Positions 1 to 64,000 of a stretch of 64,000 bases of DNA are shown here, in pieces. This DNA is from a virus (taxonomy: Duplodnaviria > Caudoviricetes). Each line of letters starts with the position of its first letter. The stretch's first letter is position 1. Below the pieces are notes generated by a model. It did no database searches and was not told the DNA's origin. It was given only the letters and a program-made list of their open reading frames with translations. The translations under genes were made by a program, and so were the position numbers. The stretch is from the IMG/VR virus record IMGVR_UViG_3300009702_001278, positions 1,779-65,778 of that record; one strand, 5' to 3'.

Positions 1-711
1 ATCTGCTCTGGTCATCTCCATAATCAATTGTGGCACTGCCTCTGTCAAACCACATCTTGCTACTTTGTCAGGCAATTCTTGGCAGACAAACCTATAGAAT
101 ATGCCAGCGTGAGTTTTCATGCCCACATGGCCATGCTTGACTGTTGGATTTTCAGCAGTCATCATCACCCCGGTCGTTAGCATCAACTTATGGAATAATG
201 ATCCCTGAATGTCCGCTATATAAGCATCACCTCTCTCTAACACTCTTTCAAGGTGCTTACGCAGAATAAACTGCCCTGAATATATAGGAGAATCGAGCAG
301 CGCCTCGATTTGAGTACGATGCTTTTTAATAACAACGATATGGTTAACCAACTCCGGTCGGGGGTTGAGAGAACGCTTTTTGCCTGCACGATAGCCAGGT
401 CCGAAACACCTTCTGTCAATGGCATCCATCTCTAAGACTAAATTTCTAAAAGTCTCGTCATCCAGACTGTTCAGGCCCTCGCGCAACTTGTCCACAACAA
501 CAATACTAAATCGCTTGTTATGGTGGTCAGGATCAAAAATATTCCTTACTCGATAATCGTCAGCCACCTCACCCACATATTTAGGTAAATTATCTGCTAC
601 TTTTTGCCATCGGACTGCTTTGAAATAGTGCGGTCTGAAACGACTTATTGATGATCGTCTCAAGAAAAGTAACGGTTCTAAAGCAGCATCACTTTCAAAC
701 ACCTTCTGCAT
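1..711 (-). CDS. hypothetical protein, partial (runs off window start)
   Basis: Hand translation: ATG at 711 after a GGGGA RBS, open for 237 codons (MQKVFESDAALEPLL...) to position 1; absent from the ORF track because no stop is in the window. Confidence 0.7.
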   Translation of the reverse strand, partial: MQKVFESDAALEPLLFLRRSSISRFRPHYFKAVRWQKVADNLPKYVGEVADDYRVRNIFDPDHHNKRFSIVVVDKLREGLNSLDDETFRNLVLEMDAIDRRCFGPGYRAGKKRSLNPRPELVNHIVVIKKHRTQIEALLDSPIYSGQFILRKHLERVLERGDAYIADIQGSLFHKLMLTTGVMMTAENPTVKHGHVGMKTHAGIFYRFVCQELPDKVARCGLTEAVPQLIMEMTRAD

Positions 712-722
712 CTGTATTCCCC

Positions 723-1973
723 CTACAAAACTTTCAGTTTATCTGTTTCAGGCCCATAACTGTACATGCTTACAGGACCACAATTTGCGTTAATCTTGCC
801 CACAAACAGAGCCCGAAACTGAATATCATCATTATACAGGCTGTAGCTCGGCATATCAATCAGATTCCCCTCATCATACATTTTGATGCCTTCAACGTCA
901 GCCAGGGTGTCTGCATGCATCAAGGCAATCCCGGTTGCGCCGGTGATCTCCACCGCCTTGCGGGTCAGCCCCAAATCAAACCAACCTATGCGCCGTGGGC
1001 GACCAGTAGTGGTTCCATACTCGCCACCTTTTTCACGAATCTGATGAGACATACACCATTCGCAGTCACATCTCCAACTGAAAACTTCGCCATTTTTATC
1101 ATGGCATCTTATTTCTTCTAAGTTTGGATTCCTACAACCAATAAAATGAGTGCTAGGACACAGTTCGCTTGGGAATGGCCCAGCACCAACTCGGGTGGCA
1201 TAGCATTTGATTACTCCCACAATGCGGTCCAGATGAAAGTTAGGCAGTCCGCAAGCCTGTGGTATCGCAGCAGGACCAATTCCCGAAGAAGTACAATAGG
1301 GATAAGTACCAAAATCAACATCAAGGAGGATACCATTAGCTCCTTCAAATAGGATGCTTTCTCTCGTATTCTTAACTTTTGACCTAAGTATTTCATCTGT
1401 TACCCGTATCATCGGTTGCAAAAACTCCGCAGCCTCGACATATTCTGCCCACAATCCCTTACCATGAAAGGCTTCATCCACCGCGAAAAATCTCTGCAAT
1501 CGTTCATCTTGCAACTTCTCTTGCAGGTCACCCATTCGGATGGCATTCCACCGGTGTGCCTTGTCTGCGTAAGTTGGCCCGATACCTTTCTTCGTCGTAC
1601 CTATTTTGCCACCCTTTTTTATGTCCGAAGCAATATGCCAAGGCATCACACAATGAGATTTATCACTAATAAGTAAGCGACCCGTAATATCAATTCCAAC
1701 ATGCCGTAGGTCTTTAATTTCTTCGGCCAGCGAGACAGGGTTGAGCACCATGCCATGAGCCATTATCAGCATGGGCTCATTTTTAGATACTGCGCCAGAA
1801 GGGATTTGATGTAACTTGAACGTATTCCCATCCACAACAACTGTATGACCGGCGTTAGCACCGCCATTGTAACGTACAACGATATCGTGTTTTTCTGACA
1901 ATAGATGAGTGATCTTGCCTTTTCCGCAATCCCCCCAGCCCAAACCCACTACTGCTGTATACATTGGTATCAT
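723..1973 (-). CDS. purA: adenylosuccinate synthetase
   Basis: GWGDCGKGK, GGANAGHT, IGTTKKGIGPTYADK, DVDFGTYPY, EYGTTTGRPRRIGWFD motifs; shortened C-terminus. Confidence 0.93.
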   Translation of the reverse strand: MIPMYTAVVGLGWGDCGKGKITHLLSEKHDIVVRYNGGANAGHTVVVDGNTFKLHQIPSGAVSKNEPMLIMAHGMVLNPVSLAEEIKDLRHVGIDITGRLLISDKSHCVMPWHIASDIKKGGKIGTTKKGIGPTYADKAHRWNAIRMGDLQEKLQDERLQRFFAVDEAFHGKGLWAEYVEAAEFLQPMIRVTDEILRSKVKNTRESILFEGANGILLDVDFGTYPYCTSSGIGPAAIPQACGLPNFHLDRIVGVIKCYATRVGAGPFPSELCPSTHFIGCRNPNLEEIRCHDKNGEVFSWRCDCEWCMSHQIREKGGEYGTTTGRPRRIGWFDLGLTRKAVEITGATGIALMHADTLADVEGIKMYDEGNLIDMPSYSLYNDDIQFRALFVGKINANCGPVSMYSYGPETDKLKVL

Positions 1974-1993
1974 CTCTCCGACTTGAATTGTGA

Positions 1994-2437
1994 TTAATCA
2001 TCTGTTTCAAAACGGCGGGGCGGCAACTTGCCTGCCGCTTTGTAGCGAACCTTCACATTGGAACTGGAACTGATTTTATTGTTCTTCCATACCTCGGGGA
2101 CATCGCTAGGGTAAAAAAAGTCCATGACAGAACCATAGCTGTCGGCAATTTGTTCGCCATGAATATGGACCAAACAAGGATATTCCGCAGGCTCATTAAA
2201 CGAATCGTAACATCCGAAGTTTTTCTTAGCCATCCAGTCTAACCACACCTGCACCAAATCATCTGAGTTCTGCACCAACACCCACTCTCGCTTGTCCTGG
2301 CGCTTCTCAATCTCTTGTCGTCCCACACAAACGGCACAATAGTTATTCCACTGCTTATTGTCACCAGCCTGCGCGAATTCATCACCTTTGCCAATGCCGT
2401 TACAATGTGGACAGGTCAATTTGACCGGATCAGACAT
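1994..2437 (-). CDS. hypothetical protein with N-terminal CxxC...CxxC zinc-finger-like motif
   Basis: CPHCNG...CAVCVG; coupled to upstream gene. Confidence 0.6.
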   Translation of the reverse strand: MSDPVKLTCPHCNGIGKGDEFAQAGDNKQWNNYCAVCVGRQEIEKRQDKREWVLVQNSDDLVQVWLDWMAKKNFGCYDSFNEPAEYPCLVHIHGEQIADSYGSVMDFFYPSDVPEVWKNNKISSSSNVKVRYKAAGKLPPRRFETDD

Positions 2438-2910
2438 TACTTCTTCTCCTGTTTCACCTCGTACTTGACACCTTCCACGATCAGATACTTGATCTTGCGG
2501 TGATCTACAACGACGTGTAGGTGGCAGGTGGTGACATCCAAATCCTCAACCATACTACGTCCCAGCAATGGTTCAGGGCGCACCAGTCGGCCACGCAGCA
2601 CTCTCTCAGTCCCATCCAACTTCTCGAAGCATACTGTTAGCGGTCGATTGTAAGAGGAGATCAGAATCTCAGCCACCCGAGTTTTGGTGACCTTAATCTC
2701 TTGCTCAAACTGGTCCGCAGACAGACCACGCTCAACTAAGTCTTTACCCTGCACCCGAAAGTCCATATCCTCATCAATATTATGAACATCCAAGCTATTG
2801 CCGTCGTTGTTAACAACCTTAGCCCAGTAAACGAACGCCATAATGTCGTCTTTATGGATGTTCTTTGCCTTCACTGGATGGGTTACTTTGTCTACATCAG
2901 TATTCTTCAT
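2437..2910 (-). CDS. hypothetical phage protein
   Basis: 157-aa ORF with RBS, in operon context. Confidence 0.65.
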   Translation of the reverse strand: MKNTDVDKVTHPVKAKNIHKDDIMAFVYWAKVVNNDGNSLDVHNIDEDMDFRVQGKDLVERGLSADQFEQEIKVTKTRVAEILISSYNRPLTVCFEKLDGTERVLRGRLVRPEPLLGRSMVEDLDVTTCHLHVVVDHRKIKYLIVEGVKYEVKQEKK

Positions 2911-2931
2911 TTCATTTCTCCCATTACAATC

Positions 2932-4074
2932 TCACTGTTCGACATCTGCTAATCTCTGTTGAACTTCATCAATCATCCATTCGCCATCGATAAATCTCTC
3001 AGGCAATGCAAACTCGGGCAACTCCCCTGCATCCACATGTCGTGTCACATGTCCCAGCCTATGCCTTTGAGCTATCCAGTAAGCAACCGTAGTGATGCCC
3101 CACGAGGTTGCCATTTCCATAGCAGAGAATTTGGTGATTTTGTCAGCTTTCAAATCAATCCGCATTCCAACAGATTCATCCCCAGTGACTATTAAAATCA
3201 ACCTGTCTCGGTGCTGATTGGGATCGTAGGCAAGTTTTTTGTCTTGAGATAATTCCTCTGCCAATGCATCGGGGTCACTAAAGTCCCATTTCTCAACCTC
3301 TGCCCAGTGACCGGGGTATCGAATGGTCTTATAGGTATAGTTCTCAACTCCCAACTCCAATAACCATTCGGCTATCAGGGAGTTATTGGAGGTAGGAGAG
3401 CACTCAAACTCTTCATTTTTGTCGTCAAGACAATAGATATACTCTTCAACGTCGCTGCGTGCAGCAACAGAACCCACTGCCCCATTCTTGATGACTGGGA
3501 CATCACCTGTATACTCGCTAATCAACCCATATGGGTTAAAGAACAGTTTGTATTTCAGGTTATTCTTTGGTGGTTTGAGAGGTAAGCCACCGCAACGAAC
3601 ACTTATGGTCTTCGATCCCTGCTTGGCTAGGTGCGTAGCATAGACGTTCGCAATGCCGGGTGCTATTCCGCAGTCGGGAACAACAGGCACTTTCTTGCCA
3701 GTGGCAAACTCTTCCTGAGCCGCAACAACTTCTGGGTTGCCACCTAGATCACAGAAAGGAATGCGAGTTCGCACGCATCGCTCAGTCAGTTCCATATTAC
3801 AACTATATGGAGCACAACTCAAAGCAACATGAAAGCCGCCCATCTTATTGTCTGGGAATTGCGATTTATGAAACTTGACAATATGTTCCCAATGGGGATT
3901 CAGCTTATCAAGAATTGGCTTAAGCCGTTGATATGCAGATACAATCGCTCCTTCAACTGGATCGACCATTGAGACGTGTCCCGCATCGCAGTGCTTAAGC
4001 AGATCATAGACTGCGGCACACCCACATCGTCCTGCACCATATACTAGATAATTATAGTTGTCCATTCGGGTCAC
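2932..4074 (-). CDS. saccharopine dehydrogenase / lysine dehydrogenase family oxidoreductase
   Basis: Rossmann GAGRCG, DLGG, PDCGIAPG, CGGLP, YKTIRYPGH, SAMEMAT; likely start ATG at 4065. Confidence 0.82.
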   Translation of the reverse strand: MTRMDNYNYLVYGAGRCGCAAVYDLLKHCDAGHVSMVDPVEGAIVSAYQRLKPILDKLNPHWEHIVKFHKSQFPDNKMGGFHVALSCAPYSCNMELTERCVRTRIPFCDLGGNPEVVAAQEEFATGKKVPVVPDCGIAPGIANVYATHLAKQGSKTISVRCGGLPLKPPKNNLKYKLFFNPYGLISEYTGDVPVIKNGAVGSVAARSDVEEYIYCLDDKNEEFECSPTSNNSLIAEWLLELGVENYTYKTIRYPGHWAEVEKWDFSDPDALAEELSQDKKLAYDPNQHRDRLILIVTGDESVGMRIDLKADKITKFSAMEMATSWGITTVAYWIAQRHRLGHVTRHVDAGELPEFALPERFIDGEWMIDEVQQRLADVEQ

Positions 4075-4358
4075 AGACGACGACCGTTCCTACTCGCTCT
4101 TCGATGCGTGGCAAGCTAAACCCTATGTCTTGAGGGCTGGAGCCGAGGACCGTTGCATCTTCTCGCATCGGTATTTCATCAGCAGCTTTTTTTCATCTTG
4201 GGAACAGCATCGACATTTTCCTTATTCAGTACAGCCCACCCAATCTTGGGACGCAAACTCATATCGGCACCTTGGGTTGAGCCAATTATCCCAGCCACAA
4301 ACTCATAATCAAATCGATCAAAGTAGTATTGCCAAATCTACTTTTGCTATGTCGAATT

Positions 4359-5168
4359 TCATTCCTTCTTTCTCCAAGTATCTTCATCAACAGTTGCCTG
4401 GCTGATCCAGTCATCCGTCTCACAGCAGTAGCTGGTGAGGCTTTCTCCGTCAAAAGCACAGCAGTCAATCAACCTGATCTTTTCCATCTTGATCGGGGCG
4501 ACTGCATTATAGTAACTAACGGGCGTATGTCCGAAAACGCCTATTTTGTTCCAAATAGGTTCAACGTAGGCGATGTCACCACCCATTCGTCTGGGAAATC
4601 GGTTCCACAAAGGCTTAGTCGAACCCTCTGCGAACTCTGTCGGGCTGCTAGATTGGGGGTCTGCCCAAGCGTGAACAGCAAAATGAGTCTCATTTTCCCA
4701 CGTCAGGGTCAGCGTCTCATAAAACCGCTTGTGGCTCTCTGGAACCTTGCCCCGAAACTCTTCTACCACGGCTGTTGGGCTAAATCCTAAGTTATTATAC
4801 ACACCCGCAGTCACCAGATGGGAGGTTACCCCGTAACTTTCTATCGTTTCTTTCAGTCCATTTTGCATCCACCAGTAAACTACTTCGGACTCGGAAGGTA
4901 CTTCTCCATTAAATTGTTCCAGCATAGAAGTGGAGTGTTTGTTCAAAAGCCAGTCGATGACATCGCAGTGGTTGCCACGCAGACATGCGAGGATACTTTC
5001 GGTCGGCAGACCTAGAATGATATCCACGACATCTTTGGAGTTCTTGCCACGATCTGCGTAATCTCCCACAAACACAAACTTGGCCTGTGAGTCAATTGCG
5101 TGGATACGGGCAAGCAATCTCTCTAGGGTGCGAGCACACCCATGCAGGTCTGCGATAATCCAAGTCAT
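4359..5168 (-). CDS. calcineurin-like metallophosphoesterase (Ser/Thr protein phosphatase family)
   Basis: DLHG, GDYADRG, RGNH, VHA, FGHTP motifs. Confidence 0.88.
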   Translation of the reverse strand: MTWIIADLHGCARTLERLLARIHAIDSQAKFVFVGDYADRGKNSKDVVDIILGLPTESILACLRGNHCDVIDWLLNKHSTSMLEQFNGEVPSESEVVYWWMQNGLKETIESYGVTSHLVTAGVYNNLGFSPTAVVEEFRGKVPESHKRFYETLTLTWENETHFAVHAWADPQSSSPTEFAEGSTKPLWNRFPRRMGGDIAYVEPIWNKIGVFGHTPVSYYNAVAPIKMEKIRLIDCCAFDGESLTSYCCETDDWISQATVDEDTWRKKE

Positions 5169-5250
5169 AACTCGTCCTCTGACTCAAAAAGAATCGTTGC
5201 GTTGTAAATCAGGCCAGCTCCGAGAAATGGGATTAGGTCTTTTGCTCGCA

Positions 5251-5664
5251 TCATACCCTCAGTTTGATTTTGACCTTATTGTCGGCTGTCTTCTTTTGGG
5301 AAACCATCTTCAGTCCCAGCCGCTTCGCCTGCTTCAGAGTCAAGTGCTTGCCATAGACCTGTTTGATCTTATGCATGAAGTCTTGGGCTTGTTTCTTGCT
5401 GCCTGATCGGTCATACGCTGATATGATTAGTTCATATGAACCGTCAGCCTTCTTCAAAAACCCCACGTCGTTGGCGGCTGCCCCCACATGCTGACGACGA
5501 ACGATAATGTGCGCCTTCTGCTGCCTTTTATCTCCACCGTATCCGTGGAGATGTTGTGCTCCTTTATGCTCTTCAAAAACATACCCCATCTCTTCTAAAG
5601 CAGCCTTTATGGCGTCGGGGTCTGTCATCTCGACTTGGACAATTGTGTACTCGCTGATGTACAC
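5251..5664 (-). CDS. DUF1257 (Ycf35-like) protein
   Basis: SEYTIVQVEM...ALEEMGY...NDVGF...YELII pattern; start codon ambiguous (GTG 5664 or ATC 5658). Confidence 0.7.
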   Translation of the reverse strand: MYISEYTIVQVEMTDPDAIKAALEEMGYVFEEHKGAQHLHGYGGDKRQQKAHIIVRRQHVGAAANDVGFLKKADGSYELIISAYDRSGSKKQAQDFMHKIKQVYGKHLTLKQAKRLGLKMVSQKKTADNKVKIKLRV

Positions 5665-6558
5665 CTACTTTCTATCAAAAACTTGCCTCTTCCTGGCAAG
5701 AAACAGATTCGCTTCATTATACAAGTAGAAGCGCATTTTGTCAACCACGTTTCTACCACCAAAACCACAGGCATACCCTGCTGCCACTTTATTGCAGCCA
5801 CAATTGGCAGGAATGTTTGAAGCAACAAAAGTAATCACATCACTCGTGCCAAAGAACTGGCCTCTCGTGTGTCCGTCCAGGCATCTCGAAATACTACCAT
5901 CGCCGTCGAAATACCCTCTAATCCAATGCCTGACTAAATCTTCACTAAGTCTAGGGGCCTTCAGCACTTTGCTTTTACGCTCAACAATGCCGTGTTTAAT
6001 CAAAGATCGCACCATGTGGTCGCTGCAAAGATCAAGTTGAACTGCACCATCCTTGCGTTGATGAATAGGTTTATTCGATCCAACGCATTCTGACAGCTTT
6101 ACAAGATGGCTTTCATCCTTCTTTGCCAAGGTTATTGTCAAGAGTCGCTTGGCTGGCCTGTTGATTACGCATCCATCGGCGGCAATGAAACCGAGCCAGT
6201 ATGCTTTATCTTGAGTGTTTATTTCATCAAAGTAGGCGACATCCAGATCATAACTTCCCCAATGTCTGCGCTTAAGATTATGTTTGACAACCCAACTTGT
6301 GATTACGCTACGAGAAACATTACACTCAGCTGCAATTCTCTCAACTTGTTGATTTTCTTGGCAATATTTCTGCTGAAGCCACGATTTAGCACGATAAGGA
6401 TCACGAAGATTCCGCAGTTGAAACTTCTTCACCCATTCAGTGATTGTGCTTCGTCCGTGTCCGGTCTCTTTGGCTATCTGAGTGATTTGCTTTCTTTGGA
6501 CACAGAATTGATCGTATAGCCATTCTTTGTTCGTATACATCTTATCCTCCGCAGTCAT
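5665..6558 (-). CDS. LAGLIDADG homing endonuclease with N-terminal HTH repeats
   Basis: AYWLGFIAADG and WIRGYFDGDG motifs; two WL..(K/Q)(Y/F)...IA.E HTH repeats. Confidence 0.88.
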   Translation of the reverse strand: MTAEDKMYTNKEWLYDQFCVQRKQITQIAKETGHGRSTITEWVKKFQLRNLRDPYRAKSWLQQKYCQENQQVERIAAECNVSRSVITSWVVKHNLKRRHWGSYDLDVAYFDEINTQDKAYWLGFIAADGCVINRPAKRLLTITLAKKDESHLVKLSECVGSNKPIHQRKDGAVQLDLCSDHMVRSLIKHGIVERKSKVLKAPRLSEDLVRHWIRGYFDGDGSISRCLDGHTRGQFFGTSDVITFVASNIPANCGCNKVAAGYACGFGGRNVVDKMRFYLYNEANLFLARKRQVFDRK

Positions 6559-6569
6559 TCCAACTTTAA

Positions 6570-6905
6570 CTACGGAGAATATCGGTCAAGTTCCTGCCTC
6601 AATCTCATGGTAAACAGATTAACATTCGGGAAGAACGCCCCTTGTTTGGCAACTTCTTGATAGTCTATCAAGGCATTTGTCACAGCATTAGGTGAACAAG
6701 TAGGCTCGCCACTGCTTGTTAACGACAAAGACCAGCCACCGTATCTAGCAGATAACTTCAATGCAGATGTGAACGTGGGAGGCATCTGGTCATCGTGAGA
6801 GGCATCTTGCCGCAAGTCTTTTGCCGCGCAGAATAAGCAGTTGCCGTTGCAAACACTACTACCGACAAGAGCACTAACACTGTATATCCTTTCTATGCAA
6901 GCCAT
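6570..6905 (-). pseudogene. radical SAM protein, N-terminal fragment only
   Basis: CNGNCLFC (CxxxCxxC) and SGEPT motifs; homology ends at NLFT after about 99 aa. Confidence 0.7.
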
Positions 6906-7670
6906 CTAAGCACATTCTTCCGAAACGATTAGATTGCGTGAGCGCATACGTCCAATCGAATCCAAGACATTTTGGACTGTACATTGTAGTCGTGCAGCAA
7001 TGTCAAATTTGTCATGCAGACCGTCTTCCCATAGGGAGAGAACATCTTTGTCAAATGCAATGTCTTTGAATTCACGTTCAATTAAAGATCGAATTTCCTT
7101 GGTTGCCCTTCGATCACTAGAAGTGAAATACATCCCACCCGTTAAATTGCTCAACTCTTTGAACGAAGCGATCACCCAAGTCGTCAACCCAATCGAATGC
7201 AGGGTGATTCCGGCCTCTTCCATAGCTAACGCCGTCGTTTCCAGAGTCTTACCGCAAGGGCATCCATCCGGCCACGCATCATTACCGGAGATATAATACC
7301 CGTGGGGTGGGGCATCACCCACCAGAATCGCAACTCGGCGGGCATTGTTTCGCCATTTTAAGTTCTCGGCAGCAGCAACCACTCCATCGAATACTGCCTC
7401 GGGAGCGTCACCACCACCACCAAGATGGAGTTGATTGATAACTTCCTGTACGTTTACAAGCAGTACAAACTTGTGAGCCTTGGCAACAAACGTATACTCT
7501 TGTGGCTTGTGGTCTCTATACTCGACTACTCCCACTCGGACATCAACATCAGAGTGCTCTGTTAGTTCTTTGAGTATTTTGACCAAATCTTGTTTAGCAG
7601 CCATGATATACGACCCCATGCTGCCAGTCGTATCAATGATAAATGCAATGTCAAATTCATTCACAGACAT
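6906..7670 (-). CDS. von Willebrand factor A domain protein
   Basis: MIDAS DTTGSM, YRDH, GGGDAPE, GDAPPH. Confidence 0.88.
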   Translation of the reverse strand: MSVNEFDIAFIIDTTGSMGSYIMAAKQDLVKILKELTEHSDVDVRVGVVEYRDHKPQEYTFVAKAHKFVLLVNVQEVINQLHLGGGGDAPEAVFDGVVAAAENLKWRNNARRVAILVGDAPPHGYYISGNDAWPDGCPCGKTLETTALAMEEAGITLHSIGLTTWVIASFKELSNLTGGMYFTSSDRRATKEIRSLIEREFKDIAFDKDVLSLWEDGLHDKFDIAARLQCTVQNVLDSIGRMRSRNLIVSEECA

Positions 7671-7682
7671 ATCTAAGCTCCG

Positions 7683-8168
7683 TTAGCCCACAGTGATCAA
7701 GCAGCCCGTAGCTGAAGCTCTAATCTGATCCACAACGTCATTCAGTGCTGAAGTTGCTCCCAAGAAGAACACTATATCAGCATCTTGGAGTAATTGCTTC
7801 AGACGACGTAGATACGTCATATCTTCAGCTGCACGCCCTGCCGCGGAATAAAACTCATGCCATGAGAAATACGACACACTTCTGCTGTCCAAACGCAGAT
7901 TGTCTAGCGCTTCCACTGCTTTATTATAGACATCAGTGGATGAATAGACAACCACAAAATTATTGTAGCTCTGGCTAATGGCGGTCAGAGCAGCGGCGTT
8001 AAGTGCCTCACCGACAGGCCAACCCATCGGTGGGTCAATCGTGAAACCGTACAGTCTGTTGAAGTCTGAGTTATTCAGTTCATCATGCGATTCTTTGAAA
8101 TCGTGAAAATCCAATATGTATTGTTTCAGGGTCTCCGTCAATGGATGCGACATTATTATTCCTCCCAA
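7683..8168 (-). CDS. hypothetical protein
   Basis: 161-aa ORF in operon; likely start at MSHPL. Confidence 0.6.
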   Translation of the reverse strand: MGGIIMSHPLTETLKQYILDFHDFKESHDELNNSDFNRLYGFTIDPPMGWPVGEALNAAALTAISQSYNNFVVVYSSTDVYNKAVEALDNLRLDSRSVSYFSWHEFYSAAGRAAEDMTYLRRLKQLLQDADIVFFLGATSALNDVVDQIRASATGCLITVG

Positions 8169-8764
8169 TTACACCAAGATGCCTTGATATTTTGCATATC
8201 TCGGATCATATCCGTGAACTCTCTCACGCAAAGTTCTCCACCCTTGCGCGACATTACAAAGCCTTCCCCGATCATGGTATCAGATTTATTCTCAACGACA
8301 GCAATCACTTCACGAGCAGCATCAGCAGGACAGGCAGATAATCCGACCGCAGCCAGCAATGCACAATCGTTAATTTCATCTCCAATGAAGGCGATTTCAT
8401 CCCAACTGCATTTGCCAGGGCGATCACTGCATTCTACATAAGTAGATCGTACAAAGTCAAACTTATCCTGCACCCCTGCACAGACTATGATTTTCCTGCC
8501 TGCTCTCTCAAACTGAGGCATCGAAGGCTCATAAGACCCTGTTAAAGCAACACATTGGATTCCTGCGTTACTCAACATCTGGATGCCTACGAAATCGCAG
8601 GTGTTGAACTTGCGAAGATAGAATTGCGGAGTCAGTTGTAATCTCGTATCCCTGTCGTCGCAAGAGGGTGGAGACACTTTGATAGAGATTTCAGGAATGC
8701 TCGGTGAGAAATAACCCCCATCCGTAAGGCATCCGTCAATGTCAGTGATGAACAATTTAATCAT
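8156..8764 (-). CDS. KdsC-family HAD phosphatase (KDO8P/KDN9P phosphatase-like)
   Basis: DIDGCLTDG, IAFIGDEINDC, ACPADA, KGGELCVREF. Confidence 0.85.
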   Translation of the reverse strand: MIKLFITDIDGCLTDGGYFSPSIPEISIKVSPPSCDDRDTRLQLTPQFYLRKFNTCDFVGIQMLSNAGIQCVALTGSYEPSMPQFERAGRKIIVCAGVQDKFDFVRSTYVECSDRPGKCSWDEIAFIGDEINDCALLAAVGLSACPADAAREVIAVVENKSDTMIGEGFVMSRKGGELCVREFTDMIRDMQNIKASWCNWEE

Positions 8765-8923
8765 TCTTTAATCCTTACAAATACAATCTTCGGTGTCTAT
8801 ATTCGCCGATTTGGTACTCGTTGATAATTTGTGCTGGTAACCCAGCGAGCCTGGTAACCAAAAAGTATACTGTAACAACAGTCGGTATACAACACTTCCA
8901 TATCTGCAAGATTGCCATTCGCA

Positions 8924-9295
8924 CTAATTCCCGTCATTCCCAAGCGCTCTAATAAAATGATCGGCAATGCCCTGTATGGTTTTGGTGTCTGGCTCTAGAT
9001 ACCCCTTCGCATCCTTGCCGACCAAGGCGACTTCTTTCGACGGTATTGTTACGAAATTGTCTTTCACTGTATCAGGCAAAATTGGCATCACCTCTTCGTG
9101 ATAGTAAAAAGCAGAACCTGTCTCAGTTATATCCTCTGCCTTAAGTTCGTACCTAGCAACTTCGGCAGCACCCAACCGGTCAAAGTAAAAAGCTCTCCTC
9201 ACACTGGATTTATCAATCATATCCTGAATATGGCTCATGGCACAATTATCCCATTGTTCAAATTCAGGTGGCCCTAGCACATCTATTAACATCAT
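8924..9295 (-). CDS. hypothetical protein (possibly frameshift-truncated)
   Basis: 123-aa ORF; the 160 nt downstream are largely stop-free in all three minus frames. Confidence 0.5.
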   Translation of the reverse strand: MMLIDVLGPPEFEQWDNCAMSHIQDMIDKSSVRRAFYFDRLGAAEVARYELKAEDITETGSAFYYHEEVMPILPDTVKDNFVTIPSKEVALVGKDAKGYLEPDTKTIQGIADHFIRALGNDGN

Positions 9296-10167
9296 TTCCC
9301 TTTCAATTTCCGGCGCTGAGCTAACTCCGCTTCCGAGAAGCCCAAAATACCATCAGGTTTGTCTGTCATCGCTTTTTGGATTGCCTTCGAGTTACGAGAA
9401 ATCAGCCGCAAACCATTCGGCTCCAGACTGAAAGCAGCATCTGTATGCTTCATCGATCTATCATCTACAAAATGTCTCTCTATCCAAGTCGCTCCCAGCA
9501 CTTGGGCTGCAATATCAAGAGCAATTCCGTAACCATGATTCGAGAAGCCCACTGCTGATTGTTCAGGTATTATCTCTCGAACATGCGTGATTTCATTCAG
9601 GTATATCCTTTCAAATGGCGTAGGATATTCTGACGTACAATGATAGAAGACCAGTCGCTCTGGGTCAACCCCGCTATTCACTGCATAATCTATTATTTCT
9701 TGTCTCTCCTGCTTTGTTACCATGCCCAAGGAGATGTGAATCCCTCCCATATAATGATCAAAAAGATACTGGATCATGTCATTGTTTTGGTTAGAAGGGC
9801 TCCCAATTTTGATGAAGTCTGGATTCAGTGCGACCACTTCTTTCGTAGAAGTCATGTCCCATACTGATGTTGCATACCCAATCCGTAGATCATCTTCACA
9901 GAATCTCTTCAACTCGGCATGCTGCTCTATGGTTAGCTCCAGATTCTTCCTGTGCTCCAAGTAGGTATTTCCGTAGGCAAAGTCTTGGTTAGGATGCGGC
10001 TTATACCACATGTCCTTTGGTGTTGATTCTTCAGGATTGCGCTTCTGGAACTTAACGTAATCCGCATCACAAAATCTTGCTAATTTGCAAAGGTCTTTTG
10101 CCCGTTCCATTTTACCAATGTGAACGCATCCTACCTCAGCAACTATGTGGTATTTCTTGATCTCCAT
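9292..10167 (-). CDS. neuB: N-acetylneuraminate synthase family (NeuB/SpsE), no antifreeze-like domain
   Basis: IVAEVGCVH, VKFQKR, HCTSEYP, GFSNHG, WIERHF, TDAAFSLEP. Confidence 0.9.
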   Translation of the reverse strand: MEIKKYHIVAEVGCVHIGKMERAKDLCKLARFCDADYVKFQKRNPEESTPKDMWYKPHPNQDFAYGNTYLEHRKNLELTIEQHAELKRFCEDDLRIGYATSVWDMTSTKEVVALNPDFIKIGSPSNQNNDMIQYLFDHYMGGIHISLGMVTKQERQEIIDYAVNSGVDPERLVFYHCTSEYPTPFERIYLNEITHVREIIPEQSAVGFSNHGYGIALDIAAQVLGATWIERHFVDDRSMKHTDAAFSLEPNGLRLISRNSKAIQKAMTDKPDGILGFSEAELAQRRKLKGK

Positions 10168-10900
10168 TATCTACCTCATGAACTTGGATATCTATGTCCA
10201 GGTTTTCCACATCACCGCTGAAAACTTGATTAAAGATATCGAAATCGGTCGTGCTGTCGATTTGCATACCTTCTACCTCTGTAATTGGATAAATACACAC
10301 TCTTTGACCAATTCTACAACCTGTCTCCACGAGCATGCTTGCTTCACTGAGATAGATATTTCCATTATCAAAATATCGCACACCAGTGCGGCCTAACGAT
10401 TGTCTCATTGGGCGATTGTGTGGATCATAAGTAGATTGCCAGATGTAGTCGGAACTATCAACCATAGACTCATACCAAAGGAAGTCATACATCTTGGTGG
10501 TAGACAGAAGACTGTCGTAATAACCATTGAAATAGGTCTCAAGGGCATGACGTACTCTGCCCCTAGCTCTAATTGGGCTAGTTGGCTGGAGAGTAATAAC
10601 AGTGTCACATCCATCACCTCTGGATTGATAGGCTTCGATCAGACAGGATTCTGTGGAAGATAAATCCTGACTAATATCATTGGGGCGTTTATGTGCGATT
10701 GCACCCCATTCTTGAGCAATTCGCAAAATCAAATCATCGTCAGATGATACCAAAATATTGGACTCTGGTATTCCTGCGTCCAAAGCGTGAATAATAGAGT
10801 AGACAAACAGAGGCTTGTTGCCCACTAGTTGTAAGTTCTTCTTGAGTACGCCTTTAGACCCACCACGGGCGGGTATTACACACAGAACATTTTCAAACAT
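10136..10900 (-). CDS. neuA: acylneuraminate cytidylyltransferase (CMP-nonulosonic acid synthetase)
   Basis: IPARGGSKG..KKN, LQPTSPIR, NGNIY, QIDSTTDF. Confidence 0.9.
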   Translation of the reverse strand: MFENVLCVIPARGGSKGVLKKNLQLVGNKPLFVYSIIHALDAGIPESNILVSSDDDLILRIAQEWGAIAHKRPNDISQDLSSTESCLIEAYQSRGDGCDTVITLQPTSPIRARGRVRHALETYFNGYYDSLLSTTKMYDFLWYESMVDSSDYIWQSTYDPHNRPMRQSLGRTGVRYFDNGNIYLSEASMLVETGCRIGQRVCIYPITEVEGMQIDSTTDFDIFNQVFSGDVENLDIDIQVHEVDNGDQEIPHSC

Positions 10901-11621
10901 TTAGCACCTCCAACACTGTTGACAAGTTCATCTTAGGGAAAATATCCACTTTTGATATCTCTGATGCATTATACACCACACACTTCTTATTTATCTCTCT
11001 ACCTTGAGTTCTCCAATAATTGAGTATAGAATCAAGGTCGGAATCACCTGTTTGCTTGACGTGCTTGTATTTATCAGCTTTTCTGCCATCCAATCGTCTC
11101 GGCTTATTCTTCCAGTCTGGAAACTGCCAGAACCACCTGAAAGCTCTCACTCTAGCACAATCAAGTCCAAGAAGGACTATGGGCGAGCAGCCCATAATGT
11201 GAGCAATATGGATAGCTGACCCTGCTGAAGTACGGCATTGAACTATGCGGTTCTTCTTCCTTTCATGCTCATACTTGTCAGTGATGTTGTAACCTTCTCG
11301 ATGACGAAACAGAACCGCTCGATTACCAAACCAATCTGCTTTATCAGCTAGTTTGTCTTCGTACAAGAAAGGAATCGTTTTGTCCGACTTGCGTAAATCG
11401 TGAGCAAAGTACGACCAGACAGAAGCCTCCCAATCATCAGATATATAGTAGTCAGAGTCGGGCACTGCAACATACCCTGCGTTCACTGCGATAGTGACAT
11501 AATCTTTGAGTGGCTCAAGATCAAGGCCGTGGATTGATGGGCCTGAACCCACGATAAACGCAGGAGTACCGGCATGTTTGCCGTTAAATTCTTCTAAGTT
11601 CCTATAGGTCTTCGTAATCAT
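10893..11621 (-). CDS. DUF115/Maf-like putative nonulosonic-acid transferase
   Basis: GKHAG..AFIVGSGPS, AHIMGCSPIVLLGLD, VYNAS. Confidence 0.7.
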   Translation of the reverse strand: MITKTYRNLEEFNGKHAGTPAFIVGSGPSIHGLDLEPLKDYVTIAVNAGYVAVPDSDYYISDDWEASVWSYFAHDLRKSDKTIPFLYEDKLADKADWFGNRAVLFRHREGYNITDKYEHERKKNRIVQCRTSAGSAIHIAHIMGCSPIVLLGLDCARVRAFRWFWQFPDWKNKPRRLDGRKADKYKHVKQTGDSDLDSILNYWRTQGREINKKCVVYNASEISKVDIFPKMNLSTVLEVLNV

Positions 11622-11880
11622 CTAAGAATCCTTCATATTTACTAAATATACGAATCGTCCCATCGTCATTCACCATATCATACGGCACGGACATCAATGT
11701 ATCCCAACCGTCACGAATCTCATCAACCCTGTCAACGACAAAAGCTACCACAGGCAGCTTACGCAACTTATCAGGTATCATCTCAGCCGTATGAGTCTCA
11801 AGGCGCATTAACCCTTTAGACTGCATACGCACTGCGTCATCCAGCGTAACAAACCAACCAAAGGCATCTTCCATTTTCAT
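11602..11880 (-). CDS. hypothetical protein
   Basis: 92-aa ORF overlapping both neighbours. Confidence 0.55.
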   Translation of the reverse strand: MKMEDAFGWFVTLDDAVRMQSKGLMRLETHTAEMIPDKLRKLPVVAFVVDRVDEIRDGWDTLMSVPYDMVNDDGTIRIFSKYEGFLDDYEDL

Positions 11881-12617
11881 ATGATTTCTGACAGCTTCTT
11901 CTTTTCAAACACGTCAATAACAGAAAGATTGCTACAATTGTATATTCTTGAGCCGACCCGATCTCCAAGTTTTTTTAGCACCTCATACGATTGGATATTT
12001 TCTTCAAACTTGCGTATCTGGTGAGACTGCTCAGGGCGAAAATTCTGGCCCTTGACCTTGCGTTGGGGCCATTTATCTTGGGGCCAAAACTGCCAAAAGT
12101 GTGAATTACCATGTGCCATCCGGTGGTCTACCCCAAGCAAGTAAATTTCTGTACAGCCTGTTAGCAGGGCAAAGTCTATGCCAGTGGGTACTGAGCTAAC
12201 TGAGCATAAACCCTGACCATCATTAGGCAATGGTGAGATTGTAGGCTCCGGGCGAGGCTTGAAGAACCTGAAGTTATGCTTCATAATCTTATCAGCGTGT
12301 TCTTTCCAACTCGTTCGCACTATTTTAGTGCAATTTCCACGCAATACTTTCTGCCAGAAGTAATCCCATTGCAGACAAAGGGTATCATTAGAAATCCAAT
12401 AGCGATCCGTAGACTCTCCCTTACTCCAATCCATCAACAGTATTGACGAGTTAATAGTAATCACCACATCATGCTGTAGAGCAGAGGAAATATCTTGGAA
12501 AGCCAGTGAAGGACCGGCTCCTACTACAAAACACCTCCGACCAGCGTGAATATCTTTGAAGTCACTGAGATCAGTATAGGCTTTTACGTCTCGGCTGCGA
12601 ATGGCGTCACGTCGCAT
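11877..12617 (-). CDS. DUF115/Maf-like putative nonulosonic-acid transferase (paralog)
   Basis: DIHAGRRCFVVGAGPS, TGCTEIYLLGVDH, IYNCS. Confidence 0.7.
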   Translation of the reverse strand: MRRDAIRSRDVKAYTDLSDFKDIHAGRRCFVVGAGPSLAFQDISSALQHDVVITINSSILLMDWSKGESTDRYWISNDTLCLQWDYFWQKVLRGNCTKIVRTSWKEHADKIMKHNFRFFKPRPEPTISPLPNDGQGLCSVSSVPTGIDFALLTGCTEIYLLGVDHRMAHGNSHFWQFWPQDKWPQRKVKGQNFRPEQSHQIRKFEENIQSYEVLKKLGDRVGSRIYNCSNLSVIDVFEKKKLSEII

Positions 12618-12733
12618 CTTAGTATCTCTTTTAAGAAAGGACTCGGCTCGCAGATATCTATTCTGTTTCTTTTGGTCCCAAAATGATACTTGCGCCGAGT
12701 CATACAGTAGTTAATGGAGAGATAATCCTGTGC
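12584..12733 (-). pseudogene. orphan duplicate of the uvrD 3' end
   Basis: Translates AQDYLSINYCMTRRKYHFGTKRNRIDICEPSPFLKEIL, matching UvrD AKSVLTISYCLNRRKYSFGEKRNRTMVCEPSIFIKEIL. Confidence 0.8.
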
Positions 12734-14028
12734 TACAGTCTACAACCTGACTTACGGCACTGCTTGCACCACTTCCCAGATTTTACATTAGTAGGACTAG
12801 ACTTCCACTGATGTCCTTTGCTGCATTGCCACACAAGAGGAGTGTGAGCATTAACATATATTTTTGACAAACATGCTCCTTCTCGTTTTTTGGCCAAAGA
12901 TTGCATATCATCAATTGTGGGTTTAACCTGTTGGGTGCATTGCGGACACCAAGTACCTCTTTTTACATGAGCAGGAGTGGCCTCCCATTCATGCCCCTTT
13001 GAACACTCCCATCGCAACTTCGAACTATTATTAATATAACTTGTTGATACGCATTTCCCACCTCTGTTTTGAGCTATTAAATCCATCTCCTTGATAGACA
13101 ATTTATGTGTACCTGAGCATATAGGGCACCAAGACATCCTCGTCACAATATTATCAAACGTAGCATCCCAAGTATGCCCCTTGTTACACTTCCATTTTAA
13201 TTTTGTACGATTGTTCTTATAATCTAATGACAAACACTCTCCGTTGCGAGAAGATGCCACTTTTTGTGCATCAATAATCGTTTTAGGTAAATTATTTGCA
13301 CACACAGGACACCAAGACCCGTGTTTGATGGATATAGGGGCAGCAGACCACTGATGTTTTTTTGAGCATTCCCAAGTTAGAGGTGTTTTAGTACCCATGT
13401 ATTTGTCAGTAATCAAAGTGCCTCCTTGCCTCATAGCTAAATCTCGTAGTTTTTTTAACTGTGATAAATTATTATAAAAAACACACCAATCAACAACAGG
13501 TTTTTTAGAGAAGTATTTACCGATATAGGTCACTAAGTCATCATCGCTGTTTGTTATATAATATGGAATTTCTATTAAACGAATACCTTTTTTTAAGCAT
13601 TTTATCCTAACAGTTTCATCTCGCTTAATCTGCTTATTAAATTCGTAATCTGTTTTGTGAAAATGCTTTATATGAGTATAATGTTGTCTACCGTGATACT
13701 CAAATGCTATTTTCAACTCCTCACAATATCCATCTATCTCATATCCACTAATAGCACTTCTGCTTTTCGGAAAAGGTTTCTTGAATACAGACTGCAACAC
13801 ATATCGACACTTCTCTTCATTAAAATACCACGTACAACTAGGACACCAAGTACCTGCATTAACATTATGAAAATTTGCTCGCCAAATATGACCATCTGCA
13901 CACTTCCAAGTAAGTTTGTGCTCCCAAGAATAAACAGCAGATAAACATTGTCCTCCGTGGTTTTCAGCTAAATTATGAGCATCCTGTATTGAGTATTTCA
14001 CTTTTCTGGACATCTGGCATCTCCTCAA
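12733..14028 (-). CDS. free-standing endonuclease with zinc-ribbon repeats and PD-(D/E)XK domain
   Basis: Five W.C..(G/K)H.W...G.WCP.C-like repeats; EIDGYCEELKIAFEYHGRQHY; AT-rich compared with flanks. Confidence 0.8.
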   Translation of the reverse strand: MRRCQMSRKVKYSIQDAHNLAENHGGQCLSAVYSWEHKLTWKCADGHIWRANFHNVNAGTWCPSCTWYFNEEKCRYVLQSVFKKPFPKSRSAISGYEIDGYCEELKIAFEYHGRQHYTHIKHFHKTDYEFNKQIKRDETVRIKCLKKGIRLIEIPYYITNSDDDLVTYIGKYFSKKPVVDWCVFYNNLSQLKKLRDLAMRQGGTLITDKYMGTKTPLTWECSKKHQWSAAPISIKHGSWCPVCANNLPKTIIDAQKVASSRNGECLSLDYKNNRTKLKWKCNKGHTWDATFDNIVTRMSWCPICSGTHKLSIKEMDLIAQNRGGKCVSTSYINNSSKLRWECSKGHEWEATPAHVKRGTWCPQCTQQVKPTIDDMQSLAKKREGACLSKIYVNAHTPLVWQCSKGHQWKSSPTNVKSGKWCKQCRKSGCRL

Positions 14029-15937
14029 GTATTTCTTTTATAAATATACTTGGTTCACATACCATAGTCCTGTTTCTTTTTTCACCAAAACTATATTTTC
14101 TACGATTTAGACAGTAGGATATCGTCAACACTGATTTGGCCCGAGTCATCGCTACATACATCAAACGTCTTTCTTCTTTCTCACCTCGTTCGGCTAATGC
14201 CATTTGGTGAGGAATAATCTCTTTCTCAACACCCACGATAAATACTACTGGGAACTGGAGACCTTTAGCTGAATGCATTGTTAGCAGGGTGACTGCATCG
14301 TCATCCTCTGAATCAGCCAGATCAGAAGTAAGAATTTGCACGGTATGCAAGAAATCTCTGATTGTGGCAGTAGGCTTTTTTTCCTCGTAGTCTGCCACGC
14401 TTGCCAGGAACTCATCCAGATTGTCAATACGTTTGGATGTCTTATACTCTTTGGCGTCTTCGTTCTCTACATACTCGTAGTACCCCGAATTTTTCAGGAG
14501 ATTAGAGACCACGGAAGATAATCCCTCGTGAGAGGCTTGGGCATGCTGTGCTTTCTGGATGACTCCAACAAACTCATTCAGATTCTCTCGCATCTTAGAT
14601 GTCAACTTGACATCAGGACTCTGGCAGGCTTCGAGTATGGAGATATTATTATCCTGACAATACCTCTCTATCCGCCCAATAGCTGTGCTGCCTAGGCTTC
14701 GTCTGGGACTGCTGATGGCTCTAGCAAACTGGATCGAGTCACTGGGGTTTGCCACAAACGACAAATACGCTAAAGCGTCCTTAATTTCTCTGCGATCAAA
14801 GAACGAAAACCCTCCAACAATCTTATAAGGGATGTCGTATTTACGCAGTGCGATTTCAGGCTGCTTGCTCAGAGCATTAGTCCTGTAAAGGACAGCAAAA
14901 TCATTCAATGAATAGCCGTTCTTCGCTTTCATGCCTTGTATGGCAGCAGCTATATAGTTGGCCTCCGATTCAACATCAAAATGTCTCTTGAATGAAACTG
15001 GTTGACCGTCTCCCCGCTCAGATACCAGATGTACATCTCTGGCATTGTCGTTATGCCGTATGAGATTTTGAGCAGATTGTAAGATATGTGATGTTGATCG
15101 GTAATTACGTGGCAACACGATCTCTGATACTTTATCAAAGTCGTGGCTTACTCGCTGAATGTTTTCTGGCTTAGCTCCACGCCAAGAGAAGATTGACTGA
15201 TTGAAGTCGCCTACCACAAACAGGTTGCCATCACGTTTCTTCTCGGGGTCAACGATGGAATGCACAAGCTCATACTGTATGGTATTGGTATCCTGCATCT
15301 CATCCACAAGAACGAACTGGAATTTGTTATTGAGTATTCGGGTGGCTTTGGGGTGCCTCTTAAAGAGCAGCCATGTTTTATAGAGAATACCAGTGAAATC
15401 AACTGCATTCCATTTGTCTAGCAATTCAAGGTATTCCTTAATGACGGCGGGGCCTGGATGAGCCAACTCTTGTATGTGGGTATCAAAGTCGGCTATATCT
15501 TCTCGAAAGTCATTCGCAACCTTGCAATAGTGGTTGATCGTTTTCTTGCGATAAGTAGGCTCGTACCCATGCATACGAACTACTTTGTCCATCAATTCCT
15601 TCTGGTCTTTCTCGGTATAGATGGAGAAGTTTGATTCTATCCCTACACGAGACCCGTATTTGCGTAGTATAGCAATGCAAAGAGCGTGGAACGTACTGAC
15701 CCATACCTTCTCTGCCACTTGCCCTGCCTGCTCCGCAATTCTTTCTCTCATTTCGTTTGCGGCTTTGTTTGTAAAGGTTAAGCAGAGGATATTGGATGGA
15801 TCAACGTCCTTCTTTTGGACTAAATCCATCACTCTTGCGGTTAGCGTGGAAGTCTTTCCTGAGCCGGGGACCGCTGTCACAACGCAAACCCCCTTAAAGT
15901 GGTCTACGGCTTGCTTCTGCTCTGCATTAAAATTCAT
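13973..15937 (-). CDS. uvrD: UvrD/PcrA-like SF1 helicase
   Basis: AVPGSGKT, TFTNKAA, VDEMQDTN, VGDFNQSIFSWRGA, NYRST, TMHSAKGL, EERRLMYVAMTRA. Confidence 0.93.
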   Translation of the reverse strand: MNFNAEQKQAVDHFKGVCVVTAVPGSGKTSTLTARVMDLVQKKDVDPSNILCLTFTNKAANEMRERIAEQAGQVAEKVWVSTFHALCIAILRKYGSRVGIESNFSIYTEKDQKELMDKVVRMHGYEPTYRKKTINHYCKVANDFREDIADFDTHIQELAHPGPAVIKEYLELLDKWNAVDFTGILYKTWLLFKRHPKATRILNNKFQFVLVDEMQDTNTIQYELVHSIVDPEKKRDGNLFVVGDFNQSIFSWRGAKPENIQRVSHDFDKVSEIVLPRNYRSTSHILQSAQNLIRHNDNARDVHLVSERGDGQPVSFKRHFDVESEANYIAAAIQGMKAKNGYSLNDFAVLYRTNALSKQPEIALRKYDIPYKIVGGFSFFDRREIKDALAYLSFVANPSDSIQFARAISSPRRSLGSTAIGRIERYCQDNNISILEACQSPDVKLTSKMRENLNEFVGVIQKAQHAQASHEGLSSVVSNLLKNSGYYEYVENEDAKEYKTSKRIDNLDEFLASVADYEEKKPTATIRDFLHTVQILTSDLADSEDDDAVTLLTMHSAKGLQFPVVFIVGVEKEIIPHQMALAERGEKEERRLMYVAMTRAKSVLTISYCLNRRKYSFGEKRNRTMVCEPSIFIKEILEEMPDVQKSEILNTGCS

Positions 15938-16113
15938 GCGTATGTCACCGTCAAGGTATCGTCAGGAATACACAATTGTTCTAATAATTGTTGTTTCATC
16001 TGCTCTAGAAAATCTTTTATTGGATTATGTAACGGAGTGCAACTGTAGAAGAAATCTGCCCACTGTTGCTCCTCAAGTCGTTGCTCCTCAAGTCTTAAAA
16101 CATCAATTATCAC
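15934..16113 (-). CDS. small hypothetical protein (59 aa)
   Basis: Hand translation, GTG start; overlaps both neighbours by 4 nt; contains a 15-bp in-frame tandem duplication (RLEEQ twice). Confidence 0.5.
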   Translation of the reverse strand: MIIDVLRLEEQRLEEQQWADFFYSCTPLHNPIKDFLEQMKQQLLEQLCIPDDTLTVTYA

Positions 16114-16409
16114 GACATCCCCTTTTCTATCTCTTTGATCTTATGCTTGATAGCTCGTGGTGACCAGCCTTGTTGTACATACTTGAACTGAAAATGTACT
16201 CTACCAGTTTCATCCACCAACTGAACTATTGGAATATCTATAATGCGCCATTTGTCAAGGTCTTCTTTATTGCCTTCAGCAACATCATAGGTTATATATG
16301 GAAACTTCAGTTTATTCAACCGAGTTAGATAAGCAGCACACCTTGGACAATTCTTTGATTTAATTACACGAGCCTTCAGCATATTATATTCCCAACTTTC
16401 CACGAACAA
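16110..16409 (-). CDS. glutaredoxin/thioredoxin-like protein
   Basis: CPRC motif and cis-Pro-like DIPIV. Confidence 0.6.
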   Translation of the reverse strand: MFVESWEYNMLKARVIKSKNCPRCAAYLTRLNKLKFPYITYDVAEGNKEDLDKWRIIDIPIVQLVDETGRVHFQFKYVQQGWSPRAIKHKIKEIEKGMS

Positions 16410-16836
16410 TAGTTTCTTCCTTTAGCAACTCAGCACCATCGAGCTTGCCATCAGCAGCCATCCGGCCGAGTTTTCTCTGCACTTGACCCCACTCATCTTT
16501 AAGCCCTTCAGAAACTTTCGTAAGCTCATCACCTATCTGCTTACTAAACAGGGCAGCATACCTAAGTTGATCTTCCCCACTCATTTGTTCCCTCTTTGGA
16601 TCATCATCTATGCCAAACTTGAAAGGGGCTTCACGTTTTGACAAGCAATGGGCAAAATAATGCATGTTTTTGTCTCCCAAATCAGATAAACCAAAGGCTT
16701 GTGAAATATCATCTTTGGAGAAGACGATTAGCTTTTTCTCAGAATTATGTATCAGTGCTCCATTGATGACGAGCATTCCGTTATCTTGATCGTACTTTGC
16801 ATCTAAAATGCGTACATGATAGTATGTCATTCCCAT
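16384..16836 (-). CDS. hypothetical protein
   Basis: 150-aa ORF in operon. Confidence 0.6.
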   Translation of the reverse strand: MGMTYYHVRILDAKYDQDNGMLVINGALIHNSEKKLIVFSKDDISQAFGLSDLGDKNMHYFAHCLSKREAPFKFGIDDDPKREQMSGEDQLRYAALFSKQIGDELTKVSEGLKDEWGQVQRKLGRMAADGKLDGAELLKEETIVRGKLGI

Positions 16837-16841
16837 TCCCG

Positions 16842-18647
16842 TTAAAGTTTAGCCTCCAACATACCAGAAAGCACTTCTGCAAATGATTCAATGTCTTCTC
16901 GGCTAGGCTGTGTTAATTTCACTTCCGTCAGCTTATTCAAAGCAGCGGGCTCTAACAACTCTAGCACCAGATGGTCGTGAAAAGTACGATACGATCCGCC
17001 AGGCACATCATGTAATGCTATGCAATCTGGGGAGACTCCGACCGTTTCCTCACATTTGCGAGTATGTTCAAACCATTTATCTTCGTCAGCATCCGAAATA
17101 GGCTGCGAAGCAGTAACCTTATTGCATTGCGCTCGTACTGGGAAATCCTCTCCCTCGCGATCTTTCAATGCCTTGATACGCTTATCCCAACTATCCTGCG
17201 GGATAACCCCATACATCCTACATGAGAACGGTCGGTCATCATAGACGTGACATCTGCCTTCCCAAAAGATGCAACCCTTCTCAGGGCTGGTGTCAAGGTA
17301 GTTGATGATTGCCCTAACCAGCATATCACGCTTGGCAGGCTTCTTCCAGGTCTTTTGAATCGTATCCAAAACCTTCAGAAACTCTACATAGTACATGCTG
17401 GGGTTGATTGTGCGACAATTATGGACTTCTACAGCATGAGTAACAAAGGATTCTTCTCCCAATATCTCTATGTCATAAACATACCCATCAAATGGTTCTA
17501 TGGTTAATGATTTAACACTCAGCAAATGACCATGCTTATGAGGCACGCATTTTGTGTGCTGGGAACAAGTTTTATATACGGAATATGCCTTTTTTCTGCT
17601 TGGTCTATCATGGCCAGAAACAGAATATGTCTCTCCAGACAACCAATACAACATCAACAACTGTTCTGACCAATATCGTGATGTTGTTGTACTTGACCTT
17701 CTGTTATTGCGAGATATATCTTGAACTCCATCCCCAGCATAATATCCGTTAATTAAAGACTTTCGCAGAGTGGCGTTATATACAAAAGCACTGAAGATAT
17801 TCTCATTCACATGTTTATTTTCGCACCCCCGTCCGAAAAGGGATTCAAACAGTCTGCTTAAAACCACAGAACACATCCGAACAGTTATCGCATTTCCATG
17901 ATCTGTTTTCTGATTTACGTTCAGACCTAGCTTATGAGCAAACTTCTTGATTTTATCAACTAAATGGGTTTCTTTGGCATGTAGGTGAAAATTCACTACT
18001 CCATACTGACACGAACCTTCGGCTATAAAAAGCCCAAAAATAAACGCATCACTTGGTTTTATGTCAAAACGATTAGGGATTGGTTTGCCGTTCTTATGCT
18101 TAGATGTAAAGCAAAATCCATTTTCCTCATGCAGCCCATGTACAAAAGATGATACATAAAAGTGACTAGGACTTTGAGTTAATTTAGGGGATTTCGGAAG
18201 AATGACATAGTGACCAAATTTATTAGATTTCTTGGGAACTAAAGAACTTGATTCAACGAAATCTGGGGATGAAAGTTCTTGTCGGTCCCATCTGGTTATA
18301 GATGAGGCATACACTCTATGATCGGGAGTTAATCTAATATCTCGCCCATGAGATAACTTTAACAGCAGAATCTCTTGTGCCTCTTTTTTGCCTACTCGCT
18401 TAATTTGCCTTAATCCTGATTTTGTAAAGACTGAATCACCCACAACCAGATCGGAAATTGGAATTGGTCCTCGCACAGTATACACTAATGTATCTGGAGC
18501 AAGACAGCACCAGATGGCATCTTCACCATAGTGCTCTTCACACTGTTCGCAACCTGTAGTTGTGGGCATACGGTCATACAAAACCTTCAATGATATCAAA
18601 GGTCTACGTATGTTTGATTCCGATGTATCTACACCAAAGGGATTCAT
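16842..18647 (-). CDS. YkgJ-like cysteine-cluster protein containing an intein
   Basis: Exteins give CEQC...WC|CR and CIFWEGRCHVYDDRPFSCRMYG. Confidence 0.8.
   Translation of the reverse strand: MNPFGVDTSESNIRRPLISLKVLYDRMPTTTGCEQCEEHYGEDAIWCCLAPDTLVYTVRGPIPISDLVVGDSVFTKSGLRQIKRVGKKEAQEILLLKLSHGRDIRLTPDHRVYASSITRWDRQELSSPDFVESSSLVPKKSNKFGHYVILPKSPKLTQSPSHFYVSSFVHGLHEENGFCFTSKHKNGKPIPNRFDIKPSDAFIFGLFIAEGSCQYGVVNFHLHAKETHLVDKIKKFAHKLGLNVNQKTDHGNAITVRMCSVVLSRLFESLFGRGCENKHVNENIFSAFVYNATLRKSLINGYYAGDGVQDISRNNRRSSTTTSRYWSEQLLMLYWLSGETYSVSGHDRPSRKKAYSVYKTCSQHTKCVPHKHGHLLSVKSLTIEPFDGYVYDIEILGEESFVTHAVEVHNCRTINPSMYYVEFLKVLDTIQKTWKKPAKRDMLVRAIINYLDTSPEKGCIFWEGRCHVYDDRPFSCRMYGVIPQDSWDKRIKALKDREGEDFPVRAQCNKVTASQPISDADEDKWFEHTRKCEETVGVSPDCIALHDVPGGSYRTFHDHLVLELLEPAALNKLTEVKLTQPSREDIESFAEVLSGMLEAKL
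17418..18506 (-). mobile_element. intein with LAGLIDADG domain (363 aa)
   Basis: Starts CLAPDTLV, block B LTPDHRV, GLFIAEG/GYYAGDG, ends VYDIEI...VEVHN followed by Cys. Confidence 0.9.
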
Positions 18648-19279
18648 ACGTCTAGATCATCCAATTCATCTAGGTCTTGCTCCACTGGCTTCGCGGGATA
18701 AGTCTTAGCTGTGGGCAAAGATTTGTCCGGCGTCTTCACCGTCGAAATTTTGGATAGTTTTGGAGCATCAGAGTCAAAAGTGATACTGATACTCTCAGCA
18801 CCTTCCACTTTCTTAACTCCAGGTACATCTTCAGATTCTACCCAATCTTCGATCATCTTCTTGGCAGCACGAGCGTCAACGCTCTGCTTCACTTTGACGA
18901 TCTTGTTAAAATCGTCCTTGTGCTCGTCCTTGACATGCTTCAGGAACTTTGACTCATCTTCAATCTTCCAACTGTCCTTGCCTTTCCGTTTGACCACTTT
19001 GGCAATAGCCGGGTATTGGAGGCTTTTCTCATTCGGCGTCAGGGTGAACATCGTGTTTTGGATCAAGCGGCGGAATTGATTAATCTTTGACTCAAGAGCC
19101 TTGATCCTCATGTCTGCCGTTTCGACCCGGTATTTCTTCAACCCTTTCGCATGCTCAAGCTTGGAATTTAATTCCTGCAATTGTATCAAGACTTCTTCAA
19201 TCTCAAACTCAGATGACAGTACTAGATCAGCAGTGATAGGCGTTCCGCCCGTGATTGCATCAAATGCAGATATACTCAT
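18644..19279 (-). CDS. Gam/Gp157-like coiled-coil phage protein
   Basis: Coiled coil followed by KIVKVKQSVD...VPGVKKVE. Confidence 0.55.
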   Translation of the reverse strand: MSISAFDAITGGTPITADLVLSSEFEIEEVLIQLQELNSKLEHAKGLKKYRVETADMRIKALESKINQFRRLIQNTMFTLTPNEKSLQYPAIAKVVKRKGKDSWKIEDESKFLKHVKDEHKDDFNKIVKVKQSVDARAAKKMIEDWVESEDVPGVKKVEGAESISITFDSDAPKLSKISTVKTPDKSLPTAKTYPAKPVEQDLDELDDLDV

Positions 19280-19296
19280 TTCACATTCCTCTCAGA

Positions 19297-19722
19297 TCAT
19301 TTAGTGCCAGACCATTCTTTGAACCCCTTAACTGAATACAGGATTGCTGTGACTGTCTCAACGTGAGACTTGTCACGTAATTTACCCAGATTTCCCTCAT
19401 TGAATGAAGGAGAAAAACACAGGTCTATGCCTTTAGGAGCACAGTATCCGGTGGCAATAGTAAGAGCCTTGACCGCATTATAATTCGCAAATGGACCAAC
19501 TGCTCTAACCTTGGCATAGCCATGCCGCCGCAGAGCCATAAAGACCGCAGATGCTAATTTCTTAACATGCTCTTTCTCTGCTGATTTTCTGTCAGCCTCA
19601 GTCGGCCCTCTAAATCGCCCCTTAGCAACCAAGAATCCAGGGTCATCCGTTCCGTCTCTAAAGCTGTTCTTCACTGTTTCTTCATCATGCTCCAGCATTG
19701 GAGCAGGCATTTCAGTATGCAT
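19297..19722 (-). CDS. spoVS: SpoVS family protein
   Basis: KLASAVF...VRAVGPFANYNAVKALTIATGY...GIDLCFSPSF. Confidence 0.8.
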   Translation of the reverse strand: MHTEMPAPMLEHDEETVKNSFRDGTDDPGFLVAKGRFRGPTEADRKSAEKEHVKKLASAVFMALRRHGYAKVRAVGPFANYNAVKALTIATGYCAPKGIDLCFSPSFNEGNLGKLRDKSHVETVTAILYSVKGFKEWSGTK

Positions 19723-19748
19723 AACATTCTCCCGATACAGATAACCTA

Positions 19749-20849
19749 TTATACCGTCTCTACCATTAATTGTCGAAGCTCTTCGCTGCGTACCGACTTT
19801 ATTCGAGATCGAACCTCCTTCTTGTCAATATCCAACGTTGATGCAATATCATCTACCGTATAGCCAGTTGCAATAAGTTTTAGTATTTCCTGATCTGTTT
19901 CATCTTTGATGAAGTACTCAATAATACCGAATGCACTCTCGAACGACATCGGCACATCACCAGATTTGATATCATCATAGTCGATAGACTCGAACGGACT
20001 CGATACTCTATGGTCCCGGTCTATATGATCCTGCAAAACACCTTTCTGTTCTTTGCCCACGGGCCGGTGTAAATCATAGACTTCTGACTGAATTAAGGTA
20101 CAAGGATATTTCTCGGTAAATGTCGGGTAAGTCATCGGAGTGGCATATCGACTATATTCGATTGGCAAAGACCGGATATATTCCTCATCAATCTGTGGCA
20201 CGATTCGCTTCGTGAACGGGCAGAGTACACCTTTATTACCGTCATCTAGTTTCCACGGCCAACGAATACGACGCTTGCAATCGGCAAATGCTTTCACATC
20301 ACCTTCCTTAAGAGCACCAAGTTTTGCGTTTGTCTTCTCTCCCCAAATAACTGCATAGACTCTAGGTGAACTGGTTACCTCATAGATGTCACCCTTCCAA
20401 ACCATGAACTTGGGTAGATCACTGATGGTTTTGAAATGCTGGAGGTGCTTCTCATCTATGCGACCAACCATCCGGTTACAAACTGGACACTGAACCGCAG
20501 GACGACGTTTTATTCGGAAAGCAGAGGTCTTGATGTTGGATTTCCAGTTCGATAGAATCTTGTAAAAAAGCCCGTTGAACGCACCTAGCGAGCCGTACCC
20601 CTTCGACTTTTGCAAACTGGCGGCAGTCGAGGCTTTGAACGTATTAACGGCCACAGATAACTTGTAATCAAAATCAGATTCAAAGGTCATCCTGTCCATA
20701 TAGTCGTCCAACTGAGCAAACCAGTGATCTTTGTAATTATCATAATAAAACTGTATGGGGAGGTAATCTTTGCCGTCACGAGTTTTCTGGTACAATATAA
20801 CTTGTTCCGTTACTGGTCTCCCATTAAGACAATAGTGTAGTTTTGACAT
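19749..20849 (-). CDS. sigma-70-like factor with internal CxxC insertion
   Basis: Region-2-like FNGLFYKILSN and C-terminal region-4 HTH (EILKLIATGYTVDDIASTLDI). Confidence 0.55.
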   Translation of the reverse strand: MSKLHYCLNGRPVTEQVILYQKTRDGKDYLPIQFYYDNYKDHWFAQLDDYMDRMTFESDFDYKLSVAVNTFKASTAASLQKSKGYGSLGAFNGLFYKILSNWKSNIKTSAFRIKRRPAVQCPVCNRMVGRIDEKHLQHFKTISDLPKFMVWKGDIYEVTSSPRVYAVIWGEKTNAKLGALKEGDVKAFADCKRRIRWPWKLDDGNKGVLCPFTKRIVPQIDEEYIRSLPIEYSRYATPMTYPTFTEKYPCTLIQSEVYDLHRPVGKEQKGVLQDHIDRDHRVSSPFESIDYDDIKSGDVPMSFESAFGIIEYFIKDETDQEILKLIATGYTVDDIASTLDIDKKEVRSRIKSVRSEELRQLMVETV

Positions 20850-20858
20850 ATCCTCCTC

Positions 20859-21737
20859 CTATTTCACGCCATTCCAGCAATGACCTCGGTATTTGCATTC
20901 CAAGCATTTCTTATGCCCACGAGAGTCATAACCTCTAGGTGGTAATACGTGCTGCCCCTGCGAGTTCGTATTGGTGACTTGGTATCTTAGTCTTATAGCT
21001 TCTTCTCGCTTGACAGCTATCATAGCATCGTCGCGCAGTACCAAAAACTCTTTTACAGCCTGATTGGCTTTGTTCTCGTACACAAACTTGCCAAACTTTA
21101 GGCCACTCAAATAGAGGTATACTTGCATCTGCGTTTTATGTTCAGTCTTGGGTTTCTCCAATCCCTTAAACTCAAAAGGATTCATCGTCTTGAAGTCGAT
21201 CAGGAAATACCTTTCGTCGTCAGGTAATGCAGCGATATCCTTGTATTCGCCCAACTTCTTGTAGGGCCATTTAGTGATGTCAATAATGGCATCAACATGC
21301 CCGCCCCACCAAGTTTCATCATCTCTGAAACCGACTTCTGCATATTGGAATTTGGTTGATCCGCATTCACATTTCGATGGCTTGGTACATCCGAATTTTG
21401 TCTCCGTACCAAACAACTTAGGTTCTGGATGTGCAGACCAATTAATACAGGTCCATCTACCCAACAAGGCATCAACAGCCGTGCCCATTAAGTAGTCTCG
21501 CCATCGATCATGAGTATAATGACCATTGTCAAATATTCGTTCTAACTGACTGTTAAGCTTGAGGGCAGACTCGTCTATATTTATAGCCCCCTTGGATTCA
21601 TAATAGGAGTAAGCCACCTTGCGATGGCAGTCTTCCCAGCTACTCGCATGAAAATATGAGTAATCACGGTCGTTTGCTTTGGCTCGGTCAAGTAAATGGC
21701 TGTTGACTGCCTTTAGAACGTTGATATTAACTGACAT
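20859..21737 (-). CDS. Cas4-like / PD-(D/E)XK exonuclease
   Basis: N-terminal Cys, GHVDA, IDFKT, QMQVY, C-terminal CLECKYRGHC. Confidence 0.8.
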   Translation of the reverse strand: MSVNINVLKAVNSHLLDRAKANDRDYSYFHASSWEDCHRKVAYSYYESKGAINIDESALKLNSQLERIFDNGHYTHDRWRDYLMGTAVDALLGRWTCINWSAHPEPKLFGTETKFGCTKPSKCECGSTKFQYAEVGFRDDETWWGGHVDAIIDITKWPYKKLGEYKDIAALPDDERYFLIDFKTMNPFEFKGLEKPKTEHKTQMQVYLYLSGLKFGKFVYENKANQAVKEFLVLRDDAMIAVKREEAIRLRYQVTNTNSQGQHVLPPRGYDSRGHKKCLECKYRGHCWNGVK

Positions 21738-22498
21738 TGTTTGTCTCTCATTTTCATCAGAGCATCACGGATCATCGTTTTGATAACCTGAATACCGTGC
21801 GTTTTAATATGTTCATCTGGGTCCATACCATCTGGGAGAAGTACCGGACTGAATTTATAAGCCAGTCCAGTACCGACCGAGACTCTTTCTAATTCGCCCA
21901 TAGAATCACACATAGCGTAACCTTTCGGTATGGCTTTTTGCATAATCTTCTCGGTACCACTCTGCCCTGCCTTATTGGGATCAGAATCCAGAACTACAAT
22001 AATTTCATCACAATAGCGATGAATCATGGCAAGTTGCACATCACTCAAATTAGTACAACATAGGGCTATTACGTTTTTGACTCCGTGATTATGGAATTGC
22101 AATGCATCAACCTGCCCTTCAACCACAACTACAAAGCGCCAATGGCGCATATAATCCTTCGCCTTGTCAATTCCGTACAGGTAAAAAGATTTTTCATAAT
22201 GCTCATGCCAATGGTCAGGAAGCTGCGAGTCTCCGATCCCAATATGCCGGGACATCAAAGTGATTAGGTTACCGCTCGGATCGTATAGAGGAAAAATTAT
22301 ACGCCCCGCAAGTTGATGACGAACATCGTGTGGTATGAAACCTAATCCAAACTCTCTGATGACCCTTTCCGATAGGCGGCGCTGCTCCCGTAGATACGAC
22401 AATCCGGGGCGGCCTTCCTGCAACCAAATGCATTTTTGCGATTTGGCTAAAAGCTCCACCCTTTCGGCGTCACTAAATCTGCTCTTAAATTTCACCAT
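21713..22498 (-). CDS. dnaG: DNA primase, catalytic/TOPRIM part (no zinc finger)
   Basis: GRIIFP, LYG, VVEGQVD, DSD..AG, DPDE. Confidence 0.85.
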   Translation of the reverse strand: MVKFKSRFSDAERVELLAKSQKCIWLQEGRPGLSYLREQRRLSERVIREFGLGFIPHDVRHQLAGRIIFPLYDPSGNLITLMSRHIGIGDSQLPDHWHEHYEKSFYLYGIDKAKDYMRHWRFVVVVEGQVDALQFHNHGVKNVIALCCTNLSDVQLAMIHRYCDEIIVVLDSDPNKAGQSGTEKIMQKAIPKGYAMCDSMGELERVSVGTGLAYKFSPVLLPDGMDPDEHIKTHGIQVIKTMIRDALMKMRDKQCQLISTF

Positions 22499-23726
22499 CT
22501 ATATCTAAGTCCGTTTGAGGGACTTTCTTTGCTGATTTCTTCTTCGGAGTAGCCTTATTCTTTGGCTTCGCACTATAGGTCGATGCCAGTTCCTCAATAG
22601 CAAGTGGAACTCTGACAGGCTGCTTCTTCTTCGTGTTCTTTTCGCTCTTGGCTGCTTCAACGCAGCACGCAGCTAGATGGGCTTCAAGTTGCTGCTCTCG
22701 AATGGCCGCTAAGAAGTCCGCTTCACCTTCTATTCTGAGTATTATATCGTCATTCTGCTTCCAAGTCAAGACTCCGTTTCGGATAGTTACTGCCTGAAGA
22801 GCGCGAGCCAAATCATAAGCCTTTTTAGCATCATCTGGGTTGTACTCAACATAATAGATGGGTATCTCAATAGACACGTTCGGCGGTACAGGAGGTGCCA
22901 TTCTATTTTTCACAATCGTACAGCGAGCATAATGGCCTATGAGTTGATCGTGACCTTCCTCATCCTTCACAAAGACTTGTCCTGTCGCACCATTCTTCTT
23001 TTCAACGCTAACTCGCTGGTGAGCAAAAAACTTAAGTGCGCGTCCACCAGGAGTATGGAATCGATCCTGATAGTATTCCCCCGGCTTCTCACGAAGTTGG
23101 TTGATGAAGATAACCGTGGTTTGCGTCTGTGCAGCAGCCTGAGCAATCTTGCCTAACATCTGAGACATACTTCTTGCTATCTCTGCCATCCCTGCTTTGT
23201 TCGGATCAAAATCTTCTGACAGGACTCTTTCTGGGATCAGCCCTGCCACCGAGTCCAGTACAACCACGCCATAGATATTTGCACAGATGGATCGGTAAAC
23301 CATTTCCAGAATTTCATTGACATTCATCAACTCAAATGAATCGTCATCCTCTTTCGTATTCTTCACGAGCGGAGGAAGAAATAACTTTGTCGGGTCCATG
23401 CCGTTGATTTCAGAAAGAGCATAACTGAATGCCCGTTCCGTATCAAACCATGCACATAGATCACCGGTCTTTTGAGCATTAGCAACAACCCTCATAGCCA
23501 TCGATGTTTTACCACTGCCCTCAGACCCCATCAGTTCCACAATACATCCCTTAGCTAACCCTCTTGCTCCTTTAGTCAGCAATACATCAAGATCATCGTG
23601 ACCTGTTGGGATAGCCTGAAGCTCAATCGTGGCAAGACCTTTCGTTTTGTAGTTTTCACCAAAACGTGCGGTCAGTTTCTTCAGAACAGTTTCCAGTATT
23701 TTGTCTGATACTTTGCGTGTAGCCAT
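22485..23726 (-). CDS. recA: RecA/UvsX recombinase
   Basis: GSEGSGKT, VVLDSVAGL, IFINQLREK, TPGGRALKF, VKNRMAPP. Confidence 0.92.
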   Translation of the reverse strand: MATRKVSDKILETVLKKLTARFGENYKTKGLATIELQAIPTGHDDLDVLLTKGARGLAKGCIVELMGSEGSGKTSMAMRVVANAQKTGDLCAWFDTERAFSYALSEINGMDPTKLFLPPLVKNTKEDDDSFELMNVNEILEMVYRSICANIYGVVVLDSVAGLIPERVLSEDFDPNKAGMAEIARSMSQMLGKIAQAAAQTQTTVIFINQLREKPGEYYQDRFHTPGGRALKFFAHQRVSVEKKNGATGQVFVKDEEGHDQLIGHYARCTIVKNRMAPPVPPNVSIEIPIYYVEYNPDDAKKAYDLARALQAVTIRNGVLTWKQNDDIILRIEGEADFLAAIREQQLEAHLAACCVEAAKSEKNTKKKQPVRVPLAIEELASTYSAKPKNKATPKKKSAKKVPQTDLDIDGEI

Positions 23727-23737
23727 TTGATATCCTC

Positions 23738-23743
23738 ATTATA
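23738..23743 (-). promoter_or_regulatory. putative -10 element upstream of recA
   Basis: TATAAT directly after the terminator and before the GAGG RBS; no clear -35. Confidence 0.45.
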
Positions 23744-23750
23744 TATCGAG

Positions 23751-23781
23751 AAAAAGGGTGCGGGCTTTGTGCCCACACCCT
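23751..23781 (-). terminator. Rho-independent terminator after ssb
   Basis: AGGGTGTGGGC-ACAAA-GCCCGCACCCT hairpin followed by a T run. Confidence 0.8.
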
Positions 23782-23796
23782 CTCCGCAAGTTGTCA

Positions 23797-24465
23797 CTAC
23801 CAGTTTATGGGATCATCGCCAGCGTCGGCAAGATCGCCAATTGCACCCGAATCTGCAACAGCCTGTTGCGGAGTCGTAGCCGGTGCAGGCCCGTTCGTTG
23901 ATGCCGTGCCAAAAGCTCGGTCGATCAACTGGTTAAGCGGCGTGGCCTTGAAGACATCTTCTAAGGTGTAAAGATCACCGTTTGCCTTAATGGCTGCACG
24001 CTCTTCGTCAGAGATCGGAGCAGGACCAAGGAAGGTGGTCGTGTATTCACGATTCAAACCCTTGCCTGTTGCCTCGATAGTCCAGTTTCCACCATTCTGG
24101 CCGCCTGGATGAGACTTCGTTCTTTTTGCCCAAGAGCCAAAGTACTTAAAGATCGAGCGTCCACCGTCAAGTACCTTCACCACCTGATCTTCACGATCAA
24201 TTACGTTCATCGCATAACGATGAGAAGGCTTGAACTCCTTACCAGTATGCTCGGTCAGTATTTCGGCAGCCTTCGTCCCGTCATCCAGATCAACAACGAC
24301 TGATCGCTGCGTTTCCTGAATAAAGAACTTATAAAACTCAACTGCCTTACCTATGGGGCGAACTTCCACGGTCTTGCCGTCCTCAAAACGGATGAAACGG
24401 GTCTTACCCTTACCACTTCCACTACTTTTTCCACCAACACTGTTCCAATCAACTTCTGTAGCCAT
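23797..24465 (-). CDS. single-stranded DNA-binding protein (gp32-like)
   Basis: RYAMNVIDR...VKVL, GKGLNREY, low-complexity acidic tail ending DDPINW; adjacent to recA. Confidence 0.7.
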   Translation of the reverse strand: MATEVDWNSVGGKSSGSGKGKTRFIRFEDGKTVEVRPIGKAVEFYKFFIQETQRSVVVDLDDGTKAAEILTEHTGKEFKPSHRYAMNVIDREDQVVKVLDGGRSIFKYFGSWAKRTKSHPGGQNGGNWTIEATGKGLNREYTTTFLGPAPISDEERAAIKANGDLYTLEDVFKATPLNQLIDRAFGTASTNGPAPATTPQQAVADSGAIGDLADAGDDPINW

Positions 24466-24491
24466 TTTCTTTCTCCTATCAGATTCTATTG

Positions 24492-25724
24492 CTACCCTAA
24501 CATTGACAAATCGTCAGCCTCAACTCCAAAGGTCGTAGTCACTACGCCCTGGCCTTGTGGTGCTGAAATTCTTTCTCCTGGCCCGATACTATCAAAACCA
24601 TCGAGATCATTTACTTGCTGTGCTTTGATTTTCTCCTCTCCTGCTTGAGTTGTCCCCAGAGGCTCCTTTACTTCTAATTGCAGGCAACTCAACTGTCGGC
24701 TCAAAGATTCAGAAGCAGCCTTCAAAATATTGTCGGCGTGCTTTCCTGATTCCATAACACCTTTTAATTCCCCAATATAGTCTGCAATATCGGACATATG
24801 TTCCATTGTTAAACCATGTCTGCGGTGCGCCCCTTTCAAATCGTGATCTTTCCATAACTTAGACTCTAGTAATTCTCCCCACCGCTCCCAAATATAGAAT
24901 TGCGGGATTACCTTCAGTATGATCGTGCTCAGCCTAGATCGCCATTGGTATGACGCATCTAGCTTGTAACGAATCACGTCAGGTGAAATTACTGTTCTCT
25001 CTCCGAGGAAATGATCCGTATTCACCTCGGCTATTTCATTACGAATATCCGGCATGTCCAAGATTGGATACTTTGTAAGAACCATCTTAAGCATATGAAC
25101 TTTGTAACGATAGAACTCCTTGAAGCTCACGCTGCCATCATAGAGAGTAAACTGCGGATACTTCTGGAGACATTCCTGATAGAAATGTAACTCATCGCCT
25201 CGTAACCCTAACGGGTTTTCTTTAGTAACCTTGGGAGTAAAAACTTCATCCTCGACTACATCCTCGACTACATCCTCGACTACATCCTCAACTACATCGA
25301 GAGGATCAACACCAGAAGAGGAGTCTTCCCCTTCTTCTGGTGTTGCCTCCGACTTTACGCCGTCATCCTCAACCTCAAACTCTGCCATATCCCTTGATAC
25401 TTCAGTCTCATATTGCTTGCCACCCTCAATTAGCATTTCGTCTGGCTTAGTGTCAGACTCTTGAGGAGGTGATGTGGAGTTGCTTTCCGCTTCTTCGAGA
25501 GCAGCAGCAATTATTTCACGATGCTCATCCCCAGTCTCAGATTCCGGTTTCTTAGTCACTTCTTCCTCTACCATCATATCCTTGACGTCTTCACAACGTT
25601 CATCAAAAGACCGAGAAGACATATCGTCCGCTGCTGTGGTCCCGTAATCAGACGTATCAGACGTATCAGATTTCTCCTCCACCTCAATCACGTCAAATAG
25701 CGATGCCATTGCCTCAGCTTTCAT
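24492..25724 (-). CDS. hypothetical protein with acidic N-terminus
   Basis: 410-aa ORF with DVVE and SDT tandem repeats. Confidence 0.65.
   Translation of the reverse strand: MKAEAMASLFDVIEVEEKSDTSDTSDYGTTAADDMSSRSFDERCEDVKDMMVEEEVTKKPESETGDEHREIIAAALEEAESNSTSPPQESDTKPDEMLIEGGKQYETEVSRDMAEFEVEDDGVKSEATPEEGEDSSSGVDPLDVVEDVVEDVVEDVVEDEVFTPKVTKENPLGLRGDELHFYQECLQKYPQFTLYDGSVSFKEFYRYKVHMLKMVLTKYPILDMPDIRNEIAEVNTDHFLGERTVISPDVIRYKLDASYQWRSRLSTIILKVIPQFYIWERWGELLESKLWKDHDLKGAHRRHGLTMEHMSDIADYIGELKGVMESGKHADNILKAASESLSRQLSCLQLEVKEPLGTTQAGEEKIKAQQVNDLDGFDSIGPGERISAPQGQGVVTTTFGVEADDLSMLG
25247..25298. repeat. 12-bp in-frame tandem repeat, about 4 copies (DVVE)
   Basis: catcctcgacta units visible in the sequence. 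Confidence 0.75.
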
Positions 25725-25735
25725 TATATTTCCCT

Positions 25736-26086
25736 TTAGAGAGTATCCAAGTTATCAAGATTATCCAAACCTGCGCCTGGCTCTGGTCGAGCGTCTTTGT
25801 CAAGTTGGTCAACGAAATATGCCTTCTTGTGTGAAAGCTTGAGTTCATCCAGTACTCGGTCATGAATCTGCTGGAATTCTCTCGTAAGCACCGTCTGCCA
25901 GTTCATCACCTTCTTCTCACGCTCAGAAAGCGATTGCCAGTCAATTTCTTCGTCAATATGGTAATGAATTACGAGCGATTGGTACTTTTCAGTCGAGAGA
26001 GTTCGTTGTAACCCCAGTTGCAAGCGACCTTTACGACGTGGCTTGTCTGACGTGTTAGTATCAAGCTGTATCTTACCATTGGTCAT
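25736..26086 (-). CDS. hypothetical protein
   Basis: 116-aa ORF with AGGAG RBS. Confidence 0.65.
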   Translation of the reverse strand: MTNGKIQLDTNTSDKPRRKGRLQLGLQRTLSTEKYQSLVIHYHIDEEIDWQSLSEREKKVMNWQTVLTREFQQIHDRVLDELKLSHKKAYFVDQLDKDARPEPGAGLDNLDNLDTL

Positions 26087-26118
26087 TGGATATCTCCTAT
26101 CTCAAAAATATTACTTTG

Positions 26119-26127
26119 ATTATACAA
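26119..26127 (-). promoter_or_regulatory. putative TTGTATAAT promoter element
   Basis: Intergenic; same 9-mer recurs at 34547 and 39038. Confidence 0.5.
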
Positions 26128-26186
26128 CAGATTTGGCGAGTTTGAGCAGAAAAATCTGAAAATCCGAAAATATTTTGCACACATAT

Positions 26187-29100
26187 TTACCTAGCGAACA
26201 AATCACCCTTTTGACGCCCAAGTCCTCTCTTCCGGTCGTTTTTAATGGTGTCAAAGTCTCGGAGTAATTGAGATTTTGGCTTATCCTTACCAAATAGATT
26301 CGCATCACATAAGGCTTCAACCACTTTGCTGTTGACAGCAGAGCCAACTTTGTTTGCGAATGCAAACATCAAGTCGTTGCCTTTATATGGTTGGTTTTCG
26401 ATAATCTCGTGAGCAGCCTTATCACCAACGTCCCTAATAATGAGTGGGCGCAGCAATTCTCGCTCTCCGATCTTAACGTAATGCATCTTAGATAGATTCA
26501 AACTGGGAGGGGCAATCTTATAGTTATGCTTCCGTAAGTCATCCTCATACTTACTAACCAAATCAAAGTCTCTGCGCTGTGCCTCAACCGACAACCTCGA
26601 AGCCATAAACTCAAGCATATAGTGAGCCTTGAGGTAAGCCGTCTTCCAGCACTCGTAAGCATAACTGGTGGCATGAGAATTTCGATTGACAATACCAGAA
26701 GATAGGCAATATAAGTGGGCTTCACTATCAACTTCAAGGTCATAACATTGATTCAGTCCAGCATACTTGATACTTGTGACCCGTACTTTTTGCCAATTAG
26801 CTTGACTACTCCTCTTTCCGGGCATAACATCACCATGTTTAACAGTCGTTGAAACTCCTGGTGTTTGAATCTTTTGTGATGAGATAACCACACATCGTAA
26901 GACATTCGAACAACTAGATACCCCCATTGACAAAGCTGATCGTTTACCTCTATGTCTTTTTGTTGATTTTGTAACAACTTCGTGTTGTTTATGTGATTTA
27001 TAAAATGGTATTGCCCATCGTATTCCACAACTACCTTGCGATCCCTGTCTATAAAATCCACTTGTCTTCTTTGTGAAATGGAAGTAAATTTCTTGCTTTT
27101 GATGATTTGTGAATGCTTGAAACCAAGAGGGCATAAAACATCCTTTAGATACAACTCGGGGGCTGAGTGCCATTGATTTTGCCTCATTGCGGGCAAAACG
27201 CATTTGATTATAAAATCCTCTGGATTTTCTACCCGCCATTTCCTGAGTTGTTCTGTCCTCGCCTTCAATATTTCTGGTCGAGCAGATGTTTCGATAGCGG
27301 TTTCCACCCTGTTTTTCTGGAACAGAGATTTGTGAGTCACGTTGAGTTTCTTCATCAAACAGGAACGCCGATGAATTTCTTCTTCGTTGGATAAGATCGC
27401 CGCAGATACCGAGGATGACACTGTTTTCTTGTATTCCGCGAGCCTTTCTGGGTCTTTTTTGATTTCCTCCCAGAATTTTCTTGATATTTTTCCGTTCGAT
27501 TCCGAATAATGATGAGACTTTATTACCTCCCATTGTTGACACTGCTTCTTGTGAGAATAAAGCTCTCGCTTCGTGAATTTTTGCTCGCAACCTGGACAAA
27601 CAAAAGTCTTTTTGCTCAGTTTGTATTCTTCGCATTTTCTCTTGTGTTCTATAAACACTCTTCGGTTCGGCAACACCTCCTGACATCCCAGGCAAATCCA
27701 ATCTTTCCTTTTTGGCATTTTTTATCTCCCAATTTTGCATAACAAACAAATTGCGTTCTACAATTTCACGAAGAGATCGTATGCCTTGATTAGTCATAAA
27801 CTTATGATCTAAAGTACATACATGTTTACTACCGTCACTAAATTCGACTTCCCACGTTGGTATCACACCATGATCATATACATCTACAATCTCAATTGGA
27901 TCACCTTCAGGTGAATAAACATCAGGCAAAGATTCTCCGCTTCTCTTTCTATTATACAATTCTTGGATAGAAATGTCATTTTCCGAGGTTATGATTTTTT
28001 CCGAAAAGGACAGTGACTTGTTGAAAGCATAACCACCAAACTTCTCCATATCATCCCAAATCTTCTTGGCAACCCCGGAGGGAACGCCCGTCTCGATGGC
28101 GGCTCGTAGGAACTGATCCTTGAAGTTGTTGATGATCTTGATTTTCTTCTTAGCACAACCTTTCATAAACATGTAACCATCAGAAGCGGTCAAGTCTGCC
28201 AGTGCCATGAATGCCTGCATGACCTGTTCTTGATAGGCCATAATACCATAGGTTCTCTGGGTGATCTTCCGCAGCAACGGGTGGGGGAATTCAACCTTAT
28301 GTTTTCCTGTCTTCCTATCGGACAACTCAGGGATATAATCCTTGGGGCCTGGCCTGTACATCGCAATAGCAACAATCAAGTCATCAAATGAATCAATGCC
28401 GATTTGCTGGAAGGTCTGCTTCATTCCTGTTTTTTCAGCTTGGAAACACCCGTCAGTATCACCCTTAGCTAACAAGGTGAGCGTTGAATTATCTTTCAAA
28501 GGTAACCGAGACAGGTCAACATCAACACCGTGGTTTTCCTTCACAAGTTTGACTGCCATCGCCAACGCAGTCTTCGTAGACAGACCTAGCACATCAAACT
28601 TAATAAGACCAAGCGACTCGACATCTTCCTTCGAGAATTGCGTTGCTACTGTCTTCTTGGACCAGTCATCATCTGTTGCACCATGTGTAATATGGAGTGG
28701 GCAAATTTGCTCAAGCGGAATTGGAGAAATAATCACTCCTGCTGCATGGCAATTATGGACAAGAATATCCTGAGCGATGAAGTTGGGCTCGTTTTGATAG
28801 AAGTCATCACGATCTTTGAATGTAATGTCCCAAACTTCCTGTTCTTCTAGAGGTTCTATACTTTCAATGGTATGACATTTTATTACTGAGTAGACCTTAT
28901 ATTTTTGAGGATTTTTTCTGATTTCCTCAAATTCTACACAACCTTGATCTGTAAATATCAGGTGCTCATCCGTAACCTTGATCCAAGTCCCCTTAGATAA
29001 CCGCATTTTGTAGCACTTTTTAATACCCGTGCAATGAGGATGGAAATCTGACGTATACAGTTCTTTTCCTACTTTATCTATGTATGCAACTTTGCAAGTA

Positions 29101-29858
29101 TTATCAAGCTGATCTATCCGCACCCAGCCTATATCTGTTTTGATAAGAGTATCTTTAGCCAGACACCCATATGCAGAGATAGAGCCTTCTAGCCGTCTTG
29201 CGACCCGATATACTTCCGGGTACTGCTTCATATACCGGGCAAAATCTGAGAAGGTTTCACAAGCATCGTCAACGCAGTTAATTAGAGAGCCATCCTTCTT
29301 CTTAAATGCTGACTGCGACTTAGGTAATGTGTTGAGAATCTCATTCTGTAGTGCATAGTTTCTGCTTTTGTCTGGCTTGGAGCCGGAGTAGTCTATGGAG
29401 TTCTCTGGGTCAAGAATTTCTACAGCCTTGCGAACTGCTGCTTTTGTCTTCAGAGTTAGCGTTGTACCAACGTTGCCAACTCTGTCTTCACCGTACTTCT
29501 GCTGCAAGTACTCAATAATTTCATGGCGTCGAGCATAGTCGAAGTCCATGTCGATATCAGGGAAACCTGCCCGACCATAGGTACGTCGCTTCTCAACCGC
29601 AAACTCACCATTGGGTCGGGCTGTAGTAATCCCTAAAAAGTATGCTACTAGAGAGTTGAGGATATTTTTTCTGCCCGCTTGGATATCACCCTCAGTCAAC
29701 CTCTTGTATATCTCCAACAGATTGTCTACAATGCCCAGGCGTTCCATCTGCTGGAGTTCATCAAACAACCTTTCTTTGTGTTTGTCAAAATCAGGCTTGT
29801 CAGTGATAAACGATATTACCTTTCTTCCTTTTTCACTTAGTTTCATCATCAACCTCAT
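26187..29858 (-). CDS. dnaE: DNA polymerase III alpha, catalytic part, with two inteins
   Basis: FPDIDMDF, G|CHAAGVII, LIKFDVLGL, YRPGP, YQEQVM, YAFNK|SHATSY. Confidence 0.92.
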   Translation of the reverse strand: MRLMMKLSEKGRKVISFITDKPDFDKHKERLFDELQQMERLGIVDNLLEIYKRLTEGDIQAGRKNILNSLVAYFLGITTARPNGEFAVEKRRTYGRAGFPDIDMDFDYARRHEIIEYLQQKYGEDRVGNVGTTLTLKTKAAVRKAVEILDPENSIDYSGSKPDKSRNYALQNEILNTLPKSQSAFKKKDGSLINCVDDACETFSDFARYMKQYPEVYRVARRLEGSISAYGCLAKDTLIKTDIGWVRIDQLDNTCKVAYIDKVGKELYTSDFHPHCTGIKKCYKMRLSKGTWIKVTDEHLIFTDQGCVEFEEIRKNPQKYKVYSVIKCHTIESIEPLEEQEVWDITFKDRDDFYQNEPNFIAQDILVHNCHAAGVIISPIPLEQICPLHITHGATDDDWSKKTVATQFSKEDVESLGLIKFDVLGLSTKTALAMAVKLVKENHGVDVDLSRLPLKDNSTLTLLAKGDTDGCFQAEKTGMKQTFQQIGIDSFDDLIVAIAMYRPGPKDYIPELSDRKTGKHKVEFPHPLLRKITQRTYGIMAYQEQVMQAFMALADLTASDGYMFMKGCAKKKIKIINNFKDQFLRAAIETGVPSGVAKKIWDDMEKFGGYAFNKSLSFSEKIITSENDISIQELYNRKRSGESLPDVYSPEGDPIEIVDVYDHGVIPTWEVEFSDGSKHVCTLDHKFMTNQGIRSLREIVERNLFVMQNWEIKNAKKERLDLPGMSGGVAEPKSVYRTQEKMRRIQTEQKDFCLSRLRAKIHEARALFSQEAVSTMGGNKVSSLFGIERKNIKKILGGNQKRPRKARGIQENSVILGICGDLIQRRRNSSAFLFDEETQRDSQISVPEKQGGNRYRNICSTRNIEGEDRTTQEMAGRKSRGFYNQMRFARNEAKSMALSPRVVSKGCFMPSWFQAFTNHQKQEIYFHFTKKTSGFYRQGSQGSCGIRWAIPFYKSHKQHEVVTKSTKRHRGKRSALSMGVSSCSNVLRCVVISSQKIQTPGVSTTVKHGDVMPGKRSSQANWQKVRVTSIKYAGLNQCYDLEVDSEAHLYCLSSGIVNRNSHATSYAYECWKTAYLKAHYMLEFMASRLSVEAQRRDFDLVSKYEDDLRKHNYKIAPPSLNLSKMHYVKIGERELLRPLIIRDVGDKAAHEIIENQPYKGNDLMFAFANKVGSAVNSKVVEALCDANLFGKDKPKSQLLRDFDTIKNDRKRGLGRQKGDLFAR
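26679..28016 (-). mobile_element. DnaE intein 2 (446 aa) with nested out-of-frame endonuclease gene
   Basis: Starts SLSFSEKI after FNK, block B CTLDHKF, ends CYDLEV...GIVNRN before SHA. Confidence 0.85.
26753..27718 (-). CDS. zinc-finger plus DUF559/Vsr-like endonuclease nested in intein 2
   Basis: Own GGGAG RBS; CLGC..H..C and CPGC..H..C; VDFID...VVEYDGQYH...KD...GYLVVRM. Confidence 0.82.
   Translation of the reverse strand: MPKRKDWICLGCQEVLPNRRVFIEHKRKCEEYKLSKKTFVCPGCEQKFTKRELYSHKKQCQQWEVIKSHHYSESNGKISRKFWEEIKKDPERLAEYKKTVSSSVSAAILSNEEEIHRRSCLMKKLNVTHKSLFQKNRVETAIETSARPEILKARTEQLRKWRVENPEDFIIKCVLPAMRQNQWHSAPELYLKDVLCPLGFKHSQIIKSKKFTSISQRRQVDFIDRDRKVVVEYDGQYHFINHINNTKLLQNQQKDIEVNDQLCQWGYLVVRMSYDVWLSHHKRFKHQEFQRLLNMVMLCPERGVVKLIGKKYGSQVSSMLD
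28752..29165 (-). mobile_element. DnaE mini-intein 1 (138 aa)
   Basis: CLAKDTLI...VTDEHLIF...VWDI...ILVHN followed by Cys. Confidence 0.9.
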
Positions 29859-30903
29859 TCAAATATAACAACTCATTCAGTATTAGTTCAGCACATTCAT
29901 ATGTGGCTACCCGGTATGATATATTGTGGTCGTCTAAGAACGATCTGATCCGTGCCTGAATTTGTAAGGATTCATCCTTAGTCTGATACCTAATGTTATT
30001 CTCGGAATACTCCTGAATTTCAAGTAAGATAATATCATCATATGTCGGTATATCAAACAACACTTCTTTGTAAATCTTCGCCAACTTTAAGGCACTTTTT
30101 TCACAGAAAGGTGTATCATACAACATCTGAGCATATATGAAATTCAAAAAAGTGGGGCAATCTGAAACCACAAAGCCAGCGGTAGATGCATCCTGCTCTC
30201 TTTTGCGTTGTCCATACAGCATAAGCATCTAATCCGCAAATTCTGGATTGCGTCGATACTTCTGAATAAACGAAGTAGCATACTCTGTAACGTGGAAAGC
30301 ATTTCCGTTAAACCTGGTGTTCAAAGCATGTGACAACCATTTGGCAGTTTCAGTCTTTCCACTGCTCGGAGCACCGCAAAATGCTATCTTACGATTAAAG
30401 TAATCCCAAGTGCACATCGGAGACTCTATCAGATTCGTTCCGAAAAGCGTGCGATCAATATCACGAGGAATAGGTATTGAGATCGGTTCACATGCTTCGA
30501 TCTCTAGGAAAGCGACACGCATCGGACGATATACAAAATCCACAGTGATATTATAGGGACGGTCGTAGGGACGTTCAGACGGCACTGTGATACAGAACCT
30601 ATCTTTGCTAACCACTAAATTAGCATTCTGAATCAATATAGTAGCAGCTTCCTCGCTCAAGTCTGCCTCATCTTCAAATCGATGACCATCCCTCTTATCT
30701 CCAGTCTTGCAGGTCAATCGCCATTCATCATCTATGGGAACACCTGCTTCATCAGGTGAGCATTTATGTCGGATACGACACCCTTTGTCATAGTAGTAAT
30801 CTTCTAGATGAAAGTTGTCATCACCTAATTCAATTTTCAACCCCTTGAGAAATTGATGTATCCCCTCATGAGTAAACATAAACGAACGTTCGTGTTCGAT
30901 CAT
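29833..30903 (-). CDS. CYTH-like plus NadR-type (AAA_28) kinase fusion, with in-frame TAG at 30229-30231
   Basis: N-terminal EHERSF; GAPSSGKT, TEYAT, then D*MLMLYGQRKRE...VVSD continues in the same frame. Confidence 0.7.
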
Positions 30904-31916
30904 TTGAATATTCCTCCAAATGCTTGCTTAATACGGTTCTTCGCTGTGCGGTAATACTTCTCTTCCTTCTCTGCTGCATAAGAGTTTGCACCTAGTTTTG
31001 CTGCCACAATACTAGCCATGCAAGTGCCACCAAATGGCTCCCACAGCACCATGCCGCTCTTAATGAACGGCAATAATAATCGTGAGACAACCTCATGTGG
31101 TTTAGCATTGGGATGCCCATTATCTCTTTTAGAACATCGTATTACATTCGTCATACCAATTGGCAATGTAAAATAATACCAATCTCTCATCTCAATACCG
31201 CTTGCCTTAGCTCCCTCCATCGCCTCCATAATTCTCGAAAAGTAGGGAGCACCTCTGGGAGCACCATGTTTGTTAGCATATTCAACCAGCTTCTCTAGCA
31301 TAGGTTGAGGCGGCGGATACCATAAGTGATCCGCAGTCAGATACTTACGAGTCGCTGCATTCTTAACATTACAAGCCTCGTTTGCTCTACTGAATGGCAA
31401 TTCTGTCCTTGCCCATTCGGATCGCAGGTATTCTTGAGCTTCTTGCATAGTGCCTATTGCATAATAAGGTGGTCTACAATAGAAGGCAATCACCTCAGTC
31501 ACAATAGGGAAGGTTCGCTGCGTTTCCGAATTCACTCTGCCTGCTACGTGTGATATACTCTTGTCCCAGACGATCAACTGCTTGTATACCCAGCCATTCT
31601 CTTCTAATACCGGGTGGACAGATGCCCAAGAAATTTCACGACCGCAAAATAACAAAACAGTACGTGACGTGTGCTTCCAATTCTCTATATGAAGACGATA
31701 CCACTCGGCCAACTCCTTGCCATTGACGAAATCCTCGGCAAAAAACTTCAACCCATAGGGGCCATCACAGAATATCACGGATGGCTCAGGCCACTCATTG
31801 TAGCAGTCTTCTGCCTTGCCTAGTGTTAAATTAACCTTACCCATTGACAGTTCCGAATATATCCTTACGCTTCTTCTGATGCTTCTTGCGGTTATTGGGT
31901 GGGATAAACAAATCAC
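30900..31916 (-). CDS. DNA methyltransferase (N6A/N4C, beta class)
   Basis: DGPY, HPNAKP, EPFGGT; likely start ATG 31844. Confidence 0.85.
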   Translation of the reverse strand: MICLSHPITARSIRRSVRIYSELSMGKVNLTLGKAEDCYNEWPEPSVIFCDGPYGLKFFAEDFVNGKELAEWYRLHIENWKHTSRTVLLFCGREISWASVHPVLEENGWVYKQLIVWDKSISHVAGRVNSETQRTFPIVTEVIAFYCRPPYYAIGTMQEAQEYLRSEWARTELPFSRANEACNVKNAATRKYLTADHLWYPPPQPMLEKLVEYANKHGAPRGAPYFSRIMEAMEGAKASGIEMRDWYYFTLPIGMTNVIRCSKRDNGHPNAKPHEVVSRLLLPFIKSGMVLWEPFGGTCMASIVAAKLGANSYAAEKEEKYYRTAKNRIKQAFGGIFK

Positions 31917-32640
31917 CTCTTAGCCGCTTGCGTGATAACTCAACTGCATCAGGATCATTATCAATACCCACATAAGAAACTCCATAAGCTCTGGCTGCCA
32001 TCAGTGATGTACCACTGCCGCAAAATGGGTCTAGTATCAAACCACCCGGATCAACAGAGCATTTAACCATCCTGTTGAAAACTTCGATAGGCTTCTGCCA
32101 TTTATGTCCTAGTTGCCTATCTGTTGGATTACCCGCATTAACTGCTGTCACTTCCCAGACATCTCCAGCTATAGCCCCCAACTTGTTGGGTATCCACCCT
32201 TGTTTCTTATCGTTGTTGCAAGGATATTTTAGCCTTTCGGGGTGCAAATATGGGACTCTAGAAGGATCAATCCGGTGAACAAAGTCGCCTTTAGCAAAAT
32301 ACAGAATAGGGTCGTACTGAATAGCGAACCGCTTTCGCTCTCGCTTGATGGAATTCTTGTAATGCCACACGATAGTATTAAGCCACCGGAATCCAACTCG
32401 CTCTGCCTCATTCCAAAACTCTCGTAAGGTAGCCTGACCCACACACATCATCAGAGCACTATCTGGTTTCAATAACCGATACGCCTCGCCAAGAAAGTCA
32501 GTTGCCACATAATCATCATCATCCCCAGTCACTCCATAAGGAGGGTCTGTCAGAATCGCATCAAACGATTCGTCGGAGAAGGACGGTAGTACATCTGCCC
32601 AGTTGCCTAAGATGACCTCATTAGTCTGCATTGAGTCCAC
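31837..32640 (-). CDS. DNA methyltransferase (N6A/N4C, beta class)
   Basis: TDPPY, HKWQKP, LDPFCGSGT. Confidence 0.9.
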   Translation of the reverse strand: MDSMQTNEVILGNWADVLPSFSDESFDAILTDPPYGVTGDDDDYVATDFLGEAYRLLKPDSALMMCVGQATLREFWNEAERVGFRWLNTIVWHYKNSIKRERKRFAIQYDPILYFAKGDFVHRIDPSRVPYLHPERLKYPCNNDKKQGWIPNKLGAIAGDVWEVTAVNAGNPTDRQLGHKWQKPIEVFNRMVKCSVDPGGLILDPFCGSGTSLMAARAYGVSYVGIDNDPDAVELSRKRLRGDLFIPPNNRKKHQKKRKDIFGTVNG

Positions 32641-32644
32641 CAGA

Positions 32645-34029
32645 TTATTGATACCTATCCGACATTACTGCCACAGGATTAGATTTATCCAGTTCCCCAT
32701 CACTTTTATTCTCTGATTTATGTGTACTATTATATCCGCCGATGCCAAAATCATTCTCAGAGATAAAGTAGGCATCATCAAAACCAAGGAACCGCTCCCA
32801 CAGCAAGTCCTGTTCTATCGGATCAACACCCTCGGTAATACCCAAGCACTTCAAAAGTAGCGAGCCATATCCAGACCCACGAATGCCTGCTGCAATCTTG
32901 TTTTCTTTGGCAAACCGCATCACATCTTCAACAATCAGAAAATAAGTTGCGAAATCAAACCGTTTAGTATCCCATATGAGTGTGACATCATCTAGCTCTC
33001 TGGATAAACGATCACGATGAGGCTTCGACTGATCTAGGCCCTCTCTCTTCAATCCCGCCCAGGCCAACTTCTTCAGATAGTTCAGAGGGTCGAATTCGCC
33101 TTCTGGTAAGTCGAATATCGGCAGCCGCATCGAGCCAAAGACAATGTCAGAGTAGTCGCATTTGTCAGCGATCTCAAGAGTATTGTACATTGACTGACGA
33201 CAATGCTTGAAGAACCTCAGCATCTCTTCTTCAGACTTCAGATAGAATTCATTAAACGGAAACTTCATTCGCTTCGGATCACGAATGGATCGCTTACTGC
33301 TCATACACATCAAATATTCGTGAAACTCTGCATCATCTTTATTGATATAGTGGCAGTCGTTGGTCACAATAGTCTTGATACCAAGCTCTTTGCTAATCCG
33401 TTGGATGCCGGGAAGTACCTTGGCTTCTAAATCTATTCCGTGGAACATCATCTCCAGATAATAGTCATCACCAAAGATGTCTTGGAATATGCCCGCAGCC
33501 TGTTTTGCTGCATCGTATCTATCGCAAGAGAGATGCCAGTTAACCACGTTGCTCAGGCAAGCCGACGTTACAATCAGACCTTCCTTGTGCTGTTCAAGCA
33601 ATTCTAGGTCGATACGTGGATCATAATACGTGCCATCCAGGGATGACTTCTGAGCCAAAGCACAAAGATTTTGATATCCCTTATAGTTCTTCGCTATCAC
33701 GTTGAGATGACGATTACCACGCCTGCCATCAGGTTGACCCCCCTTGGAGTGGCAGTGGTGATCTCTGCATAGATATGCCTCCACACCCAAGATTGGTTTA
33801 ATGCCTTGAGTACGGCACTCTTTCAGGAACACAATAATACCTGCTATTGTGCCATGATCTGTCAGTCCTAATGCGGGCATTCCCATCTCTTTGGCTTTCT
33901 TCACCATACCTTTGACAGATGAGAAGCCATCGAATTTACTGTACTGAACACTCCAGTAGATACTCCCCTACCCAAAAGGCAGGGGAGCAGCTACTGTGAG
34001 TGATTATGGATTTGTATAAAATCGCTCAT
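32645..34029 (-). CDS. dnaE: DNA polymerase III alpha N-terminal (PHP) part, interrupted by a 50-nt insert
   Basis: Removing 33944-33993 gives MSDFIQIHNHSQYSKFDG...LTDHG...GVEAY...TNDCHY; AAGGAG RBS at 34041-34046. Confidence 0.88.
33944..33993 (-). other. 50-nt hairpin insert; candidate translational bypass element
   Basis: CAG|TAG...GGAG-TGTT-CAG|TAC with a 23-bp stem spanning 33949-34002. Confidence 0.65.
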
Positions 34030-34095
34030 AACCACTAGGTCTCCTTATGGGGTTTTAGTTTGCGTTTGCGTTTACGAGTTTCCTACAAAATTTTC

Positions 34096-34530
34096 TCATT
34101 TGATACAGTGCCAATCTTCTGCTGTCACCATAACTTGCACCCCTGCTCGCTCTGCTTCTTTGGCTAAGGCTAACAACTTTGTGACAACTTCCTTACTCAT
34201 CCAACCATCGCACGGAAAGAAATCCGAGTTATACCTCGTAAGTGCTATTTGCTTCGACGCCCAATTTTCGATATATGTTACGGTGGACTCAAATGTATAG
34301 GGCTTGTACTTATCAGGCCATCGTCGCATCAACAGTTTGAACCACCATCTGTTATTCAGATTGGTTTGCTCATCTTCGATGTACGCTCGCCGTTTCTTCT
34401 CGCAAATCGACTCAATGCGATCTATAGTTCGAGTGCATACTTCAATCACCCGAGCGGGCTGCATAGCAATAAAAGAAACGTGTTTGGTTTCTGAGTTGTT
34501 TTGCGACAGACATATAGGAAACATTCTCAA
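34096..34530 (-). CDS. hypothetical protein
   Basis: 144-aa ORF downstream of a TTGTATAAT motif. Confidence 0.55.
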   Translation of the reverse strand: MRMFPICLSQNNSETKHVSFIAMQPARVIEVCTRTIDRIESICEKKRRAYIEDEQTNLNNRWWFKLLMRRWPDKYKPYTFESTVTYIENWASKQIALTRYNSDFFPCDGWMSKEVVTKLLALAKEAERAGVQVMVTAEDWHCIK

Positions 34531-34546
34531 TCCTTATGCGTAGATG

Positions 34547-34555
34547 ATTATACAA
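34547..34555 (-). promoter_or_regulatory. putative TTGTATAAT promoter element
   Basis: Intergenic recurring 9-mer. Confidence 0.5.
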
Positions 34556-34557
34556 TA

Positions 34558-34911
34558 TCAATCTTCATCCAGATCACCCGCTTCTAGCAGATTCCATCGA
34601 TTTATGTTGGGTTTCAGAACAGCTAGTATCTGGTCAACGGTTATCATCTCTAAACTCAGAATGTCAACATACCTGGCTGTGCGCTTCAGGGTCGAAGATG
34701 AAGTGAAAGTGACATAGCTAAACTTCTCATCAGCGATGTTTTTGACCCGCACTTTTTTGTAACAGAGTATGCCATTCGTGTCCTGAATCTGCATAGAACA
34801 GGTTAGTTCGTGATTGTAGATGACTTCAAGAATTGCCTTGATATCCTCCAGTTCGGTGATGTCAGAATCAGCGACCTTCGATATGGTCTTCTTATAGCAC
34901 TTATATTTCAT
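34558..34911 (-). CDS. hypothetical protein
   Basis: 117-aa coupled ORF. Confidence 0.6.
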   Translation of the reverse strand: MKYKCYKKTISKVADSDITELEDIKAILEVIYNHELTCSMQIQDTNGILCYKKVRVKNIADEKFSYVTFTSSSTLKRTARYVDILSLEMITVDQILAVLKPNINRWNLLEAGDLDED

Positions 34912-35297
34912 TGTACTTTGTTCTTGAAGACATTCTTCACGTAGCTGCGATATGATGCTTCGTCTTTCAGCTTTTTGTTAACCTTCTTCGCAACTTTCTT
35001 CCTAACTTGAGCTTCTTCTGGAGAAACGGATTGCTCAGAAACGGTGGGTGCCTTACTGTGACCATCAGCAGGTGTAACCCGATGACGAACCCCGTTCTTA
35101 TCACGCCAGAACTTGGCCTGTTGTATATCAGAGTATTGGTTAGCTTCTCTCCCCTTCATTATTACCGCGCCACCAGTGGAAAGCAAGCGAGAAATTTTGC
35201 CTCCACAATTAGGGCAAATTTTCCAGGCGTCATCCATAATGGAATGAGAGATTTCTATCGGACCACAATTGTCGCACTCATAATCATAGGTTGGCAT
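34908..35297 (-). CDS. FmdB-family zinc-ribbon protein
   Basis: MPTYDYECDNCG...CPNCGG..RLLS. Confidence 0.8.
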   Translation of the reverse strand: MPTYDYECDNCGPIEISHSIMDDAWKICPNCGGKISRLLSTGGAVIMKGREANQYSDIQQAKFWRDKNGVRHRVTPADGHSKAPTVSEQSVSPEEAQVRKKVAKKVNKKLKDEASYRSYVKNVFKNKVQ

Positions 35298-35314
35298 AGG
35301 TCACCAAGATCATC

Positions 35315-36199
35315 TTAAAAATCATCATCTAAATCGAGCATGTTCACTCTCTGCCCTGGATCATCTGTAGGCTGAACATTGCCATGCAGGGCTGTATGCC
35401 CATACTTCTGATATAGGTCAATCATCTTGGCGGCTCGATCCTTTGCCTCTTGGACCACAATGGGCACTAACTCATCTGCACTGGCATTCATGATTCGCTT
35501 GATCTTGGATCGAAATTCTTTAGGAGCACATTCCTCACGATCAGGTATCTTTACTCCCAGAGATGCAAAAACCTTCAACATACACGACCGATCCGATAGT
35601 ACATCACTAACACAGAAGGGCAGAAAGATTGAGTCAATTACTTCATCATCTGACATACCTTTGGAACGATAATATGGCATACAGTTAGTATAGACAAACT
35701 CTTCCTCAGCCATCCGATATTTAATGCCCCCACCAACTGATTCATACCATTTCAAACGAGCGCCACCCATACCTCTCACTCTGTGCGACACGGCGTGCAG
35801 CAGTTCGTAAACAACAACATCTTCTGTTGCCATTTCAGAGGAAGCTACTTCATTCATCTTCTGACTGAATTTACCCTTACCTGAGCTATGAGACGTGATA
35901 CGATCTTTGACTAGAATGAGACGTAATTCATCTATATAGCAACCACCACATTCCTCGAAACCATTCCTTTTCATCACTTCAGGAGTGGTTTCGTAAATCT
36001 TGATATCAGATACATCTACATTAGGAAAGGTATCAGTAATGAACTGATGTATGTCAGGCCAGTCTGCAATCGATTTGCGAGCAGTATCGGGATGCTTAAC
36101 AATGCGGTTAACTTGAGTCTCAAGCTCACGCATCATTTGTTTGCGGATACGATCTCGCTCACGCTTCGCTTGGCTTCTAATTACGCCCCACTTATACAT
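35315..36199 (-). CDS. hypothetical protein with degenerate zincin motif
   Basis: GGCY...VVVYELLHAVSH (YExxH where HExxH is expected). Confidence 0.55.
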   Translation of the reverse strand: MYKWGVIRSQAKRERDRIRKQMMRELETQVNRIVKHPDTARKSIADWPDIHQFITDTFPNVDVSDIKIYETTPEVMKRNGFEECGGCYIDELRLILVKDRITSHSSGKGKFSQKMNEVASSEMATEDVVVYELLHAVSHRVRGMGGARLKWYESVGGGIKYRMAEEEFVYTNCMPYYRSKGMSDDEVIDSIFLPFCVSDVLSDRSCMLKVFASLGVKIPDREECAPKEFRSKIKRIMNASADELVPIVVQEAKDRAAKMIDLYQKYGHTALHGNVQPTDDPGQRVNMLDLDDDF

Positions 36200-36419
36200 C
36201 TTGTTCCCCTATGTAGCCCTTGCAAGCAACGACCATACGTACTTGGTTGTTCACGACCCAGAGGCGAAAATTCTTATTCTTACCCAAGACTGATACCGTC
36301 TGTTCTTTGATAGGGTTAGTGCAGTCCGGGCACCGACAGTCATTACATAGGGGCTCCTGTACTCCAATAGGGTTCACCATGAGTTTGTCCGCAGGTACTA
36401 AGTGACACTCATAATCCAT
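36192..36419 (-). CDS. small Cys-rich hypothetical protein
   Basis: CNDCRCPDC; coupled ORF. Confidence 0.55.
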   Translation of the reverse strand: MDYECHLVPADKLMVNPIGVQEPLCNDCRCPDCTNPIKEQTVSVLGKNKNFRLWVVNNQVRMVVACKGYIGEQDV

Positions 36420-37090
36420 CAGATGATATCCTCAGCAGCGGGTACATCCTTCTTGAACTTCGGTCGCGCATGTCCACCCACTCTACCAGGAGCCATTGGG
36501 CGAGGCATCGTTTCTCTCATTTTAGCCTCTTTTTGCCATTCTGACAAGTCATGTTGAGATTGGTCCATCTGCCACCTCTCTGGAGTATCAGGAGCTGGCT
36601 CGGCGGCCGCTTCGGGGTCCAGGCCACTTCGGAATTGAGTAAAATCTTGCACCACAGCGCCAGTCCCCGGTGCAGGAGTAAAAGACTGTATTGGCTCTAC
36701 TGATTCATCGCTATTAGCCATTGTCTTATCCACCTGCTGTTGAATTGTGTTGCTTTGTTCAAGCCCTCGATGATCGACAATTTGTGGCCCATGCAGGAAC
36801 CGGCGATCTACTCCCGAAAATGTAACTGGATTCTTGCCAGTCATCTGTCGGTAGGCGTCACCTACTTCCAGAAGCATATCACAGTCAATTGTAAACGGTT
36901 CGTTATCACATTTGATTATTTCCTCTTCGCCATCGTCGTTCTTTTGCTTGGTGCTGATATGTTGGCATTGGACGTAAGAACGGTCACCACCAGAGTCAGC
37001 GATGGTAATTTCCCAAATGTCCCCGTCAGGGCTTTCATATTCAAGGACAGCTTTCTTTAGTATAGATTTTTCTTTAATAGGCATCTTCAT
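36419..37090 (-). CDS. hypothetical protein
   Basis: 223-aa ORF with GGAGG RBS. Confidence 0.6.
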   Translation of the reverse strand: MKMPIKEKSILKKAVLEYESPDGDIWEITIADSGGDRSYVQCQHISTKQKNDDGEEEIIKCDNEPFTIDCDMLLEVGDAYRQMTGKNPVTFSGVDRRFLHGPQIVDHRGLEQSNTIQQQVDKTMANSDESVEPIQSFTPAPGTGAVVQDFTQFRSGLDPEAAAEPAPDTPERWQMDQSQHDLSEWQKEAKMRETMPRPMAPGRVGGHARPKFKKDVPAAEDII

Positions 37091-37523
37091 TATCCTCCTC
37101 TAGTTGCTCCATCTGGTATGCTTCGTTCATTCTTTCCATATTTGCCCCCTCGTGTTTCTTCAAAACATCACTTGTAATGAGACCAATATAAAAGATACGT
37201 ATCCAGAAATCAAACTCCTGAGGCGTGTCAAGTAAATCACTTCTAACAATCGGGGTTTGCCACCCATTCAGTTCACACCACTCCTTCAGAAAACGCAGAT
37301 CATCATCCGGGGCTTCCATAGTAAGTGGGTGAGTTGTTGCTGCTATATGGACTTTGCCATCATTCCAGAAACGAAGAGTAAAGGTGCTGGCAATCGTCGG
37401 GGTAACCACAGATGCTTCTGAACTTAACATCCAAACTGGAGGGCCTTCCTTCTCCATTATCTCCCTCACCTGACGATAATTACCATTACCCTCTCTTAAA
37501 GTTAAGTCAGAAAACTCTATCAT
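37074..37523 (-). CDS. hypothetical protein
   Basis: 149-aa coupled ORF. Confidence 0.6.
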   Translation of the reverse strand: MIEFSDLTLREGNGNYRQVREIMEKEGPPVWMLSSEASVVTPTIASTFTLRFWNDGKVHIAATTHPLTMEAPDDDLRFLKEWCELNGWQTPIVRSDLLDTPQEFDFWIRIFYIGLITSDVLKKHEGANMERMNEAYQMEQLEEDNEDAY

Positions 37524-38311
37524 AATACCGTAGCAAAACGCAATATTCCATTTTCAGATGCAATGTTCAATGCCTTCTCTCGACGCCATTCTTCCACTGA
37601 CATATCCATGCGAGGATCGTCATTCACCACTTCGGTCCATGTCGTTGCAATCTTCTTGATGTCATTCGCAAAGTCTTCAACGATATAAAACTTGTCGTCA
37701 TCATTCTGACACCTCAATACATACGACGGATGATAGGTCGCTATAGACCAGACTCTATACTTGTCAAGAAATTTCCAACTACCTCTGTGAGCACCAATTC
37801 CTGTATCACCTCTGACATAATCCAGAGCTTTTGCCCCCAAAGTAACGACGACCTTGGGCTGAACAATCTCGATTTCTTTCCGTAACCAGTTAGTTGCACA
37901 GAAGTTGATAATCTCACGAGCCTTGACGGTTTTTCCTGCCCGTTTTCCTTCTCGAATCACGTAGGGACCATCTGAATCCCTCGGAAAAACGTTATTTTGA
38001 GGTCTACAAGCCAAGACGTTGCTAATCAGGGTATTTGTCCGATCAAACGTCTTGGCGAATTTACGAAGCTCCTGGCGCAATCTCTGGCCTGCTCGATCTA
38101 TAAATGGTCGCACCTGCTGTACTTCATCTGCCCCTCCCCCTTCGCCCACAAACATGAAAATAGGGTTACACCCGTTCCCTTCTGATTGTACCACTTGTCG
38201 ATAGTGAGAGAAAATTGAACATTTCTCACATTGAGATTTTTGCACACAAAACCGTCTGTATGCAGCCGAAGTTTTAGTAAAATTACGCTCAATAATTTTA
38301 TCTAAGTCCAT
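37520..38311 (-). CDS. uracil-DNA glycosylase family 4
   Basis: CEKC, FVGEGGG, RPF..RAG, NVLACRP, VVTLG, TYHPSY. Confidence 0.88.
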   Translation of the reverse strand: MDLDKIIERNFTKTSAAYRRFCVQKSQCEKCSIFSHYRQVVQSEGNGCNPIFMFVGEGGGADEVQQVRPFIDRAGQRLRQELRKFAKTFDRTNTLISNVLACRPQNNVFPRDSDGPYVIREGKRAGKTVKAREIINFCATNWLRKEIEIVQPKVVVTLGAKALDYVRGDTGIGAHRGSWKFLDKYRVWSIATYHPSYVLRCQNDDDKFYIVEDFANDIKKIATTWTEVVNDDPRMDMSVEEWRREKALNIASENGILRFATVL

Positions 38312-38875
38312 TAGACAATCTCCACCGCATCAGGTTAACAGACTTATCCGTTTTCCTCAGCAACTCTGATAACTCCCTAATAGATAAATGCCAATTATCT
38401 TCCAATATTCTAATCTGAGTTTCTGTCCACCATCTTGGTGACCTTACATAAAAATCAGAAAACATCTTTTGCTTCTTTCGAGCAAGTGAAAAACAGTCTT
38501 TTTCATATATCAGGTCTCGCAATGCCAGAGTGTCTCGTTTATACATGGCAAGAACATATACTGGACTATACTCCGCTTTTCTCTGTTCTCTAATTTTTCC
38601 CAACCCTAACCGAGAGTGAATCTGTTCAATAAATATTTTCGACCCTGATACTATACCTGATTCGATAGAGTTACGCCTTAAATAAACCCATCCATCGCCA
38701 TCAAACACTCCACGGAGATAACTGCCAAAAAAACATCAGGGACATCCGATGGCATCTCGATTATCCTGCTTTTTCTCGGTAGTACTACTTGTAATGCTAA
38801 CGACTGAACAAGTTCTACAGAGTTAATTCGCAATCGGCAGGACAAACCTCGCCGGTTCTCGATCTTCGCTTCTGG
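38298..38875 (-). pseudogene. degenerate LAGLIDADG endonuclease (5' half missing, frameshift in a T7 run)
   Basis: RLRINS..LVQSL...PRKS in one frame, then YLRGVFDGDG in the next frame across 38727-38733. Confidence 0.75.
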
Positions 38876-39023
38876 GATTTTTTGCATTGCCTTCAGCCTG
38901 CCCGACCTGCTTGTAACAGTCATAGATTGAGCACTGACGGCAAGCGTCTTTATCCTTTGCAAACTTCACGTATTCTGAAGTGACCTTAGTAAAATTCCGC
39001 TCGATTACTTGGTCAATATCCAT
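38874..39023 (-). pseudogene. duplicate UDG N-terminal fragment
   Basis: MDIDQVIERNFTK...CRQCSI...QVGQAEGNAKNP versus UDG MDLDKIIERNFTK...CEKCSI...QVVQSEGNGCNP. Confidence 0.85.
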
Positions 39024-39037
39024 TGCTTCGTCCCTGA

Positions 39038-39046
39038 ATTATACAA
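39038..39046 (-). promoter_or_regulatory. putative TTGTATAAT promoter element
   Basis: Intergenic recurring 9-mer. Confidence 0.5.
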
Positions 39047-39048
39047 GG

Positions 39049-39366
39049 TTATGACTGATCTTGTTCCGTTTCTTCTTCAGTATCCAACTTCTGCACGAAG
39101 TAATCCATTAAAGCTTCTGCCCAAGGCAATGCCTGCTCTTCGGCGAGTCTCTCAAAGGCTTCTACTGCTTCATCAAATGTATCAAACAAATGAGTGCGTG
39201 ATATTTCAGAGAACCTCTGATAAATCTTGGGTGAAGCAACATATAGAGAAAATTCGTCTGCGTTTTTCACCTTCGGATGATTAGGTTTATGAAAGATGGT
39301 AGCCAACACTATGTCGTTGTGTCTTAACTCCCATTTACGGTCTTTGATTTTTGTCCATTCTGTCAT
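39049..39366 (-). CDS. hypothetical protein
   Basis: 105-aa ORF, GAGGGG RBS, ATGA coupling. Confidence 0.6.
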   Translation of the reverse strand: MTEWTKIKDRKWELRHNDIVLATIFHKPNHPKVKNADEFSLYVASPKIYQRFSEISRTHLFDTFDEAVEAFERLAEEQALPWAEALMDYFVQKLDTEEETEQDQS

Positions 39367-40524
39367 TTCTTCCCCTCAAATATATCTATGTGGGTCGTTT
39401 CTTTCAACCTCTTTTGAGCGATTTCAAAAGATTCTGGGTTATTTTCATACCCTATAAATCGGCGGCGCAGCTTCTTGCACGCTTTTCCTGTCGTCCCCGA
39501 CCCCATAAAAGGATCGAGCACATTAACAGGCTCATCCAATCGGGCGGGCCTTGGACTTACCAACTTGATAAGCCGCTCCATCAGCCTAATCGGCTTAACG
39601 GTGTCATGAGTATTATACGAACGTTTCTCATGTTTGCTGGGTTTTGGCACCATAAAAAAGCGGTCATAATCAGCCATAAGAGGATCAAGCCACACTAAAT
39701 TGGCAGGCCACCTACCACCCGGATGGACATTTACCTGTTTCTTGCCACCTTCATTTGCCGAAAAATACTGCACATCACCGTGTTCTTTACCAGCAAAATG
39801 TAAAAATGTCTCTAGCGACCGCTTATCCTCATCAGACTCATAGGGTATTCTACACGCATCAATGTTGATCGCCCCAACATGCCACTTCAGGATGTTTTCA
39901 ACGTAGCTGCCCTCTAAAGGCTTCTGAGCCAAGATGATCGGTTCCCACGCAGTCTTTAATTGAGTTCCCCATCCGTCCCACTTCTTGGCTTCTTCAGAAG
40001 CAGGAGCGGTAATATCCCACGATTCCGCCGATTCCGCCGATTCGTGTGAACTCAAAGTATCGGCATGATATACATTCGACTTGACTGTTGGGTTGTTCTT
40101 CAGTGTTGGATGTACCCTGCGAGCTATGACTTCACGATCAGCACCAAAATGCTTGTCGATTGCCCGATCAATCGAATACGAATGCGGGAACCCGGTAGCA
40201 TATCCCCAACACAAGCAGTCCTTGATCTCAAACCCGGCATCTTCCAACTGTACACCCAAACGATGATACAGTCTGGTGTGGCCGAATGCTACAAGAAATC
40301 CGCCAGGGCGCAGCGCCTCAAAGCATGCTTTCCAAATCTCAATCGGCGGCAACACCTTATCCCAATCCAACCCCATGAAATTCATGCCATAACTAATAAG
40401 GTGGGTCAGTGACGATTGCATGAATTGAATTCTTGTCCAAGTGTTGAGAAATCAATTCAGCGGAATCACCGAGGCCCACCTCGCGCATTTTCCCCTTAAA
40501 GTACTTTGCCATATCCAATTCCAT
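39363..40524 (-). CDS. DNA methyltransferase (beta class) interrupted by a 7-nt insert after DPPY
   Basis: Upstream frame gives ...GDS...SIHAIVTDPPY then TAG; downstream frame gives YGMNFMG...HDTVKP...LDPFMGSGTT. Confidence 0.85.
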
Positions 40525-40592
40525 CTAAAATACCAAATCTTTTATAATCCACAAACATCTCAATCTAATTAATCTTTCGTCTCCAATCCTTT

Positions 40593-41477
40593 TTATTTGA
40601 AGATGTTACCTGTTTGCCGTCCCTTAATTGCCTTTTGCCCTCGTTGCTTCTTAGCCCATTCATTAACAGACACTAACAATATCTCTGTCTTTGATGCTTT
40701 TTCTTCAGACCCAGATAAGTGCATCTTGACATCTTGTGTTACCACTTCACACCCTGCCTTCTTGTACAGCTCTACCACATCGCTTTCTTCATAGTAGCTC
40801 ACGACATATGAACCTGCTATACCCTGAAGATGACAGTACATTTCATTGTGGTCAAACCCATCCTCTTTGTTTACTTCATAATAGTCCGACTCCACTCCCT
40901 CGTAAGGTGGATCAAGGTAGAAGGTGGTCGATTCGCTATCCCATTTCTTGAGTATCTGTCGATAGTCCAGGTTCTCTAAGAATACTGAACGCCACCGCTC
41001 ATACACCCGAAGAATCAAGTCCCCCAACTTACTCCAAGTATCATAGTTGATTTCGCCATCCCGAGTAATACTCCACGGCGACATCATCTTCGCACCAAAG
41101 CTCTGGCGATTTACAATTAGAAAAGCCAGAGCCTGGTCCAGCATATCAAGGGACTCTAGTTTGTCCTCATCTTGAACTATCTTAAGAGCCTCATCAAAAA
41201 ACTTGCGGCTGTACGGGGTGAGATTCACAAGTTCTGCAAACTCTGGTGCCTTGCCTTGGAGTACCTTGAAAAATGAGTACAATTTGGCATCCAGATCGTT
41301 GTAAACGTATCGGGTATCCCTACCTGGACGTAGAACGACATCAAGTACCGCACCCGAACCACCAAAGACATCTACGAATATCTTGTGTGATGGAATATGA
41401 AACTTGATCCAGTTAGCAAGCTTAGATTTGCCGCCAACTCTCTTAATAACCAATCCATTCTCCCATAGCCCCGCCAC
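40593..41477 (-). CDS. Dam-like DNA adenine methyltransferase (D12 class)
   Basis: GGKS, DVFGGSG, YNDLD, YLDPPY. Confidence 0.9.
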   Translation of the reverse strand: MAGLWENGLVIKRVGGKSKLANWIKFHIPSHKIFVDVFGGSGAVLDVVLRPGRDTRYVYNDLDAKLYSFFKVLQGKAPEFAELVNLTPYSRKFFDEALKIVQDEDKLESLDMLDQALAFLIVNRQSFGAKMMSPWSITRDGEINYDTWSKLGDLILRVYERWRSVFLENLDYRQILKKWDSESTTFYLDPPYEGVESDYYEVNKEDGFDHNEMYCHLQGIAGSYVVSYYEESDVVELYKKAGCEVVTQDVKMHLSGSEEKASKTEILLVSVNEWAKKQRGQKAIKGRQTGNIFK

Positions 41478-42090
41478 GGCGCTGAAGGTAATCTACGCCA
41501 GGCTCTTTCACTTCCCACAAGCTGGTCCATTTTTCGGGTACTTCAAGGAAATGTTCGTACTCTCCTCGAATTGTCCACTTGTACACTTTATCGGCACCGT
41601 TTGGACCTGGCCCTGAATAGTCATCAGTATCGGTTGTGGGGTGGCGTCCACCGAATCCACGATGACTGATTACTTGTTGGGCTTCTACCAGAGCCCTCTT
41701 CGGCACAAGCAAAAGTTGCTTGCCATCCCCCTTGACTAAACAAACAATAAATTTATACGACGGGTACTTCAGAATCATTCGGAACTTGCGAGCAGGGATA
41801 TGCACTCCCCTGTAAATAAAATCCCAGTCGCGATCCGACTTGATCTCTGCATCAACTAAAAGTGGTGGTCTGTCTGCTATATCTACTTGCAGATCAGGTT
41901 CTTTATGGTCTTTGGTAGACTGTTTATCAAACGGCTTTACCGCTCCACCTTTCCACGAGTAAAACAGTGCAGCATGTTTTTTACCTATTTTGTCGTATTT
42001 AGCCCAGTACTCTTTATCAAAATAAGCAACTGTATTACCTGATTCATCAACAAACGTAGGCATTAGTTTACCCTCTGAAGACCGATACAT
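41443..42090 (-). CDS. putative PD-(D/E)XK nuclease
   Basis: PDL...VDAEIK motif; likely start ATG 42063; lies between two Dam-like MTases. Confidence 0.45.
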   Translation of the reverse strand: MYRSSEGKLMPTFVDESGNTVAYFDKEYWAKYDKIGKKHAALFYSWKGGAVKPFDKQSTKDHKEPDLQVDIADRPPLLVDAEIKSDRDWDFIYRGVHIPARKFRMILKYPSYKFIVCLVKGDGKQLLLVPKRALVEAQQVISHRGFGGRHPTTDTDDYSGPGPNGADKVYKWTIRGEYEHFLEVPEKWTSLWEVKEPGVDYLQRRGGAMGEWIGY

Positions 42091-43076
42091 CCCTCGATAA
42101 TGATGTCTTTGTCATTCCCGCCAATTTTAGCTTTTGCCCACGCATCTGTGCGTGTGGCCGAATACATATCGCAGCCACCCGCAGGCTTACCCTTGCCTTT
42201 GGTCTTTTCCTTACCTTTGAGCATTTTGTGAAGATCATAATTGGTTATAAATAACTCGGTCTTCTCGTTAGTTCGTTCAACAGATTCTTCCGATGCACTG
42301 TATATGATAGGGTCAGTACGGTAGATAAAGTAATCCCCGTACAGGTCAATCACATCCTGTACATCATCATATGTAATTAGGAACTGGTTTCCATTCACAT
42401 GTACCTGGTCACAACACTTCTTAAAGTCTTGGTGGTCTTGGGTACCAAATACAAATTCGTAGTAGTTGGTGCCATCTGCGACAAAGTACGGCGGATCACA
42501 ATAGAAGAAAACCTTGGCTCTGGGATCAGAATACTTGTCAATAAGTTTCCTAAAGTCTACCTGCTCGATCTGAGCATTGGTAGAGCTAAACCGTTTTCTG
42601 AACCTCTCGAAATCCGTGTTCATATTGTATCGGCTTTTAGTCAATGGGGAAGCCTCGTAGCCTCCCTGTTTGATTGAGCTAAAACCTTTCTTGATACAAT
42701 AGTAATAAACGAAAGCACGTTGCGCTGGGTTAAGTTCATCCAGCTCTTTGTCTGACAACTTCTGCCACTTAATGAAAGTCTCGCGGGATGCGGGCATCCA
42801 TTTAACATACTCCACAAACTCTTTGCGTATCTTCTCATCAAAGTATGTACCAGACAAAACCTTAAACAAGTTGACCAGTTCGTGATTCACATCGTTGATG
42901 ATTTCGATCTTGGCGGGTGGCTTGCCAAAGAAAACAGTAGCCGATCCCGCAAACACCTCAACATAACAGTCGTGCTTAGGCATGCAGTTGATAATTGTTG
43001 GACGCAAACGAGTTTTACCACCAAGCCAGCCAATCGGTGCGTTACAATTCATAGGAATGATATGCTTAACTAACAT
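42063..43076 (-). CDS. Dam-like DNA adenine methyltransferase (D12 class)
   Basis: WLGGK, EVFAGSA, INDVN, YCDPPY, ELFITNY. Confidence 0.9.
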   Translation of the reverse strand: MLVKHIIPMNCNAPIGWLGGKTRLRPTIINCMPKHDCYVEVFAGSATVFFGKPPAKIEIINDVNHELVNLFKVLSGTYFDEKIRKEFVEYVKWMPASRETFIKWQKLSDKELDELNPAQRAFVYYYCIKKGFSSIKQGGYEASPLTKSRYNMNTDFERFRKRFSSTNAQIEQVDFRKLIDKYSDPRAKVFFYCDPPYFVADGTNYYEFVFGTQDHQDFKKCCDQVHVNGNQFLITYDDVQDVIDLYGDYFIYRTDPIIYSASEESVERTNEKTELFITNYDLHKMLKGKEKTKGKGKPAGGCDMYSATRTDAWAKAKIGGNDKDIIIEGCIGLQRVN

Positions 43077-43177
43077 TTCGATCTTCCATCGTACTTACAC
43101 GTGTTAGAACAATACTTACTGATATTGCCACCGATAGGAGCATCACAGCCGAGTTTTATGATATGCTTGCCTTGCAT
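43070..43177 (-). pseudogene. duplicate dam N-terminus fused to an endonuclease-like remnant
   Basis: MQGKHIIKLGCDAPIG (compare MLVKHIIPMNCNAPIG) followed by GNISKYCSNTCKYDGRSKC. Confidence 0.7.
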
Positions 43178-43797
43178 TTTTCTCGCACTCTTTCTAATCG
43201 TTTCTTCTTGAGTATGTGCCTTCGACGTTGGAGCATAGAACTCAGAGATGAAAAGGTCTCGTGAATATCCTCGAAATTACAGTTCGCAATATCACTATCA
43301 ATGGAAGCGTACAGACTATCTATTATACCACATTCTTGAGGATCATTATTGACACTCTCAAGATAACTACGAGACATCGAACTGATCGCCATCAACACAT
43401 CTTGTAACTGTAGCTCTTCTCGGGGTCGATTAAATGCTTTGGTTATACGCTCTAGCTCTATATCGATACCATCTGCCAAGCTGATTTCCATACCTTCACT
43501 AAGACGAGACAGTGCCTCTTTGAAAGACAGCCCCTCTAGCCCTGCCAACAGATGAATGATGTTGTACGACCGCTGACATCCGTAGCAGTAGAAGTTCTCA
43601 AAGTCTCCCGACTGTGTATACACTATGAAACTGGGCTTTGTTTCATTATGGTCAGGGTACGGACATCTAAATTGGTACTTCCCACCCGGCAATGACTTAA
43701 CAGGTTGATGCCCCTTTTTCTCAAGATAATCGAGTATTGATTTCTTACGAAGGACTTGATAAATTATTGACTGTGTTGAACTCATCCTGAATCTCAT
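43156..43797 (-). CDS. CHC2 zinc-finger protein (primase N-terminal domain)
   Basis: CPYPDHNETKPSF...FYCYGC...LSFKEAL. Confidence 0.85.
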   Translation of the reverse strand: MRFRMSSTQSIIYQVLRKKSILDYLEKKGHQPVKSLPGGKYQFRCPYPDHNETKPSFIVYTQSGDFENFYCYGCQRSYNIIHLLAGLEGLSFKEALSRLSEGMEISLADGIDIELERITKAFNRPREELQLQDVLMAISSMSRSYLESVNNDPQECGIIDSLYASIDSDIANCNFEDIHETFSSLSSMLQRRRHILKKKRLERVREKCKASIS

Positions 43798-44419
43798 CTA
43801 TAGAGTATTCTTTATCTTCAATCACATTGAACGCCGATTCAAACGTAAACCAAGGAGATAGATCATCACCTCTTCCTAGTACTGCATATGACCCCTTATT
43901 CAGCCAGAAAGGGTAAACTTCTGTCAACTTGCGACCTAGCAGTGAGTTGAATGTGATATTACATAACATCGGATGAGATAGCATTATCACATTGTCATCA
44001 CGATTGCTCACCGACTCTTTTACAAAAGGGACAACCCTAGCTGCACATTGTGATACTGACTCTCCATTTTCAGCACATATACGGGTATGCTGGAATAAGT
44101 CAGACTGGAACCCTCGTAACAATTTAAGACTTGTCCCAGTCAGAACCCCGAAATTCCGCTCACGTAAGGCATCAGTCTCTTTCACCTTCAGTGGTCGTCC
44201 TGATTCAAGACGAAGGTAATGAAGAATACGTGATACTCTAGCTGCATTACTAGATAGCACTTGCCCAATATGATTCACGTTAGCCAGGACATGTCGAGCA
44301 AATATTACTGAATCTCGCATCCCTTTAGGGGTTAGTGGGACATCTCTGGAGCCAACAAGTAATCCACCTTTGTCTAGTTCGGTCTCAACATCGTTCATAA
44401 TAACTAGAGCATTTACCAT
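43745..44419 (-). CDS. histidine-phosphatase-fold protein lacking the RHG motif
   Basis: DVPLTPKG, LRERNFG, GES, LSH present; RHG position reads MND/NDV. Confidence 0.7.
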   Translation of the reverse strand: MVNALVIMNDVETELDKGGLLVGSRDVPLTPKGMRDSVIFARHVLANVNHIGQVLSSNAARVSRILHYLRLESGRPLKVKETDALRERNFGVLTGTSLKLLRGFQSDLFQHTRICAENGESVSQCAARVVPFVKESVSNRDDNVIMLSHPMLCNITFNSLLGRKLTEVYPFWLNKGSYAVLGRGDDLSPWFTFESAFNVIEDKEYSIDEIQDEFNTVNNLSSPS

Positions 44420-45915
44420 TTGACTTCACCGTTATCATCTACATCATCTGGCAACTGCAAATCAGGAGCACCAGCAAAGTTTAAGTGTGATCCGATCTCC
44501 TTCTTAATTTCATCTTCAGGCGTATCCAAAATAGCATCCGTATCAAACTCAGTTGCCATCGCCATATGCTCTATCTCACTCACATTTGTTATGAGACAAC
44601 AAGCTGGATCAATACGAACTTCATATGTCTGCCCTGATCGACCATGACGAGCTTTGACAACATGAATCTTAATCTTGTCTTCTTCATCTTTGTGAGGTAA
44701 CAGAGCAAAGATGGTATCACTATCTGCCGAATACTGGTGAGAACCGTGGATAGAGGTCGAGTCTATAGCATCCTGTTTGCCATCTTTCCAAGCACGAATA
44801 GCTGCTCTATTCATCTGAGCAGCAGAGACAATATGAAAACCATGTCGCTTACCTAAGAACCGCAAGTCTTTTAGAATGGCACCAATCTCGATATGTCGCT
44901 GTCCGTACTTGTTATGGGCATCTGTCTCTAGAGTATCAACATAGTCAATGATAACTACCTTCGGTTTGAACTTGGAAGCCTTGCTTTCAATCTCATGCTT
45001 AAGCGTCATAACGGACGTTCGCTCATCGGCATCAAGTATATGAAAGTACCGCTGTGATTTAGTCCAAAGCTCACTGTTAGCTATTTTATCTATATCCTCA
45101 TCTGACAGTTTGGTTTTAGGTTCTGTCAAACCTTCCAATGGAATACCAGTACGATTTGCAACAATACGGTTCAAAAGATCATACCTACTCATTTCCAACG
45201 GTATGAACAGCACCCCATGACCATGCTCGGCGATATTCAAACCAACGTTCAACATCATGTTGGTTTTGTGACCACCCGTATCGGCAACAAATAAGGTTAA
45301 GTGTTGTGGTTTGAATCCATAGGTCATCGGGGCATCTATCGCTTCAATGCCACACCTAATTCGGGTATCTTCATTCCGCAGCGCCTCCAATTCTTTCATG
45401 TAGTCATCCTTCATCTCCTCACCAGAGCCATAAAACACTCTACGAGTCTCTGTAACGCTAACGGCAGCATGAAGATTATGTGCTAAGTCTTGAGCAGCTT
45501 CGAGATACCCTTTCCTCTTGGAAGTATCAGCAAAGTCGGCAAGATACCGCTGACTTTTTCTTGCTATGTATGATTCGATAAGTTGGGCTTTAAGTGACCC
45601 TAGATCATCAACATCTGCATCCGTACCTACAAAGCATTTATCGTGCAACTGAACGGCAATATAGATGTTGCCCTGTTGAAGACCTTTCTTACCAAGATAT
45701 TGCTTGTAACCCTCTCGGGTTAATAGTCGCTTATGACCACTATCAGCAAATTCACTAATAGCAGCATCAACGATGGGACGATGAGTACCCTCGAAGAAAT
45801 CAGGTGAGAAGCCGCCCTCTACCATTTCTTCAATAACATGTAAATGGTTGAGCATCAGATGGATTATCTTACGCTCTACTTCAAGATGATATTCAACAGG
45901 TTGTATATTATCCAT
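44413..45915 (-). CDS. dnaB: DnaB-like replicative helicase
   Basis: ADTGGHKT, PLEM, IIDY, AAQMNR, KARHG. Confidence 0.88.
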   Translation of the reverse strand: MDNIQPVEYHLEVERKIIHLMLNHLHVIEEMVEGGFSPDFFEGTHRPIVDAAISEFADSGHKRLLTREGYKQYLGKKGLQQGNIYIAVQLHDKCFVGTDADVDDLGSLKAQLIESYIARKSQRYLADFADTSKRKGYLEAAQDLAHNLHAAVSVTETRRVFYGSGEEMKDDYMKELEALRNEDTRIRCGIEAIDAPMTYGFKPQHLTLFVADTGGHKTNMMLNVGLNIAEHGHGVLFIPLEMSRYDLLNRIVANRTGIPLEGLTEPKTKLSDEDIDKIANSELWTKSQRYFHILDADERTSVMTLKHEIESKASKFKPKVVIIDYVDTLETDAHNKYGQRHIEIGAILKDLRFLGKRHGFHIVSAAQMNRAAIRAWKDGKQDAIDSTSIHGSHQYSADSDTIFALLPHKDEEDKIKIHVVKARHGRSGQTYEVRIDPACCLITNVSEIEHMAMATEFDTDAILDTPEDEIKKEIGSHLNFAGAPDLQLPDDVDDNGEVKW

Positions 45916-45919
45916 ATTG

Positions 45920-46786
45920 TTACGATCCTTCCATACATAGCTTTATCTCTACGTTGGATGGATCAAGCATAATCTGCAACGCTCCTGCACCAAGCATCTG
46001 TTTGACTCTATCAGAGTTAATACCCCCTACTCGGGGCTTACCATGACAGCCAGACAAAAACTCGGGGTTGCACGTTACAATAGTGGGAAGGCTGCTGCGC
46101 CTATAGAATAATTGGTCAAGATCGACCACTTTATTGTTGGATACATCGAAATTGTCGATAACGAGGAAATTTACTTCCGCCCATTCATCTAACTGTTCAA
46201 AGTCAATGTATTTACCAAAGCTATAAGCGGCGTCTACCAACACAGAGCCTTCTACCCATCCGAACGTATAGTCCTTACCACTGTCTATTGAGGCTCGAAC
46301 AACTTCTTTCAAAATCAACGCCGCAAGCAAAGATTTACCACTTCGATTACCACCCGCAATAACGACATTTCCGCCACACACTGACTTCTCATGAATCAGC
46401 GAATGCTTTTGTCGTTCTTCACGAGTTGATACCAAATTGATATCATCGGTATCAAAGCAGTAACACATCGCTTGCGAACGAGCCCGTTGAGCGACCATAG
46501 CAGCAGTATTCTCATTCATCCCTTCAATACAACCAATTACCTCGGTTCTGCCGTTTGGATATCGAGTCCGCAATGAGCCATTAAAATCGCTCCAGTTGTA
46601 GTACTTGAGTCCTGATGGTTTCAGCTTGATCTGCTCAAAACGCCACTTGACCGCAGCTAAATGTTGGCATCCACAAGCTGTCCAACCATTATCCCTAAGC
46701 ACACACTTAACACCCTTACAACGAGGGCATTGTGATGCGTAATGTTCCTTGTATTCTGAGTACGATATTAGAGATTGTCGATTCAT
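45920..46786 (-). CDS. DnaC/IstB-like helicase loader
   Basis: N-terminal CPRC...CGC, GGNRSGKS, LVIDN, LPTIVTCN; next to dnaB. Confidence 0.7.
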   Translation of the reverse strand: MNRQSLISYSEYKEHYASQCPRCKGVKCVLRDNGWTACGCQHLAAVKWRFEQIKLKPSGLKYYNWSDFNGSLRTRYPNGRTEVIGCIEGMNENTAAMVAQRARSQAMCYCFDTDDINLVSTREERQKHSLIHEKSVCGGNVVIAGGNRSGKSLLAALILKEVVRASIDSGKDYTFGWVEGSVLVDAAYSFGKYIDFEQLDEWAEVNFLVIDNFDVSNNKVVDLDQLFYRRSSLPTIVTCNPEFLSGCHGKPRVGGINSDRVKQMLGAGALQIMLDPSNVEIKLCMEGS

Positions 46787-47958
46787 TCAGTTAAGTCATC
46801 TTCAGTCAGATCGTTTAGGTCGCCCGCCAAATCAAAAGTTCGGTCGGGAGTCGAGACTGCATACGATTTGCCTGAACCAGAAGAGTTGGCCAGACGAGCA
46901 CGACCGCCCGATCCATCCTTACCCTTGGCCCATTCACGCATGACGGTGACTTCCTCTCGCCTGCTATTATACAACGGTTGGAATTTGCCTATCTCACTGA
47001 CAATATCATCGGTCGTTACCTTGCGCTTCTTATCTTGGAATGCCAAGAATAGCGCATTATTTATTCCCTTTTCCATTTCAGCAGGGCTGTAGTTATCAGC
47101 CGCATCTGCGATTCTCGACAGATTGAAGTCGGCTGGGTCTCGATCTTTCCGCTTTAACAAAACTTCTGCAACCTCAACCCGTTGATCCCGGTCGGGTAGA
47201 TCAAGGAAGAAGATTTCATCGAAGCGCCCTGCACGCTGAAACTCAGGTGGGATACCATCAAGATTGTTAGCAGTTGCAATAACGAAGACAGGCTCTTCCT
47301 TTTCCTGCATCCACGTCAACAGCGTACCAAAGACTCGGTTGGTAACTCCACCATCAGTGACATTACTACTTGCTACCCCACCAATACCCTTTTCGATTTC
47401 ATCCACCCAAAGGACACAGGGTGCAATAGCTTCCGCAGTCTGGATGGCAAGTCGAGTATTCTCCTCAGACTCACCAATATGAGCCGAGAATAAGGCCCCA
47501 ATGTCCAGCCGCAGAAGTGGCATCTCAAAATGGACACCAACTGCATCCGAGATCATCGATTTTCCTGTGTTGTGGGACACGATATCATTGGAATAATATC
47601 TATGACTTAAACTCTTCACCTCTAAATCAAAGGTGTCTTTTACTCCTATAGATTCTTTAGCGACAACTGCTTGCCACCCGGACATTGTGCGTACTAAATC
47701 CTCCTGCACATTGATGTCTTCCGACTTCTTCCATGAATGACACTCAACACTATCACTCGTCCATATGTAATGATCAGCAGAACATCCGAGTTCTTGACCA
47801 TTTTCCAGCACCAAATTATAACAATCTTTATTCCGCTTCTGTACCAGTGATCCTATGTCTTGCCATCCATCGGGAGTATGAATTTGATAAGTACCTCCAT
47901 CCTTACACAAAGCAAAAAACTCTTCTATCGTAATTTCCTGTTCTTCATCTTTTTGCAT
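46783..47958 (-). CDS. C-intein (130 aa) fused to the C-terminal half of a Ycf46-like AAA ATPase
   Basis: CSADHYIW, TFDLEV...IVSHN then TGKS, LWVDEIEK, ATAN, RAGRFDE. Confidence 0.88.
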   Translation of the reverse strand: MQKDEEQEITIEEFFALCKDGGTYQIHTPDGWQDIGSLVQKRNKDCYNLVLENGQELGCSADHYIWTSDSVECHSWKKSEDINVQEDLVRTMSGWQAVVAKESIGVKDTFDLEVKSLSHRYYSNDIVSHNTGKSMISDAVGVHFEMPLLRLDIGALFSAHIGESEENTRLAIQTAEAIAPCVLWVDEIEKGIGGVASSNVTDGGVTNRVFGTLLTWMQEKEEPVFVIATANNLDGIPPEFQRAGRFDEIFFLDLPDRDQRVEVAEVLLKRKDRDPADFNLSRIADAADNYSPAEMEKGINNALFLAFQDKKRKVTTDDIVSEIGKFQPLYNSRREEVTVMREWAKGKDGSGGRARLANSSGSGKSYAVSTPDRTFDLAGDLNDLTEDDLTE

Positions 47959-48833
47959 AGAATTTCAATCCTCTTTCGATACTTTCGGTTAAACTCGACT
48001 GCACCTTTTTCAAACAAAGACACAATCCGATCCGTTTCTAATAATTTCACGTCAACCATCTCAAACTCAAGACCGTTGTTTTTACAAAATTCAATCGCGG
48101 CCTTTCTCTTAAGTATATTCGATGGAGTTTCCATTAACTGCTTTGGTTTAACTTCTACCAGCACTTTGTTGTCTACTAGAAAATCCGGTCTATATGTTCT
48201 TGAAGTGCCATCGTAATTGGTATACGGTATAAAGAACTCCTTAGTTTCAGCACTTCGCCATTCATGATCATTTCCCTCAAGAACCCTAATCATATATGAC
48301 AGCTCTCGAAGACTTCGGAAATACCATCCTTTATACCATCCTCCCCAGCCGCCACCAGACCCCTTTGGAGCAGGCTTCCCGTACATAGGGTTGTTCTCAC
48401 CAGAAGAATTCTCCGATTGAACCTTAAGCCACTTCGCAAACTTTTTTGCAGCTACTTCCCCTCCAAGTTGATCTTTCCAAATGTCATAGAAGCTCCTGCC
48501 AAACATCCCATTCTGAGTACCCATCCTTGCAGAGGTTTTTTTGAATTCTTCCGTCTGAGTGTAGCTGCGATCAACCTCTTCACTCAAATACTTCTTAGTT
48601 TCTTCCGAATGTTTTTTCCCATAAAACGAGTTCTTTTCTCCAACCCGTTTTTTGGCTCTCTCCGATCTTTCCTTCTTTATTTCTAATCGCGATCCTACTT
48701 CCTTCGATCTGCAAGAACGACATAGTTTCTTGTCTTTATCTGCGCGATTCCTATTCTTAATATTCGCATAAGTTAACTCTATCTTACATTCAGGGCAATT
48801 CCTTAAAAAAGGAGGTAAAGATTTCTTTCGCAT
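47925..48833 (-). CDS. free-standing endonuclease (NUMOD3 repeats plus TnsA-N-like PD-(D/E)XK domain)
   Basis: NSFYGKKHSEETK, GENNPMYGK, FRSLREL, YRPDFLV...VEVKP. Confidence 0.82.
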   Translation of the reverse strand: MRKKSLPPFLRNCPECKIELTYANIKNRNRADKDKKLCRSCRSKEVGSRLEIKKERSERAKKRVGEKNSFYGKKHSEETKKYLSEEVDRSYTQTEEFKKTSARMGTQNGMFGRSFYDIWKDQLGGEVAAKKFAKWLKVQSENSSGENNPMYGKPAPKGSGGGWGGWYKGWYFRSLRELSYMIRVLEGNDHEWRSAETKEFFIPYTNYDGTSRTYRPDFLVDNKVLVEVKPKQLMETPSNILKRKAAIEFCKNNGLEFEMVDVKLLETDRIVSLFEKGAVEFNRKYRKRIEILCKKMKNRKLR

Positions 48834-48868
48834 AATAGTTTCTCCTCGTCGGATAGCCCGACACAGGA

Positions 48869-49867
48869 CTATTCTACGAAAATTTGATGTTCTCCTTCAT
48901 CAGAAATCTTTTTTACTCTGATTTTTGTATCACCCAAAACACAACCTGGAATGCCCACAAGCAGCACTCCCTTTGGGTTGTCCAGTCCGAAGTCTCTGGC
49001 ATCGGATTTGAAACCAAGCCTACGCATACCTAGCCATTCTTTCAGATTGTCAAGTCCACCGATCTGGTCAAACGAGAACCTACTATCCCTGTACTCCAAG
49101 ATACCTCCCTTACGGATAATCTGTTTCTTTTCGTCTAGGATAGTTGATATATCGAACGTTTTCGTCTTGACCAACGATTTAGCATAGGCATTCTCTGCCT
49201 CGGTAATCGTCAATCCCGTCGTTGAATGTAGAATCTCTTCCCGGTTGTCTCTTGCAGACTTCAAGGCATTAGGAAAACGAGCTGGGATATGTTTGCACAT
49301 CTTCGTGAAAGAAACTTCGACCTCTTCTCGGGACGGGGGCGGAAAGTCAATCAGGGTGAATTCCTTCTCTAATGCCACTGGGCAGACAAAGACAGGTGAA
49401 ACAATCACAATATAACAGACCGACGTGAAGCTAGCAAACTCTTTGAAGAGCCGCTCGATCACAGGAGCACCTTCCAAAAAGTGGTGGAAGTCGAGCAACA
49501 TAAAAATCGAGCCTGCTGATGCCGATTCTTTCTCATTGGCAGACTTGGCTTGATCTATAATATAATGCAGTGCCGCCTCCGCATCGTTGTGAACTTCACT
49601 TTCTTTAGCTTGAATTTGCTGCAACGAGGAAGCATCTAACATCCCCCTGCTGAAATCCCAATGAAACAGATTAAAGCCTTCCGAATAGGCAATCAGTTTG
49701 AAGGCACTGATAACCCGACGCTCTTCTGGGCTGCGGATATAGAGTATCCGGTATCTACTCTTGATATGATAGAATAGTTCACGACCAATTTGGCCGTCAC
49801 CTAGAGCAAGTAGCTGCTGGCGATATTCCCGCCGCACCTTTGGCGTGAGGGTTATTTCCTGGCTCAT
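48869..49867 (-). CDS. N-terminal half of a Ycf46-like AAA ATPase ending in a 24-aa N-intein
   Basis: EERR, DFHHFL, EKKQII, IGGLDNLKEWL, PKGVLLVGIPG then CVLGDTKIRV. Confidence 0.88.
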   Translation of the reverse strand: MSQEITLTPKVRREYRQQLLALGDGQIGRELFYHIKSRYRILYIRSPEERRVISAFKLIAYSEGFNLFHWDFSRGMLDASSLQQIQAKESEVHNDAEAALHYIIDQAKSANEKESASAGSIFMLLDFHHFLEGAPVIERLFKEFASFTSVCYIVIVSPVFVCPVALEKEFTLIDFPPPSREEVEVSFTKMCKHIPARFPNALKSARDNREEILHSTTGLTITEAENAYAKSLVKTKTFDISTILDEKKQIIRKGGILEYRDSRFSFDQIGGLDNLKEWLGMRRLGFKSDARDFGLDNPKGVLLVGIPGCVLGDTKIRVKKISDEGEHQIFVE

Positions 49868-49887
49868 TATCTGTCCTTCTCAAGTCG

Positions 49888-50371
49888 TCAATTCTTAATC
49901 GGATGCACGATAGTATGCACCTGACCAGTTGAACACTTTATCTGGCCCTGCCTTACCTCTCCGATTTCAGTTATTATAGAGGCTAGCTTCTCATTTGCCA
50001 AGTGGGCATTTGCTTTTTCTCTGCCCTTTAGCTGGATCAACAGTTTGACGCTGTAACCTTTACCAAGGAATTTTTTGATGTGATTTACTTTGGTCGCCTG
50101 ATCATGAGGGTCAATCGTCAGACGAAACTTCATTTCCTTAAGAGACAGCGATCTGCTTGTTCTTCTGAGACTGCTTCTTCCGCTCATACTTCCATTTACC
50201 CTCATCCATAATCCGATAAACTGGGTTTTTGCCTTGCTTGCTGACCTCGATCAAGTCGAGGCCCGCATCCTCTGCATGTTGCTTGGCAGCGGCATAAGAC
50301 ATAGAGCCCAGGTTTGTACCGTCCTCATCAACAACGAGAATATTATTCCTGAACATCGTTCCGGCACTCAT
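49888..50371 (-). CDS. infC: translation initiation factor IF3, frameshifted in the linker
   Basis: IF3N (VVDEDG.NLG...GLDLIEV...RIMDEGKWKYE) stops at TAA 50138; IF3C (LKEMKFR..IDPHD..TK...KFL..G..VK...KGRE) continues in the +1 frame. Confidence 0.85.
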
Positions 50372-50380
50372 ACGTAGTTA

Positions 50381-51214
50381 TTACGCCTCCATAAAATAAT
50401 GAGTGTAGTCAATATTGTCATACTTTTTCTCGATACCGTGGAATTTCAACGCTGGTCGGGCAACCGATATGAAATCCACAACGTCCTCTTTATTATACCG
50501 ATTTGCGACAGTAATATCAAGAACCTTCGCCAAGACTTCCTTGGAATAACTTTTGAGAACGTCAGACAATTGGGCGTAGACGTTATTCAATCCATTCGCA
50601 GTAAGTACTCGGTATGCCTCCACAATGCCGTGGCCCATGAGCACGAGGCTGATACCTGACATCTTATAAAGTTCTTCTGGAGATACATCGACCTCAATCT
50701 TGATCGCACTTTTTGGAGTACCCATCGGCCTACGAGAATACTGACTAAGAAACTTGGCAATGTCACTATCACGCATCAGGCTGAAGATACCCATTGGTTT
50801 TGACGACTTCGACACAGCATATGTGCCTATCCACCAATCAATATAGTCCCGCAGGATATAATTGGTCATCGAGCCGCCAATTTCATCTACAAACTTATCG
50901 TAGAGCTTCTTGGTCCAATCTGAGTCCCGTCGGGGATTAATCTCCGGGTCAATCCCAAAGTTGGATAGACTCTGCCAGAAATACCGCACGAAATCAACTG
51001 ATTTCCAATCTTGGATTGTTCGCTCTCGCTTCTTGGGAGTAGCTCGACTAGCCCTCTTGGTCGGCTTAAAGATGGGATCAGGCCCAAGAAAGCCCGAATC
51101 GAAGATAGGCTTCATTCGCCTTTGCTTGCGCTTTGCAGGTGCACCCATTTGCAATGCGTTAAGAATCAATTCGGTGTCATTCACCTTGTAGTCTCCACTA
51201 CCATTATACATCAT
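50381..51214 (-). CDS. hypothetical protein
   Basis: 277-aa ORF; probable start GTG after GGAG. Confidence 0.6.
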   Translation of the reverse strand: MMYNGSGDYKVNDTELILNALQMGAPAKRKQRRMKPIFDSGFLGPDPIFKPTKRASRATPKKRERTIQDWKSVDFVRYFWQSLSNFGIDPEINPRRDSDWTKKLYDKFVDEIGGSMTNYILRDYIDWWIGTYAVSKSSKPMGIFSLMRDSDIAKFLSQYSRRPMGTPKSAIKIEVDVSPEELYKMSGISLVLMGHGIVEAYRVLTANGLNNVYAQLSDVLKSYSKEVLAKVLDITVANRYNKEDVVDFISVARPALKFHGIEKKYDNIDYTHYFMEA

Positions 51215-51220
51215 CCCATC

Positions 51221-51249
51221 ATCCTATCTTCTGTCTTCCCCTCAGTCAA
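51221..51249 (-). promoter_or_regulatory. putative sigma70-type promoter
   Basis: TTGACT-17 nt-TAGGAT; an additional TGTATAAT at 51203-51210. Confidence 0.4.
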
Positions 51250-51439
51250 CGATTTCTCCTTATGTTCTTTTCGTCCTCCCTCTGCGCGCAACGGCATTCC
51301 TTGTGGTTAGAGTAATCCTCTGCTTTACCAGATGTTACGCAAGCGCACCGCTATACAGTAAACGCTTCAACTTCAGGCATATTGAAACACAGACACATAA
51401 GATCACATTCAAGCTCAACCACAGATATATAATATAAAC

Positions 51440-51712
51440 CTATTGAGAACGATAGAGTAGATAGGAGACTCATTTTTAACCACATTCGACCCAGGATGTC
51501 GCCGTTTCGTCGGAACAAGTATCCGCCATTGCCGGGATTTCAGGGCCTACTCATAAGCGCTGGTAAGGCGCTAGCCCCTTATACGCTCCTGTTTTGTACG
51601 AGGGTTCTCTCGGGCTGTCACGTCATCTCAGTAAGATGCCTACATAAATGTAGGATGCCAACGATCCCGTCATTGCTGTCAGGGGACGGTGCTCCGAAAC
51701 CTGTCTCAATAG
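51440..51712. ncRNA. candidate structured non-coding element
   Basis: 9-bp closing inverted repeat plus several internal hairpins in the only long intergenic gap. Confidence 0.35.
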
Positions 51713-51716
51713 TATG

Positions 51717-53144
51717 TCATTGGGCAATAACCAGGTATTCAGAACTCCTGTTAGTTCTGCCTTGATTCTTGCGGTAGAGATAACGGTATTCGTCAGTCAG
51801 TACTTCAACTTTAACATCATCTTTGAACTGCTTTACCAGATCAACGATGTAGTCGATATCCTTCCAAGAGGTATCATTATAGGAGAAGAGCCATATTGGT
51901 ATGTGGGTAGCCGCATTAAGCATCTTTAGGAAGTGCTCTTCGTATTCTCGTTTTCTTACAAAGGTTTTAGCGTTCTGGATATGAGGTAAGTCCTCTAGAG
52001 GTTGTCCGTAGATGAACTCCTCGAAAAATCTATAGATCGTAGCGTAGTCTGAGGACTGACCGCCGTAAGGTGGATCAAAATAAGCGCATTCTACCTTTAA
52101 CCCGCTCTCTAAAAGGTCTACAACATCCATATTTGTTGCTACGCAGTCGCCTGGCATATCTAGGTCAGCAAACGTCCACCATTTGAATCCTTGTCCTGGC
52201 TTTCCTTCTGTATCACTGGCTCCCAATTTGGTATGAAAGTCCATCTCTGTAGTGCCCTCATTGTCCCACGAGGCTTTGATCTGGTTTTTCTGGTGGGACA
52301 TACGAACTTTCATCTCTGCCAGAGCTTGCCCTTTATTCATTCTGCCGCCTACAAAGCAGTCTCTCAGGACATGCTGTTGTAGATTAGCGAGAAAGGAGGC
52401 TCGTTTGATCTTTGGCTCAAGGGTTTCTACACGGCAACCCGCAGTAAAATCATCAACATACTTATGGAACCACTTATGAAACTTTAGACTGAGATCGTCG
52501 TCATAGTAAATTCCTATACGCCTATCGTGCCTCGCAGTACCCTTACCGTATGTTTCTTGTTGCTTACGCCTATGAGAGAGAATATCATGGCTAGCGTCTA
52601 CATTACCAAAGGGCAGGCGCATGATAATTGCTGCATTTACAGCTAGTCCGAGGCTTTGCAAGTGGTAGTTGCAGAGATCGTCTATATTTGCGCGAAAATT
52701 ATCAAGTTGCCTACATTCTTTCAAGGTGAATTTCCTGAATCGTACATCAGATTCACCTTCACCAAGGTAGTTATCTTCCACAAATGTTGATCGACCAGAA
52801 TTGTCGTGATTCAGAAGGAATTCCTTGTCTTTATCACTTAGCTTGATACCGGGGTTCTCTACAAAAGCAACGGCGTTGAGATAAGACGATGTAAGCACGT
52901 CATTTGCAATAACTTTCTTACCCATCAACTTGAATAGCATAGATACAGATGCGCTACCAGAGAAAGCGTCTAAAACCGAGGAGAATTTCAGACTATGCTT
53001 CTCGATAGCTCGATGGATATGGTAGAGCAACTTCTTTTTGTTCCCGGTGTAGGGCAGCGGCAGCTTCTCAATCCGTTTGATCGGAATAGAGAGATCAGTC
53101 TCATAGACATCGGGGGTGTTTGTGAACCGCCTCATTTTTCTCAT
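51717..53144 (-). CDS. DNA adenine methyltransferase (alpha class)
   Basis: PYTGNKKKL, DAFSGSASV, AND, YFDPPY, LFSY. Confidence 0.88.
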   Translation of the reverse strand: MRKMRRFTNTPDVYETDLSIPIKRIEKLPLPYTGNKKKLLYHIHRAIEKHSLKFSSVLDAFSGSASVSMLFKLMGKKVIANDVLTSSYLNAVAFVENPGIKLSDKDKEFLLNHDNSGRSTFVEDNYLGEGESDVRFRKFTLKECRQLDNFRANIDDLCNYHLQSLGLAVNAAIIMRLPFGNVDASHDILSHRRKQQETYGKGTARHDRRIGIYYDDDLSLKFHKWFHKYVDDFTAGCRVETLEPKIKRASFLANLQQHVLRDCFVGGRMNKGQALAEMKVRMSHQKNQIKASWDNEGTTEMDFHTKLGASDTEGKPGQGFKWWTFADLDMPGDCVATNMDVVDLLESGLKVECAYFDPPYGGQSSDYATIYRFFEEFIYGQPLEDLPHIQNAKTFVRKREYEEHFLKMLNAATHIPIWLFSYNDTSWKDIDYIVDLVKQFKDDVKVEVLTDEYRYLYRKNQGRTNRSSEYLVIAQ

Positions 53145-56017
53145 GAGAATATCTTCTTAGGGTTAGGATCAATATGTTCTATATCAAATTCAGGTTCAGT
53201 AGAATACATCTGCGCTCTAGCTTTAGCATGATCTGCCAAGTATTTTTGGTGCAAATGGAAGTCGATAACCGTGGGGAATGGTTTATCCTTGTCGGGTCTG
53301 ATGACTCGACCAATTCTCTGCATTGCCCTTACTTTAGATTTGCCTTGCCCCGCAAGTATCAAAGTATCCAGAGGTTTTACATCAATACCCTCGTCAAAGA
53401 TAACAGTACTTATGATGCACTTGATATCTTTGTTACGCAACTTATCGATAGCGTCGATACGTTTCTTTTTAGGACTATTGCCTGAGAGGAAATGTCCACC
53501 AGGAACCATCATTTCTAGGTACTTGCCGTGTTTAACTTGAGTCACTAATATAAGCACCAACCTATCTTGTCCTATATAGGCATTTGCTATATTGGCAATT
53601 GCGTTGTTGTAGAACTCGTTCTCTACTACTTGATCTTTGTAAACTGACTGCCATTGCTGATAGAGTGATCTCTTGCCGCGCAAATGCACCATCTTAATAT
53701 AGGGTTTCATTAAGAATGGTTTTCCAGTAGATGGATCGATGGTAGTAATCAACTCACTTGCAGTTATCTCGGCTACTTTCTTGCCGAAGCATCCCTGAAT
53801 CATCATATCATCTCCTTCATCCCTGTATGGAGTAGCTGATGTCCCATATATAAAGAAGCAGTTAGGCAAACTTCTAGTCACCAGTTGGCAAGTGTCTGCT
53901 CGCCAATGTTGGACCTCATCACAGATGGCACCTTTGGCATCGTGCAGTAGTGCTCGAATGTCTTCCCGATATTTCTGAACAGGAGTTTGGTCATCCTCAT
54001 CGTCTGCGTCAAACTTGGTTTTGGCATCCCATTTCTTACCAAGGGCTCTTACAGCGGTTTGGATAGTCAGAACGGTAATGTCACCGAACTCTATCTTACC
54101 CCCACCAATCTGTCCGACAGTGAAAGGAGACCCGTTAAGTCTGAGGAACTTCTGCAACTCAGTCCTGGCTTGGTGAGCTAGGTCGATTGAGGTGACAAAG
54201 AATAGGAAGGGAGAGACCTGAAGACGTTTGATTAACCCCGCGCAAATTGCGGTATTGTGGTTTACGAATCCTTGGGCAGAGAACTACTGAGAGCAAGGAA
54301 CTACAAAGTCATAGTTCCTGCTTATTTCAGATTTAGATGTCGCAACAGCATCATAGTGAAACTGGTCACTACAAGTGTTATTTAGTAGTTCGATTATATC
54401 ACGAGACTCGTCACATTCGTAATCTTGCGACCATGACAAAAATTTTCGTAATGATGACCTGGAAGGATTTCTGTCGGATTGAATCCATGAACGTATAGAC
54501 CCGTATGACACTCCGCTCTGGGAGAATACTTTTGTAACGTTATGATATCCAACCTTACTTCGTATAATGTCTTTAAGATTTTTGATTAGGTGCGATTGAT
54601 GCGGTATCACATCCAGGTTGCTATTCGGTTGAATCGACATCTTTTTTGTAATTTGCCTAAGTTTTCGATGTTTATGCCCTAGTTCATCTAGTCCTATGTG
54701 TTGAACAAAGATTGGTATATAATCTCTGTATATTGAAATTCGGTATGAGGGATGACAATTGGTTTGTTTAACGTGTCTGGTAGAAACTATTCCAAAGTTA
54801 AGAAGCATGACTTGGACTTGAACGGATAATCGTTCTGATGATGTTGCTAAACAAACTGCATGGTCTTCTACCCACCCATCAGACTCAAATAATCCCCTCA
54901 GAAAAGACGCAACAACTTTTTTTGGAGACTGTCGAATTCGTAAAGGAACTTCCTTGTGTATTGAAAGTGAATATTCACACCCTATCTGATACAGTTCTTC
55001 CCGGTATTTCTTATTGTGAATAAATAGTTCTCGACATTTTTCAGATGTCTTGTGTTTCTTATCGTGTAATTTGAGACCTCGTTTTTTACAATAAGTTTTA
55101 GCAAAACGTATGATATGCTCATCTTCGTTCGTGAGTCGAACAGTTGTCTTGCTGGTTAAACACCCATCACCAATGAGCAGCCCAATCCAATACCCGTCAG
55201 ACGAATTCAAAGAGTCGTTTTCTCCAAAAAGCATTTGATTTTTATGTACTACACAAAAATCGCCCTTTTTAATCTCTTGTAGGCACCGCCATTGTTGTTG
55301 TCCTTCACTTGTTAATACTTTAATTCTGTGAGATGGAGTACCACATATTTCAAATCCTGATTGAGTGGTAACTTTTATAGATTTAACCAACCCATCATAA
55401 TAAATATGAGATGATATATCAGTGCCATTTTCCGAGTCTGGGGTAGAGATAACAGATTTATGTTTGTGATATTCTCCTACATCAAGATCGCACTTAGGTA
55501 ATTCTTTGTTAAGAAGTTCTTCAAAAGTTAGGGTACCACTGTCGGTTATCACTAAGCTATCATAACGAATACATTTCCCGGCTCCGGTCGCTGCCTGAAT
55601 GATACCTCTCTGTTGGGTGGCAGCATCTTCGCAGACTTTAGACTGGTAGTCTCGTTCTATGAAATCCTCTGACAAAGAGAAATCTGTATTTTGCTCAGGC
55701 TTTTCGCGCAGATCACGGGCGCGATAGGGAATGTTTTCTTCCTTCAGGTACGATGCAACAATTGAGTAAAGACCAGTTGGAAAGTAAGTACGCGTCTTAT
55801 TCCTCCAGGCTTGGCGCTTCCAGCCATCCCAGATTCGCTTTACCTTCACCTTCTTGCCGGTTTCTTCATCCGTGCGATAAATCCACCGGTTGTACAGAGG
55901 GCTGAAGGTAAATCCTTGAGGTCTAAACGAAAGTAGTTTCTCGATTTCTTTCCACCGGGAAGTTTTTAGGTCGCCTATGATATCTACAAATACGTTACCT
56001 ACCCTCAGTTCCAGCAT
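53141..56017 (-). CDS. SF2 (UvsW/XPB-like) helicase with intein; in-frame TAG at 54284-54286
   Basis: AATGAGK|intein|T, DEVQH, SATPYR, DEGID, QRIGRVIR all in one 959-codon frame with a single TAG. Confidence 0.85.
54254..55573 (-). mobile_element. intein with LAGLIDADG domain (440 codons)
   Basis: CIRYDSLV, GTPSHRI, GLLIGDG/GLFESDG, YDFVVPCSQ*FSAQGFVNHN followed by Thr. Confidence 0.9.
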
Positions 56018-56189
56018 CAGATTCCTCGGTTCGATTAGTCATTTTCAACTTACACTCAGAGCATATACAGCCCGAGCTACCCAATTTTGCCGATCCACCA
56101 ACTATAAGATTTCCACAGCAACTACATTTGAGCAATGTCGTTCCAACTTCGACCGGCTGGCTTATGGGGTTGCTTTTCTTTATCATCAT
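55995..56189 (-). CDS. small zinc-finger protein
   Basis: CSCCG...CSEC; GGAGG RBS. Confidence 0.5.
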   Translation of the reverse strand: MMIKKSNPISQPVEVGTTLLKCSCCGNLIVGGSAKLGSSGCICSECKLKMTNRTEESDAGTEGR

Positions 56190-56361
56190 GGCGTTTACGC
56201 CTCCTTCTCCTTCTCCTCCTTTTCTTTGGAGTGAACAGGCTGCTTTGACCGTGAGGTTGAACAGGAGTACCTATCTCCCCACCGCCTGGCGAGCCTGGAG
56301 TACCTCTACTCTCCTGTCGTTGGCTTAGGCGCTTTATTGCTTTTGTCAGCCACGATTCCAC
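56122..56361 (-). CDS. small Arg-rich protein
   Basis: GTG start after GGAG; KKRRRRRRRRKR tract. Confidence 0.4.
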   Translation of the reverse strand: MESWLTKAIKRLSQRQESRGTPGSPGGGEIGTPVQPHGQSSLFTPKKRRRRRRRRKRHDDKEKQPHKPAGRSWNDIAQM

Positions 56362-56551
56362 TATTCTCCTCCAAAGTACGAAGCTCGTTAATGTAATTGA
56401 GCATCGTGCTGCATTTGACTGTCGTTCCTTGTAATTTTCTGTCGCACCTTAAGATACGACCATTATCGAGCAAATTCCTGCTCTCTTCAATACGGATAAT
56501 AATTTCTCGTATGGCGATGTCCAGCTGCTCAAGATCAACTATTGTTTCCAT
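56306..56551 (-). CDS. hypothetical protein
   Basis: 81-aa ORF with AAGGAG RBS. Confidence 0.55.
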   Translation of the reverse strand: METIVDLEQLDIAIREIIIRIEESRNLLDNGRILRCDRKLQGTTVKCSTMLNYINELRTLEENSGIVADKSNKAPKPTTGE

Positions 56552-57738
56552 ACCCTGTTCTCCTTCAATAGCACTTCAATTAACTGTCCGGGTTCAACCG
56601 CATTATGGTCATACATATCTCTTGCAGTTTCAAGCAACTCCTCAAAGTTCGACTGAGTTTTACCTTTTTCTTTGGTTCTATCTCGGATCATCAACCGTAA
56701 ACGATCTTCGTGCGGCTTCACGTTTTCCGTGGTGGGCCACATAGAACCTCTCATTGGTTCAAGTTGCTTCTCGATCAGACCCATAAGCATTGACCACTGG
56801 CTCCATTGTTGGGCAGCCTGCTGGGTCTGACTTTGTTGCTGGGCCACCTTAATGTGTTGTCTCAAAAATGTATCATCGCTAATCAACTCAGACTGCCTCT
56901 TGATAGTATTTATATGCTCATCCTCAGTCAGAGTCAAGTGGGATTCTAGCAGGACCAAAAATTCAATGATGTACTCCGGTCTGCCATCCACAGTTTTGAG
57001 GATCAAAAGTAACAGCGGTAGAATCGCATCTTTCTCGTTCAGGAGTATATTATGAACTATTTTACGGGTACGATCCGGTCCTACATTTGCTTCTAGCTGC
57101 TTGATAACCAGATGACAATGCTGTGCAGCCTCGTTATGTACAGACGCATTGCATAAAATCAACGGGTATTCGTGATAACTGATCCCTAACCGATCTATAT
57201 TATACTCGGATTCAATCTGCGTGGAAGATTCAACTATCCGGGCTGTATCCGTGAATGGGCAAGGAGTGAACAAAACGGGACGCATATATATACATCCCAC
57301 CAGAGGTTCTACTATCTCACGGATTACCGAGGATGGTACAATGACCTTCTCTAAGTTCACAAGTATGGGCGGTCCTTCAATATGGTCATCCTCATTTTTG
57401 TGAATATAATCTCTGCACATATGCAACAAACCAACGCCCATTTTATCTCGTTGCACACCATCTAGTATGTGCTCAGATAGAAGATGCTGCAATACACGAA
57501 AAATAAACATCGTCACGCAAGATGGCTGATGAACGATCACGGTATCCCCTTCAGAAGTTACCGTATCGGGTTCCTGAAATCCATGTACCTGCACGTTGCG
57601 GTTGAGCATCTGAACAACAACCGCTCTCGGCAAATCCACTTCTTGCGTCAGGAAGTATTCCGCAAATTGTAAGTCTTTAACTTTCATCTTCTTCCTTGGT
57701 CTTAGGAGGTGGTTCAGGAGGAAGTTTAGAGGAGCCAA
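56539..57738 (-). CDS. hypothetical protein
   Basis: 399-aa ORF; likely start MKVKDL. Confidence 0.65.
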   Translation of the reverse strand: MAPLNFLLNHLLRPRKKMKVKDLQFAEYFLTQEVDLPRAVVVQMLNRNVQVHGFQEPDTVTSEGDTVIVHQPSCVTMFIFRVLQHLLSEHILDGVQRDKMGVGLLHMCRDYIHKNEDDHIEGPPILVNLEKVIVPSSVIREIVEPLVGCIYMRPVLFTPCPFTDTARIVESSTQIESEYNIDRLGISYHEYPLILCNASVHNEAAQHCHLVIKQLEANVGPDRTRKIVHNILLNEKDAILPLLLLILKTVDGRPEYIIEFLVLLESHLTLTEDEHINTIKRQSELISDDTFLRQHIKVAQQQSQTQQAAQQWSQWSMLMGLIEKQLEPMRGSMWPTTENVKPHEDRLRLMIRDRTKEKGKTQSNFEELLETARDMYDHNAVEPGQLIEVLLKENRVWKQ

Positions 57739-58150
57739 TAAACTTCATAACGTCATCGAAGCTCTCAGCCTTGTTCATAAAGTCAATGAACGTTGCGACC
57801 TCTTCGTCTTCGATTTGGTCACCTCTAAACTGTTCTTTCAACTCCTGAGACTTGCGTATACGGCGCTTGTTATGGATTTGCTCTATGAGCATATAGCATA
57901 AATCTTCAACCGAAGCCTGCTTCTCCTTGGCGAAGCTCGTAACAGTACGGGCCTTGCATTTGGAGCATGTATGTTCCACATAAACAGTGCTCTGGCTCTT
58001 TCCAAACATTCTTATACCAACTGCACAAATATCTTTCTTGTTAACTTTGGAGTTGCACTTGTAGCACTTCTTGGTCTCGAAGATACTGGTGATCCATCTA
58101 GGGATACACGTATGTAATGGCTGCTTATTATCCATCTTGGCATCTCCCAT
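57677..58150 (-). CDS. hypothetical zinc-ribbon protein
   Basis: CYKC...CSKC. Confidence 0.6.
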   Translation of the reverse strand: MGDAKMDNKQPLHTCIPRWITSIFETKKCYKCNSKVNKKDICAVGIRMFGKSQSTVYVEHTCSKCKARTVTSFAKEKQASVEDLCYMLIEQIHNKRRIRKSQELKEQFRGDQIEDEEVATFIDFMNKAESFDDVMKFIGSSKLPPEPPPKTKEEDES

Positions 58151-58155
58151 TGCAT

Positions 58156-59412
58156 CTATTCCTTCTGGTCGAGTTGGATATTATAGGACCACGTAACACC
58201 TTTCTTCGTGTGGATTCCAAACAACTTTTGCTCTGCTCGATCCTTCCTGCGAAGGTCTTTCAGGGAATACATATCGCCGCCCATAAAGGAACCATTCATC
58301 AAGATGCGACCGCTATTTGTCTGCAACTCGGCGGGGGTATGAAAATGCCCCAGCAACAGATAGTCTGGCTTCTCTTGCATAAGGCCAAGAATCAAACGTT
58401 CTGCTCGTTCTACACCATAGTAAGGCACACCCATGCTACCACGTATACCATCACCATGAGTCATGTAGAAATTGTGATCCTGTATCTTCTTCTGCAACCA
58501 CCAAGCTTTGGGAATCTCCCAGTTGATATTGTCGTATTCGAGCATCGATGCTCTGACAAATTCGTAACAAATACGATCCCAGTTCGTGCTGTCCTTGTGG
58601 CTCCCCTTCTTACCAACTCTACCATGATTGCCGTAGATGCCATAGAAGTTTACCTTTTCAAATGCTTGCGACCATACGGCTATTACATCTCTGATCGCAG
58701 CGGCACCTTCGATGAGTTGATCGTAGATATCCAGATCGATATAGCTGGAACTCCACGAACCTGCATCATTCATGCCTGCCACAACATCACCCAAGCTAAA
58801 AACATGCAGTTCAGGCAAGTTGCATACATGGCGGTGACGTTCTGCGATGCTAAGTACCGTATCTCTGAGTACACTAAGTCGCTTCTTGGCAATATTAATG
58901 TTGAATTCCGATAAGCCGCCTGTATCCTCTTTCGTGTAACTAGCACCTAAGTGCATATCACTGAGAATAACTCCCATATGTTCGTCACTATACGTCAACT
59001 TAGGATTGGGAACATACTTCAAGTCAGAAGGTTTAGGCTTAGGTAATCGCAATATAGAACTTTGTATAGCATCAATAACAAGTTGAGTCCTAGCTTGCTC
59101 TCGCTTGACCAGTCGCTCTTGAGTGCTTAAGGTAGTTTCAATTACCTTTTGCTTCTCGACCTCCCTATCTTCCATCTCTGCCAGCAATTCTTCCTTCTCG
59201 CCTTGGATTTCCAAGAACTTCACCCAGTCGGTCTGCTGCCACTTCTTGTGGATTAAGTTCTCGCTATACTCTCGGCGGCTAATCTTATCGCTCATTATGT
59301 CAGCGATCTGCTTGTGAGTATTCTTGGCAACCTTGAGATGGTATAGCATTAACATCTCTTCGGTGGTCCATTTTCCGCCAGTACTGCCGTTGGTTTCGAT
59401 AATCATCGTCAA
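58156..59412 (-). CDS. metallophosphoesterase (nuclease-like) with N-terminal HTH/coiled coil
   Basis: SDMHLG, LGDVV, GNHGR, THGD, GHFH, NGSF. Confidence 0.82.
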   Translation of the reverse strand: MTMIIETNGSTGGKWTTEEMLMLYHLKVAKNTHKQIADIMSDKISRREYSENLIHKKWQQTDWVKFLEIQGEKEELLAEMEDREVEKQKVIETTLSTQERLVKREQARTQLVIDAIQSSILRLPKPKPSDLKYVPNPKLTYSDEHMGVILSDMHLGASYTKEDTGGLSEFNINIAKKRLSVLRDTVLSIAERHRHVCNLPELHVFSLGDVVAGMNDAGSWSSSYIDLDIYDQLIEGAAAIRDVIAVWSQAFEKVNFYGIYGNHGRVGKKGSHKDSTNWDRICYEFVRASMLEYDNINWEIPKAWWLQKKIQDHNFYMTHGDGIRGSMGVPYYGVERAERLILGLMQEKPDYLLLGHFHTPAELQTNSGRILMNGSFMGGDMYSLKDLRRKDRAEQKLFGIHTKKGVTWSYNIQLDQKE

Positions 59413-59420
59413 TCTCCCAT

Positions 59421-60209
59421 TTAATTTTTCTTAATCTCAGTAAAGGAATCCTGCTGAAAAAAAGATGGCCTTATCACAACTTCAGGAAAGTTTCGTCGAA
59501 CGAACGTAGCCACGATGGCATCCGTTGCTTCGACCATTTTATCGTTATGTGTGCGCGTTACCCCTTCCGGGTTAATGCGATATTTTATCAGTGGTTCTTG
59601 GAAATTATACAGCTTACTGCCACCTAATAGTAGACGACACCACAAATGAAGGTCCAGTGCCGTCTGAAGATACGGGTCCATCGAATAACCCCCGACCCTT
59701 AAAACAGCGTCCTTACGGTACATACTTGAGGAATCTATGATGGGATTCAATTTATGTTTCTTGATGAGACGGAAGGCTTCTTGAGTATTTTGAGGTGGGT
59801 AAGACATCGTTCCACGAGAAGCTCCTGTATAGTTGATCTTGAAAGCATGCGAGCCAATGAAATCAACATCAGAGTTCTCATCGAGGAATTTCACCTCTTT
59901 CTCAAACCGTTCCGGCAGGCTGATATCATCTCCATCATGTATTGCTATGTAGTCACCTTGAGCAACAAGAAGTGCCCTGTTGCGACTAATCGGTATTCCT
60001 TCATTATTGGCGTTCTCCAAAAGTCGCACGTTGTCATGCTGCTGGAAGTAGTCCAGCATAATCTCTCTGCTATCATCAGTTGAACCATCATTGACAAGTA
60101 TAAGTTCAAAATCCTGAAATCTCTGACCAAATACTGAGTCGAGACTGTCTTTCAGGTACGGGCTAGCATTGTAAATTGTCGTGATAACCGTCAATTTAGG
60201 CATAAGCAT
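59421..60209 (-). CDS. glycosyltransferase family 2
   Basis: YNA, VNDGSTD, DGDD motifs. Confidence 0.88.
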   Translation of the reverse strand: MLMPKLTVITTIYNASPYLKDSLDSVFGQRFQDFELILVNDGSTDDSREIMLDYFQQHDNVRLLENANNEGIPISRNRALLVAQGDYIAIHDGDDISLPERFEKEVKFLDENSDVDFIGSHAFKINYTGASRGTMSYPPQNTQEAFRLIKKHKLNPIIDSSSMYRKDAVLRVGGYSMDPYLQTALDLHLWCRLLLGGSKLYNFQEPLIKYRINPEGVTRTHNDKMVEATDAIVATFVRRNFPEVVIRPSFFQQDSFTEIKKN

Positions 60210-60233
60210 CTTTCTTTCAGTATAATGATATTT

Positions 60234-61328
60234 TCATCGTTCAATTAGTGTTCGGTATTGCGGTAAAACTTTATTCCAAGTCATCTCACGATCTATTTGT
60301 CTGCGTCCAAAATCCCCCAATGAGGGGGTACTCCATAATTCCTGTATATGCTGTCGGAACAGTCGTGTTTCTCTTGCACTTACCATACAATGATAATTGC
60401 GATCTTTTCCGCAAGTAACAAACCTGCCACCATCTAACCCTCGCACGTTTCCAACATCAAATGACACCCAAGGAGTTCTGGCAGCCATAGCCTCAAGGAT
60501 CACTAGAGGTGCCACCTCCTTCTCGGAAGTTAAAGTAAACAGGTTAGCAGCCTTGAAAAACGCCACCACATCTTCTCTGGGTAAGTTCTTCAAAAGATGA
60601 GAGTTTGTCACTCGTGATGTATGAACCTTCTTCTTCCACAGTGTTTCAAGTTGTAATCCGACAGAGAACTCAATATCATTGCTGATCTGAAGATACTGGA
60701 AGTTTTCAAGATGTGTGAAACCCTTCACTACTTCAACCATATGTTCCTGCCCCTTACCGGGGAAAAAGTTAGCAACGTTAACCACCCAATATTGATTGCT
60801 ATTGAGATTATACTTGTGAGCAAGTTCTTCTCTGGATATAGTATTGGAGTCGAATTCATCAGTGTCTACTCCATTCGGAATTACCACAGTTTTAGATTTT
60901 AGTGGACCAGTGCAGAATTTGTAATCCCTGTCATGTTCAGAGTGGCAAATCAACGTCTCTATATTGCTAGATTGCCTATGGAACTGCATGGCGTAGTTGC
61001 GGTTGCTATACATGTAGTTAGCCCCACACAACGCTATAATAAGCCGAGGCTTTATGATGTTCTTTACGATATGTCTGAAGAAGTCAAACACATCACTGTA
61101 GATAAAAACTACATCCGGCCCTACTTTGTTAAGCTTAGTAAAGAAATGCTGCACATCTTTCGGGCTATACTCAATGATATGATCGGATGATTTGCGACCT
61201 GGTACTCTGCGCGTCAGAATATACACATCATGATCGTGAAAGCTCTCAGCGATTTTCTGAGTAACTATTTCACAACCGCCGACTGATGGCGCATAGTGAT
61301 TGGTGCATATCGCAATCCTAAGAGGCAT
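60234..61328 (-). CDS. glycosyltransferase family 4 (GT-B)
   Basis: IPNGVD, KGQ, EVAPLVILEAMA. Confidence 0.85.
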   Translation of the reverse strand: MPLRIAICTNHYAPSVGGCEIVTQKIAESFHDHDVYILTRRVPGRKSSDHIIEYSPKDVQHFFTKLNKVGPDVVFIYSDVFDFFRHIVKNIIKPRLIIALCGANYMYSNRNYAMQFHRQSSNIETLICHSEHDRDYKFCTGPLKSKTVVIPNGVDTDEFDSNTISREELAHKYNLNSNQYWVVNVANFFPGKGQEHMVEVVKGFTHLENFQYLQISNDIEFSVGLQLETLWKKKVHTSRVTNSHLLKNLPREDVVAFFKAANLFTLTSEKEVAPLVILEAMAARTPWVSFDVGNVRGLDGGRFVTCGKDRNYHCMVSARETRLFRQHIQELWSTPSLGDFGRRQIDREMTWNKVLPQYRTLIER

Positions 61329-61394
61329 GTTTTAGTTCTCTTATTCCTCGGCACTCACTATAAAACAACGAGTCATTTAGATGAATATACCCTT

Positions 61395-61790
61395 TCATGA
61401 GCCTTTATCAGCTGTATTCAATATTTCCACAGTGGGCGGTTCAGAGGCGGGCTTCTTTGCCTTGACCGAAGTCTGTTGCTCTACTGCAATCTTCGGTCCC
61501 CATTTGTTAACCCCCTGACTTTGGGCCATCTGATATATTGTGTCACGTATATCTAGTAGCACCTGGATGCTCACTTTTTGCAAGATAATCTGAATTTTGT
61601 CGGGTTCCAGCTTCAAATCCTGATTGTCGGGGTGCAACCATTGGAGTAACCCTTCTATTTTTGCTCTGTCATCATGCGGGTTCATAGTGTCCTTCCTTTT
61701 TATAAGTAATAGAATCAATATTGCGAGCGTTATATCGTGCAACCAGACGGTCATCCTTCCAGACTCGCAACCATACAATGCTGTATTCAC
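61395..61790 (-). CDS. hypothetical protein
   Basis: Likely start MNPHDD at 61685 after GGAAGGA. Confidence 0.5.
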   Translation of the reverse strand: MNTALYGCESGRMTVWLHDITLAILILLLIKRKDTMNPHDDRAKIEGLLQWLHPDNQDLKLEPDKIQIILQKVSIQVLLDIRDTIYQMAQSQGVNKWGPKIAVEQQTSVKAKKPASEPPTVEILNTADKGS

Positions 61791-61932
61791 CTAGATATTG
61801 CTCTTCGGCATCAATTAGGATTACCCCATCCATTCCAACACTAACTGAATCGTATAAGACGCCAGGAGTATAAGGCGAAGCCTCCCACCCAATACGATGG
61901 ATGGGAGGGCTGTCTATTAGTATTTTGTCCAT
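61672..61932 (-). CDS. hypothetical protein
   Basis: 86-aa ORF in operon. Confidence 0.5.
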   Translation of the reverse strand: MDKILIDSPPIHRIGWEASPYTPGVLYDSVSVGMDGVILIDAEEQYLGEYSIVWLRVWKDDRLVARYNARNIDSITYKKEGHYEPA

Positions 61933-61941
61933 AAGATTGAT

Positions 61942-62232
61942 TTACTCTAAAATAGCTAGCACCTCAGCGGCGGCCATAACCAGATAAGTCTTTCCATCGA
62001 CTTCAACTTCGCTCCCGCCATATGTGGCGAAGACCACATTGTCACCAACAGACAGAGGAATAGGTTTGACAGTGCCATCATTCATCAACAGTCCTTCACC
62101 AACAGCGACAACTGTCCCACGCTTAGGTTTTTCCTTCGAGGTTTCAGGAGCATATAGATTTGTGCCACCGAGCTTCTCTTCGGCACTATGCTGCTCAATA
62201 ACAACTTTGTCAAATAGGGGCTTAAGATTCAT
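61942..62232 (-). CDS. groES: co-chaperonin GroES
   Basis: LKPLFDKV...KEKPKRGTVVAVGEG...VGDNV...YGGSEV. Confidence 0.93.
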   Translation of the reverse strand: MNLKPLFDKVVIEQHSAEEKLGGTNLYAPETSKEKPKRGTVVAVGEGLLMNDGTVKPIPLSVGDNVVFATYGGSEVEVDGKTYLVMAAAEVLAILE

Positions 62233-62244
62233 TCGATCATCTCC

Positions 62245-62997
62245 TTAGATTGGGAACCAACCGTTCCACTTGTCCTTAAAACGTGTCCAACTCTGGACAA
62301 ACTGTGTATTCTTTTCAAACAACTTCTGTGAGTTTAAGGTCTGGTGCGATAGATGAGTGATCTTACTCTCTGGGCACCACGATAATTTGAACCCAGCTAG
62401 CAAAGCCCGGAAACAAAAATCCGGGTCTTCAAAATAGGCGGGACTAAATCGTTCATCAAATAGACCTATCTCCTCGTATACAGCCCTCTTGATAAGCATA
62501 CCACCACAACCAATGTACGTCCAGTCATCTTTTGGATTTATGCATCGCTTGTAAGGGAAGTAGCTTCTTTTATGGGTCTGTCCTCCAACAACCACAACTC
62601 CCCCACCCTTATTGGGCGGAACCAATTTCCATGCTTCACAACCTACCACATCATAACCTTTTTCCATGTGCTGATGCAACGCATCCAGCCATCCAGGCTC
62701 AACATACTGGTCGTTATCTATGTTCGTGAAGTAGTCAGATGTGACGAATGAGGCTCCTAAGTTACGCCCACAAATAACTCCAAGATTGGCACGCTTATCA
62801 TCACGAAATGCTGTAACTACTTGCCATTTATGATCTTGCCGCCCTTCTTCAAGCCATGCTGTCGTCCCATCTGTCGAATTATTATCGACAAAGATCAGGT
62901 TAAAGTTTTTTGTATTGGCAAATAGATGTCGTACAAAGCCTTTCGTTACGTTTAGTTGGTTATGCACAAGGCATACAATATCCGTCGTAGGATGCAT
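62245..62997 (-). CDS. glycosyltransferase family 2
   Basis: VDNNSTD, IDND, GLFDERF..AYFEDPDFCFR. Confidence 0.88.
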   Translation of the reverse strand: MHPTTDIVCLVHNQLNVTKGFVRHLFANTKNFNLIFVDNNSTDGTTAWLEEGRQDHKWQVVTAFRDDKRANLGVICGRNLGASFVTSDYFTNIDNDQYVEPGWLDALHQHMEKGYDVVGCEAWKLVPPNKGGGVVVVGGQTHKRSYFPYKRCINPKDDWTYIGCGGMLIKRAVYEEIGLFDERFSPAYFEDPDFCFRALLAGFKLSWCPESKITHLSHQTLNSQKLFEKNTQFVQSWTRFKDKWNGWFPI

Positions 62998-63055
62998 ACC
63001 CCATTATACCTTTTACTGGATGGTTTTCGTTGAGCTTCTGACTGTCAGCCCGACC

Positions 63056-64000
63056 TCAACGATGTTGCATTAAGTACTCATCGACCGATACTCGAACTAT
63101 ATCGTTGTAGGTGATATCTGTATCCTCCTCAAAAGACTTTTTCCGAGCGAGCCGTTTCAATGAGTTGATCGAGTTACTTGACAGTCTGATACTAACAGTC
63201 TGGTTGCCTTCAAAGGGTAGAAACTCGGCACCAAATTCTGATTTGAATTCATCATCACTCATCATTTTGAATTCATTCTTTAATAACTGCTCGCTCAATC
63301 GAGTGTTCACTTCCCAAGTGGGGTATTTCACAGCTAGTCGATTAGGAGATAAATATGCTTCTGTATAACGTTTGTGTACTACATCGCCTTCTGATCTGGG
63401 TGAAGTTATAGTTATAATTTTTGAGTCTAATCCTCCATCGGCGTTCCTAAAATCAGATGTGGCTGGGCATAAATATGAATAAACTCTGTCAGCATCTTTG
63501 AAAGATGCAGCTTCGTCCAGAATTAAAGTGAATATCCCTTTACCCAACAAACTGTCGCTGCCACATTCTGCGGATAGGATGATAACCGAAGAAGTCTTGC
63601 CGCCTTGCCTGATGTCCGCGTTAGTAAGTAAATGTATCCTATCAGGCTCTAGCTTGAGTATCCTGTCTTTGAAAAGTCCTGAATTTTGCATTCTCGATTT
63701 ACATTCATTAAACAGTATCTTTGATTGAACCGGCGAACATGCCACTAGCAATATGTAAATCGGATTTCCAGGTACAAGTTTGTAATGTTTATAAGGGTCG
63801 TCTAAGTTCAGTAAAAAATGTGCCTCTTTTAAGGCTAAAATGCTTGCGAGAAAATCTTTGCCACTGCGTCTCCCTAGAATGGCTACAAGTTCTCGGTATC
63901 CTCCTTGATAAAATTCGTTCAGTATACTCAGTTGGCGTGGAAAAAGTTTTATTCCATCTCTCTCAAAGTTCATTTTATTGCAAAACTCGTTTATCAACAT
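63056..64000 (-). CDS. terminase-large-subunit-like ATPase domain with C-terminal ribbon-helix-helix (5' end at window edge)
   Basis: FPRQ, LGRRSGKD, LILDEAA, ITSP, PTWEVN, EFGAEF, then TVSIRL...LKRLA...DIVR. Confidence 0.7.
   Translation of the reverse strand: MLINEFCNKMNFERDGIKLFPRQLSILNEFYQGGYRELVAILGRRSGKDFLASILALKEAHFLLNLDDPYKHYKLVPGNPIYILLVACSPVQSKILFNECKSRMQNSGLFKDRILKLEPDRIHLLTNADIRQGGKTSSVIILSAECGSDSLLGKGIFTLILDEAASFKDADRVYSYLCPATSDFRNADGGLDSKIITITSPRSEGDVVHKRYTEAYLSPNRLAVKYPTWEVNTRLSEQLLKNEFKMMSDDEFKSEFGAEFLPFEGNQTVSIRLSSNSINSLKRLARKKSFEEDTDITYNDIVRVSVDEYLMQHR

Follow-up and report, generated by a model that had tools for sequence, protein, structure and literature searches.

A Vsr-like homing-endonuclease gene nested out of frame in an unbroken dnaE intein of a giant phage

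The dnaE gene, its inteins and the nested nuclease

The window, by which we mean the whole 64,000-nt stretch of DNA analysed here, carries on its minus strand the gene for the catalytic subunit DnaE (26187..29858), and the host of this gene is a giant phage. The 1223-aa precursor matches the Pfam families DNA_pol3_finger (6.6e-42) and DNA_pol3_alpha (1.8e-30) and contains two inteins, removal of which would leave a mature extein of 639 aa; both this length and the junction agree with those of intein-less homologues (630-640 aa). Intein 1 (28752..29165, minus strand) is a contiguous mini-intein of 138 aa (CLAKD...LVHN|C), which is absent from P0009 and split in the relatives L088, L089 and L091.

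Intein 2 (26679..28016, minus strand) has the 446 aa and the coordinates originally predicted for it, corresponds to DnaE residues 615-1060 and is inserted at GYAFNK|SH, a sequence that runs uninterrupted in the intein-less homologues P0025, P0027, P0192 and P0197. The Pfam profile Intein_splicing scores 41.2 bits (cut-off 35.8) across residues 630-1057. The N-terminal splicing part (27729..28016, minus strand; intein residues 1-96) includes block B, TLDH, with an invariant H71, and is conserved in six sequences; the C-terminal splicing part (26679..26801, minus strand; residues 406-446) has the conserved pattern NW..V.I..I.Y.G..QCYDLEV.S..HLYCL.SG...N. The intein starts with Ser1 (S615) and finishes with Asn446 (N1060) followed by a +1 Ser (S1061), the C-terminus reading ...VNRN|SH. 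Its ends had been described as atypical for Ser1 and for a penultimate Arg, and both residues are read in the sequence: the penultimate position is Arg in the window and Ser or Ala in relatives, the usual His being missing, and position 1 of this allele is Thr in 6 of 17 related clusters. A penultimate His is common in inteins, not universal; its absence here counts somewhat against efficient splicing. Going by its sequence, intein 2 is a class 1 Hint-fold intein in everything except this His.

Between the two splicing parts lies a second gene on the same strand, a nested homing-endonuclease gene of 321 aa (26753..27718, minus strand). It begins 2140 nt into dnaE and is therefore in the +1 frame, and its 3′ end overlaps the first 49 nt of the C-terminal splicing part. 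A Shine-Dalgarno-like GGGAG (27726..27730, minus strand) stands within intein codons, 7 nt before the nuclease ATG at 27718, so that the ORF, its frame and the position of the motif are all as first described. The nested ORF is conserved in all five related loci, its conservation starts exactly at the ATG (MPKRKDW), and purine-rich SD-like motifs precede the ATG in most relatives. All six sequences, the window included, share this layout: a complete endonuclease ORF sits between the splicing blocks out of the host frame, which is itself free of stops.

The nested protein, modelled with a pLDDT of 89.2, is a zinc-finger plus Vsr-like nuclease. Two C2H2-like zinc fingers (27542..27697, minus strand; about residues 8-59, with C41, C44 and H56 conserved) are followed, toward the C-terminus, by a Vsr-like PD-(D/E)xK nuclease domain (26771..27172, minus strand; residues 183-316). 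The best Foldseek matches are to Vsr (probability 0.99-1.00), and VIA-align places Vsr first with a Z of 11.7 for 1cw0 (rmsd 2.7, 117 aligned), followed by 1vsr (Z 11.0), I-Bth0305I 3r3p (Z 9.7) and 3hrl (Z 9.6). In a search of PDB sequences with the nuclease family profile (E up to 1), C2H2 zinc-finger chains were matched at E 3.9e-5 and the matches were to zinc fingers only, none being to Vsr or 3r3p. No variation is seen among 25 sequences at E188, D221, E232, D234, H238 or D255; the order of E188, D221, D234, H238 and D255 is compatible with the EDxHD motif, which does not imply residue-by-residue equivalence with I-Bth0305I. The zinc finger of the original prediction thus stands on the C2H2 match, and its DUF559-like assignment is sub-threshold (17.7 bits for P0002, below the cut-off of 20.6; 20.7 bits for the relative P0041), the fold fitting Vsr instead. 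PHROGs gave a weak match only, to an 'HNH endonuclease' family (E 0.0033).

Exclusion of stops from the dnaE frame

Across the 966 nt of the nuclease gene the dnaE frame contains no stop, while the third forward frame contains 23 and the reverse frames 16, 18 and 16. The original prediction had reported this open frame and named synonymous shuffling and the reading of homologues as ways to check it. In 20,000 synonymous permutations of the nested ORF the mean number of dnaE-frame stops was 18.0 and the minimum 6, with none at zero; resampling with the codon usage of the window gave a mean of 27.9 and a minimum of 13, and the analytic log10 P of a stop-free frame is −15.9. Chance is thereby excluded, with 0 stops counted against 18-28 expected, and the dnaE frame is just as free of stops in the five relatives L088-L092.

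The avoidance is precise. Codons ending in T make up 0 of the 106 nuclease codons in the window that precede AA, AG or GA, versus 64 of 215 elsewhere (Fisher 2.7e-13), and in the window together with the five diverged metagenome relatives the counts are 0/634 versus 402/1239. Each kind of stop is avoided (TAA 0/329, TGA 0/198, TAG 0/107), fourfold-degenerate codons at risk show the same absence (T 0/169, versus 135/352 elsewhere), and at columns that are always at risk the third position varies in 29 of 37 without T ever being reached. Active exclusion of stops thus keeps the dnaE frame open in six independent sequences out of six, despite saturated synonymous sites. T is presumably banned from these third positions because a dnaE-frame stop would truncate an essential polymerase.

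Composition, codon bias or an assembly error might in principle leave a frame open as a by-product, an explanation to which we give practically no weight and which the shuffles, the controls and the six independent assemblies refute. The same off-frame carries 9.3 stops per 100 codons in 52 other minus-strand ORFs of the window, where its longest stretch without a stop is 96 codons; eight free-standing nuclease relatives have 22-56 stops in the matching frame, and neither these nor the 52 ORFs show T avoidance of this type.

Selection acts on the two frames in different ways. The nuclease frame has a dN/dS of 0.12, i.e., purifying selection, whereas the dnaE-frame reading of the same gene shows an amino-acid identity of 22-53% and an apparent dN/dS of 1.2-2.1, the frame-specific difference that the original prediction led one to look for. 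This reading, a 'shadow' linker (26802..27728, minus strand; intein residues 97-405; 0 stops), is unconserved and, as modelled, probably disordered, in line with its earlier description as a peptide lacking motifs. The intein 2 model, built on a 6-row alignment and of low confidence over the final 15 positions of the intein, shows order in residues 1-96 (block-mean pLDDT 58-88) and 406-431 (pLDDT 52-83) and disorder in residues 97-405, with pLDDT below 50 throughout and block means of 24-37. The composition of the linker (hydropathy, charge, and hydrophobic, K+R and polar fractions) is what stop avoidance alone would give: relative to 1000 stop-free synonymous resamples per sequence the z-scores run from −2.49 to +1.62, and although K+R is slightly low in all six sequences we claim no selection on composition.

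Since stops are excluded, the nuclease has its own ATG and SD, and no conserved internal start for the C-terminal intein part is found among the six sequences, we regard it as highly probable that dnaE is translated contiguously, that intein 2 splices in cis, and that the nuclease is made separately from the +1 frame. The slot usually taken by an in-frame endonuclease would here be filled by a homing-endonuclease gene of the free-standing type, on the same strand and in the +1 frame. Ribosomes in the dnaE frame would read through the nuclease gene to give a linker of ~310 aa, unconserved and probably disordered, between the Hint halves, which would then fold together and splice to release the 639-aa DnaE. 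The nuclease, with its two zinc fingers, helical region and Vsr-like catalytic domain, would be initiated at its own SD and ATG. The original claim was that stops had been removed to let DnaE splice in cis while the nuclease is made separately; this mechanism is supported, the selection against stops being borne out, while splicing is what we infer from the avoidance of stops in an essential gene, and separate initiation is suggested by the motif and start codon.

Two other routes to functional products deserve mention. If IntC and DnaE-C were initiated internally and DnaE assembled by trans-splicing, the long read-through product would be irrelevant; relatives with a fractured dnaE do proceed in this way, and the window has a Met 12 residues before the IntC core. 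However, conservation of this Met does not extend to the other five sequences, an N-terminal piece without a stop cannot terminate, and keeping 300 codons clear of stops would serve no purpose unless read-through counted, which leaves such a route very improbable. Slightly less credible still is that programmed frameshifting joins the nuclease to the intein, with a +1 shift where the nuclease begins and a return where it ends, as an A-rich run at the junction (GATAAAAAATGCCAAAAAGG) might allow. The junction sequence is not the same among relatives, conservation begins at the ATG with SD-like motifs upstream, and ribosomes that left the dnaE frame would provide no cause to purge it of stops, whereas T is absent from every one of the 634 risk positions. 

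Distribution of the cassette and its fractured relatives

A contiguous insert of 410-455 aa occupies the GYAFNK|SH site in 17 of 36 non-self DnaE cluster representatives. Five of these (L088-L092) were read at the DNA level and the other 12 clusters as called proteins only; the near-length protein search does not reach truncated forms, and a separate search for shorter proteins found no truncated form of the intein 2 allele. A word-index protein search returned one relative only and an exhaustive search 184 representatives. Nothing further came from phage records searched by blastn with the gene (no match), from IMG/VR scans in which the nuclease, DnaE, IntN, the alignment of IntN and P0044 served as queries (no close relative), or from genome contigs scanned with the IntN alignment (nothing found); 80 distant DnaE loci returned by one search lie outside the analysed set. 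Rfam had no match over 25500-30500 at E up to 1, and so gives no sign of a group I intron. Among sequencing runs the sequence is present in a single DNA run, probably its source, and no RNA run is listed for it.

Between the window and L088 the identity is 58% for the extein, 82% for the intein and 79% for the nuclease, and nucleotide identity rises stepwise at the intein borders. At the sequence level the history of the cassette disagrees with that of the extein. Empty dnaE alleles with an identical junction are also present, and the nuclease presumably cuts such intein-less alleles at GYAFNK|SH, which would copy intein and nuclease as one cassette into the empty site, i.e., homing. Decayed forms in which the frame is still open comprise P0023 (292 aa) and a mini-intein, P0014 (184 aa); in P0044 the nuclease is in frame with IntN, and P0190 may be a split form at the intein 2 site.

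The free-standing nuclease relatives lie at the same dnaE site, between homologous split-intein halves, in eight of eight viral loci (L096-L103). In these the host gene is broken into two ORFs, whereas in the window and L088-L092 dnaE is one uninterrupted frame. The original prediction took the nested form for an intermediate leading to split inteins. Read as a short-lived stage that ends in a split intein or a fractured gene, this has in its favour the fractured loci, together with P0044 and perhaps P0190. However, the nested state is old and stable to judge by its divergence, with nuclease identity down to 45% and saturated dS among the six sequences, and is common to 17 protein clusters; the decay that is seen leads to shortened and mini-inteins with an open frame. 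Moreover, a single branch of an unrooted tree divides the nested from the fractured nucleases, and because the nested forms are simply one side of that branch the direction of change cannot be read from it. A short-lived intermediate is accordingly unproven and in our judgement unlikely, though the split state does exist. The end state had been placed at 46783-49867 in the window, which is incorrect: that locus is another gene (an AAA ATPase) with another type of endonuclease (NUMOD3/TnsA-like).

A tentative alternative, which we find somewhat doubtful, is that the contiguous nested and the fractured dnaE are two states of one intein-nuclease lineage at one site, forming a series from cis-splicing to split with the nested form ancestral. 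If so, the states could be interconverted by as little as a nonsense mutation and an internal start, and the series would also take in the IntN-fused P0044, the possibly split P0190, the decayed P0023, the mini-intein P0014 and the empty alleles.

Comparison with known systems

Preprints of 2025-2026 have already described intein endonucleases encoded out of frame, so this type of arrangement has precedents and the gain is incremental. It does provide a natural example of selection that holds a frame open without conserving its product, and through it the Vsr-like nucleases known from fractured genes are linked with an intein that occupies the same dnaE site and is unbroken. Overlapping endonuclease genes of this type escape standard gene callers. 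Having one intein in nature in matched versions, cis-splicing and trans-splicing, is useful for studying the origin of split inteins, and intein parts able to accommodate an insert of 300 aa might be drawn from the locus.

The actinobacteriophage inteins described by Gosselin, Arsenault and Gogarten (bioRxiv 10.1101/2025.01.02.630785) have homing endonucleases in another frame or on the other strand, and the authors propose that a free-standing endonuclease gene invaded the intein. As in the window, the inteins described there are contiguous, with an out-of-frame endonuclease ORF between the splicing blocks and an in-frame reading without recognisable structure. In the cases that preprint sets out, however, the Vsr-like endonucleases are antisense and the case on the same strand is of an endonuclease VII-like enzyme in frame 3, whereas the window has a Vsr-like zinc-finger nuclease on the same strand, in the +1 frame, in a giant-phage DnaE. 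The literature searched contained no same-strand +1 Vsr-like case; the supplementary tables of this preprint and of PMC2677866, outside the scope of that search, might list one, or related DnaE loci.

Phillips, DeSimone and Gogarten (bioRxiv 10.64898/2026.09.14.751524) report a dnaX intein of cyanobacteria that contains a LAGLIDADG endonuclease encoded out of frame. According to that account it shares with the window a same-strand overlapping ORF with an SD upstream, a disordered in-frame interior, an omega above 1 in the host frame as opposed to a low one in the endonuclease frame, and the coexistence of mini and empty alleles. It differs in being LAGLIDADG, in the +2 frame and in a bacterial gene with no fractured counterpart in the account given, while the nuclease of the window belongs to the Vsr-like type and its dnaE arrangement has a homologous fractured counterpart. 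On the dnaX case of Gorbalenya 1998 the two preprints, in the passages concerned, disagree, one placing the endonuclease in an alternate frame and the other antisense.

In the ShiLan insertion, as Arsenault et al. 2025 (PMC11855218) describe it, an HNH endonuclease, read out of frame, is hidden in a phage methylase whose host frame is likewise free of stops across the endonuclease gene; no splicing domains are described there and the insertion stays in the host protein, whereas intein blocks flank the nuclease gene in the window. The nuclease itself resembles I-Bth0305I of the EDxHD family (Taylor et al. 2011, PMC3239194) in having a DNA-binding module followed by a Vsr-like C-terminal catalytic domain, with invariant E, D, H and D in a compatible order. 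By that description I-Bth0305I is intron-encoded and binds DNA through NUMOD/HTH motifs, where the nuclease of the window has N-terminal C2H2-like zinc fingers.

The nuclease of the window has relatives in fractured dnaE loci of exactly the kind found among the fractured genes reported in 2009 (PMC2677866), which as described there include dnaE among the phage DNA-replication genes affected and have a Vsr-like nuclease whose 3′ end, as here, overlaps the start of IntC. In those genes the host frame stops after IntN and restarts at IntC, leading to trans-splicing, whereas the host frame of the window is unbroken. In the passages concerned, the model of Figure 5 in that paper has fracture or in-frame insertion and does not include an out-of-frame unbroken state; if nested and fractured dnaE are indeed two states of one lineage, the nested form would be the unsplit ancestor missing from those passages.

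The dnaE gene and the nuclease gene within its second intein

The window looks like a piece of an uncultured giant phage, and 54 of the 59 ORFs that reach 150 aa are on the minus strand. The dnaE gene (26187-29858, minus strand) encodes a catalytic subunit of 1223 aa, recognized by Pfam DNA_pol3_finger (6.6e-42), DNA_pol3_alpha (1.8e-30) and Intein_splicing (41.2 bits, above the 35.8 cut-off). It carries two inteins on the same strand: a mini-intein of 138 aa (intein 1, 28752-29165, DnaE residues 232-369) and intein 2 of 446 aa (26679-28016, residues 615-1060), inserted between GYAFNK and SH. Without both, DnaE has 639 aa, compared with 630-640 aa for homologues lacking inteins, and the intein-free cluster representative P0192 reads MEKFGGYAFNKSHATSYAYECW, identical to the junction expected from splicing in the window. 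Intein 2 has Ser1, TLDH in block B, Asn at its end and Ser at +1. The original prediction pointed to Ser1 and the penultimate residue, which is Arg instead of His, the relatives having Ser or Ala there.

The nested nuclease ORF (26753-27718, minus strand, 321 aa) starts 2140 nt inside dnaE and therefore lies in the +1 frame. We read a Shine-Dalgarno-like GGGAG 7 nt upstream of its ATG; similar purine runs precede the ATG in most relatives, and conservation of the nuclease begins exactly at this codon (MPKRKDW.C.GC). The structure model (pLDDT 89.2) has two C2H2-like fingers (family profile against zinc-finger chains, E 3.9e-5), a helical middle region and a C-terminal domain (residues 183-316) matching Vsr (1cw0, Z 11.7, rmsd 2.7 over 117 aligned; 1vsr, Z 11.0), I-Bth0305I (3r3p, Z 9.7) and 3hrl (Z 9.6). 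E188, D221, E232, D234, H238 and D255 are invariant across 25 nuclease sequences, and their order is compatible with the composite EDxHD motif of Taylor et al. (2011; PMC3239194). We infer that the nested nuclease cleaves. At E ≤1e-3, exhaustive searching recovered 184 cluster representatives, mostly of about 300 aa, whereas a word-index protein search found only one relative, a gap that would fit gene finders missing nested genes.

Avoidance of stops in the dnaE frame

The dnaE frame was claimed to be unbroken over the 966-nt nested ORF, and it contains no stop there; the third forward frame has 23 stops and the reverse frames 16, 18 and 16. A dnaE-frame stop requires a nuclease codon with a final T followed by AA, AG or GA. 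T occupies 0 of the 106 third positions so placed (risk positions) versus 64 of 215 others (Fisher 2.7e-13). Synonymous shuffling, the check proposed for chance, gave a mean of 18.0 stops and a minimum of 6 in 20,000 permutations, with none at 0; resampling by window codon usage gave a mean of 27.9 and a minimum of 13, and the analytic estimate for a stop-free frame is log10 P = -15.9. As a control from the same genome we used 52 further minus-strand window ORFs (16,201 codons): their equivalent off-frame averages 9.3 stops per 100 codons and never stays open for more than 96 codons, and T is found at 1507 of 4774 risk positions. The open frame is real and not due to chance; together, chance and assembly error keep a negligible probability. 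A group I intron was also considered and rejected: Rfam gave no match, and nothing in an intron would require the frame to remain open.

Relatives carry the same signature. A protein search with the DnaE extein (the mature sequence outside the inteins) plus the N-terminal splicing part (IntN) gave 37 matches, of which the 36 non-self ones were inspected. Seventeen have a contiguous insert of 410-455 aa at the intein 2 site, one has 292 aa (P0023) and one 184 aa (P0014); in 14 the site is empty, and in three the matching pattern does not resolve its state. In a search for truncated DnaE forms, 25 of 26 matches cover the extein part alone; the other, P0190, is a different allele with a Cys start that ends just past IntN. 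A scan of metagenome contigs at the DNA level, which has no bias towards open frames, found five loci (L088-L092; IntN identity 59-84%). Stops in the dnaE frame of homologues would have counted against the original prediction; the frame is open in all five, each with a +1 ORF of 296-317 codons and no T among 101-108 risk contexts, where 16-23 stops are expected. Pooling the six sequences, T is found at 0 of 634 risk positions versus 402 of 1239 elsewhere, by stop type at 0/329 (TAA), 0/198 (TGA) and 0/107 (TAG), and at fourfold-degenerate codons at 0/169 versus 135/352. The third position varies in 29 of 37 always-at-risk columns, with T in none.

It is the nuclease frame that carries the information. 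Amino-acid identity between sequences is 45-79% in this frame and 22-53% in the dnaE (shadow) frame, and frame-specific dN/dS, another proposed check, agrees: 0.12 for the nuclease frame in the window-L088 pair, dS being saturated in most other pairs, against an apparent 1.2-2.1 for the dnaE frame. In the six-intein alignment conservation is limited to the two ends, residues 1 to about 100 and 408-446. An AlphaFold2 model of intein 2, built from a 6-row alignment and poor over the final 15 residues, has residues 1-96 and 406-431 ordered (pLDDT 52-88) and residues 97-405 at block-mean pLDDT 24-37. The shadow linker has the composition expected when the nuclease gene is resampled synonymously and kept stop-free (z -2.49 to +1.62), and the dnaE reading therefore shows no detectable constraint beyond remaining open. 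The exception is the 3' end of the nuclease gene, where about 49 nt overlap the conserved start of the C-terminal splicing part (IntC).

The most convincing explanation, which we hold with high confidence, is that ribosomes would translate the dnaE frame through the nuclease gene without a break, intein 2 would cis-splice around some 310 aa of disordered linker, the nuclease would be initiated on its own, and selection would purge dnaE-frame stops from its gene. Production of DnaE by trans-splicing from an internal start is very unlikely, as a conserved internal start is absent and the N-terminal piece has no stop. Joining of the nuclease to the intein by frameshifting is still less plausible, since such a fusion offers no reason for stop avoidance.

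Some further observations concern stops and open frames. Within intein 2, the dnaE frame avoids TAG just as it does the other stops. Two window ORFs (30229-30903 and 29833-30228) cover consecutive portions of Pfam AAA_28 and share a frame, separated solely by an in-frame TAG directly followed by ATG (GAT TAG ATG); they may represent a split gene or a candidate for read-through. P0024, known as a protein only, is a 1564-aa DnaE with a 455-aa, very Lys/Asn-rich shadow linker at the intein 2 site; its record lists Pfam LAGLIDADG_3, and another insert, located elsewhere, is a putative intein. If its genome is AT-rich, as the linker composition would imply, so long an open frame is even less likely by chance.

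Probable mobility, decay and the fractured relatives

The window is nearest to L089 in the extein (75% identity; splicing part 74%, nuclease 52%) and to L088 in intein and nuclease (splicing part 82%, nuclease 79%; extein 58%). Nucleotide identity to L088 is 0.39-0.72 in the extein and 0.71-0.89 through most of the intein; the bin over the intein 3' border has 0.67, and values beyond it are 0.49-0.69. Across these six sequences the pattern fits horizontal movement of intein and nuclease as a single cassette. The nested nucleases at L089:6299-7186 and L092:6284-7234 cluster, sharing a divergent C-terminal half (e.g. G.HHF, GWG), and the L089 extein is nearest to that of the window, its intein N-part being about 80-85% identical in nucleotides; this suggests recombination within the cassette. 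In P0023, compared with P0013, an internal deletion takes out the nuclease domain and the dnaE frame remains open, and the insert of P0014 is a mini-intein; homing elements usually decay along this course.

Intein 1, contiguous in the window, is split in L088, L089 and L091; L089:2872-7752 holds a 643-aa N-terminal gene ending in IntN, a 105-aa ORF and an 872-aa gene beginning with IntC. One gene family is therefore split at one intein and contiguous but overlapped at the other.

Scanning viral contigs with the nuclease alignment gave eight loci (L096-L103, identity 29-38%), all with the nuclease between two dnaE ORFs. The upstream ORF reads GY[GA]FN. up to the junction, then an IntN of about 110 aa and a stop; the downstream ORF opens on an IntC of some 35-50 aa, whose last residues before SH are TSN. 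In all four loci checked (8 ORFs) the DnaE halves were confirmed by Pfam, and alignments of the window's IntN and IntC with those of L102 run across both junctions (IntN, 34% over 131 aa, E 3e-19; IntC, 42% over 74 aa, E 1e-20). In these free-standing nucleases, the frame kept open by the nested clade contains 22-56 stops, and T occupies 20-43% of risk positions. In a 14-row nuclease tree one branch (support 100/100) divides nested from fractured forms; the tree is unrooted, and no direction of change can therefore be read from it. A homologous split state exists, but the nested state is old and the tree unrooted, and we consider a transient intermediate towards split inteins unlikely. In the more distant DnaE fragment P0044 (protein only), with the same site (GYGFN. 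before T), IntN continues in frame into a nuclease with zinc fingers and a Vsr-like domain, whose C-terminus is also that of the protein. The fragment either belongs to a split arrangement in which IntN is fused to the nuclease or was truncated by the end of a contig.

Elsewhere in the window, 46783-49867 looks like a fractured gene for an AAA ATPase. An endonuclease ORF with NUMOD3 and TnsA-like motifs, unlike the dnaE-nested type, is flanked by a 332-aa ORF that has no Pfam match and by an ORF in which a weak Intein_splicing match precedes an AAA domain.

Comparison with known arrangements

Within the article texts and abstracts covered by our literature search, we found no contiguous intein holding a Vsr-like zinc-finger nuclease on the same strand in the +1 frame, and no such nested case paired with dnaE genes fractured at the site it occupies. 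The kind of arrangement is already known, and the dnaE intein 2 case is real and under selection. Dassa et al. (2009; PMC2677866) describe fractured genes with Vsr-like nucleases, dnaE among them, and a model of fracture or in-frame insertion. Arsenault et al. (2025; PMC11855218) report an HNH out of frame within a methylase, and a 2025 actinobacteriophage preprint (10.1101/2025.01.02.630785) contiguous inteins with antisense LAGLIDADG and antisense Vsr-like genes, and also same-strand frame-3 endonuclease VII-like genes. In a 2026 preprint on dnaX (10.64898/2026.09.14.751524) a LAGLIDADG ORF lies on the same strand in the +2 frame, and the case as presented there resembles dnaE intein 2 in its frame-dependent selection and its disordered in-frame interior.

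What the first reader, a model, noticed from the sequence alone, without database searches (positions are those of the whole stretch)
33944..34002. Candidate programmed ribosomal bypass (50-nt hop) in the dnaE PHP motif
Seen, mRNA sense: CAU AAU CAC UCA CAG | UAG CUGCUCCCCUGCC UUUUG GGUAGGGGAGUA U CUACUG GAGUG UU CAG | UAC AGU AAA UUC GAU GGC. Skipping exactly 50 nt restores HNHSQYSKFDG, matching the DnaE HxHSxYSxLDG motif. The take-off CAG (33994-33996) is followed by UAG and matched by a landing CAG (33944-33946). A 23-bp stem pairs the insert with the upstream codons and the stop; its two G-U pairs work only on the mRNA strand. GGAG lies 4 nt before the landing codon. Known: T4 gene 60 uses matched codons, UAG, a stem-loop, a mini-SD and a 50-nt gap; Magnusiomyces mitochondrial byps are similar. 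Inference: a new bypass element in a replicative polymerase gene. Caveats: only 12-14 codons precede take-off, so a gene-60-type nascent peptide signal is unlikely; the core palindrome also resembles IS200/IS605-family end hairpins and is flanked by a CAGTA repeat, so it may be an inactivating mini-element.
Basis: partly seen in the sequence, partly recalled or inferred. Interest (0 to 1): 0.92.

Follow-up and report, generated by a model that had tools for sequence, protein, structure and literature searches.

The report
Hairpin coding gap in phage dnaE
The DNA polymerase gene of this uncultured giant phage is broken after 14 codons by a 50-base RNA hairpin that 14 related phages carry in diverged forms at the same spot, and the way it is conserved suggests that ribosomes jump over it, a very rare and here still untested way of reading a gene.

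Summary
On the minus strand, a 14-codon mini-ORF (SD 34041-34046, GTG 34035) ends in CAG-TAG. Skipping 33993-33944 (50 nt, ending in a second CAG) restores HNHSQ|YSKFDG, the motif that uninterrupted homologues encode.

In the close clade, 15 of 22 DNA loci carry a gap at this site, 36-59 nt long and in all three frame classes. None was seen in 71 resolved distant phage loci, 32 distant metagenome loci or 77 cellular dnaE genes.

- All 15 gaps are sense-strand RNA hairpins starting at the take-off codon, with compensatory changes.
- 12 of 15 have a stop (TAG, TAA or TGA) directly after take-off.
- 14 of 15 have an identical or synonymous landing codon.
- The mini-ORF keeps its SD, start codon and amino acids despite synonymous change.
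- No conserved restart codon exists.

Best reading (0.65): a translational bypass, analogous to but not homologous with T4 gene 60. A zinc-finger nuclease gene, or its remnant, lies just upstream in some loci. Nothing has been tested at the bench and no RNA data exist.

My paper searches found no report of this. Earlier notes of this scan describe similar dnaE gaps on other DNA.

The parts
34041..34046 (-). Shine-Dalgarno AAGGAG of the mini-ORF
   Evidence: Sequence read. All 15 gap-bearing loci have an SD-like motif before a start codon.
33994..34035 (-). Mini-ORF of 14 codons (GTG start; ATG at 34029) encoding the first PHP motif, ...DFIQIHNHSQ
   Evidence: The residues D, F, H, H and Q are invariant in 15 of 15 gap-bearing loci while their codons vary synonymously.
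33994..33996 (-). Proposed take-off codon CAG (Gln), paired with CUG at the base of the hairpin
33991..33993 (-). Stop codon TAG directly after the take-off codon, inside the 5' arm of the stem
   Evidence: 12 of 15 loci have a stop at this position (TAG 4, TAA 3, TGA 5).
33944..33993 (-). 50-nt coding gap (stop, hairpin, spacer and landing codon)
   Evidence: Skipping it restores the junction that uninterrupted homologues encode.
33951..34000 (-). RNA hairpin of about 22 bp with a 3-nt loop and 3 G-U pairs
   Evidence: Covariation was measured on 12 class A copies.
33951..33954 (-). SD-like GGAG, 4 nt 5' of the landing codon
   Evidence: By my reading of the spacers, a GGAG, GAGG, AGGA or AAGG core sits within about 2-6 nt of the landing codon in 7 of 15 loci (5 class A, 2 class B); L010 has only GAGA there.
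33944..33946 (-). Proposed landing codon CAG
   Evidence: Landing and take-off codons are identical in 11 of 15 loci, synonymous in 3 of 15 and unmatched in 1 of 15.
32645..33943 (-). Main ORF of the dnaE N-terminal gene (PHP domain from profile position 8, then the first ~100 residues of the pol III alpha domain)
34047..34086 (-). Remnant of the 3' end of a zinc-finger/PD-(D/E)xK-like nuclease gene. The gene is full-length at this position in L051, L010, L030, L045 and L014.
   Evidence: The DNA alignment with L051 starts to match here. Homologues were found. The remnant is too short for tblastn, so this part is an inference.
26187..29858 (-). dnaE C-terminal gene (rest of the pol III alpha domain, finger domain, intein, HHH). 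Given as context: it is the partner of the gapped gene.

Best explanation
The element is a programmed translational bypass cassette in the N-terminal gene of a split phage dnaE.

Proposed course of events:
1. Ribosomes start at the SD and GTG and translate 14 codons that encode the first PHP metal-binding motif.
2. They stall with Gln-tRNA on CAG in the P site and UAG in the A site, at the foot of a very stable hairpin.
3. The peptidyl-tRNA lets go of its codon.
4. The 5' arm, which contains the take-off and stop codons, re-pairs with the 3' arm. The hairpin is looped out and the short spacer is brought into the decoding centre.
5. The peptidyl-tRNA re-pairs with the cognate CAG 50 nt downstream, possibly positioned by the GGAG just upstream.
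6. Translation resumes at TAC and one polypeptide reads ...HNHSQ-YSKFDG...

What is shown:
- the anatomy;
- its conservation in 15 loci;
- RNA-level covariation;
- selection on the mini-ORF;
- the absence of any other decoding that fits all loci.

What is inferred:
- the hop itself, its efficiency and the loop-out geometry;
- a possible role as protection of the site against a neighbouring homing-type nuclease, as in T4 mobA/gene 60.
For: 1. Uninterrupted homologues encode exactly the junction that the skip restores. This stretch aligns with PHP motif I of Taq pol III alpha.

2. 15 of 22 close-clade DNA loci have a gap at this site. Twelve lie after the Gln codon and three lie one codon upstream, after Thr. 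Lengths are 36, 37, 37, 47, 47, 48, 48, 50, 51, 51, 51, 52, 53, 53 and 59 nt. Length mod 3 is 0 in 6 loci, 1 in 3 and 2 in 6. Close relatives differ in frame class (48 vs 47; 36 vs 37). Every gap has a stop in the take-off frame. Only a skip restores the protein in all loci.

3. Take-off and landing codons are identical in 11 of 15 loci (CAG, CAA or ACT) and synonymous CAG/CAA in 3 of 15.

4. A stop follows take-off directly in 12 of 15 loci. All three stop codons are used, and the 3' arm changes in compensation.

5. The hairpin starts at nt -2 to +1 of the take-off codon in 15 of 15 loci, with dG from -22 to -44 kcal/mol. The sense strand folds more stably than the antisense strand in 15 of 15, and 35 of 297 predicted pairs are G-U. 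On the 12 class A copies, 89.6% of cells are paired against 40-54% when partners are slid. Eight of 15 pairs show changes on both sides, and 0 of 500 shuffles reach the observed values on four of the five measures, 1 of 500 on the fifth (further pair types).

6. The mini-ORF has an SD and a start codon in 15 of 15 loci. D, F, H, H and Q are invariant with synonymous codon variation. Pairwise differing codons are 415 synonymous against 194 nonsynonymous.

7. An in-frame start codon between the last stop and the resume codon exists in only 6 of 15 loci, and none has an SD.

8. CAG/CAA triplets inside the 12 class A gaps number 1, against 11.2 expected. Only 1 of 5000 shuffles is as low.

9. Between the window and L051, the gap region is 75-82% identical and the rest of the gene about 65%. 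The gap has therefore persisted while both ORFs stayed intact.

10. The layout parallels T4 gene 60, read from the T4 record, and the features listed by Manning and Atkins (abstract and passages).
Against: - There are no bench, RNA or proteomic data. No RNA run holds the stretch.
- L012 has TTG where the landing codon should be.
- 3 of the 13 homologous proteins whose called ORF starts in the landing region have K, not Q, before the Tyr. I could not see their DNA.
- 3 of 15 gaps (L004, L048, L005) have an ordinary sense codon after take-off. I did not show that it is rare.
- Only 12-15 codons precede take-off, so a gene-60-type nascent-peptide signal of about 45 residues is absent. From general knowledge, short peptidyl-tRNAs are prone to drop off once unpaired.
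- The stems (16-25 bp) are far larger than the 7-bp T4 take-off stem-loop, so the T4 mechanism cannot simply be transferred.
- An SD-like core near the landing codon is present in only 7 of 15 loci.
- The 15 loci fall into roughly 6-7 lineages and are not independent. The shuffles ignore relatedness, and two other triplets (CGA, GAT) are as depleted as CAA.
Confidence: 0.65

Rival explanations
1. RNA-level removal. The 50 nt are cut out of the transcript and the ends rejoined, for example by a phage or host nuclease plus an RNA ligase. Alternatively RNA polymerase skips the hairpin by realigning on the CAGTA repeat. Ribosomes would then read a continuous mRNA.
For: This would equally explain the exact restoration of the motif, gaps in all frame classes, selection on the mini-ORF and a conserved sense-strand hairpin. 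Direct repeats of 3-6 nt flank each gap.
Against: - No known intron type fits. There is no Rfam match above chance.
- The element is 36-59 nt with a single hairpin, and the cut points would be asymmetric: one at the stem foot and one 4-7 nt beyond it.
- It does not explain why the codon after take-off is kept as a stop while its sequence changes in 12 of 15 loci.
- It does not explain why the repeated triplet stays cognate to the same tRNA (CAG/CAA) when it changes.
- It does not explain why CAR triplets are depleted inside the gap.
- No RNA data exist either way.
Confidence: 0.12
2. DNA-level switch or defective allele. The hairpin with its flanking direct repeat is a hot spot for precise deletion by replication slippage. 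Gap-bearing genomes would lack functional DnaE-N and would depend on revertants, co-infecting intact phages or the host polymerase.
For: Direct repeats flank a palindrome. Presence and absence are scattered over the protein tree: 35 changes among 102 proteins against a shuffled mean of 39.8 (quick tree). Intact and gapped forms coexist in the clade, 7 against 15 loci.
Against: - The gap has diverged about as much as the gene between the window and L051, with compensatory changes, while both ORFs and the mini-ORF stayed intact. This is not expected of a dead allele.
- Gapped alleles are the majority, 15 of 22 loci.
- The Logan contig of the probable source run shows only the gapped form, although contigs drop rare variants.
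Confidence: 0.1
3. Two products, or an N-terminally truncated enzyme. Translation ends at the stop, and DnaE-N is made separately from a downstream start, lacking or complemented in trans by the 12-15-residue peptide. The hairpin would be a tolerated selfish or regulatory insert.
For: Gene callers start the ORF downstream or inside the gap in 67 of 102 homologues. Met codons at +12 and +21 are common. L010 has an in-frame ATG just before the landing codon.
Against: - No start codon is conserved near the landing site. Only 6 of 15 loci have one and none has an SD. In L030 and L045 the ATG seen in L010 is out of frame.
- A start at +12 or +21 would delete the HxH and the YSKFDG strand of the PHP fold.
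- The mini-ORF keeps exactly the residues of uninterrupted genes. This is hard to explain for a free 12-15-residue peptide.
Confidence: 0.08

Closest known systems
Phage T4 gene 60 translational bypass cassette and its homologues in the MobA homing-endonuclease element (Manning and Atkins, bioRxiv 10.1101/2022.08.31.505936, abstract and passages read; T4 record NC_000866 read)
   Same: - Both have a take-off codon followed by a stop.
- In both, the stem-loop includes the take-off codon and the stop. UUCG or UUUG tetraloops occur in the three class B copies, as in T4.
[quoted passage not shown]
- Both can have an SD-like motif a few nt before landing.
- In both, the gap lies near the 5' end of one half of a split replication-type gene.
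- A nuclease gene, or its remnant, lies just upstream in some loci.
   Different: - The gene differs: dnaE PHP motif rather than topoisomerase.
- No sequence or structure similarity is detectable. Model R1 does not hit the T4 gap at E <= 10.
- Take-off is on Gln or Thr codons rather than Gly.
- The stems are 16-25 bp and fill most of the gap. T4 has a 7-bp stem followed by an AU-rich stretch.
- Only 12-15 codons precede take-off, against 46, so there is no long nascent-peptide signal.
- Gap length is 36-59 nt.
- The neighbouring nuclease is a zinc-finger/PD-(D/E)xK-like protein rather than an HNH MobA, and its link to the gap is not shown.
Magnusiomyces capitatus mitochondrial byps (known to me here only from passages in Manning and Atkins; the original papers were not read)
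   Same: These are short hairpin-forming inserts (27-55 nt by that passage) in essential genes that must be bypassed. They have a mobile-element-like distribution and no requirement for a long upstream peptide is described.
   Different: - Byps occur in a mitochondrion without SD use. They number 81 copies across 12 genes, and the 3' parts are AU-rich.
- Here there is one site in one gene, and no other copy in 64 kb or in 136 kb of related loci.
- The context is bacterial-type translation with SD-like motifs.
Streptomyces phage Hau3 terminase candidate bypass (Antonov et al. 2023, PMC10732093, passages read)
   Same: This is a phage essential gene interrupted by short inserts, for which bypassing is proposed. 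Stem-loops and an SD-like signal are suggested.
   Different: - The Hau3 inserts are 10-nt blocks triggered by a rare UUA codon, with a proposed regulatory role.
- Here the gaps are 36-59-nt hairpins, mostly starting with a stop codon.
REP/PATE-type miniature palindromic elements mobilised by IS200/IS605-family Y1 transposases (features recalled, not taken from a call)
   Same: Both are short imperfect palindromes. GTAG occurs at the 5' side in 4 copies.
   Different: - The element is single-copy and always at one codon of one gene.
- Its orientation is fixed, and G-U pairs work only on the mRNA strand.
- GTAG is replaced by GTAA or GTGA with compensation.
- No Y1 transposase was found in the record (record 14% complete).

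Membership tests
T4 gene 60 / MobA bypass cassette | Lies in the topoisomerase II large-subunit gene as part of the MobA element | tested here: not met
   The host gene is dnaE (PHP and DNA_pol3_alpha). No HNH gene is recognisable next to it.
T4 gene 60 / MobA bypass cassette | Sequence or structure homology to the gene 60 cassette | tested here: not met
   Covariance model R1, built from the dnaE gaps, gives no match over the T4 gap (L060 2803-2852) at E <= 10 with filters off.
T4 gene 60 / MobA bypass cassette | Matched take-off and landing codons | tested here: met
   Identical in 11 of 15 loci, synonymous CAG/CAA in 3 of 15, unmatched in 1 of 15 (L012).
T4 gene 60 / MobA bypass cassette | [quoted passage not shown] | tested here: met
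   A stop is present in 12 of 15 loci (TAG 4, TAA 3, TGA 5). Three have ATT or GTC, whose rarity was not tested.
T4 gene 60 / MobA bypass cassette | [quoted passage not shown] | tested here: met
   The stem starts at nt -2 to +1 of the take-off codon in 15 of 15 loci. Covariation is shown. The stems are much longer than in T4.
T4 gene 60 / MobA bypass cassette | SD-like motif 5-6 nt 5' of the landing codon | tested here: inconclusive
   A GGAG, GAGG, AGGA or AAGG core is present in 7 of 15 loci, at 2-6 nt. The others have purine-rich but non-SD spacers, L010's GAGA among them (read).
T4 gene 60 / MobA bypass cassette | Nascent-peptide signal encoded by about 45 codons before take-off | tested here: not met
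   Only 12-15 codons lie between the SD-linked start and take-off.
T4 gene 60 / MobA bypass cassette | Travels with a homing endonuclease whose site it disrupts | tested here: inconclusive
   A ~270-aa zinc-finger plus endonuclease-I-like ORF lies directly upstream in 4 of 15 gapped loci. Its Pfam hits are below cut-off. Remnants occur in 2 more gapped loci, but the gene is also present in 1 of 7 ungapped loci. Cleavage was not testable.
Programmed translational bypassing (functional class) | Conserved protein encoded only if a non-coding gap is skipped between cognate codons | tested here: met
Programmed translational bypassing (functional class) | The gap is present in mature mRNA and a single polypeptide spans the junction | not testable with these tools
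   No RNA holder was listed. There are no proteomic data.
Mitochondrial byps (Magnusiomyces) | Many copies spread over many genes of one genome | tested here: not met
   There is one copy in the 65.8-kb record and none elsewhere in 136 kb of related loci or in G001. The record is only 14% complete.
IS200/IS605-derived palindromic MITE (REP/PATE) | Multi-copy, inserted at many sites regardless of codon phase, with a cognate Y1 transposase | tested here: not met
   The element is single-copy and always at the same one or two codons. No PF01797 match was found in the record.
Self-splicing or other described RNA family | Match to a curated RNA family | tested here: not met
   An Rfam scan of 33700-34300 gave only two chance-level hits, far below the gathering scores.

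The most novel reading that the evidence does not exclude
This is a mechanistically distinct kind of bypass. An elongating bacterial ribosome, only 12-15 codons from its start and without a long nascent-peptide signal, is shunted across a 16-25-bp hairpin. The re-folding hairpin swallows the take-off and stop codons and delivers a cognate landing codon 4-7 nt beyond its foot. The cassette arose independently of T4 gene 60. It persists in a clade of giant phages as an immunity device that breaks the target site of a neighbouring zinc-finger homing nuclease in the most conserved stretch of dnaE.
Probability: 0.3. Interest if true: 0.95.

Novelty: new variant of a known kind. Interest (0 to 1): 0.86.

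Why it matters
By the passages I read, long-range programmed bypassing is known from T4 gene 60 and its homologues in topoisomerase genes, and from one yeast mitochondrion. One further phage candidate has been proposed.

This would be an independent family in a replicative polymerase gene.
- It offers 15 diverged natural variants at the DNA level, and probably dozens more among homologues with truncated N-termini.
- Together these form a ready-made mutational series of stems, stops, landing codons, spacers and gap lengths from 36 to 59 nt.
- The series can show which features of bypassing are general and which are peculiar to T4.
- In particular it can test whether a long nascent peptide is needed.

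It also bears on annotation. Gene callers truncate or misplace the start in 67 of 102 homologues.

Finally, it bears on how selfish nucleases and their host genes coexist in giant phages.

Tried and rejected
- **RNA evidence.** The look-up of sequencing runs listed no RNA holder. Only one DNA run was listed, probably the source sample. Its Logan contig is identical, so it gives no information on splicing or on rare gap-free variants.
- **More DNA for the truncated homologues.** As a result, the 54 'truncated' and 13 'gap-start' proteins are classed from protein N-termini only. The odd N-termini of P0009, P0036, P0034, P0057 and P0099 could not be resolved.
- **Searching whole giant-phage records for further copies.** The genome search does not hold the metagenome records. 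Only G000 and G001 could be searched.
- **GenBank phages (INPHARED).** No relative above 41% identity was found.
- **GTDB genomes.** Only cellular dnaE genes were found, and 77 of 77 examined are uninterrupted. Three loci whose match began at residue 17 were dropped.
- **The repeat finder.** The inverted-repeat search missed the hairpin because G-U pairs break exact seeds. I replaced it with an MFE scan.
- **Family searches.** Rfam gave nothing. The record holds no Y1 transposase. Pfam and PHROGs gave nothing for the window's upstream ORFs 34096-34530 and 34558-34911.
- **Tree.** The careful treekit search did not finish in 300 s, so the quick tree was used.
- **Readings rejected.**
  - Read-through or stop-codon recoding: 50 nt is not a multiple of 3, and all three stop codons occur among the gaps.
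  - A single frameshift: the take-off frame and the landing frame do not overlap.
  - An intrinsic terminator: the hairpin is not followed by a U run.
- **Loci not examined.** L042, L047, L056 and L058 were left out because their matches did not start at residue 1. L017 was left out for the same reason and resolved later.
- **Loci left unresolved.** L078 and L082. L077 was resolved.
Full report
**Observation.** On the minus strand the SD AAGGAG (34046-34041) is followed by GTG (34035), GTT and ATG (34029). Codons for SDFIQIHNHSQ follow, the last being CAG at 33996-33994. TAG follows at 33993-33991. The next frame that is open begins only inside the insert. It reads from CAG 33946-33944 and TAC 33943-33941 into a 432-residue product ending at 32645. 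Removing 33993..33944, exactly 50 nt, joins HNHSQ to YSKFDG. The downstream product matches Pfam PHP only from profile position 8 of 164. Uninterrupted homologues match from position 1-2, and their N-terminus aligns with residues 7-21 of Taq pol III alpha. The mini-ORF therefore supplies the first PHP motif. The insert folds into a hairpin of about 22 bp. In a 106-nt context it reaches -44.5 kcal/mol, z = -6.3, with 0 of 200 shuffles as stable. It is the most stable 56-nt fold in the 64-kb window on either strand. A Logan contig of the probable source run is identical.

**Context.** The window is an IMG/VR record of 65.8 kb, classed as a provirus and 14% complete by CheckV. Relatives of the gene sit on contigs of up to 568 kb, so this is most likely a fragment of a giant phage. 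dnaE is split. The N-terminal gene (PHP plus about 100 residues of the pol III alpha domain) is followed by two N6/N4 methyltransferase genes, a broken AAA_28 gene and then a 1223-residue C-terminal gene with an intein. All close homologues of the N-terminal gene are of similar length, so the split is old.

**Relatives.** A protein search gave 1011 homologues at E <= 1e-20. Many begin M.DF[VI][HQ]IHNHSQYSKFDGF, which is exactly the junction predicted here. I classed 102 of the first 104 listed (two dropped because my anchor pattern failed):
- 35 have the intact motif;
- 13 start inside or at the landing region;
- 54 start further downstream.

At the DNA level, the close clade (about 57% identity or more) comprises the window, 1 IMG/VR locus and 20 metagenome loci. 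Of these 22, 15 carry a gap and 7 do not. Outside the clade I found none:
- 32 of 32 distant metagenome loci read straight through (4 loci not examined);
- of 73 IMG/VR loci, 70 read straight through and L077 is intact with an intein further on; L078 and L082 were not resolved;
- 77 of 77 cellular dnaE genes are intact (3 dropped).

**Anatomy of the 15 gaps.**
- Class A (12 loci) lies after the Gln codon.
  - The window has 50 nt, CAG/CAG, TAG.
  - The others have 47-59 nt.
- Class B (3 loci) lies one codon upstream, after Thr. The gaps are 36-37 nt, with ACT/ACT and a UUCG or UUUG loop.
- Length mod 3 is 0 in 6 loci, 1 in 3 and 2 in 6.
- Close relatives differ in frame class: L004 has 48 nt and L048 has 47; L010 has 36 and L030 has 37.
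- Every gap has at least one stop in the take-off frame.
- A stop follows the take-off codon directly in 12 of 15 loci (TAG 4, TAA 3, TGA 5). The change of stop is compensated in the 3' arm, as the window/L051 pair shows.
- Take-off and landing codons are identical in 11 loci, synonymous (CAG/CAA) in 3 and unmatched in 1 (L012, TTG).

**Structure.** Each gap folds into a stem of 16-25 pairs (-22 to -44 kcal/mol). The stem begins at nt -2 to +1 of the take-off codon. In class A it ends 4-7 nt before the landing codon. The sense RNA is more stable than the antisense RNA in 15 of 15 loci, and 35 of 297 predicted pairs are G-U. The structure is therefore an mRNA feature and not a strand-neutral DNA palindrome. 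On a model-based alignment of the 12 class A copies:
- 89.6% of cells pair, against 40-54% when partners are slid by 1-3 columns;
- 8 of 15 pairs show changes on both sides;
- 0 of 500 shuffles reach the observed values on four of the five measures, and 1 of 500 on the fifth (further pair types).

The alignment was fitted to the structure and the sequences are related. These figures therefore overstate independence.

**Coding constraint.** All 15 mini-ORFs have an SD-like motif and a start codon, with 12-15 codons to take-off. Three loci (L002, L048, L045) also have longer alternative in-frame starts. D, F, H, H and Q are invariant although their codons vary. The variable positions use the same residues as in ungapped genes. 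The Ser codon appears as TCA, TCT, TCC, AGT and AGC. Pairwise differing codons are 415 synonymous and 194 nonsynonymous. An in-frame start between the last stop and the resume codon exists in only 6 of 15 loci, never with an SD. The in-frame ATG of L010 is out of frame in its relatives L030 and L045. Between the window and L051, the segment holding the mini-ORF and gap is 75-82% identical and the rest of the gene about 65%. The gap has thus been carried for about as long as the genes have diverged, while both reading frames stayed intact. Inside the 12 class A gaps, CAG/CAA triplets occur once against 11.2 expected, and 1 of 5000 shuffles is as low. CAA and CAG are among the four most depleted of the 64 triplets. 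This fits avoidance of decoy landing sites. However, CGA and GAT are equally depleted, and the shuffles ignore both structure and relatedness.

**Copy number and mobility.** The hairpin core occurs once in the window and once in the record. The covariance model R1 finds copies only at the dnaE site in 136 kb of window plus loci. That search also discovered L017. R1 finds nothing else in G000 or G001. The record holds no Y1 transposase and the region matches no Rfam family. Presence and absence are scattered over the protein tree, with 35 changes against a shuffled mean of 39.8 (quick tree, labels partly inferred). Gain or loss is therefore frequent.

Earlier notes of this scan mention selfish nuclease genes next to similar gaps, so I looked upstream. 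A ~270-residue ORF lies directly before dnaE in L051, L010, L030 and L045 (all gapped) and in L014 (ungapped). It has a MucR/Ros-type zinc finger and an endonuclease-I-like C-terminal part, but its Pfam hits are below cut-off. A 30-residue tail remains in L011. The window aligns with the last ~12 codons of the L051 gene at about 34086-34047, but carries a stop there. The parallel with T4 mobA is suggestive but not established.

**Mechanism.** The only decoding that restores the conserved protein in all 15 loci is a skip from the take-off codon to the codon after the landing codon. Four features point to the ribosome as the agent rather than an RNA- or DNA-processing step:
- retention of a stop as a stop, but not as a sequence;
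- retention of a codon cognate to the same tRNA at the landing site;
- the SD-like motifs in 7 of 15 spacers;
- possibly the lack of decoy triplets.

I therefore favour a bypass (0.65). Ribosomes would stall on CAG-UAG at the foot of the hairpin. The peptidyl-tRNA unpairs. The stem, which includes the take-off and stop codons, re-forms and loops the gap out. The tRNA re-pairs at the landing codon a few nt beyond the stem. All of these steps are inferred.

Against this reading:
- there are no RNA or protein data;
- L012 is unmatched;
- three gap-start proteins have K before the Tyr;
- three gaps lack an adjacent stop;
- the upstream peptide is very short;
- the stems are far larger than the T4 take-off stem-loop.

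The rivals are RNA-level removal (0.12), a DNA-level slippage switch or defective allele (0.10), and separate products or an N-terminally truncated enzyme (0.08).

**Comparison with what is known.** The T4 gene 60 gap was read from the record. It has GGA-TAG, a 7-bp stem with a UUCG loop that includes part of the take-off codon, an AU-rich stretch with GAG, and a landing GGA after 50 nt. Manning and Atkins (bioRxiv 2022; abstract and passages read) report dozens of homologues. All lie in topoisomerase genes within the MobA element. The words polymerase, dnaE and PHP do not occur in their main text. Their supplements were not open to me.

The dnaE cassette works like these but is not a member of that family. 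The gene differs, no similarity is detectable, no long nascent peptide is encoded, and the neighbouring nuclease differs. It also resembles the mitochondrial byps, which I know only from a passage in that preprint. Unlike them it is single-copy.

Four full-text searches returned no paper describing a gap or bypass in dnaE or in giant phages:
- bypassing with phage and DNA polymerase III;
- ribosomal bypass, hopping, gene 60, metagenome and coding gap;
- translational jumping, Magnusiomyces and byps;
- bypass terms with huge, jumbo or mega phage.

I read listings and abstracts only, apart from the two papers named above. Earlier AI notes of this scan describe similar dnaE PHP gaps on other DNA: 42-44-nt hairpins and 7-12-nt forms, with 58 notes in at least 42 genomes. 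I did not check those notes. They are not independent evidence.

**Verdict.** The feature is real and conserved. It is a new variant of programmed translational bypassing by the best current reading, untested at the bench and of high interest.

Noticed in passing
window 26187-33943 (minus strand): dnaE is split into an N-terminal gene (32645-33943) and a 1223-residue C-terminal gene (26187-29858). The C-terminal gene carries an intein. Two N6/N4 DNA methyltransferase genes and a broken AAA_28 gene lie between the halves.
   Followed up: partly
window 40389-40398, within 39363-40524 (minus strand): A methyltransferase gene is interrupted in its DPPY motif by TAT-TAG-T-TAT. Skipping 7 nt between two TAT codons would join DPPY to GMNFMG. 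This may be a second, minimal matched-codon gap in the same genome. Homologues were not examined.
   Followed up: partly
window 29833-30903 (minus strand): An AAA_28 (NadR-like kinase) gene is in two pieces in the same frame, separated by one TAG that is directly followed by ATG. It could be two genes, a read-through or decay.
   Followed up: partly
window 25299-25354 (minus strand): The second most stable hairpin of the window (-32.7 kcal/mol) lies inside an uninterrupted 419-residue acidic ORF (24492-25751). It is read in frame, with no stop.
   Followed up: partly
L051 1080-1898; L010 1112-1915; L030 1090-1914; L045 923-1852; L014 879-1670; remnants in L011 632-721 and window about 34047-34086: A ~270-residue ORF lies directly upstream of dnaE. 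It has a MucR/Ros-type zinc finger, a second Cys cluster and an endonuclease-I-like (D...EVK) C-terminal part, which makes it a candidate free-standing homing nuclease. The Pfam hits are below cut-off.
   Followed up: partly
L017 198-2684: This gapped dnaE N-terminal gene also carries an in-frame intein-like insertion, giving an 828-residue open frame.
   Followed up: no
proteins P0009 and P0036: The N-termini read like the HIHNHSQY stretch in another frame, followed by (S/N)FDG. This suggests a much shorter gap or a frameshift at the same site. The DNA could not be fetched.
   Followed up: no
window 23751-23806 (minus strand): A GC-rich hairpin followed by a U run looks like an intrinsic terminator. 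It lies right after the ORF ending at 23797.
   Followed up: no
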